Virus record (IMG/VR): IMGVR_UViG_3300020413_000040
Location: 1-32,542 of that record
DNA from: a virus
Lineage: Duplodnaviria > Caudoviricetes
Strand: one strand, 5' to 3'
DNA: 32,542 nucleotides
Under the pieces are notes generated by a model. That model searched no databases, was not told the origin of the DNA, and saw nothing but the letters and a program-made list of their open reading frames with translations. A program made the position numbers and the translations under genes. Positions 1-32,542 of the stretch are shown in pieces (the stretch's first letter is position 1; every line of letters begins with the position of its first letter).

Positions 1-180
1 TTATACACTCAATATTATGGTACTGTAAATTTACACAATTTGTTGAAATTTGTCTCACTACGTGTGCACGAGGGGGCACAGTGGGAGATTCAACAGGTTG
101 CTAAGGCTTGCCTGAAGATAGTAGAACAATATTTTCCACACTCTGTTGAGTCTTATATGAAACACAAGATGGAAAAGTAA
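1..180 (+). CDS. thyX: FAD-dependent thymidylate synthase ThyX, C-terminal part (5' truncated by window)
   Basis: Frame 1 reads LYTQYYGTVNLHNLLKFVSLRVHEGAQWEIQQVAKA...*, matching the ThyX C-terminal N-L-x-x-L-x-x-F-x-x-L-R...A-Q-W-E-I motif. Not in the supplied ORF track. Confidence 0.9.
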   Translation, partial: LYTQYYGTVNLHNLLKFVSLRVHEGAQWEIQQVAKACLKIVEQYFPHSVESYMKHKMEK

Positions 181-656
181 TGGCATTTTTACTTTCACTG
201 TGCCTGTTGGCCTATCAAAACCTAGATTTAACCGGCTATCAGCATCGCAGTTTGTGCAAGTATGAGAACGATATAAGAGTTGAATCGCAGCGCAACTCTT
301 TAGACCCCGCGCTCCTCGCGGCGGTCATATATGTTGAGAGTGGTTTCTTTCGAAGTGTAGTCAGCCATGCTGGCGCCTGCGGCCTGACACAGGTTGTTCC
401 CAAGTGGACAGGCGGACTTGAAACGAAGAATCGTAAGTACACCTGTCAGCAGCTCAAGGACCCAAAAGTGTCGATAAAAGTTGGAGCACAGATACTTTCC
501 TACAATATTAGAGTTTATGCTAAGGGTAATGTAGATAAAGGTTTGTGCTTTTACAATGCGGGCACTAGATGTATTACAAAAAAAGGATATTATAAAAGGT
601 TAGGTTATGTTAAAAAAGTTAGGCGTATATGCCGTTTGCTTTCTGGCAATTGTTAG
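180..656 (+). CDS. Lytic transglycosylase (SLT domain) with N-terminal hydrophobic signal/anchor
   Basis: LDPALLAAVIYVESG (catalytic E), AGACGLTQV (GLMQ-like) and YNAG motifs; hydrophobic N-terminus. Confidence 0.88.
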   Translation: MAFLLSLCLLAYQNLDLTGYQHRSLCKYENDIRVESQRNSLDPALLAAVIYVESGFFRSVVSHAGACGLTQVVPKWTGGLETKNRKYTCQQLKDPKVSIKVGAQILSYNIRVYAKGNVDKGLCFYNAGTRCITKKGYYKRLGYVKKVRRICRLLSGNC

Positions 657-2661
657 TTGCAGCGATGAAACTATAGTTAGCGGAACAGATATGGAGCAAT
701 CCAGAACTCTGGTACCAGATGCTAGAACACACGACATTCAAGTTATTGTTATACCAGACATCACGGTAGATGTATGGGTCGACCCGTGTGTCAATCTCCC
801 AAACACCCATGTTAGATATTGTGATTGTAACCCAAACTGCTGCCAAGAACAGACTTGGTACTGCCCACCTAGAGGAGTAGAAATCCAAGCGAAATATGCA
901 ATTCTTGATATTTGTGATGAAGACCTGGTGCCCTGTGATCGTAATCGTGATCCGAACTGCCCACCAGCTGAGATCATTGAAGAGACCGGGTGTCAACATG
1001 CATTTGATTGCCCTCCCGGCATCAACGAGGATTTCACTCTTACATATGATTGCGAGATAAACGGAACTGCCGGTACGCAGCAAGTTCGATGTGATAAGGG
1101 TAGGCTTTATTACGGAGAATGCGTAACTTGCTTTGAAGAAGAGGAGGTGTGCGATAGCGTTGACAATGATTGTGACGGAAACATAGATGAGAATCAATTA
1201 AACGCCTGCGGCGGTTGTGGACAAGTACCAGAAGATATCTGCGACGGCCTCGATAATGACTGTGACAACTCTATCGATGAACAACTTATAAGAGAATGCA
1301 CCACCATTTGCAACTCAGGACTGGAAATTTGTGCAAATGGTGACTGGATAGGTTGCACAGCACAGAGGCCAACAGATGAAGAGTGTGATGGAGAAGACAA
1401 TGACTGCGATAATCTAGTAGACGAAGGCTTAAATTGTCAGTGTCCACCAGAGTCAGTGGGAGCATTGGTGCCCTGCATGGAACCTCCATTGACTTGTGGT
1501 ATGGGATTCAAGACATGCGAATGTATAAATGAAGAATGTCAAGTTACGCAGATGACGGAATGTTTCGCCCTCTGCCATTGGATACCAGAACTAGAAGATG
1601 ATCAACCTTGTGATCAGTTCGCAGGCATCCCAACAAACCCAGAGCTTTGCAATAACTTTGATGAAGACTGTGATGCTCTTGTGGATGAACAACTCATCAG
1701 AGAGTGTTACACTGGACCAGAGGGAACCTTGAGTGTTGGTGTTTGTGCACCCGGCACACAGACTTGTAACAGGGGCCAATGGTATGGGCAAAGCCCCAAT
1801 CAAGGCCAAGTGGTCGACCTTTGCGGCGGAGAGATCGTGCCTAGTGTTGAGATTTGCGACGGAGCGGACAATGATTGTGACGGAGTCGTAGACTATGGAG
1901 AAGAAATTCCAGAAACAGATATTTTGTTTTTAGTTGACTGGTCTGGTTCTATGGAGAATTATATCAATGCGGTAAGGATGGCAATGAACAGATTTGCTCA
2001 AGACTTCGCAGCAGAAGATAAATTGAAGTGGGGTTTGGTAGTTGGACCTAAAGCGGCCACCACCCCAAGCGGCACTCAAGAGATGCTTATACTTCAGTCT
2101 GATATTACCGAGTTCGATCAGTTTTTGACAGCCTTTGCCAATGTGGGCCAATTTGACAACCAAACAGGAAACGAGCAATTTAAGGATGCAATAATGTTAT
2201 CACTTCAGAATATTTCTGGAAATTTTAACTACAGCTTCGCCAACGCAACTTGGGCAAACAGGATGGGTTCAAACCCGGATTTGAAGTTCTTCAAAATAAA
2301 CTGGCGTACAAACGCTGACAGGATTATAGTACTATTTAGTGACGAATTCGCACAGTCTTATCTGGTTCCGAGAGTCACTACAGATCAGGTCTTACAGGCA
2401 CTTGAGTCGACTCCAAATTTAAAGTTTTATGCTTTTGCAGAGCGTCGGGCCCGTGTTTGGAATAATTATGTAACAAGCGGCAATGGAACTGTTTTTGAAC
2501 TATCTCGCAACCAACAGCAAATGTATGATGATTTAATGTCTATCTTAGATGACATATGTTTGGGATCATCAGGGCAAAGTTCCAACAGAACAAACCGCCA
2601 GGGATTCTTTCCAGCCTCTCTAGGTGTACGCTATGATTATAAAATGGGAATATGCTACTGA
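607..2661 (+). CDS. Cys-rich lipoprotein with five MopE-like (ExCDGxDNDCDGxxDE) repeats and a C-terminal vWA domain
   Basis: Lipobox-like IVS-C at residue 18; repeats at about 1141, 1231, 1378, 1642 and 1849; vWA MIDAS DILFLVDWSGSM and later IIVLFSDE. Confidence 0.85.
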   Translation: MLKKLGVYAVCFLAIVSCSDETIVSGTDMEQSRTLVPDARTHDIQVIVIPDITVDVWVDPCVNLPNTHVRYCDCNPNCCQEQTWYCPPRGVEIQAKYAILDICDEDLVPCDRNRDPNCPPAEIIEETGCQHAFDCPPGINEDFTLTYDCEINGTAGTQQVRCDKGRLYYGECVTCFEEEEVCDSVDNDCDGNIDENQLNACGGCGQVPEDICDGLDNDCDNSIDEQLIRECTTICNSGLEICANGDWIGCTAQRPTDEECDGEDNDCDNLVDEGLNCQCPPESVGALVPCMEPPLTCGMGFKTCECINEECQVTQMTECFALCHWIPELEDDQPCDQFAGIPTNPELCNNFDEDCDALVDEQLIRECYTGPEGTLSVGVCAPGTQTCNRGQWYGQSPNQGQVVDLCGGEIVPSVEICDGADNDCDGVVDYGEEIPETDILFLVDWSGSMENYINAVRMAMNRFAQDFAAEDKLKWGLVVGPKAATTPSGTQEMLILQSDITEFDQFLTAFANVGQFDNQTGNEQFKDAIMLSLQNISGNFNYSFANATWANRMGSNPDLKFFKINWRTNADRIIVLFSDEFAQSYLVPRVTTDQVLQALESTPNLKFYAFAERRARVWNNYVTSGNGTVFELSRNQQQMYDDLMSILDDICLGSSGQSSNRTNRQGFFPASLGVRYDYKMGICY

Positions 2662-3434
2662 AGAGTTTTGTGATAGGCTCAACAGTTGAAGCTGCTTGTT
2701 ATGCTCTTGTAAGTGGTTGTTTTTTCATACCAACAAGAAAGGCGCCATCTCTGTTTTATCATAAAACGTCAATACCCCTATTTGGTTTAGACTCTGATGA
2801 ACAGGTTTGGACAAAAATAAATTTAATATTAGGACTCTTATCAAGAAGAGTCTCGTTTCAAGAAACTAGCTCTATCCGAATTACAGATGACATGATTCGG
2901 GTCACTACCGGTAATACGGTCTTTAAATATGCTTTTGAAAAACTTTTCGTCTTTAATGCTAGTGGAATCGAGTTAGAGAACGACATTAGGCTAGCCAAGG
3001 ACAAGACGTTTATAGTTTATGATGATTTCGAGCTTTCAATTTTGGGCCCAAGGAGATACGAGTTGCCTGCATTGGTCGAAAACCGCGACTTTGCAAAATC
3101 TCTTCATTTTTATTGTTCCGGCAGGGTCGACGGCTCAGATTTTATAACTGACTGTGTTGTGGAATCTGAATTGACACAAGAACAGTTAAATTTGTTTGAC
3201 TATTCAGATTCAATTGTTAGGTTTGTGGTAGAGAGGCACCTTAAGTCAATAGGGGTACAGGGAAGATTTATGAAAAATTACGAAAGCGGAAAGCCAAAAT
3301 ATAGAAAACCGAAAGTCGTTCACGTTAGGAGACTTTCCTATCAGAAAGACAACAACGTATATGTCGATACTGAAAATATTAAGTTTTTAAACAAGTCTTT
3401 GGGGGAAATAATTGAAGAGTCCTCCAAAGGGTAG
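2652..3434 (+). CDS. Hypothetical protein, possible degenerate Rossmann-like N-terminus
   Basis: 260-aa ORF overlapping both neighbours; FVIGSTVEAACYA resembles a decayed GxGxxG/A dinucleotide-binding start. Confidence 0.6.
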   Translation: MLLKSFVIGSTVEAACYALVSGCFFIPTRKAPSLFYHKTSIPLFGLDSDEQVWTKINLILGLLSRRVSFQETSSIRITDDMIRVTTGNTVFKYAFEKLFVFNASGIELENDIRLAKDKTFIVYDDFELSILGPRRYELPALVENRDFAKSLHFYCSGRVDGSDFITDCVVESELTQEQLNLFDYSDSIVRFVVERHLKSIGVQGRFMKNYESGKPKYRKPKVVHVRRLSYQKDNNVYVDTENIKFLNKSLGEIIEESSKG

Positions 3435-4269
3435 AAACCTCGCAGCAATAATACCTCTCACTGGTTGGAAGAATTCCTTTGGCTTTCCATGGCCCGATTA
3501 TTTGCAGCCATTGAGGGAGGGCTTGCTAGCGCTCGACCGGTCTGTTTACGAATGTGCTCATGCTGGATGTGATAGTATTTGGATCGTGTGCGGTGACGAC
3601 GTGGCGCCTCTGATTAAAGAAAGGCTAGGAGACTATGTAATGTCACCCAGGTACTTCGAGGAGAAAGACTTTGTTAAAAACAAACAATATCATGAAAAGT
3701 GGATACCAATTTTTTACACACCAATGACGCAGAAGGATGTAGACAGGAGGGACAGTTTGGGGTGGTCCGCACTACACGGTGCACTAATGGCATTTCAGAT
3801 ATCTGACAAGATGAGTCAGTGGGTAAGACCAACAAAATATTTTGTATCTTTCCCGTACGGAGTGTATGATTCTGACGTTGTAAGGAGCCACAGGGACGCA
3901 ATCAGGGGAACTCAGTCTTTCTTTTTATCGCACGAAGGACAGACAGTAAGGGATAACAAGTATTTAGCATTTACATTTTTTCCAGAAGATTGGCCCAAGT
4001 TCAAGCATCATATTAAAAATCAGTGCACCGGAGGAAGCAGAAACATAGATGCTTCTGAAAGGTGGTCAAGTCGCAATTTTACACTTGACAAAATATTTGA
4101 TATCGATGTAGTATCGATAGATAAGAAAGTTGAAATCGACCAGTATCACAGTTTAGATACCTGGAAAAACTTACAAGAATATTACTGTTCAGGTCTAAAA
4201 CTTTCTAGACCAACAAAGCAATTTATGAAACCATATTATCACAGGAGGATAACAGAAGATGACATTTGA
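3412..4269 (+). CDS. Nucleotide-diphospho-sugar transferase / NTP-transferase-like protein (degenerate signature)
   Basis: AAIIPLTG...PDYLQPL...SVYECAHAGCDSIWIV parallels the NTP_transferase N-terminus (IILAGG...PKxLxP...AGIxxIxIV) but lacks GxGTR and the Lys. Confidence 0.6.
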   Translation: MKSPPKGRNLAAIIPLTGWKNSFGFPWPDYLQPLREGLLALDRSVYECAHAGCDSIWIVCGDDVAPLIKERLGDYVMSPRYFEEKDFVKNKQYHEKWIPIFYTPMTQKDVDRRDSLGWSALHGALMAFQISDKMSQWVRPTKYFVSFPYGVYDSDVVRSHRDAIRGTQSFFLSHEGQTVRDNKYLAFTFFPEDWPKFKHHIKNQCTGGSRNIDASERWSSRNFTLDKIFDIDVVSIDKKVEIDQYHSLDTWKNLQEYYCSGLKLSRPTKQFMKPYYHRRITEDDI

Positions 4270-4462
4270 AAAATTACAGGAAGTTTACGACAATATACCA
4301 ACGCACGTTAAGGAGGCAGTTAATTTTCCAGATAACTTTAATTTGTTGACAAATGACCAGCAAAGGTTTATAATGGACTTGTACATATTTGATAGAGCAA
4401 CATTAAAGAAAGAGTTGCTAGAAGTAATTGAGGAAATGAAAGAGTTAGTGAATGACATCTAG
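4259..4462 (+). CDS. Hypothetical protein
   Basis: 67 aa; AGGAGG RBS; overlaps upstream and downstream genes. Confidence 0.7.
   Translation: MTFEKLQEVYDNIPTHVKEAVNFPDNFNLLTNDQQRFIMDLYIFDRATLKKELLEVIEEMKELVNDI
4346..4374 (+). promoter_or_regulatory. Sigma70-type promoter upstream of dnaE (inside the preceding ORF)
   Basis: TTGACA(4346)-N17-TATAAT(4369), perfect consensus. Confidence 0.75.
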
Positions 4463-7400
4463 AACAACAAGTAAAATTCCATTCGTAGGGTTACATGCCC
4501 ACTCCGTCGCGGGCTCTCCGTTTGACGCCCTTGGCTATCCACCAGAGCACATGGACTTCGCCCATGATAACGGTATGGACGCACTTGCGCTCACCGACCA
4601 TGGCAATATGAATGGCCTAGCTTGGCAAGTGTTACATGCAAAGAAGATGAAGAAAGCCGGCAAAGAATTTAAACCTATATTTGGTTGTGAAGCATACTTC
4701 ATCCCGTCAGTTGCAAAGTGGAAAGAGGAATATGAGGAAATCAAACAGGCCTCTAAAAAGAAGTCAGACTACGAAGCAGACAACTCCGGAACAACTGTCG
4801 AAGATGAGGGCGCTTCAAAAAAGAAGATTAAGTCTGTCCTAAACCGCAGAAGACACCTCATTTTGCTAGCGATGAATCAGACCGGTCTACAAAATATATT
4901 TAAGATGATATCTCGCTCATACAGTGGCGACAACTTCTACCGTTACCCTCGCGTAGATTATGCTCTACTTAAGAAGCATAGCGAAGGTGTCATTGCCGCA
5001 TCTGCTTGCCTAGGCGGTGTTTATGCGGGAAATTATTGGGAGAATAGGGACACTGGGCCGGATGCAATACTTGCAGCAATGCGCAAGACTACGCAGAAAA
5101 TGCAAGAAATTTTCGGAGATCGCTGGTATGGAGAGCTACAGTGGAATAACGTGCCAGAGCAACACGAACTAAATCGATACATTATTCAAATGCATCAAGA
5201 GTTTGGTGTGGACCTTATTTCTACTGCAGACTCGCACTATTATAATGCGGATGTCTGGAAAGATCGAGAACTCTATAAGCGACTCGGATGGCTAGGTAAG
5301 GGTAAGCCAGACTACTTATCGGATGAGCTTCCGATTTCTGTCGAAGAAATTGGTTATGAGTTGTATCCAAAGAATGGAGATCAAATGTTCGAGTCTTATA
5401 AAAAGTACTCGAAAGAGTGCGGAGCTGAGTATGATGATGACTTAGTTCTCAACTCGATTATTAAGACGCACCAAATCGCACATGAAAGAATAGAAACATT
5501 CTTGCCAGACAACACGGTACGCTTACCAGACTTTGTCGTCCCAGAGGGTTCCACTGCGGGTCAAACCTTGGCCGCCCTTTGTGTTGAGGGTCTCAGGTCG
5601 CTCTGTCTGCACACAAATCAAGAGTATGTTCATCGACTCAAACACGAAGTCAGTGTTATCGAAGAAAGAGGTTTCTCTAAATATTTTCTGACTATGAAGT
5701 CCATCGCGGATGTCGCAGTAGATAAGCAGTTAGTGGGAGCCGGCCGCGGCTCCGCTGCAGGATCCCTCGTCGCATACGTTCTAAACATAACTCAGGTCGA
5801 CCCCATCAAGTACGGACTTCAGTTTGAAAGGTTCTTGACCAAAGGCGGTTCTGGGTATCCAGACATCGACTATGACGTTTCTGATCCCATGGTGTTGAAA
5901 GAGGTTCTTATTGATCAATGGGGCGACAACTCTGTAGTGCCTATTACAAACTGGAACACACTTCAGTTGCGATCTCTCATTAAAGACATATCCAAGTTCT
6001 ACGGTATCGAGTTTACGGAAGTAAATAATGTGACGAGCAAGATGGTTTACGAAGCTACCCCCCGAGCGAAAGCAAAACATGGAATCACATCCGGAGTATA
6101 CGCTCCCACATTCGAAGAGTTGATGGAGTTCTCGGAATCCCTGCAGGCATTCCTCGTAAAGCACCCAGACATCAAGACTCACATCGAGAAATTGTACGGT
6201 CAAACTCGATCTGCATCTCGCCACGCCGGCGGGGTTGTTGTAGGTGAGAATCTAGATGAGTGGATGCCGCTTATCAATTCGGGCGGAGTTCGACAAACGC
6301 CTTGGTCTGAGGGTATGAATGTAAGACATTTGGAGCCGATGGGTTTTATTAAATTCGATATTCTTGGTCTCGCCTCGCTTCGTATGCTCGAAGGCGCCAT
6401 CGAGAGAATTTTAAAGCGCCATCACGGCATGCAGAATCCTACATTCTCAGATATCAAAGAATTCTATGATAAAAACCTTCATCCGGAAAAGATAGATCTG
6501 GAAGATCGATCAGTGTGGGAAAATATTTTCCACAAGGGGAAGTGGGCAGGTATTTTCCAGTTCACAGAAACTGGAGCACAATCGTTCTGCAAGAACGCGA
6601 GACCAGATAATATTATCGATTTATCAGCCATCACATCCATCTACCGCCCAGGCCCCCTAGGTGCAGGAGTTGATAGAAAGTATATAGGTGCCAAGTCTAA
6701 CCCAGAGGACGTAGAGTATATTAACAAGCACGTCCGCGAGGTGACTGAGGAAACATATGGGTTTCTTATTTTTCAAGAGCAGATTGCTATGTTAGCGCAC
6801 AAATTAGGCAAAGATCTAACTCTAGACGAGGGTAACAAGCTTAGAAAACTACTTACTAAGAAAGGTACTGGTGAAATCCAGGTAGAAAAAGACAAGATCT
6901 TCGACAAATTCAAACGTGGTTGTGTCGAGAAAGGAATGAAAGACTATGAAGCAAGAGAACTTTGGGAAACTTTTGAATACTTTTCAGGATATGGTTTTAA
7001 CAAGTCACACGCTGTATCCTACTGTGTATTATCTTACCAGTGTGCTTATTTACTTAACTATTATCCAGCAGAATGGCTAGCTGCATTCCTCGATAAAGAA
7101 CCAGAGACAAGAAAAGAAAGAGCCATCGCGACAGCAAAGTCACTCGGATACAATGTTGAGCCGTTAAACATAAATACATCCGGAGTAAACTGGGAGATTA
7201 GTAAAGACGGCAAAACATTAATCCAGCCTCTGTCATCAATCAAGGGACTAGGCATCAAAGCTATTGAGCAGATTATTGAACATAGGCCATTTAACACTGT
7301 GGAAGATTTTTTGTTTCACGACAAAATTACTTATTCTAAACTAAATAAGAAATCTATTTCGGCGCTTTGCTTGGCTCAAGCTCTAAGTTGTCTTATGGAC

Positions 7401-7886
7401 GACAGGTTTAGTGGGTTGAAACATTTTTTCAGCGCCGTTGCAGAAGATCGCCCCAGGAAAGAAAAGAACCTTATCGAAAATATTCAAAAGTACGAGCCTG
7501 AAGGAGACTTTTCCGAAGAGGAGAAGCTGGAGTATCTAGTGAACCTGACCGGAGTCTTTCCTATTAACGCAGTGGTCACGCCCAGAGTTAGGCAGAAGCT
7601 GGATGAACTTTATATTCCACCCATTTCTGAGTTCGATCCTGAACTTGGAGTGACCTGGTTTATACCACGGGAATGTAAGCTGAAGAAATCTAAGAACGGT
7701 AAGAATTTCTATGTCGTAAAAGTCATAGATGACAATAACGAAATGACAGTAATTAGATGTTGGGGTGTAGACCCAGAGAGAGACATCGTGCAACTAAACA
7801 GACCTTACATGGCTAGGTTAAATTACAACCAGCAATGGGGGTTTTCAACTTTTAGTATGAGGAAGATGTTCAAGCTATTAGCATAA
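4452..7886 (+). CDS. dnaE: DNA polymerase III alpha subunit (family C, DnaE)
   Basis: PHP motifs LHAHS, LTDHG, GCEAY and ADSHY; GRGSAAGSLV; FERFL; catalytic PDIDYD and KFDILGL; YGFNKSHA; C-terminal OB-like region. Confidence 0.97.
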   Translation: MTSRTTSKIPFVGLHAHSVAGSPFDALGYPPEHMDFAHDNGMDALALTDHGNMNGLAWQVLHAKKMKKAGKEFKPIFGCEAYFIPSVAKWKEEYEEIKQASKKKSDYEADNSGTTVEDEGASKKKIKSVLNRRRHLILLAMNQTGLQNIFKMISRSYSGDNFYRYPRVDYALLKKHSEGVIAASACLGGVYAGNYWENRDTGPDAILAAMRKTTQKMQEIFGDRWYGELQWNNVPEQHELNRYIIQMHQEFGVDLISTADSHYYNADVWKDRELYKRLGWLGKGKPDYLSDELPISVEEIGYELYPKNGDQMFESYKKYSKECGAEYDDDLVLNSIIKTHQIAHERIETFLPDNTVRLPDFVVPEGSTAGQTLAALCVEGLRSLCLHTNQEYVHRLKHEVSVIEERGFSKYFLTMKSIADVAVDKQLVGAGRGSAAGSLVAYVLNITQVDPIKYGLQFERFLTKGGSGYPDIDYDVSDPMVLKEVLIDQWGDNSVVPITNWNTLQLRSLIKDISKFYGIEFTEVNNVTSKMVYEATPRAKAKHGITSGVYAPTFEELMEFSESLQAFLVKHPDIKTHIEKLYGQTRSASRHAGGVVVGENLDEWMPLINSGGVRQTPWSEGMNVRHLEPMGFIKFDILGLASLRMLEGAIERILKRHHGMQNPTFSDIKEFYDKNLHPEKIDLEDRSVWENIFHKGKWAGIFQFTETGAQSFCKNARPDNIIDLSAITSIYRPGPLGAGVDRKYIGAKSNPEDVEYINKHVREVTEETYGFLIFQEQIAMLAHKLGKDLTLDEGNKLRKLLTKKGTGEIQVEKDKIFDKFKRGCVEKGMKDYEARELWETFEYFSGYGFNKSHAVSYCVLSYQCAYLLNYYPAEWLAAFLDKEPETRKERAIATAKSLGYNVEPLNINTSGVNWEISKDGKTLIQPLSSIKGLGIKAIEQIIEHRPFNTVEDFLFHDKITYSKLNKKSISALCLAQALSCLMDDRFSGLKHFFSAVAEDRPRKEKNLIENIQKYEPEGDFSEEEKLEYLVNLTGVFPINAVVTPRVRQKLDELYIPPISEFDPELGVTWFIPRECKLKKSKNGKNFYVVKVIDDNNEMTVIRCWGVDPERDIVQLNRPYMARLNYNQQWGFSTFSMRKMFKLLA

Positions 7887-7898
7887 AGGAGAAATAAA

Positions 7899-8531
7899 AT
7901 GGCTAAATTAACAGGACTGGCTGCAAAAGTTCTTGCAGATCAGTATAAAAAGACACTAGAAAAGAAGGGGTTTGTATTTTTTGAAAATGGAGACTACAAC
8001 TTAAATATCATTGGAGTTCGTAACGACTCCGGCGACGCGTCAAAGTTTGACGACTTTGTAAACGTGATTTATAAAGTAGAAGGACAGTGGGTTTGCGATA
8101 CTTATCCGATCACGACCGAACCAGGTACGTCTATATTAAAAAGGCCACTGAAGGAGGTAGCTCACAAGGGTACGGCTATTCTGGTTCCCGGTCAATATAG
8201 GAGCACCTACAAGATTGGATGGCATGGGAATAGAGACAGAGGCCACATGGCCCTGTGTCAGAGAGGAGGACAAGTCAGCGTCTGGAGAGACAACAACAGA
8301 GACTCAACTCCGGACTATCACGGACCAGAGGACGTAGGGTGGTATGGTATCAATATCCACAAGCATCGAGGTTCAGACGCTAGGCTTAATACAGGTGGGG
8401 TCTCAGCCGGCTGCCAGGTTTTTCAAAGTAGTGTAGATTTTGCAGAGTTTATGGAAACTTGTTCTGATGCTCGGGACCAGTGGAATAACAGTTTCACTTA
8501 CACACTATTGGAGGAAAAATGTCTTTGCTAG
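7899..8531 (+). CDS. YkuD/L,D-transpeptidase-like protein (putative peptidoglycan Cys-peptidase)
   Basis: GINIH-x13-SAGCQV resembles the YkuD H-x(14-17)-S-x-G-C catalytic motif; AAGGAG RBS. Confidence 0.6.
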   Translation: MAKLTGLAAKVLADQYKKTLEKKGFVFFENGDYNLNIIGVRNDSGDASKFDDFVNVIYKVEGQWVCDTYPITTEPGTSILKRPLKEVAHKGTAILVPGQYRSTYKIGWHGNRDRGHMALCQRGGQVSVWRDNNRDSTPDYHGPEDVGWYGINIHKHRGSDARLNTGGVSAGCQVFQSSVDFAEFMETCSDARDQWNNSFTYTLLEEKCLC

Positions 8532-8989
8532 AAGAAAATTTTGTTAGAGTATTTCGAACCCATGAGAAAGTTAAAATTCCTGTGCGCGCCCACCCGACAG
8601 ACGCCGGCATGGATTTTTTCTTTTGCCCAAAAAGCAACATGGTGAGAAAAAGAATCGAACCCGGGCAAAGCGTCTTACTTGAGACAGGCATCAAGATGCA
8701 GGTACCTGAGGATTGTATGTTGCAAATTATGAACAAGTCTGGAATTGCCAGCAAGAAGCATCTAATCGCAGGAGCGTGCGTCGTTGATGAAGGTTATGAC
8801 GGCGAGATTTTTGTAAACTTACATAACATAGGAAAAGAGACCCAGTTTATCGAGCCCGGCCAAAAAATTGCTCAAGGAGTTTTTGTGAGAATTGAAAAAC
8901 CCAACATCAGAATCTTGGAGATGGATAGTGTCTATGGAGGAGAGACTTCTAGGGGCTCAGGCGCTCTTGGGTCCACGGGGGATAAATAA
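8519..8989 (+). CDS. dut: Trimeric dUTPase
   Basis: AGMD, NKSG, ACVVDEGYDGEI, KIAQ and RGSGALGSTG, the five dUTPase motifs. Confidence 0.96.
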   Translation: MSLLEENFVRVFRTHEKVKIPVRAHPTDAGMDFFFCPKSNMVRKRIEPGQSVLLETGIKMQVPEDCMLQIMNKSGIASKKHLIAGACVVDEGYDGEIFVNLHNIGKETQFIEPGQKIAQGVFVRIEKPNIRILEMDSVYGGETSRGSGALGSTGDK

Positions 8990-9246
8990 TGACAAGTTTC
9001 ACAAGAAAGTTAAAGCGTCGACAAATGCTCGCCGCTCGCAAGACCTTCATGAGAGATTTTAAAAACGCGATGACTAAGTTTAAAAAGCAGGTAGCTTGCT
9101 CTGTCTGTGGCAGAGAACCTGTTAAAGGCGAGAGTATTGACAATTGGCACATCGACAAATATTCAGAAAAGATTGACTTAATTTGTACGAACTGCTATGA
9201 TGTAAAGGAGGTGAAAAATGATTCAGACATACCCGACAACGCTTAG
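8989..9246 (+). CDS. Small basic zinc-finger-like protein
   Basis: CSVC...CTNC; Lys/Arg-rich N-terminus; TAATG coupling to dut. Confidence 0.7.
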   Translation: MTSFTRKLKRRQMLAARKTFMRDFKNAMTKFKKQVACSVCGREPVKGESIDNWHIDKYSEKIDLICTNCYDVKEVKNDSDIPDNA

Positions 9247-10243
9247 TTTTGATGACGTGTTGTTGGTTCCTAAATTTAGCAATATATCCAGCAGATCAGA
9301 AGTAAGCATATCTTCTGACTTGTCAGATAAACAATTTAAATTACCGATTATTTCATCACCCATGGACACAGTTACCTCTTCCGCCATGCTCGTCGCTATG
9401 CACGAAGCCGGCGGATTTGGTATCGTCCATCGATACAACTCGATAAAAGAGCAGTCACTCTTGGTAGACGAGGCCAGAAGCCATGGCGCTTCTATGGTAT
9501 CTGCAGCCGTCGGTGTCGGTGAAGATTTAAAAGAAAGAACAAAGAGTTTGGTCTCAGCGGGTGTCTTTAGTTTGTGCGTCGATGTCGCACATGGTCACCA
9601 TAGCAACGTTGAAGCCGCGTTAAAAAAAATAAAAGATAGTTTCGGAGAATCAGTTGTTGTTATTGCTGGCAACGTTGCAACTGCCGAGGCTGCTTTAGAC
9701 TTAGAAGATTGGGGGGCAGATGCGATTCGGATTGGCGTCGGCGGTGGCTCTATTTGCAGCACTCGTATTCAAACCGGTCATGGTATTCCTACTTTTCATT
9801 CTGTACGTGTATGTGCAGACAGATTGAAAAAAGCAACAATCATAGCAGACGGCGGGATTAGAAACGCCGGCGATATTGTAAAGTCATTGGCAGCTGGAGC
9901 AGACTTTGTCATGCTCGGTAGCTTGCTGGCAGGAACAACAGAGACCCCGGGGGATACGTTTGTGAACTCAGAAGGTGAGAGGTATAAGGTCTACAGAGGC
10001 ATGGCATCAAGAGAGGCCCAGATCGCTTGGCGCGGACACGCGTCCTCCTTGGAGGGTGTGTCAACAACCGTCCCATACAAGGGGTCCACAAGTGATGTAT
10101 TAGCTGATCTTGCTCAAAATGTAAAATCAGGCCTTTCTTATAGTGGTGCACAAACCATAAAACAACTTAGATCAGTATCTACTTTCGTCAGGCAAACGCA
10201 ATCCGGACAGAAAGAGAGCTTTACACATATTTTAACCAAATGA
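9218..10243 (+). CDS. IMP dehydrogenase / GMP reductase family enzyme, no CBS domain
   Basis: [35 protein letters not shown] (catalytic Cys), IADGGI, YRGMAS, EG. Confidence 0.93.
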
Positions 10244-10569
10244 AAGACCCTCAGAAAATCGTAAAGTTCATCTTCTCGGTATACGAAAAGACGTCAGCAG
10301 ACCTAAAAATCAGATTAAGATATGATAATCTGAGTCAAACTAGGTTTTTTGCCGGCATTGTTGGTCTTTATCTCGATAACGACCCTGACATGATGGCTGT
10401 TATGGAAAAAGTTAAAATAAATAAAAAATCTATGGGAAAGCAAAAGTTGAAAAGAACAAAAAAAGATTTAGAATCAGGAAAGCAGTTGCTAGGGCAACTA
10501 GGAATTTCAGACACTGAAAGGGAAGACATATTTGATATGATTGAGATGGATAAAAAAGAATATGAATGA
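10240..10569 (+). CDS. Hypothetical protein, possible ribbon-helix-helix-like regulator
   Basis: ATGA overlap; N-terminal strand (VKFIFSV) followed by two predicted helices; weak. Confidence 0.55.
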   Translation: MKDPQKIVKFIFSVYEKTSADLKIRLRYDNLSQTRFFAGIVGLYLDNDPDMMAVMEKVKINKKSMGKQKLKRTKKDLESGKQLLGQLGISDTEREDIFDMIEMDKKEYE

Positions 10570-10777
10570 TAAAAAATGTCAATTTTGTGATTGTGAGAAC
10601 AAGGAAAGATGCTGGATAGATTATCCGGAAGATAACAATTGCATACACTACGCTATTCGCAAACATGGGTCTATGACGCTTGAGCAAATAGCGAAAAGAT
10701 TAGGGATATCTCTAGTTAGAGTGTCCCAGATAGAAAAATCAGCTTTGAAGAAACTTTCAAAGAGAATAAAATTATGA
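10562..10777 (+). CDS. Stand-alone sigma70 region 4 HTH protein with Cys-rich N-terminus
   Basis: MTLEQIAKRLGISLVRVSQIEKSALKKL matches sigma70 region 4.2 (TLEEVG..F.VTRERIRQIEAKALRKL); CxxCxC...C...C at the N-terminus; start moved to ATG 10562. Confidence 0.82.
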   Translation: MNDKKCQFCDCENKERCWIDYPEDNNCIHYAIRKHGSMTLEQIAKRLGISLVRVSQIEKSALKKLSKRIKL

Positions 10778-10795
10778 CTTTTCTATCTAAAACTT

Positions 10796-10805
10796 ACTAT
10801 TTATA
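10796..10805 (+). promoter_or_regulatory. Putative late-promoter motif ACTATTTATA
   Basis: Recurrent (A/T)CTANTTA motif upstream of leader-bearing genes. Confidence 0.6.
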
Positions 10806-10856
10806 GTTGTATTATTACATTAATCACTACTTTCAAAAAAACAAGGAGATAATAAA

Positions 10857-11459
10857 ATGAGTGGTAACAAACTGTTAACAGAGAACACAATCAGACGCTT
10901 TATGAAGCTGGCAAATGTTGATTCCCTTACGGAAACCTTTCTAGACGAGGGTGGCATGGGCTATGCTCCAGCAAAGAGAGGTAAAAAGCCTCACGACGAT
11001 GACGCTATGGAAGAGACCGTAGAGGGTGAAGAGACAATCGAAGAGGAAGAGGAACTCGACGAAGAGGTTGATGCACTCTACGAACAAGACGAAGACGAAG
11101 ACATGGAAATGGACATGGAAATGGGCGACGAAGAAGACGACGAAGACATGGAAATGGACATGGAAATGGGCGATGACCTTGAAGCCGGCGACGAAATCGG
11201 CGCAGCAGACATGAGCCTTACAGAAGAGGAAGCACAGCTTTTAATCGATCTAGGCGAGAGACTCAAGGAAGCCATGGCCGGCGAAGAGGGCGAGGATGAC
11301 ATGGGAGACATGGAAGACATGGAAGACATGGAAGACATGGGCGACGAAGAAGAGCCTGCCCCTGAAGAAGAAGAGGTCGACCAAGAGGACTTGGTTAACG
11401 AAGTCTTGAAAAGGGTTACGAAGAGACTAGTCGCTGCAAAACTTAGCAACAGAAAGTAA
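10857..11459 (+). CDS. Highly acidic low-complexity protein, putative internal head / scaffold-like protein
   Basis: D/E/M-rich core; ends LLTENTIRRFMKLA and LVNEVLKRV; AAGGAG RBS; late motif upstream and terminator downstream. Confidence 0.7.
   Translation: MSGNKLLTENTIRRFMKLANVDSLTETFLDEGGMGYAPAKRGKKPHDDDAMEETVEGEETIEEEEELDEEVDALYEQDEDEDMEMDMEMGDEEDDEDMEMDMEMGDDLEAGDEIGAADMSLTEEEAQLLIDLGERLKEAMAGEEGEDDMGDMEDMEDMEDMGDEEEPAPEEEEVDQEDLVNEVLKRVTKRLVAAKLSNRK
11094..11342 (+). repeat. In-frame coding repeats: 35-bp direct repeat (11094-11128 and 11139-11173) and five 9-bp GACATGG(AA/GA/GC) units (11298-11342)
   Basis: Encode DEDMEMDMEMG twice and DM(G/E) five times. Confidence 0.9.
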
Positions 11460-11489
11460 AACAAAATAATACATATCACTTGTTTTTAT

Positions 11490-11525
11490 GGCTCCATACC
11501 TATACAGGTCACTGGAGCCTTTTTC
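11490..11525 (+). terminator. Rho-independent terminator
   Basis: GGCTCCA/TGGAGCC stem with inner ACCT/AGGT, followed by TTTTT. Confidence 0.8.
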
Positions 11526-11554
11526 TTGACTTCTGTAAAGAAAGCTGATATTAT
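11526..11554 (+). promoter_or_regulatory. Sigma70-type promoter (extended -10), probably giving a leaderless mRNA
   Basis: TTGACT-N17-TATTAT with TG before the -10; ATG at 11561 lies at the expected +1; no SD. Confidence 0.7.
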
Positions 11555-11560
11555 TACACT

Positions 11561-11968
11561 ATGAACGAAATACAGATATATTCTCTCATGATGTTTTTCG
11601 CAGGAGTCGTACTGACGAAAGCGGTATTCTTTTTCGACGAACAAAGGAAGAAGAGAAGGTTCTACCTAACAATGTCCGCCGCGGTGTTGCAAGTTCTGGA
11701 TTCTGTGTATACAGTACATGCCGCCGCTGCAGAATATTCAGCAAATGAAAAATTTAAAATAAAAATTGATGAAGAAAGCACGCATCAAGAGTATTTAGAG
11801 AAGGAGATGCAAAAGGTCAATATCCTTATGGAGGTTTACACGCTGCTCTTTTTAAAAGCCATCCCGGCTTACGGCAGACAGTACGTAAACTACAGATCTT
11901 GGCCTGAAGCGCAGTCTCTAATACAAAAGATACGGAGGCTTTCAGAAGATGAAAAAGGCGAAAGGTGA
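11561..11968 (+). CDS. Hypothetical protein with N-terminal TM helix
   Basis: IYSLMMFFAGVVLTKAVFFF followed by a basic patch. Confidence 0.75.
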   Translation: MNEIQIYSLMMFFAGVVLTKAVFFFDEQRKKRRFYLTMSAAVLQVLDSVYTVHAAAAEYSANEKFKIKIDEESTHQEYLEKEMQKVNILMEVYTLLFLKAIPAYGRQYVNYRSWPEAQSLIQKIRRLSEDEKGER

Positions 11969-12206
11969 CTACTGGAAAGTGGATCAAGAAACTGTGAAAT
12001 TACAAGTAAGAACAACGGAAGAGCAGAGAGATATAGAAGAGGCGCTGCCCGGTTGGATGTGTGTTTCCTACGGCTATGTGCCAAACACCAGTGAAGATAT
12101 ATATGTTTACGAGAAAACGTTCGAGTCAGAAATTGATTGGACTAGTTTTTTAAATTCTGACAAGGTAAATAAAATTTTTGAAATGAAAGAGGTGCTAAAT
12201 GACTAA
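11949..12206 (+). CDS. Hypothetical protein
   Basis: 85 aa; GGAGG upstream; overlaps both neighbours. Confidence 0.7.
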   Translation: MKKAKGDYWKVDQETVKLQVRTTEEQRDIEEALPGWMCVSYGYVPNTSEDIYVYEKTFESEIDWTSFLNSDKVNKIFEMKEVLND

Positions 12207-12888
12207 AAGAGTATCAGGGGTTCCGAAAAAGAAAGATAAAAAGAAAAAAATCTCACCACCCAAAGAAGAAGAGAAGCAAATAGTCATAGTCAACAATATC
12301 CAGTCTCCTGTTAATCAGGAATCTGAACTTAGGGCTATCAATCTTTACGGAGACATCACGGAGCAAAAGGGTGCTGATGTTGTAGCTGCCCTGTTGTATC
12401 TTGAAAACACATCACACTCTCCAATGATTGAAGATCCAACAGACCCGGAGTCTACTCCTATTATTGTTGCTAGATCAATTGCAATGATGGTCTCTACTCA
12501 TGGAGGTACAGCTTCTGATATGTTTTCTATATTAGACATAATGGACATGGTTAAGAAAAGGACATGTGATATCGAGACCTACGGAGTGGGAAAGGTTATG
12601 TCAGCAGGTGTGCCCATATTAGCTGCCGGCACAAAAGGTAAGCGTAAAGTCGGTCGAAATTGCCGTATCATGCTTCACAACGTAATGGCAGGCACCGGCG
12701 GAACTATCTTTTCTATGGAGAATGAGCTAGAGGAGATAAAGTGGATCCAAGAAAGATACATTGAAACGTTAGCTAATTATACAAAGCTTACCCCAACAAA
12801 GATAAAGAAGCTTTTAAAGACCCAGAAGGATGTTTACATCTCCGCAGAGGAAGCAATTAAAATGGGTATTGCAGACGAAATTATCTAA
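12199..12888 (+). CDS. clpP: ClpP-family serine protease
   Basis: INLYGDI, STHGG, GKVMSAG (Ser), RIMLH (His), KDVYISAEEAIKMGIADEII (Asp). Confidence 0.92.
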   Translation: MTKRVSGVPKKKDKKKKISPPKEEEKQIVIVNNIQSPVNQESELRAINLYGDITEQKGADVVAALLYLENTSHSPMIEDPTDPESTPIIVARSIAMMVSTHGGTASDMFSILDIMDMVKKRTCDIETYGVGKVMSAGVPILAAGTKGKRKVGRNCRIMLHNVMAGTGGTIFSMENELEEIKWIQERYIETLANYTKLTPTKIKKLLKTQKDVYISAEEAIKMGIADEII

Positions 12889-12893
12889 TTATA
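12884..12893 (+). promoter_or_regulatory. Putative late-promoter motif TCTAATTATA
   Basis: Motif variant just before the GAGGAG RBS of 12909. Confidence 0.55.
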
Positions 12894-12908
12894 CAGAGGA
12901 GTTTTAAT

Positions 12909-14777
12909 ATGTCGTGGCACGAAGAGTTTTTATCAGAGAACAACAAGAAACCTACCATATCAACAATGGGTGACCTTTTTAATCTTATTGAAGAGGTTTA
13001 CGAGGTTGAAAAGGGTACTCTTTTCAAGGAAGCTAAGAGTGAGTTGCAGGTTCTAAAAGAGCAGTTTCTTAATGAGAGAAAGTCTATGACTCTGACCTTG
13101 GATGCAATCCCTGAGATAGCAGTCACGGAGCTAGGTTGGACCGATGTCACAGGTGCTGGAGGTGACAATCCAGTGAACGGCCCTGAGAGACAAAAGCTGT
13201 TGCAGTTCTTGGAAAACATCGAAGGTGGGGACTTTGTAGAAAAGATCAGGGCAATTTCTAATTTTTATGACAACCCTGATGCTGCCATGCAATCGATGTT
13301 TGGCGAAGGTGGATCCACCTCGACAGCTAAGCAAATAGCAACAGCTTTATCTTACTTGGTCTTCTACAAAACTTTAACGAAGGTCATAGCGAACTTTAAC
13401 GCTGCCTCTGCGGGTTTTAGTTTCGAAGCGTTCCTAGCTGTCTTAATGGAGGGAGAGCAAATACCAGCCAATACCGGTACTATTGCAGACTTTCTTTCTA
13501 GAAGTGACGGCACCGCCATGCCTGTAAGTTTGAAATTGTATCAAGACGGAAACCTACACGTTGGAGGCTCTTTTAGAGATCTCGTTGGCGACATAACAAA
13601 CCCTAAGTTTGATAACGATCTTATGCGTTATGTTGCTGTGACGAAACGCTTTGAAGGTGGCCAAAAAGAAGGACAGGATGTCAATGGTTTCTTGAAGTGG
13701 TATAGATTTGATTTTACTCTAGATAACATTTTCGACATACTTTCTAAATCCTCAAAACACTCCAGGCTGTGTATTCAGCTTCCGAAAAAAGGACAAGCTT
13801 TCATAGATAATCTTCCTGGCATCGCAGAGCCTTCTGCAGAAGAGATGGAAAACAAATACGCCCTAGCTTTCACGAAGGAGATGGAGGCTATGAACGCGAA
13901 AACTCAAGAAGAACTGCAAGTTGATGATGCATTCGTACAGCAATTTCTTAAAAATCTAAGTTGGGCCACACAATTAAGTGACAAATTTTTCGTACCATTC
14001 GACCCTGATGCTAAATTGTCAGATGAACAAAAAACTTCACCCGATTATGAACCAAGAGCGCCATATGTTAAGAGGGGTACTTCTCCTATGCACGGTTCAG
14101 GCCCGGAGTTCGCAGCGCTAATTCAGGTAGTGCTAGGGACCTTAGCCCAGGTCAATGACACGCTATCTGAACCTAGATACAACCTGGAGGATAGGGCTAT
14201 CACTAACCTACGCAACGGTCTTGCCATCAACATCGCAAGGCGCGCCAAAGCCGCCAACAATGGCGGCGGCGCAGCTGACAAGCTTAGTATACTAAAACAG
14301 TATTCTGCTACGAAAGAGACCATCAAACGTAACAAAAGGCTTAACCTAAAGAGCAATTGGTTCTCGCCAGAGGAGTCGACAAATCGATACAACGCAATGA
14401 GCAGAGAGCAAAAGCTGGAAGCCTTAGTCCAGACCCGCGGCTTTCTTTCAACAGAGCAGTTTGGCTTAACTCAGAACATGGTAGCAGAGATTCACACTTA
14501 TAGTAAAAGCCGAGTTCTTGGACCCAACCAAGACAAAGCTTTCTTTGGTGCCATTAACGTCGGTAGAAAGAATACGCAGATGGTGTTGAATAGAGTTACG
14601 GGTCTCCTTAACGAGTCTTTATTTGATATATTTGTGAACGTAAAAGCAATACAAGATAACACCTATGCCTATATCGCCGGCGGAATGCAAGAAGATACCC
14701 AGGCAGAAGAAGCAATTAAGGCTTCTGGAAACGTCATTTCAAAGACAGAAGAACTTCAATCAGCAAAAGATAAATAA
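12909..14777 (+). CDS. Large hypothetical protein, probably virion-associated, with PD-(D/E)XK-like signature
   Basis: N-terminal W...FLSE leader and several LxE sites; GFSFEAFLA...IADF...VSLKL resembles E...D...SxK. Confidence 0.6.
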   Translation: MSWHEEFLSENNKKPTISTMGDLFNLIEEVYEVEKGTLFKEAKSELQVLKEQFLNERKSMTLTLDAIPEIAVTELGWTDVTGAGGDNPVNGPERQKLLQFLENIEGGDFVEKIRAISNFYDNPDAAMQSMFGEGGSTSTAKQIATALSYLVFYKTLTKVIANFNAASAGFSFEAFLAVLMEGEQIPANTGTIADFLSRSDGTAMPVSLKLYQDGNLHVGGSFRDLVGDITNPKFDNDLMRYVAVTKRFEGGQKEGQDVNGFLKWYRFDFTLDNIFDILSKSSKHSRLCIQLPKKGQAFIDNLPGIAEPSAEEMENKYALAFTKEMEAMNAKTQEELQVDDAFVQQFLKNLSWATQLSDKFFVPFDPDAKLSDEQKTSPDYEPRAPYVKRGTSPMHGSGPEFAALIQVVLGTLAQVNDTLSEPRYNLEDRAITNLRNGLAINIARRAKAANNGGGAADKLSILKQYSATKETIKRNKRLNLKSNWFSPEESTNRYNAMSREQKLEALVQTRGFLSTEQFGLTQNMVAEIHTYSKSRVLGPNQDKAFFGAINVGRKNTQMVLNRVTGLLNESLFDIFVNVKAIQDNTYAYIAGGMQEDTQAEEAIKASGNVISKTEELQSAKDK

Positions 14778-14782
14778 ACCTC

Positions 14783-14811
14783 TTGACATTTCAAACGAAA
14801 TGCATTATAGT
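14783..14811 (+). promoter_or_regulatory. Sigma70-type promoter of groEL
   Basis: TTGACA-N17-TATAGT. Confidence 0.75.
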
Positions 14812-14841
14812 ATATACATACTAACATGAAAGCGAGTCACA

Positions 14842-16410
14842 ATGACAACACAACTCAGCCATGGACCTGAACTCCGCAACAAGGTTCTCGACGGCGTTAA
14901 CACTCTTGCGGATTACGTAGCAACAACACTCGGACCCAAAGGACAAAACGTCCTTATCCATCAAAAGGATAAGCGACCATTCGTCACAAAGGACGGAGTA
15001 ACAGTAGCTCAAAATGTCAATTTCGAAGACCCGCATATGAACGCCGGCGCCGAAGTTGTGAAGCAGGTTTCTGCCATGACAAACGCAGAAGCAGGAGACG
15101 GAACGACCACATCCACTGTCTTAGCGAGAGAGATCTTAAATCAGGCGAATAAATATATTACATCCGGCACATCACCTATTGAAATAAAGAGAGGCTTGGA
15201 GCAGTGTCTGCAAGACTCCTTTGAAGTAATCAGTGAACTTTCCAAGCCAATATCTTCCGCAGAAGATGTTAAACACATAGCTACCATTTCAGCTAACAAC
15301 GATGAAACCATCGGCAACTTGGTCGCTACCGCTGTCGACAAGGTAGGCAAGAATGGATCCATTACCATTGAAGAAGCAAGGTCGCTAGACACCAGCTTAG
15401 ATCTTGTGGAGGGTTTTAGATTTGATAGCGGCTATGCTGCGACTGCTTTCATAACAGACAATCGTCGCGCAACTTGCCGCTATGAAAACCCTATGTTTAT
15501 GATCACAGATACTAAAATAGATCAAGTAAATCAAATACTTCCGGCTCTTGAAATTGCCGCAAGAGAAAACCGGCCGTTCGTTATAGTTGCAGAAGAAGTG
15601 GAAGGTCAGGCATTGGCCGCACTAATTATGAATACTATGCGGGGATCGATGAAGGTTGCTGCCGTGAAAGCTCCTCGCTATGGGGAGGAAAGAAGGGCAA
15701 TAATGAGCGATCTAGCGGTTTCAACAGGTGCAAAATTTTTCCAACAGTCCCTAGGACATCAGGTAACTGATGTGTCTTTGACTGATTTTGGGAAAGCGGC
15801 AAGTGTGGAGATCACCAAAAACACAACTACTGTAGTTGATGGTGAAGGGGACTATGAAAAAGTTGATCAGACTATTGAGAGCATCAAAGCTGAAATACAA
15901 CAAACTGATGATATCCATGAAGCGGGACGACTCCAAGATCGTGTTACTCGTCTCTCTTCTGGCGTTGCTATTATCCGTGTTGGCGCTTCATCTGAAGTAG
16001 AGATGATTGAAAAGAAGCATCGAATTGAGGATGCTCTGGAGGCGGTAAGGTCAGCACAACAAGAAGGAATAGTACCGGGAGGTGGGATGACTCTGTTGCG
16101 CATATCTGAGTCGATTGCTCCCAACTTTCCCACTGAGGAGCAAGCCACCGCGTTTCCAATCTTCAAGAGGGCCCTAGAGTCCCCATTCAGGACCATGGCT
16201 TCAAATGCCGGCTTATCACCGGAAGTGACGATGCTTATGATTGAGGGTTCAACCGGCTTTGAAGGCGTGAATTTTTCAACAGGAAATAGAGAAGACCTTA
16301 AGTCAGCAGGAATATTGGACCCAGCGAAGGTGACTCGCTGTGCCCTTAAGAACGCAGTGTCAGTAGCAGGTACGCTTTTGTTGACTAATCACAGTATTGT
16401 ACATAATTAA
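14842..16410 (+). CDS. groEL: Group I chaperonin GroEL (no GGM tail, no adjacent groES)
   Basis: TTLGPKG, TKDGVTVA, AGDGTTT, EGFRFDSGY, KAPRYGEERR, GIVPGGG, GILDPAKVTR. Confidence 0.97.
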   Translation: MTTQLSHGPELRNKVLDGVNTLADYVATTLGPKGQNVLIHQKDKRPFVTKDGVTVAQNVNFEDPHMNAGAEVVKQVSAMTNAEAGDGTTTSTVLAREILNQANKYITSGTSPIEIKRGLEQCLQDSFEVISELSKPISSAEDVKHIATISANNDETIGNLVATAVDKVGKNGSITIEEARSLDTSLDLVEGFRFDSGYAATAFITDNRRATCRYENPMFMITDTKIDQVNQILPALEIAARENRPFVIVAEEVEGQALAALIMNTMRGSMKVAAVKAPRYGEERRAIMSDLAVSTGAKFFQQSLGHQVTDVSLTDFGKAASVEITKNTTTVVDGEGDYEKVDQTIESIKAEIQQTDDIHEAGRLQDRVTRLSSGVAIIRVGASSEVEMIEKKHRIEDALEAVRSAQQEGIVPGGGMTLLRISESIAPNFPTEEQATAFPIFKRALESPFRTMASNAGLSPEVTMLMIEGSTGFEGVNFSTGNREDLKSAGILDPAKVTRCALKNAVSVAGTLLLTNHSIVHN

Positions 16411-16412
16411 AA

Positions 16413-16422
16413 ACTACTTACA
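16413..16422 (+). promoter_or_regulatory. Putative late-promoter motif ACTACTTACA
   Basis: Motif variant ahead of the GGAG RBS of 16440. Confidence 0.45.
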
Positions 16423-16439
16423 TTGTGGAGGGCCCTACA

Positions 16440-16709
16440 ATGTCAAATCAGCAAGATTATAATTTAGAACTACAATCAAAGTTAGATAAGGTTTGCAATG
16501 GAATCGACATCATGCAAAACAAGCAAGAGTCAATGTCAGAAGATATTGCAAAGATAAAGGAAGCGGTCTATAATCCAGATCAGGGATTATATGCCCGGTT
16601 GAGAGAATTGGAGTCGTGGAAAAAAACGTCTTCAAGAATGATATGGACACTATTCACCACGATGGTTGGTTTAATCGGTGCTTTCATATTAAAAAACATA
16701 GGATCTTAA
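16440..16709 (+). CDS. Small coiled-coil protein with C-terminal TM helix (holin/XhlA-like architecture)
   Basis: Heptad-like N-terminus, GLYARLRELE, then MIWTLFTTMVGLIGAFIL; ATG 16440 follows GGAGGG. Confidence 0.65.
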   Translation: MSNQQDYNLELQSKLDKVCNGIDIMQNKQESMSEDIAKIKEAVYNPDQGLYARLRELESWKKTSSRMIWTLFTTMVGLIGAFILKNIGS

Positions 16710-16710
16710 A

Positions 16711-16998
16711 ATGCTAGTAGAAGTCAGGACACTGAAAGTTGAAAATGAAGGATATAAGAGAGTTATATCGGTGAATAAGATGTATATTAACTCCAATAGT
16801 GTTGTTTCGATAACAGACTATGAAGGAGCTTCTAATTTTCTGTTAAGAGAACAATCAGAATACAGTAATAACAAGTTCTCTTTAATAAAATTAAACGAAG
16901 GAGGCTCTGTTAAAGAGTTGATCGCGTTCGGAACGGCTGCTGAAGTATTCTCCTCTTTTGAAGAGACACACCCCGGTAAAAGGATTTTAAATGGATAG
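16711..16998 (+). CDS. Hypothetical protein
   Basis: 95-aa ORF tightly packed with neighbours. Confidence 0.7.
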   Translation: MLVEVRTLKVENEGYKRVISVNKMYINSNSVVSITDYEGASNFLLREQSEYSNNKFSLIKLNEGGSVKELIAFGTAAEVFSSFEETHPGKRILNG

Positions 16999-17230
16999 GT
17001 TTATTATTATCGGACGATTGAACTGCCCGTTCTGTGTCAAGGCTATAGAGTATTGCAAGCAGAAAGATAAAGAATATATCTTTTTGAATTATACAGAACA
17101 CCCTGATATTTTGGAAGAGTACAAAAAGTTTCACAACCACTCAACGGTGCCAATCATTTTAGCCAATGATATGTTAACAGGGTATACTTCAAAAGTTGGA
17201 GGTTACTCAGAGCTGCTAGGTCGTGCATAA
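16991..17230 (+). CDS. grx: Glutaredoxin
   Basis: CPFC active site, TVP cis-Pro motif, GGYSEL. Confidence 0.92.
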   Translation: MDRFIIIGRLNCPFCVKAIEYCKQKDKEYIFLNYTEHPDILEEYKKFHNHSTVPIILANDMLTGYTSKVGGYSELLGRA

Positions 17231-17565
17231 TGGACGCAGCCACTACTCCTATCAAGGTAAGCGTCTTAAGGGTGCTTTACAAGGGCCTACAGCCCATCAG
17301 AGACAGACTTGATTGCATTCTTGAAGACTACTATAAGAAAATGATAAACTTGTCACAGGCGGAGCTAACGGCAGCCCTAGAGTTTAGATCAGCGGCTTCA
17401 ACCGTAGAGCTTTTGCTGCTAGATTATTTCGAGCAGGTAGACGAGACAAATGTTGATACGCTTTATTTACCTAACAAAGAGTTTCGCTTGGTACTGGATC
17501 TTTCTAAGACCGCGGAATTAGCATACAGAGCACCATTAGCAAACTCAGGATTGTGGACTCACTAA
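17230..17565 (+). CDS. Hypothetical protein
   Basis: 111 aa; TAATG coupling at both ends. Confidence 0.7.
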   Translation: MDAATTPIKVSVLRVLYKGLQPIRDRLDCILEDYYKKMINLSQAELTAALEFRSAASTVELLLLDYFEQVDETNVDTLYLPNKEFRLVLDLSKTAELAYRAPLANSGLWTH

Positions 17566-17900
17566 TGATATATTTAGGTATACTTTTATTTCTGCTAGGG
17601 CAAACTTTAGGTTGGTTTCAGCTAAATGCGCAGTCATTTTCGGAATACTGGAAAGATAAAGCTTTGTTATCGGCTATTGTCATGGGTGTTCCGACGTCTG
17701 TGCTGTTCTGGTATGGTTGGAAGTATGTTGTGGAAGAAACAGGTTCCGTATGGTCAGCTAGGTTCATAGCATCATGCGCCGGGTTAATAATATTTCCTAT
17801 TCTTACTTGGGCGATACTAGGTGAAACCATGTTTACCACAAAGACTATGGTTTGCTTGGGGCTAACTATTATTATAATGTTGATACAGTTGTTTTGGTAA
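17565..17900 (+). CDS. Four-TM membrane protein, SMR/EamA (DMT)-like
   Basis: Four hydrophobic segments and C-terminal WAILGE...K...CLGL typical of DMT halves; start ATG 17565 (GTG 17553 alternative). Confidence 0.65.
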   Translation: MIYLGILLFLLGQTLGWFQLNAQSFSEYWKDKALLSAIVMGVPTSVLFWYGWKYVVEETGSVWSARFIASCAGLIIFPILTWAILGETMFTTKTMVCLGLTIIIMLIQLFW

Positions 17901-17901
17901 T

Positions 17902-18987
17902 TTAGTCAAGCACCTTGATATAAATAGTATCAATTGGGATACTGTTACTATTCCAATTAGGCCCACCAAACACAAGAACTTCTCCTTCGTTAGCTTTCCG
18001 GTACCCAAACCTATCCCATTGGACGTCCATATATCTTGCATTTTTCTGCAGAGTTTTATTCACATGAATAGAGTTACTTGAGTCAACAGCTGTTCTTATT
18101 ATAACTCGATATTTTGACATAAAATGATCACTTCCGCCCTTCGCAAACTGGCGCGCCATACCTTTTTCTGTGCTGAACGACACACCGCCCGAAATCCTAT
18201 CAGATGTTACATGTCGTTCTCCGCGCTCAACCCGGAATTTGATGTAGCCGGCTTCATCAACAGGGGTGCGATTCCTTATGTGGACATTGTCCTGGTTGTC
18301 TCGTATATATCTGAGCATTTCATCAAACGATTGCTCAGTAGTCAGTCCCTGCAGGTCTTCCTTACTAGCGCGCCGTCGCCAGTCATCAAATCCTGGAAGC
18401 TTTCTTCTCAGATCTGCGTAATCAGCAACTCCAAAACCTCTCCAGACAAGGCCTTGATAAAATGCCGCACCACCGCGTTTCTTTAACTTCAAGAGTGTTC
18501 TTACATCAGTGTCAGATATGTCAATTCTACTTTGTGAATTCTTGCCCGTGTTCTGATATCCAAAAACCGTTTTAAGGCTCCCCATTTCTTCGTAGGTTAA
18601 ATTATAATATCTTGGATCCACCGCGGGATCAATTACCATACCATTGAGTGATTTTCCAAACCTCATGCACCTTGTCGCATGATCCGGTAATTGCTGCTCG
18701 TTTGTAATCTTTGGAATGCAGAATGTTTTTCCGTCCTTGCTGTTGTACTTTGCATATACTTCTTGGTTGTACTTTTCTATTTCTGCCTTCGATGCATTAG
18801 GACCCGGTCTCTTAAGATCTTGTTTTTTAGCGGTATTTCTAGACGGCTTTTTGATTTTGTATTTGTCAAGCCTCGAAGACTTGGACCTCCTAGTCCTTCT
18901 TCTAATTAATCTTCTGGCTTTTTGTTCTTCCAACTTAGTTTCGTTGCAAAAAACTCTCCAATTTTCCATTATAAGCTTGTGCTTCAT
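17902..18987 (-). CDS. Putative virion-packaged R-S-E ADP-ribosyltransferase
   Basis: Start reassigned to MKHKLIMENWR (AAGGA RBS). C-terminal half has VWRG (about 18440), VSFSTEKGMARQFA (SFST 18169-18180) and NEGEVLV (EGE 17980-17988). Confidence 0.72.
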   Translation of the reverse strand: MKHKLIMENWRVFCNETKLEEQKARRLIRRRTRRSKSSRLDKYKIKKPSRNTAKKQDLKRPGPNASKAEIEKYNQEVYAKYNSKDGKTFCIPKITNEQQLPDHATRCMRFGKSLNGMVIDPAVDPRYYNLTYEEMGSLKTVFGYQNTGKNSQSRIDISDTDVRTLLKLKKRGGAAFYQGLVWRGFGVADYADLRRKLPGFDDWRRRASKEDLQGLTTEQSFDEMLRYIRDNQDNVHIRNRTPVDEAGYIKFRVERGERHVTSDRISGGVSFSTEKGMARQFAKGGSDHFMSKYRVIIRTAVDSSNSIHVNKTLQKNARYMDVQWDRFGYRKANEGEVLVFGGPNWNSNSIPIDTIYIKVLD

Positions 18988-18991
18988 ATTA

Positions 18992-19984
18992 TTAGTTTGT
19001 TCCTTGTAGTTTGAGTTTTTTTGCCTCGACTTTTCTAATGAACTGTTGTATTTGAGGATTGTCAGACTTCTTAAGAATGGCCATTGCATCATCAGATGCC
19101 TTTTTTAGTCTTTCAGTTTGCTCTAGAGCCTTTTTGGCTTGTGCAATTCCTTTTGCACTCTTTGCGAAACCGGTCATTTTTCTAGCAAAGCGTGGAAAGG
19201 CCTTGAGAAAAGGAATTAAAGCCAGAACATCCATTATTAGAAATAACCCTATCCAAACATATCCGTCAGGCCAGTCGAAGACTTTACCTTCCTTCCAGGA
19301 TTGTTCAAAGTTTCTCTTCCCGTCTGCGATAGCATTCCAAGCGAAGGTAAAGTTAAGGTCTGAAAAGCTCTCCGCCCTATCCTTGTATCTTGTGCCCGCA
19401 TCCCCGGCAATCTTATCATTTTTGGCTTTTTGAAGCTTTTTTGGATTCTTCTTAGCCCAAGCATCTATATTGTTATGTATATCATCATATATCCGTGCAT
19501 ACTCATCTTCATTGTTTTCTATCCAGCCGTTTACCTTCGCGGCAACTGCGTCCTCATCGTTGTCGAGCGCGATGTTTAGCTTTTTCTTTATCGCCGCTAC
19601 CACTTGCTCCCGAGCTATGTTTTCCTTTGCATCGATTTCGATGGAGTCTTTATAATACTTCAAGTATTGATCTTTCGTGGGGAGGCTTTCTCCTCCAGGG
19701 TCAGGATCTAAAAATAGGCTGCCATCCGGATGTGTGACATTATAGAGAGGACCAGCAAATAACAAACCTATTTCTCTGAGGATAATTAGAAATGTTTTTC
19801 CAAACTCGACAGCTCCAGCTCCTTTGAGATAGTTGTGATAGACTTTCCTTAAATACTCAGGATCCGCGCCCAACTTATTCAATGCCTCACCGTATTCAGT
19901 GCCTATTCCCGCTGTCCCTAGAAAACTGGGAGACTCGCTCAAAAGATACTTTCTCCAGTTTTCCATTATTAATTCGTGTTTCAT
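18992..19984 (-). CDS. Putative virion internal protein with a hydrophobic/TM segment
   Basis: Leader MKHELIMENWRKYLLSE is near-identical to that of the downstream gene; YVWIGLFLIMDVLALIPFL followed by a basic C-terminus; AAGGA RBS. Confidence 0.72.
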   Translation of the reverse strand: MKHELIMENWRKYLLSESPSFLGTAGIGTEYGEALNKLGADPEYLRKVYHNYLKGAGAVEFGKTFLIILREIGLLFAGPLYNVTHPDGSLFLDPDPGGESLPTKDQYLKYYKDSIEIDAKENIAREQVVAAIKKKLNIALDNDEDAVAAKVNGWIENNEDEYARIYDDIHNNIDAWAKKNPKKLQKAKNDKIAGDAGTRYKDRAESFSDLNFTFAWNAIADGKRNFEQSWKEGKVFDWPDGYVWIGLFLIMDVLALIPFLKAFPRFARKMTGFAKSAKGIAQAKKALEQTERLKKASDDAMAILKKSDNPQIQQFIRKVEAKKLKLQGTN

Positions 19985-20012
19985 GTTTTTTTCCTTAAAA
20001 GGTTTGATGTAG

Positions 20013-20022
20013 TATAATTAGT
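20013..20022 (-). promoter_or_regulatory. Putative late-promoter motif ACTAATTATA (minus strand)
   Basis: Reverse complement of TATAATTAGT, about 28 nt upstream of the 19984 start. Confidence 0.6.
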
Positions 20023-20051
20023 ATTTAAATTAGCTATATGTTCGTTTGCTG

Positions 20052-20080
20052 TTGACTATTTATAGTAAAAAGGCTATAAT
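20052..20080 (+). promoter_or_regulatory. Overlapping sigma70 promoter and late motif
   Basis: TTGACT(20052)-N17-TATAAT(20075), with ACTATTTATA at 20055-20064. Confidence 0.6.
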
Positions 20081-20086
20081 ACTACT

Positions 20087-21868
20087 ATGAATTTCAATAA
20101 CACATGGCGAAACTACGCCGCAAAGCCCCTAAAGCCAAAGCTGACTCCTCTCATGGAGCAATATTTGGCAGCCCGGCAACTTATTCTTGAAGGAAGACTC
20201 GACATAGCTAAAACTGCGGCCCCAAGGGCAACAGAGGCAGGTGATGTAGACAACATGCTGAAAGCTCTCATGGGAGAGTTTGGCCAAAAGGACGCAGGAA
20301 AATACCTTTTGTTCGCCGCAAAAGCTTTAGAGCAGGGGTATTCACAAGACATAGACCCAGCAAAGCGTTTTAAAGATGTATTAGAGTTGTTAACAAAATT
20401 TCACATGAATCAAAACCGAAAAGTAAACAGAGTTTATCAAGAGAGGCTTCCACAGAGAGACATAAACAAGTATAACTTTAGGTCACTCTCTAATGCTCTT
20501 TATGCCGCTAGTGGAAAACAACACGCAGACGAAAATGCCGAATTTGTTTACAAGGCTAATGGTATCTCTGCTTTGCGCCCACTAACTACAAGGGCTGCCT
20601 GTTTCTTGGGTGGGCCCAATCGAGAGGAATGGTGCATAACGAGAACAGAGAAGAAGAACTTCTTCAGTAAATACACAGAGGAAGAAAGCAAGGCTTTTGT
20701 ACTCGTTAAACTTGATGGTATCCCTGTCGGCTCGGTGAATCATCAGATCGTTATGCAGTTCTCCGGTCCCGGTGAACCCGAGTTTGAGATGTGGTGGGAT
20801 GGTGAGAACGAGAGCCACGCAGACGGCGACCTTGAAGTTGCATTGGAGGAACACATTGAAGGTATGGGGCCCGATTTCCAGATAGAACTGCAAGACGACT
20901 ACTTCGAGACGGCAGGCTCTGGAGGGTCCGAACCAGCACATGATTTATTCTTGGACCTACACGAAGCTGCATTCGAGGTTGTAAAGATGAATCCACCAGA
21001 AGATATTCTGCCACGTATAGAGAGGCAGGCAGCAGAAGAAGCAGAAGCATTTAGGGCACAGACTCAGAACGTAGAACTTCGATATGAAGTCAAAAGAGAT
21101 TTAGCAGATGAGATATCTGTCTTCTTTGAGGCCACCTTGAAGTTGGAATTTTATGATGAAAGGTTCGAAGAATTTCTTAAGGACAAGGACAAAAACTTTT
21201 ACGCCAGCCTAGGTCAAGATCTGCAAACCTACATGGAGCAGACAGGCATGGCAAACCTACGACTGAAGGACTTCTATGAGAGAGAAGGGTCTATTATGGT
21301 GGAGCTTGGAATTAGCGCAGATACAGCCGTCGCTCAAGAAGGCTACAACCTTGAAGGCTTCGTATCTTTCCTTATAGACGCCAAGGATGCAGAACAAACA
21401 GATGGGCCAGATATAGAGAATGCGCTTACACAGATGATCGCAGCCAGAGCGAAGAGCGAGGGGGTAGAACCATTGGATAACCAAGTTGAGAACACATTTT
21501 ACAAAGATTTAGAGAAGCAATTACTCGGAGAAGAAAAGGGTAGAAGCAGGCAGAGAGGCATCTATAAGTTTCACTGCATGGTGGCATACACCCTTACGAC
21601 TGAGGGGGATCGATCTCGCGGCTTAGACGATGTTTTAGCTGACCTGCGCGCTTTACCAAATGTAACTATCGTAACTGTGGCGATTAGAAATCAAAAGATC
21701 GCAGAGGGTAGATACATAGCTGGCTTAGCTATCAAATTCATACCATCAGTACCCGGAGATATGAATCAGCCAGAGCAAGTAAAGGCCAGAATCGTCAGGG
21801 ACATTAAGAGATTGGAAAATGTACAGTCTCTATTCAAACTTTCAGCAGGACTTATAAGGTTAGAGTAA
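20087..21868 (+). CDS. Large hypothetical protein with PcfJ-like domain, probably virion-associated
   Basis: RPLTTRAACFLGG...EWCIT...NFFSKY resembles the P...ASCxxG..xWC PcfJ-like motif; N-terminal WRNY and LILE; separate C-terminal domain after LLGEE. Confidence 0.6.
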   Translation: MNFNNTWRNYAAKPLKPKLTPLMEQYLAARQLILEGRLDIAKTAAPRATEAGDVDNMLKALMGEFGQKDAGKYLLFAAKALEQGYSQDIDPAKRFKDVLELLTKFHMNQNRKVNRVYQERLPQRDINKYNFRSLSNALYAASGKQHADENAEFVYKANGISALRPLTTRAACFLGGPNREEWCITRTEKKNFFSKYTEEESKAFVLVKLDGIPVGSVNHQIVMQFSGPGEPEFEMWWDGENESHADGDLEVALEEHIEGMGPDFQIELQDDYFETAGSGGSEPAHDLFLDLHEAAFEVVKMNPPEDILPRIERQAAEEAEAFRAQTQNVELRYEVKRDLADEISVFFEATLKLEFYDERFEEFLKDKDKNFYASLGQDLQTYMEQTGMANLRLKDFYEREGSIMVELGISADTAVAQEGYNLEGFVSFLIDAKDAEQTDGPDIENALTQMIAARAKSEGVEPLDNQVENTFYKDLEKQLLGEEKGRSRQRGIYKFHCMVAYTLTTEGDRSRGLDDVLADLRALPNVTIVTVAIRNQKIAEGRYIAGLAIKFIPSVPGDMNQPEQVKARIVRDIKRLENVQSLFKLSAGLIRLE

Positions 21869-21869
21869 G

Positions 21870-22460
21870 ATGAGAAAAACTCCGCAGCAATTTCGCAGAG
21901 AAGCAGTCAAGAAACTGATTGACAAAATATTAAAAGACAAAATCACAAAACTAAAACCAGTTTCGATATCAGCATCAGAATCTTTAAATGACGATTTTAC
22001 AACGACGGACTTTTCTTTCGAAGAGACCGGTACCAGAGGTGAGGTTGTGTCTGTGTTGGACTCGAAAGGTAAAGGATTCATAGATGGCCTATTTCGGGGG
22101 TTACACAACAGATATGCCACAGAGTATCCAAGTATCGACAAGATAAAGCTCGTTGATATTATGGTCAACCCAATAATGAAGGCTTCACGAACCCTCGGGT
22201 CTGATGCACCAGCGTCGATAATTTTTAGAGTAGAGGTGGACAGTCATGGTATAGCAGAGTTTCGACATGATTCAAGGTCGGTGATATATTCTGGATTCGC
22301 TGCGGCTCTTAGTGCATTCGAGTTTTATATAAACTGTGAAAGAACTTTTCATAAAATAAAACTAATAGTAGAAGACGCTGAACACAGAAATAGGGGAGAC
22401 ATATTGCAATCTTGCATGTCAGACCTTAGTAAGTTGACAGAGGTTAACACATATGCGTGA
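21870..22460 (+). CDS. Stand-alone LeuA (2-isopropylmalate synthase) allosteric-domain-like protein
   Basis: GKGFIDGLFRGL ~ GNGPVDAxxxAL; KLVDIMVNPI...GSDAPASIIFRV ~ LxDYxVxxxxGxDAxAxxxV; SVIYSGFAAALSAF ~ DIIEASxxAxxxA. Confidence 0.6.
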   Translation: MRKTPQQFRREAVKKLIDKILKDKITKLKPVSISASESLNDDFTTTDFSFEETGTRGEVVSVLDSKGKGFIDGLFRGLHNRYATEYPSIDKIKLVDIMVNPIMKASRTLGSDAPASIIFRVEVDSHGIAEFRHDSRSVIYSGFAAALSAFEFYINCERTFHKIKLIVEDAEHRNRGDILQSCMSDLSKLTEVNTYA

Positions 22461-22548
22461 AAGCAAAAGAATACACTGGCCAATGCTTGTGTCTGCGATT
22501 TCAATGGCGTGGGCGTTATACATAATAAAAAATTATTTCATAGGTTAG
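22453..22548 (+). CDS. 31-aa single-TM microprotein
   Basis: MRESKRIHWPMLVSAISMAWALYIIKNYFIG*; GAGG RBS; below the ORF-track cutoff. Confidence 0.5.
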   Translation: MRESKRIHWPMLVSAISMAWALYIIKNYFIG

Positions 22549-22567
22549 TTAGCTATGGGTCCTGGTC

Positions 22568-22577
22568 TCTATTTACT
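22568..22577 (+). promoter_or_regulatory. Putative late-promoter motif TCTATTTACT
   Basis: Motif variant directly before AGGAG and ATG 22593. Confidence 0.45.
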
Positions 22578-22592
22578 CTAGGAGACTGCAAG

Positions 22593-22892
22593 ATGCCAAA
22601 GGACCAGTTAAATAATAATTTAAAGATAGGCGATCTAGTTACTCATGTCTTGTATGGAAAAAAGTGGATCGGTGTTGTTGTTAGCTTTAAACAGGACAAG
22701 AAGGCTACGAGCAATTCCATGAACAGAAAGACAAAGGCTCTTGTCCAGATCCAGCCCGGAACAGAATTTGATGGTTTCTTCAAACGCACTAATCCTGTAG
22801 ATAGAGTAAACGATAACCTAGGATACGTGTCAGTGCATTGGCTATTTAAAATGAAAGAAACTCATGAAAACTTTGGACCTCCACGGAACTAA
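22593..22892 (+). CDS. Small SH3/KOW-like 'IGDLV' protein
   Basis: LKIGDLVTH...WIGVVV; start reassigned to ATG 22593 (AGGAG RBS). Confidence 0.7.
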   Translation: MPKDQLNNNLKIGDLVTHVLYGKKWIGVVVSFKQDKKATSNSMNRKTKALVQIQPGTEFDGFFKRTNPVDRVNDNLGYVSVHWLFKMKETHENFGPPRN

Positions 22893-23082
22893 ACACTCTT
22901 TGGTAGATGAAAAAGTCAGAACTTTTCTAAACTTTGTAGAGCTGCCATGTCAGATAATAACAGGAAACTCTCCGGAGATGAAAAGTATTGTAAGGAAAAT
23001 TGTTAGAGAGTATGAATGGTTTTGTTATGAGAGAGATAGTTATAACTATGGGACTTTAATTATTTTGGAGAGTGATATATGA
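22864..23082 (+). CDS. Stand-alone Smr-domain protein
   Basis: TLDLHG, QIITGNS...MK...V and NYGTLII, the Smr hallmarks. Confidence 0.8.
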   Translation: MKTLDLHGTKHSLVDEKVRTFLNFVELPCQIITGNSPEMKSIVRKIVREYEWFCYERDSYNYGTLIILESDI

Positions 23083-23480
23083 AAAACTGGAAACCATTTT
23101 ATATAGAAAACAGTAGAATACCCGTGTTTTTATCTAAGTTTGCACCCATAAAAATTTGGGCCATATCATTTGGTCTTTGGGTTTGGTGCAGAGGAGAATT
23201 ATCAGAGAAAACCAAAAGGCACGAGTGTATCCATTTTCAGCAGCAACTGGAGCTAGCTTTCGCCGGACAGTGGATTTTATACATTTTCTCCTTTATTTTC
23301 AACTACTTAAAGACCAGAGATGCCACCTTATCATATTATGATAATGTATTTGAAAGAGAAGCTTATGGCAACGAGGCAGACAAAGATTATTTATCCCGGA
23401 GAAAGAGATATGCTTGGATTAAATACATAAATAAAGAGTACGATTTCAAAGAGAGAGTCAAAAGGTCGAGACTCAAATAA
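23079..23480 (+). CDS. HExxH zinc-metallopeptidase-like protein
   Basis: RHECIHFQQ...YYDNVFEREAY. Confidence 0.7.
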   Translation: MKNWKPFYIENSRIPVFLSKFAPIKIWAISFGLWVWCRGELSEKTKRHECIHFQQQLELAFAGQWILYIFSFIFNYLKTRDATLSYYDNVFEREAYGNEADKDYLSRRKRYAWIKYINKEYDFKERVKRSRLK

Positions 23481-23494
23481 GTGTCACGTTTCAC

Positions 23495-23523
23495 TTGACA
23501 AATCAAACATCATCTGATATATT
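23495..23523 (+). promoter_or_regulatory. Sigma70-type promoter (extended -10)
   Basis: TTGACA-N17-TATATT with TG before the -10. Confidence 0.75.
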
Positions 23524-23552
23524 ATATAAACAATCACAGTAAAGGTAACACA

Positions 23553-24479
23553 ATGAATTACGGCTATGCCTGTATCAACGAGACACTTAGCTCTGGACCT
23601 AAGAAAACTCGTGTCACAACCAATCGTTCTATGATTAAGCGCACATTCAAAGAGAAAGGTATTAGATATGCTTCGGAGCTTGCTCTTCAGAATGTCAAAG
23701 ACCTGATCAAGATCCTAGCTTGGAATGAAGAGAACAATATCAAGTTCTATCGCATGTCCTCCGACATTTTCCCTTGGTGTTCAGAGTACAACTACTACGA
23801 TTTGCCCCATTACAAGGAAATCAAGTATTGGTTGCGCTATGCTGGTGACTACACCAAGGAGTGGGGCCATCGCTTGACTTTTCACCCTGGCCCATTCTGC
23901 TGTCTAGCGTCACCAAACTTCGAAGTTGTGGAGAAGACATACAAGGAACTCAACAACCATTCTCGCATCTTTGATATGATGGGTTTCGAGCCAAGCCACT
24001 ACAACAAAATCAATATCCATGTCGGCGGCACATACGGTGACAAGGATGGAACAGCAAAGCGATTCATCGAAAACTTTCACAGACCTGGTGGGCTTGATGA
24101 AAACACTAAGAAGCGCTTCACGCTAGAGAATGACGATAAAGCCTCCATGTGGAGCACAAAGGACATTTATGACAAGATTCACCACGAAACTGGAATCCCG
24201 ATTGTTTTCGATTACCATCACCATCGATTCTGCACCGGAGGACTCACAGAACAAGAGGCAGTTGAACTCGCAGCCTCAACCTGGCCTCCCTGGATTAGGC
24301 CAGTTGTTCACGTCTCAGAGTCAAGAGCGATTGAACAAGGCGACCCGAAAATACGTAAGCAAGCTCATTCAGATTATATCAAAAAGCCAGTAGAAAGCTA
24401 TGGGCAGAACCACGATATCATGTTAGAGTGCAAAAAGAAAGAGTTGGCTTTGATGAGGCTTAGAGAGGTTGCAGTATGA
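23553..24479 (+). CDS. uvsE: UV DNA damage endonuclease UvsE/UvdE
   Basis: GYACIN, FYRMSSDIFP, RLTFHPG, INIHVGG, LENDDK, PIVFDYHHH, HSD, DIMLECKKKE. Confidence 0.95.
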   Translation: MNYGYACINETLSSGPKKTRVTTNRSMIKRTFKEKGIRYASELALQNVKDLIKILAWNEENNIKFYRMSSDIFPWCSEYNYYDLPHYKEIKYWLRYAGDYTKEWGHRLTFHPGPFCCLASPNFEVVEKTYKELNNHSRIFDMMGFEPSHYNKINIHVGGTYGDKDGTAKRFIENFHRPGGLDENTKKRFTLENDDKASMWSTKDIYDKIHHETGIPIVFDYHHHRFCTGGLTEQEAVELAASTWPPWIRPVVHVSESRAIEQGDPKIRKQAHSDYIKKPVESYGQNHDIMLECKKKELALMRLREVAV

Positions 24480-24682
24480 AAATTGGAGATTTAGTGAGAA
24501 TAAGTATGAAGTTCACTGCTCATGGAACCTACGAAGAGGATGGATCGAAGATTGCAATGATAGTCGAGGGCCCTAATGCGGTTGGTAAAGTGAAACTGCT
24601 GCTACCTAATGGTGATACTGTTTGGAAACACGCTGCCGAAGTTGAATATATGCCAAAAGAAGGGAAATATTTGCAAAAATGA
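24476..24682 (+). CDS. Small SH3/KOW-like protein
   Basis: MKIGDLVRI; ATGA overlap. Confidence 0.72.
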   Translation: MKIGDLVRISMKFTAHGTYEEDGSKIAMIVEGPNAVGKVKLLLPNGDTVWKHAAEVEYMPKEGKYLQK

Positions 24683-24801
24683 GCCATGAAACTGCAGTGG
24701 CAGATGTTGAATTGTGGGCTTTGCAAGAGCAGATATACTACGGTGTATCTTGGACTTTATTCTTACTTACTTTATACTATCTGTTTAGAATCTCAAAGTA
24801 A
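24679..24801 (+). CDS. 40-aa single-TM microprotein
   Basis: MSHETAVADVELWALQEQIYYGVSWTLFLLTLYYLFRISK*; ATGA overlap. Confidence 0.55.
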   Translation: MSHETAVADVELWALQEQIYYGVSWTLFLLTLYYLFRISK

Positions 24802-24816
24802 ACAATATTTTTTCAT

Positions 24817-24826
24817 ACTATTTATT
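24817..24826 (+). promoter_or_regulatory. Putative late-promoter motif ACTATTTATT
   Basis: Ends 5 nt before ATG 24832; no SD. Confidence 0.5.
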
Positions 24827-24831
24827 ACAGT

Positions 24832-25080
24832 ATGTATGACTTTGAAAGGGGTGATATAGTATATATTAGAGACTTTCCATTTGGCAAACCCACCAGAATC
24901 TACGGAAAAGTTGTCGGCATTCTCCACGGAGAGTATTATAATATTCTCTTGACAAATGGACTGAATCAGGATACAATAATAGCATACCAAAGCTATCAAC
25001 TAATAAGAGAAAAGGACGTTCCTCGTGAGATCAGAGAAAAAAAGAAAAGGAAACAGGTTGACAACAAAACTTTACAGTGA
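24832..25080 (+). CDS. Small SH3/KOW-like protein
   Basis: FERGDIVYI...GKVVG. Confidence 0.7.
   Translation: MYDFERGDIVYIRDFPFGKPTRIYGKVVGILHGEYYNILLTNGLNQDTIIAYQSYQLIREKDVPREIREKKKRKQVDNKTLQ
24949..24977 (+). promoter_or_regulatory. Sigma70-type promoter inside a CDS
   Basis: TTGACA-N17-TACAAT. Confidence 0.6.
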
Positions 25081-25309
25081 TTGTCATGGTTCAACTTCTG
25101 AGTCTATATATTTTGAGGTAGACAATTTAGATACAAAAACAATAGAACAAGCAGAGAATAGTTATGAAGAAGTTTTCATCACGATTAGGAAGGTGTTAGA
25201 AGACAATGAACAATTTTGTTGTGATGACGAAAATGATAGGCTTTCACTTACTCAAAGTATCGCTGATATACTTAGACAGAGCATGCTCATTCGCAAGGAG
25301 AAAAGATGA
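25025..25309 (+). CDS. Hypothetical acidic protein (start may be TTG 25058)
   Basis: ORF coupled to the next gene by ATGA. Confidence 0.65.
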   Translation: MRSEKKRKGNRLTTKLYSDCHGSTSESIYFEVDNLDTKTIEQAENSYEEVFITIRKVLEDNEQFCCDDENDRLSLTQSIADILRQSMLIRKEKR

Positions 25310-25563
25310 CTAAGGGCGAAGCTGTCCGGTGTGTAGAAGATTATGAGCTGTTTAGTTGCGGAAACATAAACGGTACCGAGGGTTGTTACGTACATTATTC
25401 GGAATCTAACAATAAACATTTGGTATATTTTCCAGAGTGTGGGGAGTGGGCAGAACTAGAAGAGTCTCAGCTTGAAAGAATTAATAAGCCCGGGTATATC
25501 TCAAAGAAAAACAAGAGATTTGTAAAAAACATTTCCAGACTAAAGATGACACTAGTAACATGA
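25306..25563 (+). CDS. Hypothetical small protein, SH3-like
   Basis: AAGGAG RBS; MTKGEAVRC...LVYF...W.EL...LE. Confidence 0.65.
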   Translation: MTKGEAVRCVEDYELFSCGNINGTEGCYVHYSESNNKHLVYFPECGEWAELEESQLERINKPGYISKKNKRFVKNISRLKMTLVT

Positions 25564-25739
25564 TGAGTCGAGCAATCATGTCTATGGGCGCTGTGCAGAT
25601 GGGCCTGGCCATATACATGGGGTATTTTATACCAAAAGAGTATCATCATTTTTTTGCTCTCTCAGCCAGAGATTTCTTCTTGATTTCTTTTGTCGCCTTT
25701 GCCTGGGGCCTTTATGGAGTCTTGAGGGAAGACAGATGA
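25563..25739 (+). CDS. 58-aa two-TM microprotein
   Basis: TGATG and ATGA coupling at the two ends; two hydrophobic stretches; below the ORF-track cutoff. Confidence 0.6.
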   Translation: MSRAIMSMGAVQMGLAIYMGYFIPKEYHHFFALSARDFFLISFVAFAWGLYGVLREDR

Positions 25740-25918
25740 AAGCTAAGGATCTCAAGTGCAATAAGATGTACTGGTCGACTCGTCTCAATAAGATAGGGAT
25801 TTGCGAGGCATTTGCAAACTACATGGTATATATGGTTTTTATTGATAACAGAGACAATGGATGGTACCATTGCGCTGAACTAAAGGAGGTTAGTCATGAT
25901 AAGAGACAGACTGTTTGA
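25736..25918 (+). CDS. Hypothetical protein
   Basis: 60 aa; ATGA coupling. Confidence 0.6.
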   Translation: MKAKDLKCNKMYWSTRLNKIGICEAFANYMVYMVFIDNRDNGWYHCAELKEVSHDKRQTV

Positions 25919-26015
25919 TGCTTACTTGTTAGGCTCATTGGCCTTGGGTTGCGCGCTCGCAGCACCGTATGTTTTGTGCCTGATTGTAAAGGAAGAATTC
26001 CGTGCGAGAATGTAG
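25896..26015 (+). CDS. 39-aa single-TM microprotein
   Basis: Strong AAGGAGGT RBS; AYLLGSLALGCALAAPYVLCLIV. Confidence 0.55.
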   Translation: MIRDRLFDAYLLGSLALGCALAAPYVLCLIVKEEFRARM

Positions 26016-26223
26016 GTTCATTAGGTGCGGAAACAACATATATGTACCACCAGTTCAAGTTTGGTTAGAAGGTTGGACCCGCCAACGATGGCTTGAAAGG
26101 CATTTCAAAGAACCGGACACAATAAGAGTAGCCAGCCTCATGTCATGGGAGTGGCTGTCCGGAGAGCACACCGTCAAAATATTGACAGAGAAAAGTAATG
26201 AGTTCTCTGAAAAAGATTCTTGA
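26002..26223 (+). CDS. Hypothetical protein
   Basis: 73 aa; GTG start with AAGGA upstream. Confidence 0.55.
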   Translation: MRECRFIRCGNNIYVPPVQVWLEGWTRQRWLERHFKEPDTIRVASLMSWEWLSGEHTVKILTEKSNEFSEKDS

Positions 26224-26248
26224 CAATCCCACCAAAATAACCTATAAT
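26220..26248 (+). promoter_or_regulatory. Sigma70-type promoter
   Basis: TTGACA-N17-TATAAT, perfect consensus. Confidence 0.82.
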
Positions 26249-26276
26249 ATATGTATAACAAATAATCGGAGACCCC

Positions 26277-26579
26277 ATGAAAGTCTGGAACTGGATGAAC
26301 GAGCATATGTACCTCACTGTGTTTGTCTTGGCCTTTATCACAGACTTCTGGGCGAACTGGTATAGTTATGCGATAGTTCATGACTGGATAGTTCTACAGG
26401 CATTTTTGGGAATGGCTTTGCCTTTCTTGAATTTACCTGGAATTCTATTCTTCATAGACAAGAAAGATATGAAAGTTAGACTGAAACTCTGTGCGCTCTC
26501 GGCACTTGCAATGTCCTTGGGTTCTACCTTGATGTTGTTGATGATCCGAGCAGGTATTGGAGTTGGGAAGGAAATATAA
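26277..26579 (+). CDS. Membrane protein (three TM segments)
   Basis: Three hydrophobic segments; GGAG RBS. Confidence 0.75.
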   Translation: MKVWNWMNEHMYLTVFVLAFITDFWANWYSYAIVHDWIVLQAFLGMALPFLNLPGILFFIDKKDMKVRLKLCALSALAMSLGSTLMLLMIRAGIGVGKEI

Positions 26580-26758
26580 TGAGAGGCGTAGACTTTAAAG
26601 TTGGAGATATGGTTGTCAACCCCGTTGCCGAATCAACGGCCGTTGTCCTTGGTTTCGAGGATAACAAACTATTCGACTCAGTTTATTGTGTTAAAGTTAT
26701 GTACGTTGGAGACTCAAAGCCAATGTATGTTTTATCAGATAGGATTAGAAAATTATGA
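26579..26758 (+). CDS. 59-aa SH3/KOW-like protein
   Basis: MRGVDFKVGDMVVN...AVVLG; TAATG and ATGA coupling; below the ORF-track cutoff. Confidence 0.68.
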   Translation: MRGVDFKVGDMVVNPVAESTAVVLGFEDNKLFDSVYCVKVMYVGDSKPMYVLSDRIRKL

Positions 26759-27438
26759 GTGACGCATCAATACATTATCAAGACGCATTTAATCACCTAC
26801 AATATCATGCAGACCATATGAATTTGTGGGAGCAAGGTTTCGTAGAATCTTTGGAACACCAGTTCAAACAAAAAGGTAGACTTTCTCTCTCACAAGAGAG
26901 GCATCTTTTCAAGTTGACTGATAAATATAATATGGACAAGATTCGAGAAGCACAGCAATGGGTCAAGAACTATGGACCAGAACAACGAGACATCGCAATT
27001 AAGTGTGCAAATTACTATGATGGCCAGTATGTTAACTATTTCCATGATATTGTTACAAAGGTTCTGGATGACCCTGAACATCACGTCCTTACTCTTGGAG
27101 AGTATAACAAGCTGTGCAAGAACAAGTACGCTCTGAAAGTTCTAGCATCATATGATGCCCCAGAAAAATTTGCAGTGGGCGATATGGTTCAGATTCGAGC
27201 AAACAATCGTGTTGATATTGCTAATACAGATCAGAAAACCGGTGCCGTTGCTAGGGGTACACGCTCGACATGGGGCCTGACTAACAAGACTTGTATGGTC
27301 TTAGAAGTAAATGCTCTTCCAATTACCCGAGCAGCAAAGAACTCTAGGGTCTACAAGGTACTAATTATTGATGAGACTTCGCCAATTTATGTTCACGAGT
27401 CTGACCTCAAAAAGCTTCGGAGGCCAAAAAAGAAATGA
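26755..27438 (+). CDS. Hypothetical protein with C-terminal SH3/KOW-like domain
   Basis: WEQGFVESL...LSLSQ helical N-terminus; FAVGDMVQI...VHESDLKK C-terminus. Confidence 0.75.
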   Translation: MSDASIHYQDAFNHLQYHADHMNLWEQGFVESLEHQFKQKGRLSLSQERHLFKLTDKYNMDKIREAQQWVKNYGPEQRDIAIKCANYYDGQYVNYFHDIVTKVLDDPEHHVLTLGEYNKLCKNKYALKVLASYDAPEKFAVGDMVQIRANNRVDIANTDQKTGAVARGTRSTWGLTNKTCMVLEVNALPITRAAKNSRVYKVLIIDETSPIYVHESDLKKLRRPKKK

Positions 27439-27869
27439 AAGAACAAATCATTAAAGCTATTTCCTTCTTTTATCAAGGAGAGAGGCACATAATCAAAGCT
27501 GGAAAGTCAGGAAAGTTCAGGGTCCCGGTCACTGAGGTCGTCGATGGTAATATGAAAACAAGGATCAAAGGACTGACTGCTTGTGAGATACTTAAACACG
27601 ACGTCGTAAAAGGGTGTGACCCAACGCTATACTTAGATCGAGGAGAGAAACTTAGAGTCTTTCAAGGCGGAGACTCAAGCTATTTACCCGCACACATTCA
27701 GGGCCTAGCTGAGAAGCATGACGCAGCAAATAAGCCGAAGCCCAAGCCGAAAAAAAAATCAATACTTGACAAACCATTCACAAATGGTTATAATTTAACT
27801 AAAGATTGGAAACAAGAAACAATAGATATGTATGGATGTTGGCCTTATGACGAGGACTACCATGACTAA
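27435..27869 (+). CDS. Hypothetical protein
   Basis: 144 aa; ATGA coupling; KP-rich linker. Confidence 0.7.
   Translation: MKEQIIKAISFFYQGERHIIKAGKSGKFRVPVTEVVDGNMKTRIKGLTACEILKHDVVKGCDPTLYLDRGEKLRVFQGGDSSYLPAHIQGLAEKHDAANKPKPKPKKKSILDKPFTNGYNLTKDWKQETIDMYGCWPYDEDYHD
27766..27794 (+). promoter_or_regulatory. Sigma70-type promoter inside a CDS
   Basis: TTGACA-N17-TATAAT, perfect consensus. Confidence 0.75.
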
Positions 27870-28080
27870 ATATCTGACAGAGGGTGACTTGGTGTGGGTC
27901 TGTCGCCATGGTTACGAGGAGTGTACACCAAAAAGCCTCAGAAGTCATGGAATAGTGACAAAAGAGTTGTCGGCACCCAACCAGTATTGGTACGAAATTT
28001 TACAGACCACCCCTAGTGGAACCACACAAATGAAAACATTTCCCATTGAAATGCTGATAAAGATCGAAGACAATGACTGA
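27862..28080 (+). CDS. Small SH3/KOW-like protein
   Basis: LTEGDLVWV...GIVTK; start 27862 after GAGGA. Confidence 0.68.
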   Translation: MTKYLTEGDLVWVCRHGYEECTPKSLRSHGIVTKELSAPNQYWYEILQTTPSGTTQMKTFPIEMLIKIEDND

Positions 28081-28354
28081 AGTATACAATATAAGAATAG
28101 GTGATATGGTTTATAATAAACTCGATGGCCAAAACATAATTGGCCTTATCTATAAATTAACGCCAAAATACGCTTACTATGCAGTCTGCGCTAGGAGTAA
28201 GAATGACTCGGAAGGGGATCACTATATCACAAGAGATCACAAGGTCAGCAAGCAGAAATTATACGAAGCAATCAGAAAAGAACACGTAGGAATAAGTTAT
28301 GCACAAGGCATCAATCGTAGAAGAAAAATCAAAGAGAACACCGAAAGTCGGTGA
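28073..28354 (+). CDS. Small SH3/KOW-like protein
   Basis: IRIGDMVYN...IGLIYK. Confidence 0.68.
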   Translation: MTEVYNIRIGDMVYNKLDGQNIIGLIYKLTPKYAYYAVCARSKNDSEGDHYITRDHKVSKQKLYEAIRKEHVGISYAQGINRRRKIKENTESR

Positions 28355-28514
28355 CATAGTGAAATTTCACGCTGGTGTCTGTGAAATTATGGATGGGGTT
28401 GATGGAATGACCGGAATCGTTACCAAACTTTATCATGACGACTTCGATGCCTTGGTTCTACTTAATGATGGCAGACTTTTCATTGACAGAACCGAGTATT
28501 TCACGGTATTATAA
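28299..28514 (+). CDS. Small SH3/KOW-like protein
   Basis: PKVGDIVKF...TGIVTK; AGGA RBS. Confidence 0.65.
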   Translation: MHKASIVEEKSKRTPKVGDIVKFHAGVCEIMDGVDGMTGIVTKLYHDDFDALVLLNDGRLFIDRTEYFTVL

Positions 28515-28518
28515 TAAC

Positions 28519-28734
28519 ATGAGACAGAAGATAGATATAGGCGACCTTGTAGAGTATGATAAGTATCAGGCACTTGTGCTTGACCGCAAGACTATCAATC
28601 CAAACTACAACACAGAAAGGGTATTCCATCCGGATGAATACCATTGCAAGGTTCTGCTTTTGAACTCGGACAACGACAATGACTATCGTTGGGTCCGAAC
28701 TAAATGGTTGAAATTATTATCAAAATCTTCTTGA
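28519..28734 (+). CDS. Small SH3/KOW-like protein
   Basis: IDIGDLVEY...ALVLD...WVRTKWLKLL; start reassigned to ATG 28519. Confidence 0.68.
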   Translation: MRQKIDIGDLVEYDKYQALVLDRKTINPNYNTERVFHPDEYHCKVLLLNSDNDNDYRWVRTKWLKLLSKSS

Positions 28735-28759
28735 CTTTCCCCTCAAAACCTGTCATAAT
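28731..28759 (+). promoter_or_regulatory. Sigma70-type promoter (extended -10)
   Basis: TTGACT-N17-CATAAT with TG before the -10. Confidence 0.7.
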
Positions 28760-28786
28760 ATATACACAACAATGAAGGAGCGACTA

Positions 28787-29374
28787 ATGAATCCACTCGC
28801 AGATAACGTATTTCAAATGACCAACGCCGAGCTAATCGGCCTTGCCAAGAATAGATTCCTCGACTATGAAACTCAGGACAAGATTGCACTAAACCCTTAC
28901 AAGCGAGCACACATGTATCTTATTGAGAACCCTGGCCTGTGCTCGACTTCCCGAGACATCTTGTGGAGCAAGCCTGGCTACGTAAACAAGTTCGACTTGG
29001 TTTCTATGGGTCATTACAAGGACCAACCGGAAAAGTATCACGAGCTTTACGACAACTATGCAGAGAAGGCATTTGTGAGGAACGGTGGCTATCGTGTCTT
29101 TCGGGCCTTCCTTGGCGGCTATGGTTATGGTGCGGGCTACGGTGCTTTACCTGGACCTTCAGGGACTCCAACATCTATCCTTGATAGTCTTTATGATCGC
29201 GTCAAAAATGAGAAAACAAGGGGCTATGGTTATGACTATTACACCACGAGCATGGCTAGGGCACTGGCACAACATCCCAACTCTTCGACTGAAACTATTG
29301 TGAAACTTTCTTGCGCTTATCCATGCAAAGATATAAACAGAATTGCCCTTATAGAGCTGGGAAGACGTGGATAA
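28787..29374 (+). CDS. Hypothetical helical-repeat-like protein
   Basis: AAGGAG RBS before 28787; recurring IALNP / LIENP / LAQHP units and a GY-rich patch. Confidence 0.7.
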   Translation: MNPLADNVFQMTNAELIGLAKNRFLDYETQDKIALNPYKRAHMYLIENPGLCSTSRDILWSKPGYVNKFDLVSMGHYKDQPEKYHELYDNYAEKAFVRNGGYRVFRAFLGGYGYGAGYGALPGPSGTPTSILDSLYDRVKNEKTRGYGYDYYTTSMARALAQHPNSSTETIVKLSCAYPCKDINRIALIELGRRG

Positions 29375-29390
29375 AAAGTTAATTTTTATA

Positions 29391-29419
29391 TTGACAAAAC
29401 CTACCCTTTATGAGATACT
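29391..29419 (+). promoter_or_regulatory. Sigma70-type promoter (extended -10)
   Basis: TTGACA-N17-GATACT with TG before the -10. Confidence 0.65.
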
Positions 29420-29467
29420 AGTTAAAGATAGAGAAAGAAATAACGCCAACAACACAAGGAGATCATC

Positions 29468-30517
29468 ATGGCCGTTGACTTTGCTACATTTTCCCAAATC
29501 GTAAACCACGTAACCGCTGTACGTAAGCCAGTCTTACTGCGAGGTCGTCACGGCATTGGCAAGTCCACTGTTGTGTACCAGTACGCTGCACAACAAGACA
29601 TGGAAGTTGTCGAGCGTCGTGCATCACAGATGACGGAAGGTGACTTGGTTGGTCTACCTACTATCGATGCAGGCTCGACCCGGTTCAATCCACCTGATTG
29701 GTTCAAGGCTGCATGTGATCGTCCTGTTGTGTTGTTTCTCGACGAAGTTGACCGAGCCACCTTGGAAGTCCGCCAAGGCATCTTCGAGCTTACTGATTCA
29801 CGTAAGCTGAACGGACACAAACTCCACGATGATACGCTCATCTTCGCCGCAGTCAACGGTGGAGAACATGGAGCACAGTATCAAGTTGGCGAGATGGACC
29901 CGGCTGAATTGGATCGCTGGACTGTATTTGACATCGAGCCATCTGTGGAGGACTGGTTGGCATGGGCTAATGATTCTGAAATCTCTCAGGAGATTTTCAA
30001 TTTCATCAATCAGAATCGTGCCCACCTTGAGCACACAGACGACTTCGAGCCGAACAAGGTTTATCCTTCTCGTCGGTCTTGGGAACGTCTCGACCAGTGT
30101 CTGGCACAGGCTGGTCTGCTGGAGGATGCCAGTCCTGCACTTTTCAATCTGACTTCTGCGTTTGTTGGCTTTGAGGCTGCTGTAGCTTTCAACGACTTTA
30201 TCCAGAACTACGACCGCCAAGTCTCGACTGATGACATTCTTGTCAAGGGTGACTTCTCCAAGCTAGCTGACTTCGGTATCAATGATCACACTGCTATCAT
30301 CGACAAGTTCGAGGCCGAAGAGACATTCAAGGATGAGTTACCACAAGATCAGGTTGACAACTTGGCCCGCTATTTCATCATGCTTCCCTCTGAAGTTGCA
30401 ATGAAACTCTGGACTGTAATGGGCAAGGGCGAAGTCAACAACACTGTCAAGCTGCACAAGACTGATGTCGATGGTGAGTCTGTCAGTAAGCACTTCGTCA
30501 AGATGATTAATGGATAG
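29468..30517 (+). CDS. MoxR-like AAA+ ATPase
   Basis: Walker A GRHGIGKS, GDLVGLP, Walker B VLFLDE, sensor AAVN, DPAELDRW Arg finger, PSRRSW. Confidence 0.92.
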   Translation: MAVDFATFSQIVNHVTAVRKPVLLRGRHGIGKSTVVYQYAAQQDMEVVERRASQMTEGDLVGLPTIDAGSTRFNPPDWFKAACDRPVVLFLDEVDRATLEVRQGIFELTDSRKLNGHKLHDDTLIFAAVNGGEHGAQYQVGEMDPAELDRWTVFDIEPSVEDWLAWANDSEISQEIFNFINQNRAHLEHTDDFEPNKVYPSRRSWERLDQCLAQAGLLEDASPALFNLTSAFVGFEAAVAFNDFIQNYDRQVSTDDILVKGDFSKLADFGINDHTAIIDKFEAEETFKDELPQDQVDNLARYFIMLPSEVAMKLWTVMGKGEVNNTVKLHKTDVDGESVSKHFVKMING

Positions 30518-30529
30518 GACAAATAGTTC

Positions 30530-30559
30530 TTGACAATTAAGTTAGTTTTGTGTTATTAT
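30530..30559 (+). promoter_or_regulatory. Sigma70-type promoter
   Basis: TTGACA-N18-TATTAT with TG before the -10. Confidence 0.65.
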
Positions 30560-30586
30560 AATATATAAACAATTACGGAGGCTGTT

Positions 30587-31831
30587 ATGTCCGACAAAGA
30601 ATTTGACCTCAATACTCACACTGCTCGTCTTCTACTTGACGAGCCGTTCTTTGCAGCTATCTCTCGTCGTATCGACAAGCGTGCATCTAACGCTATCCCC
30701 ACAGCCGGTGTCATGGTTAACCCTGAGACAGCCCAGTTCGAGATGCTGTACAACCCCAAATTCTTTGAGGACTTAACAGACCTCAATCGTACTGACATTC
30801 TCAAGCACGAGTTCTATCACATTCTATTCGAGCATGTGACTGGTCGTATGCCTGAGAATGTAAACATGGAAACTTCAGAAGGTCGCCGTAACATGAAACT
30901 TTGGAACATTGCAACTGACCTTGCAATCAACTCCCACTTGCAACACCTACCAGAAGGCGGGCTCATTCCTGGCGAGGGTAAGTTTGAAGGCTTGCCCAAA
31001 GGTGAGTCAGCAGAGTGGTATCTTGCCAACATGCCAGATTTCGAGGAGGAAGACCAAGGTCAAAAGGGTGACGGGGCAGACCAGGATGGTGAAGGCGGTC
31101 AAGGTGGAGAGCAAGGCAACAACTCCGGCAACGGTGATGGCATGCCTGATTCGCTTGACGACCACTCAGGCTGGGGCCAGTGCTCTAACGAGGTTAAGGA
31201 AATGGCCAAGGAGCGTCTCAAAGAAACTGTACGCAAAGCAGCAGAAGAAGCAAGCAAGTCAAATGGTTGGGGCTCAGTGTCTAGTTCAGTTCGTAAGGAT
31301 GTGATGAAGATGTTGGAAACCAAGGTAGACTGGCGCAAGGTTCTTCGATTCTTTGTCAAGTCTTCGCAACGAGCAGACAGGTCTAGCTCTATCAAGCGAA
31401 TCAACCGCCGTTATGCTTACATCCACCCAGGTCGCAAGGCAAACCGGGTTGCCAAACTTGCAATCTCGATTGACCAGTCAGGTTCTGTGAGTGACGAGAT
31501 GCTTTCTCTTTTCTTTGCGGAGTTGAACAAGCTGTCAGCTATTGCAGAGTTTGTCGTGATCCCTTTTGACACACAGGTTGATGAAGACCTTGTGTACATT
31601 TGGAAGAAGAACAAGAACCAGAAGCCAGAGCGTGTGATGATGGGTGGTACCGACTTCAACGCTCCTACAGATTATGTTAACAAAGGCGGATTCGATGGTC
31701 ACATTGTCTTGACTGATATGTGTGCACCAAAACCACGGCCAAGCAAATGCCAGCGCATGTGGATGACTACGCCTGAGTATGCAAAGGCAAACTACTTTGC
31801 TACTAACGAAAGAGTTGTTATTGTTGAGTGA
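30587..31831 (+). CDS. DUF2201-type protein: HExxH metallopeptidase-like N-domain, acidic Gly-rich linker and vWA domain
   Basis: IPTAGV, LKHEFYH, WNIATDLAINS, LDDHSGW, IDQSGSV (MIDAS), GGTDF, IVLTD; the usual partner of the upstream AAA+. Confidence 0.9.
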   Translation: MSDKEFDLNTHTARLLLDEPFFAAISRRIDKRASNAIPTAGVMVNPETAQFEMLYNPKFFEDLTDLNRTDILKHEFYHILFEHVTGRMPENVNMETSEGRRNMKLWNIATDLAINSHLQHLPEGGLIPGEGKFEGLPKGESAEWYLANMPDFEEEDQGQKGDGADQDGEGGQGGEQGNNSGNGDGMPDSLDDHSGWGQCSNEVKEMAKERLKETVRKAAEEASKSNGWGSVSSSVRKDVMKMLETKVDWRKVLRFFVKSSQRADRSSSIKRINRRYAYIHPGRKANRVAKLAISIDQSGSVSDEMLSLFFAELNKLSAIAEFVVIPFDTQVDEDLVYIWKKNKNQKPERVMMGGTDFNAPTDYVNKGGFDGHIVLTDMCAPKPRPSKCQRMWMTTPEYAKANYFATNERVVIVE

Positions 31832-31870
31832 GGCTCAAGGGCACCATAGCCTTTAAGATACTCCGGCAAT

Positions 31871-32065
31871 AACTTGTTTGGTCAGTCAATGCGCGGCATG
31901 TCCCGCGTGGCCAAACAGGTTCTTCAGTGCTGAGACATGAAACAAGGAAAACGTGCGTTTGCCTACAACCGCACATTCCCATGAGGGGTAAACAACTTAG
32001 ACGTAGGCTGGCTGTTCGGGTTAATGAAGCGAGAAAGTGATTAACCCACTGAAGAACCACTTTTT
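31871..32065 (+). ncRNA. Candidate structured ncRNA (multi-helix, pseudoknot), family unknown
   Basis: Helices 31871-31884/31908-31921, 31918-31929/32047-32058 (12 bp perfect), 32018-32025/32040-32047 and 31953-31957/31970-31974; loop GCCTAC (31961-31966) is complementary to GTAGGC (32003-32008). Confidence 0.6.
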
Positions 32066-32081
32066 CCAACATAGTTATAGT

Positions 32082-32312
32082 ATGGAGCCAAGATTTCAAC
32101 CAGGAGACTTGGTAGCTTGCTACCTAACCAACACAGAGATAGTCAGTGGCCTGTTCCAATGGGGTATGGTACTGGAAGTGAGTGAAACATTGCAAGACAT
32201 TCTTGTACTAGATAACGGTGGCTATACTAACTGGTATCCAGCAACCCGGTGGACACAATTAGATGAAGTTCCCAAAGAAAAAGTTCTTGACATTTACGGT
32301 CTTTTAGCGTAA
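32082..32312 (+). CDS. Small SH3/KOW-like protein
   Basis: MEPRFQPGDLVAC...WGMVLEV; ATG 32082 directly after CATAGTTATA (late-motif variant). Confidence 0.68.
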   Translation: MEPRFQPGDLVACYLTNTEIVSGLFQWGMVLEVSETLQDILVLDNGGYTNWYPATRWTQLDEVPKEKVLDIYGLLA

Positions 32313-32315
32313 AAT
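32287..32315 (+). promoter_or_regulatory. Sigma70-type promoter
   Basis: TTGACA-N17-TAAAAT. Confidence 0.65.
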
Positions 32316-32346
32316 AGTATTATAACAATAGGAAAGGGTCTCAAGT

Positions 32347-32542
32347 ATGGGATACAGAAGTGATGTTGGTTGGGCATGTGACCCAGCAGTAGCAGAAGTT
32401 ATTGGCGCAGTGTTGGAATTAAACCCAAAGGAAAGCGACGGAGACTTGCACGCCCTTATTGACGACGGCCGTGACAAGCATCGAGGCTTCGAGCGCCTAG
32501 ACCGGTTGTTCTTCGAAGACGTCAAGTGGTATGAGGGCTATC
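32347..32542 (+). CDS. Hypothetical phage protein (3' truncated by window)
   Basis: MGYRSDVGWAC...DVKWYEGY, open to the window end; promoter and AGGA/AAGG upstream. Confidence 0.7.
   Translation, partial: MGYRSDVGWACDPAVAEVIGAVLELNPKESDGDLHALIDDGRDKHRGFERLDRLFFEDVKWYEGY

Follow-up and report, generated by a model that had tools for sequence, protein, structure and literature searches.

A real, uncatalogued family of structured RNAs occurs in a clade of uncultured phages, and its double-pseudoknot fold is well supported by comparison of homologous sequences. One copy lies in a non-coding gap behind an AAA+/vWA gene pair in the window, by which is meant the whole stretch of 32,542 nucleotides analysed (IMG/VR record IMGVR_UViG_3300020413_000040). 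The initial annotation had proposed a novel pseudoknotted RNA on the plus strand, which is supported both by covariation and by the lack of Rfam matches. It had placed this RNA at 31871-32065; the core is instead 31918-32058. The window copy is built of the following elements.

31871..31921, + strand: optional 5' hairpin, its 5' side bearing a conserved bulge (31880-31885), present only in part of subfamily A
31918..31929, + strand: 5' strand of P1, the long-range closing helix (7-19 bp across the family), with two-sided change at 10/10 pairs
31930..31952, + strand: A/U-rich single-stranded linker of unconserved sequence
31953..31974, + strand: P2 stem (31953-31957/31970-31974), 3-nt L1, 5' strand of P3 (31961-31966) and 3-nt L2; covarying
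31975..32002, + strand: pseudoknot loop 3, with a small variable hairpin P4 (31977-31988) and a purine-rich 3' end
32003..32008, + strand: 3' strand of pseudoknot P3, with two-sided change at 6/6 pairs
32009..32012, + strand: conserved strand of 4 nt that reads U, purine, G, variable base, its U and G being invariant
32018..32047, + strand: P5 hairpin, with T-loop-like loop positions 32028-32032 (predicted T-loop fold)
32047..32058, + strand: 3' strand of P1; covarying
32061..32065, + strand: T-tract 3' of P1

Fold of the window copy

The 14-pair hairpin with its two G-U pairs (31871-31884/31908-31921), the perfect 12-bp helix (31918-31929/32047-32058), the 6-bp loop pairing (31961-31966/32003-32008), the 8-bp hairpin (32018-32025/32040-32047) and the T-tract (32061-32065) were all found in the sequence as first described, and base 32047 is common to the 8-bp hairpin and the 12-bp helix, so that these form either 12+7 or 11+8 pairs. 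From the nested arm drawn within the long helix the 5-bp stem 31953-31957/31970-31974 was retained, while its three outer pieces, which joined the linker 31930-31952 with 31976-32000, had to be given up: pairing of the linker with loop 3 is no better than that of a shuffled linker (mean run 4.18 vs 4.39, with 15/44 copies above; 4 vs 3.7 in the window). Instead of this outer arm, the window carries the hairpin 31977-31988 where the homologues have a variable hairpin. Against 200 shuffles the predicted fold gave a z of -2.1 with 5/200 as good, which is better than chance, but only modestly; the core alone gave -2.6 (6/200 as good), and the minus strand -1.7.

A switch had been suspected from the competition of the 5' hairpin and the long helix for the same bases. 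This was not borne out, as the predicted fold retains 15 pairs of the 5' hairpin alongside the long helix, and in homologues the two abut without overlap, the hairpin being absent from many copies. The overlap is confined to the window and costs four outer pairs only. Wherever the optional hairpin occurs in subfamily A, its 5-6-nt bulge (window 31880-31885) is nearly invariant.

Common plan and covariation

The copies share a plan that reads, 5' to 3', P1, A/U-rich linker, P2 (5-6 bp), L1 (3 nt), P3 (6 bp), L2 (3 nt), loop 3, the 4-nt strand, P5 and the 3' strand of P1, with an optional hairpin in loop 3. The element is 120-201 nt long and its linker 14-29 nt (median 18, 82% A/U; 44 copies each), and loop 3 ranges from 12 to 82 nt (48 copies). 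The window copy combines the subfamily A pseudoknot with the loop type of the copies found beside tmRNA genes.

The long helix, the P2 stem, the pseudoknot and the 3' hairpin covary across homologues. In an alignment of subfamily A made by MAFFT, blind to structure, 93.1% of 407 cells are paired and 16/28 pairs changed on both sides; in the corresponding alignment of subfamilies B and C, 98.3% of 240 cells are paired, and 6/6 pseudoknot pairs changed on both sides. For both alignments 0/500 shuffles reach the observed pairing, and slid controls give 27-43%. Full pairing of P2 and P3 in the 54-row set described below is circular for the 48 rows selected by descriptor and is not used as proof. 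An apparent base triple of the first pseudoknot pair with the purine two bases on (52 vs 2 rows) was dropped, as later copies do not covary there.

Searches and size of the family

Among 80 loci fetched by the vWA protein, 15 (L002-L013, L016, L018, L019) have a related RNA directly behind the vWA gene. A pattern for the RNA only found 41 metagenome loci and 1 contig of a genome collection, and models R1-R3 with looser patterns extended the search to divergent subfamilies. Matches of the loose patterns were mostly chance and were filtered by a family descriptor, which finds 48 distinct copies in 3.14 Mb vs 0 in 1.58 Mb of shuffled sequence; L082, with the P2/P3 motif alone within other sequence, was likewise dropped as chance. 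Six copies added by hand complete the 54-row set, and about 19 further copies, found through the models or by eye and assessed by eye, bring the family to about 70 variants, all in one clade. Weak model matches (e.g. L158, L159, L374, L375, L383-L387, L439, L440) are excluded from the counts; L141 and L180 are left out of the T-tract count and, with L191 and L211, out of the length and linker counts (P1 miscalled).

The exact window motif gave 0 matches in viral contigs, the short-gap pattern for window-like copies also gave 0, and blastn against cultured phages returned chance pieces only. With the subfamily A pattern, the only one run on host chromosomes, 1 contig was found among 185,579 genomes, its local sequence being that of phage locus L006. 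This contig (L152) belongs to a Legionellales-labelled bin, matches L006 around both the RNA and the vWA gene, and probably represents phage DNA that was binned together with the genome. Near-complete relatives hold a convincing copy in 11/18 cases and none in 7/18, so the RNA is either dispensable or in these seven too diverged to find. At least six genomes (G004, G015, G024, G033, G034, G035) carry two copies.

A second pseudoknot and a T-loop-like corner

A second pseudoknot of 2 bp is predicted between the 4-nt strand and the loop of P5 (window 32011-32030 and 32012-32029). Base 4 of the strand and loop position 2, a pair imposed by no search, are C-G in 40, U-A in 11, U-G in 3 and C-A in 0 of 54 rows. 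Strict strand-to-loop pairs occur in 46/49 unique rows vs 30.3 after shuffling (maximum 40 in 20,000), a comparison that ignores kinship. Furthermore, this pair is G-C in L361, L363 and L364, copies found by a model without it.

The invariant G of the strand stands opposite a pyrimidine at loop position 3, followed by a purine at position 4 and an invariant A at position 5. This T-loop/elbow pattern, namely position 3 with an incoming G, purine 4 and A 5, is present in 54/54 rows, a count that is partly circular because the search patterns required the pyrimidine at position 3 and the facing G; the later copies retain it by eye. In the tRNA elbow, position 3 of the T-loop pairs with G19 of the D-loop, and G18 inserts between positions 4 and 5 (PMC4810234, in excerpt). 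By analogy, the P5 loop is predicted to dock on the strand that holds the invariant G in the manner of T-loop on D-loop, with the second purine of the family strand placed, as in tRNA, to insert in the loop. The reverse-Hoogsteen U-A pair of positions 1 and 5 is not found, position 1 being G in 47, A in 6 and U in 1 of 54 rows, and a non-canonical substitute for this closing pair is possible. Two further departures from tRNA are the pair between strand base 4 and loop position 2, for which tRNA offers no equivalent, and the combined length of P1 and P5, which exceeds the 12 bp of the acceptor/T arm and varies more. T-loops occur widely as structural clamps, so tRNA mimicry need not be implied.

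Genomic contexts

The window copy and its neighbours are arranged as follows.

29468-30517: AAA ATPase gene, upstream of the vWA gene and the gap
30530..30559, + strand: sigma70-type promoter match (11/12, extended -10) ahead of the vWA gene
30587..31831, + strand: DUF2201 metallopeptidase-like/vWA-like gene, with its stop 87 nt 5' of the RNA core
32082..32312, + strand: 76-aa ORF without a Pfam match, downstream of the RNA

The RNA is likely, judged by the promoter match at 30530..30559, to be carried on a transcript that starts there. At 32069-32084, 3-6 nt 5' of the start codon of the downstream ORF and with no ribosome-binding site between, lies an A/T-rich motif that also precedes homologues of this ORF in relatives (L002-L006); it is possibly a phage promoter that gives a leaderless mRNA.

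The vWA gene ends 44-151 nt 5' of the pseudoknot in 36/42 loci found by the RNA-only pattern, the other 6 having too little upstream sequence, and two other subtypes (L027, L065) also follow a vWA gene. In a quick tree, however, the vWA genes before subfamily A fall in one clade (15/20 rows), and the link is therefore one of synteny. Subfamilies B and C lie behind several unrelated genes, on the sense strand and in the early region, so that the tie of the RNA to the AAA+/vWA pair, as first perceived, is confined to one subclade. Within the vWA clade the RNA is cleanly absent at L015 5180-5260 and L031 5260-5300, where the vWA gene directly precedes the homologue of the downstream ORF.

Genes up- and downstream vary between subfamilies and always share the strand of the RNA, and copies almost always begin about 0-150 nt past a stop codon. 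A T-tract (>=5 T in 8 nt) follows P1 in 24/46 copies vs a background of 7%; a terminator scan did not call the window site. Sigma70-type promoters follow the element in 11/46 copies and precede it in 2/46. At L311, such a match has its predicted start at the first base of P1, with a long T-tract after P1, and at L240/L302 one lies 58 nt upstream. Many copies lead straight to a ribosome-binding site and an ORF. A hydrophobic ORF of about 30 aa begins a few bases from the 3' strand of P1 in L007, L009-L013 and L019, and in L013 and L019 its likely ribosome-binding site falls within P1.

Relatives carry a one-piece tmRNA in 30/37 cases (e.g. L367, L370, L379, L380, L381, L382), and in at least 13 of these 30 loci, a third of which were read fully, a paralogue of the RNA lies within 1.5 kb upstream of it. 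Five of these tmRNA-side copies are found by the descriptor (0 antisense and 0 shuffled matches), the other eight by eye or with model R3, whose training set included several of them. Five copies stand about 7-25 nt from the 5' end of the tmRNA, with no promoter match seen between. In L388-L417, inspected by eye, a small gene that looks like one for a Fis-type helix-turn-helix protein recurs about 0.1-1 kb before the tmRNA, and behind it there often come the RNA paralogue, a thioredoxin-like ORF and a conserved short ORF. In the tmRNA-side copy L393 (G035) a sigma70-type promoter match, seen by eye, overlaps the 5' strand of P1, and transcription from it would give a form of the RNA without P1.

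RNA libraries

From 17 listed runs, 8 were examined, all as contigs, and 7 of these are RNA runs from sister strains. A contig of the RNA libraries touches 31918-32058 in 6/7 of them. These contigs speak neither for nor against a discrete RNA: over the element their depth is comparable to that over the vWA gene, and joints in the element and shared or piled-up ends are absent, in material that gives neither ends nor strand and holds no silent control stretch for comparison. Pieces of the element show fewer differences (1-6 per 141-243 nt) than most vWA pieces (up to 34 per 445 nt), the runs having been picked by shared words. In runs X6 and X7, the sister-strain contigs diverge exactly at the vWA stop codon (window 31832 onward); judged from these contigs, the spacer 5' of the RNA is exchanged and the core kept.

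Comparison with catalogued RNAs

Rfam 15 gave nothing for the window at the gathering score and, up to an E of 10, only a chance microRNA match; it gave no family match for the loci of subfamily A, of B/C or of the tmRNA side, so that the novelty first claimed is supported, with respect to Rfam, for every subfamily tested. On the tmRNA-side loci an Rfam match to permuted tmRNA stems from the adjoining tmRNA, the element aligning as an insert. ARAGORN made no call on the window. No description of the RNA was found in the literature; supplements 3-6 of PMC10690425, as distinct from its alignments and drawings, contain none of the motifs tried, and the family may be one of the unnamed candidates in that paper, which number more than ten thousand.

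Bacterial and phage Y RNAs of the YrlA type resemble the family in their helix-closed 5' and 3' ends and in being found in phages (PMC4201824, in excerpt). With tRNA-elbow mimics, those of YrlA type and TYMV included, the family shares a T-loop-like loop whose predicted docking partner is a strand containing G, and the tRNA-like structure of TYMV likewise pairs its elbow with a pseudoknot (parts of PMC4810234). Such mimics differ in that the family has neither a canonical T-arm sequence nor a conserved acceptor end and carries its pseudoknot in the other arm. A Y RNA, which would have the Ro60/TROVE gene (PF05731) within about 4 kb, was rejected, as that gene was found in 0/5 complete genomes (control positive in 2/14). 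Y RNAs of the YrlA type also carry D and T arms like those of tRNA, which tRNA enzymes modify and cut; of these the family shows the T-loop-like pattern only. Species 1 and 2 RNAs of T4 (rnaC, rnaD) are similar as stable phage RNAs of 120-140 nt that have no known function and lie beside translation RNAs; homology was rejected, models R1 and R3 giving no match over either gene with filters off and the predicted folds being different.

Ribozyme classes were compared by definitions in PMC10085705, PMC11300833, PMC10879173 and PMC6765202, each taken from part of the paper. Pistol and pseudoknot hammerhead ribozymes, as parts of PMC11300833 describe them, likewise have a 6-bp pseudoknot helix between a 5-bp stem and another helix, an A-rich strand, and conserved purines just after the pseudoknot. 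The family differs in lacking a substrate helix and the hammerhead blocks, in docking a loop on the post-pseudoknot strand, and in its long closing helix. Hammerheads are defined by the conserved core blocks C, G and S beside stems I-III (PMC10085705, in excerpt); these were not seen by eye beside the helices, no Rfam match was found, and the class, pseudoknot and permuted forms included, was rejected. So was pistol, whose helix P2 uses the 3' scissile strand beside the pseudoknot: in the family, loop 3 can shrink to 12 helix-free nt, and the 3' end is taken up by pairing to the 5' end. In gut phages, theta (HDV-like) ribozymes are also small double-pseudoknot RNAs beside translation RNAs, whereas their helix order is different and they lie at tRNA 3' trailers, the family lying upstream of tmRNA (PMC10879173, in the sections on theta). 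Ribozymes of the HDV kind have a nested double pseudoknot with an invariant catalytic C in J4/2, and no C is invariant among 57 anchored columns of the family. This and a helix order unlike that of HDV excluded the HDV/theta class, and a topology unlike that of RNase P, with no Rfam match, excluded RNase P. A template for a reverse transcriptase was rejected as well, PF00078 being found in 0/5 complete genomes (control positive in 3/14, for one family). The raiA motif, GOLLD and ROOL are comparable in being covarying multi-pseudoknot RNAs whose biochemical function is not known and which appear to be stand-alone genes (for raiA, parts of PMC10861870). The family is smaller than these, has no Rfam match, is seen in one phage clade only, and has about 6-8 invariant bases vs 51 in raiA (same source, in part); raiA itself was rejected as an identity.

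Possible functions

The reading preferred here, tentatively and at a little under even chance, is a phage RNA that is stable, acts in trans and has an elbow-like corner; about half of that chance falls to a corner that works as a tRNA mimic. Among the ribozyme-like, decoy and regulatory roles first guessed at, a decoy or other trans-acting RNA fits the contexts best, and cis-regulation of the next gene fits them worst. The RNA would be made from host-type (sigma70) promoters, either from one of its own or at the end or inside of a longer transcript, and excised at the A/U-rich flanks of P1, which may shield both ends. P5 could stack on P1 and P3 on P2, giving two arms that meet at the corner, and the linker, never shorter than 14 nt, would tether the P1/P5 junction to the distal end of P2. 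More speculatively, the elbow shape may be presented, alongside the phage tmRNA and tRNAs, to a host reader of tRNA elbows, which might be a protein of translation, of tRNA processing or of anti-phage tRNA cutting. Because the family has no anticodon arm and no conserved acceptor end, it would act as a shape decoy or modulator and not as an adaptor. The long, variable P1, the A/U-rich flanks, the changing neighbours, the stand-alone copy and the position before tmRNA all argue for a stable RNA. Against a free RNA stands the finding that a match to an own promoter is present in only 2/46 copies, and that most copies come right after a stop codon like a 3'-UTR element.

That latter position is what would be expected of a cis-acting 3'-end element, which would cap the upstream message, terminate through P1 and the T-tract, or block exonucleases, and so stabilise or delimit early mRNAs. 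The T-tract excess (24/46 vs 7%) and the sigma70-type promoter next in 11/46 copies agree with it, and H-type pseudoknots serve elsewhere as nuclease roadblocks. It is nonetheless rather unlikely: 22/46 copies have no T-tract, many lead into a ribosome-binding site and ORF, terminating copies directly before tmRNA with no promoter match between would silence it, L311 has no mRNA between promoter and RNA, and a terminator has no need of an invariant tertiary core. L311 bears equally on a new small self-cleaving or trans-cleaving ribozyme that cuts polycistronic transcripts, for instance to free tmRNA precursors, since a self-cleaver between promoter and T-tract would have nothing to process. 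The compact double pseudoknot with few invariant purines and freely variable helices, found intergenically on the sense strand and sometimes in two copies, is as expected of a ribozyme and matches published criteria for ribozyme candidates (PMC10085705, in excerpt); the 6-bp pseudoknot, stacked between two helices and lined by an A-rich strand in the minor groove, is reminiscent of pistol and the pseudoknot hammerhead (parts of PMC11300833), and phage theta ribozymes adjoin tRNAs (PMC10879173, in excerpt). The family, however, offers no equivalent of the scissile-helix strand of pistol or hammerhead, its loop 3 can be 12 nt and helix-free, its 3' end pairs with its 5' end, and hammerhead blocks are not seen beside its helices. 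Moreover, RNase P normally makes tmRNA 5' ends, and the RNA contigs show neither joints nor shared ends, a weak point; cleavage is, on balance, rather unlikely as well.

Far less probable is a riboswitch or conformational switch controlling the next gene or tmRNA. The conserved core is pocket-like, some copies of subfamily A have the 3' strand of P1 abutting or overlapping the ribosome-binding site that follows, and P1 with a T-tract before tmRNA could be an attenuator, yet downstream genes differ and often have their own promoter, no alternative pairing is conserved, the overlap of 5' hairpin and P1 is peculiar to the window, and the hairpin is missing from most subfamilies. Highly improbable, too, is an RNA subunit of an AAA+/vWA ribonucleoprotein: the vWA gene ends 44-151 nt upstream in 36/42 loci and the subtypes of L027 and L065 also follow one, but this pattern is specific to subfamily A and one vWA clade (15/20 rows of the quick tree), 57/74 vWA genes are not labelled as followed by the RNA, and the other subfamilies lie behind unrelated genes. 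A group I intron reduced to its P3-P7-P8-P9 core, with P4-P6 lost, is scarcely credible, even though the helix order, pseudoknot bases and preceding strand of subfamily A resemble the group I P7 and J8/7 consensus. This candidate was largely refuted, as 5/6 pseudoknot pairs are free to vary across subfamilies, J8/7-like bases are not kept, the first pseudoknot pair can be A-U or a G-A mismatch whose apparent triple partner does not covary in later copies, and there is no Rfam group I match, no P4-P6 region and no splice joint in the RNA contigs.

Significance

New ribozymes, riboswitches and RNA decoys have come from compact folds that combine an invariant core with two covarying pseudoknots. 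It is possible, if on the doubtful side, that the family is a new functional class of phage RNA, either a tRNA-elbow decoy, expressed together with tmRNA, against host proteins that read tRNA or cut it in defence, or a ribozyme with an active site of its own on a pistol-like scaffold. An elbow-shaped decoy would bear on the reason for the tRNAs, tmRNA and functionally unassigned stable RNAs of large phages, and a cleaving RNA would be a new ribozyme class; either one, if proved, would be categorically new. Orphan structured phage RNAs are known as a kind, while the family and its fold have no match among the RNAs catalogued in Rfam. The small size (120-200 nt), the stand-alone copies with predicted ends (L311) and the divergent subfamilies make tests of cleavage, probing and structure cheap.

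The phage clade and its hosts

The virus record of the window is 18% complete and belongs to a clade of uncultured phages of about 190 kb whose genes include a DnaE polymerase, GroEL, a ClpP-like protease, an IMPDH-family protein and UvdE. No close cultured relative of the clade was found, the best identities in two comparisons being about 30% and about 26%. The region of the gap is enriched in sigma70-type promoters (32 matches vs 15.8 expected). At 24949-32315 the window has at least seven near-consensus sigma70 promoters on the + strand amid a train of small ORFs, an arrangement typical of an early or host-takeover region. The window gene at 607-2661 encodes Cu-binding_MopE repeats, and the tmRNA tag peptides of several relatives resemble the Myxococcus-type tag; together these repeats and tags hint at marine Myxococcota-like hosts.
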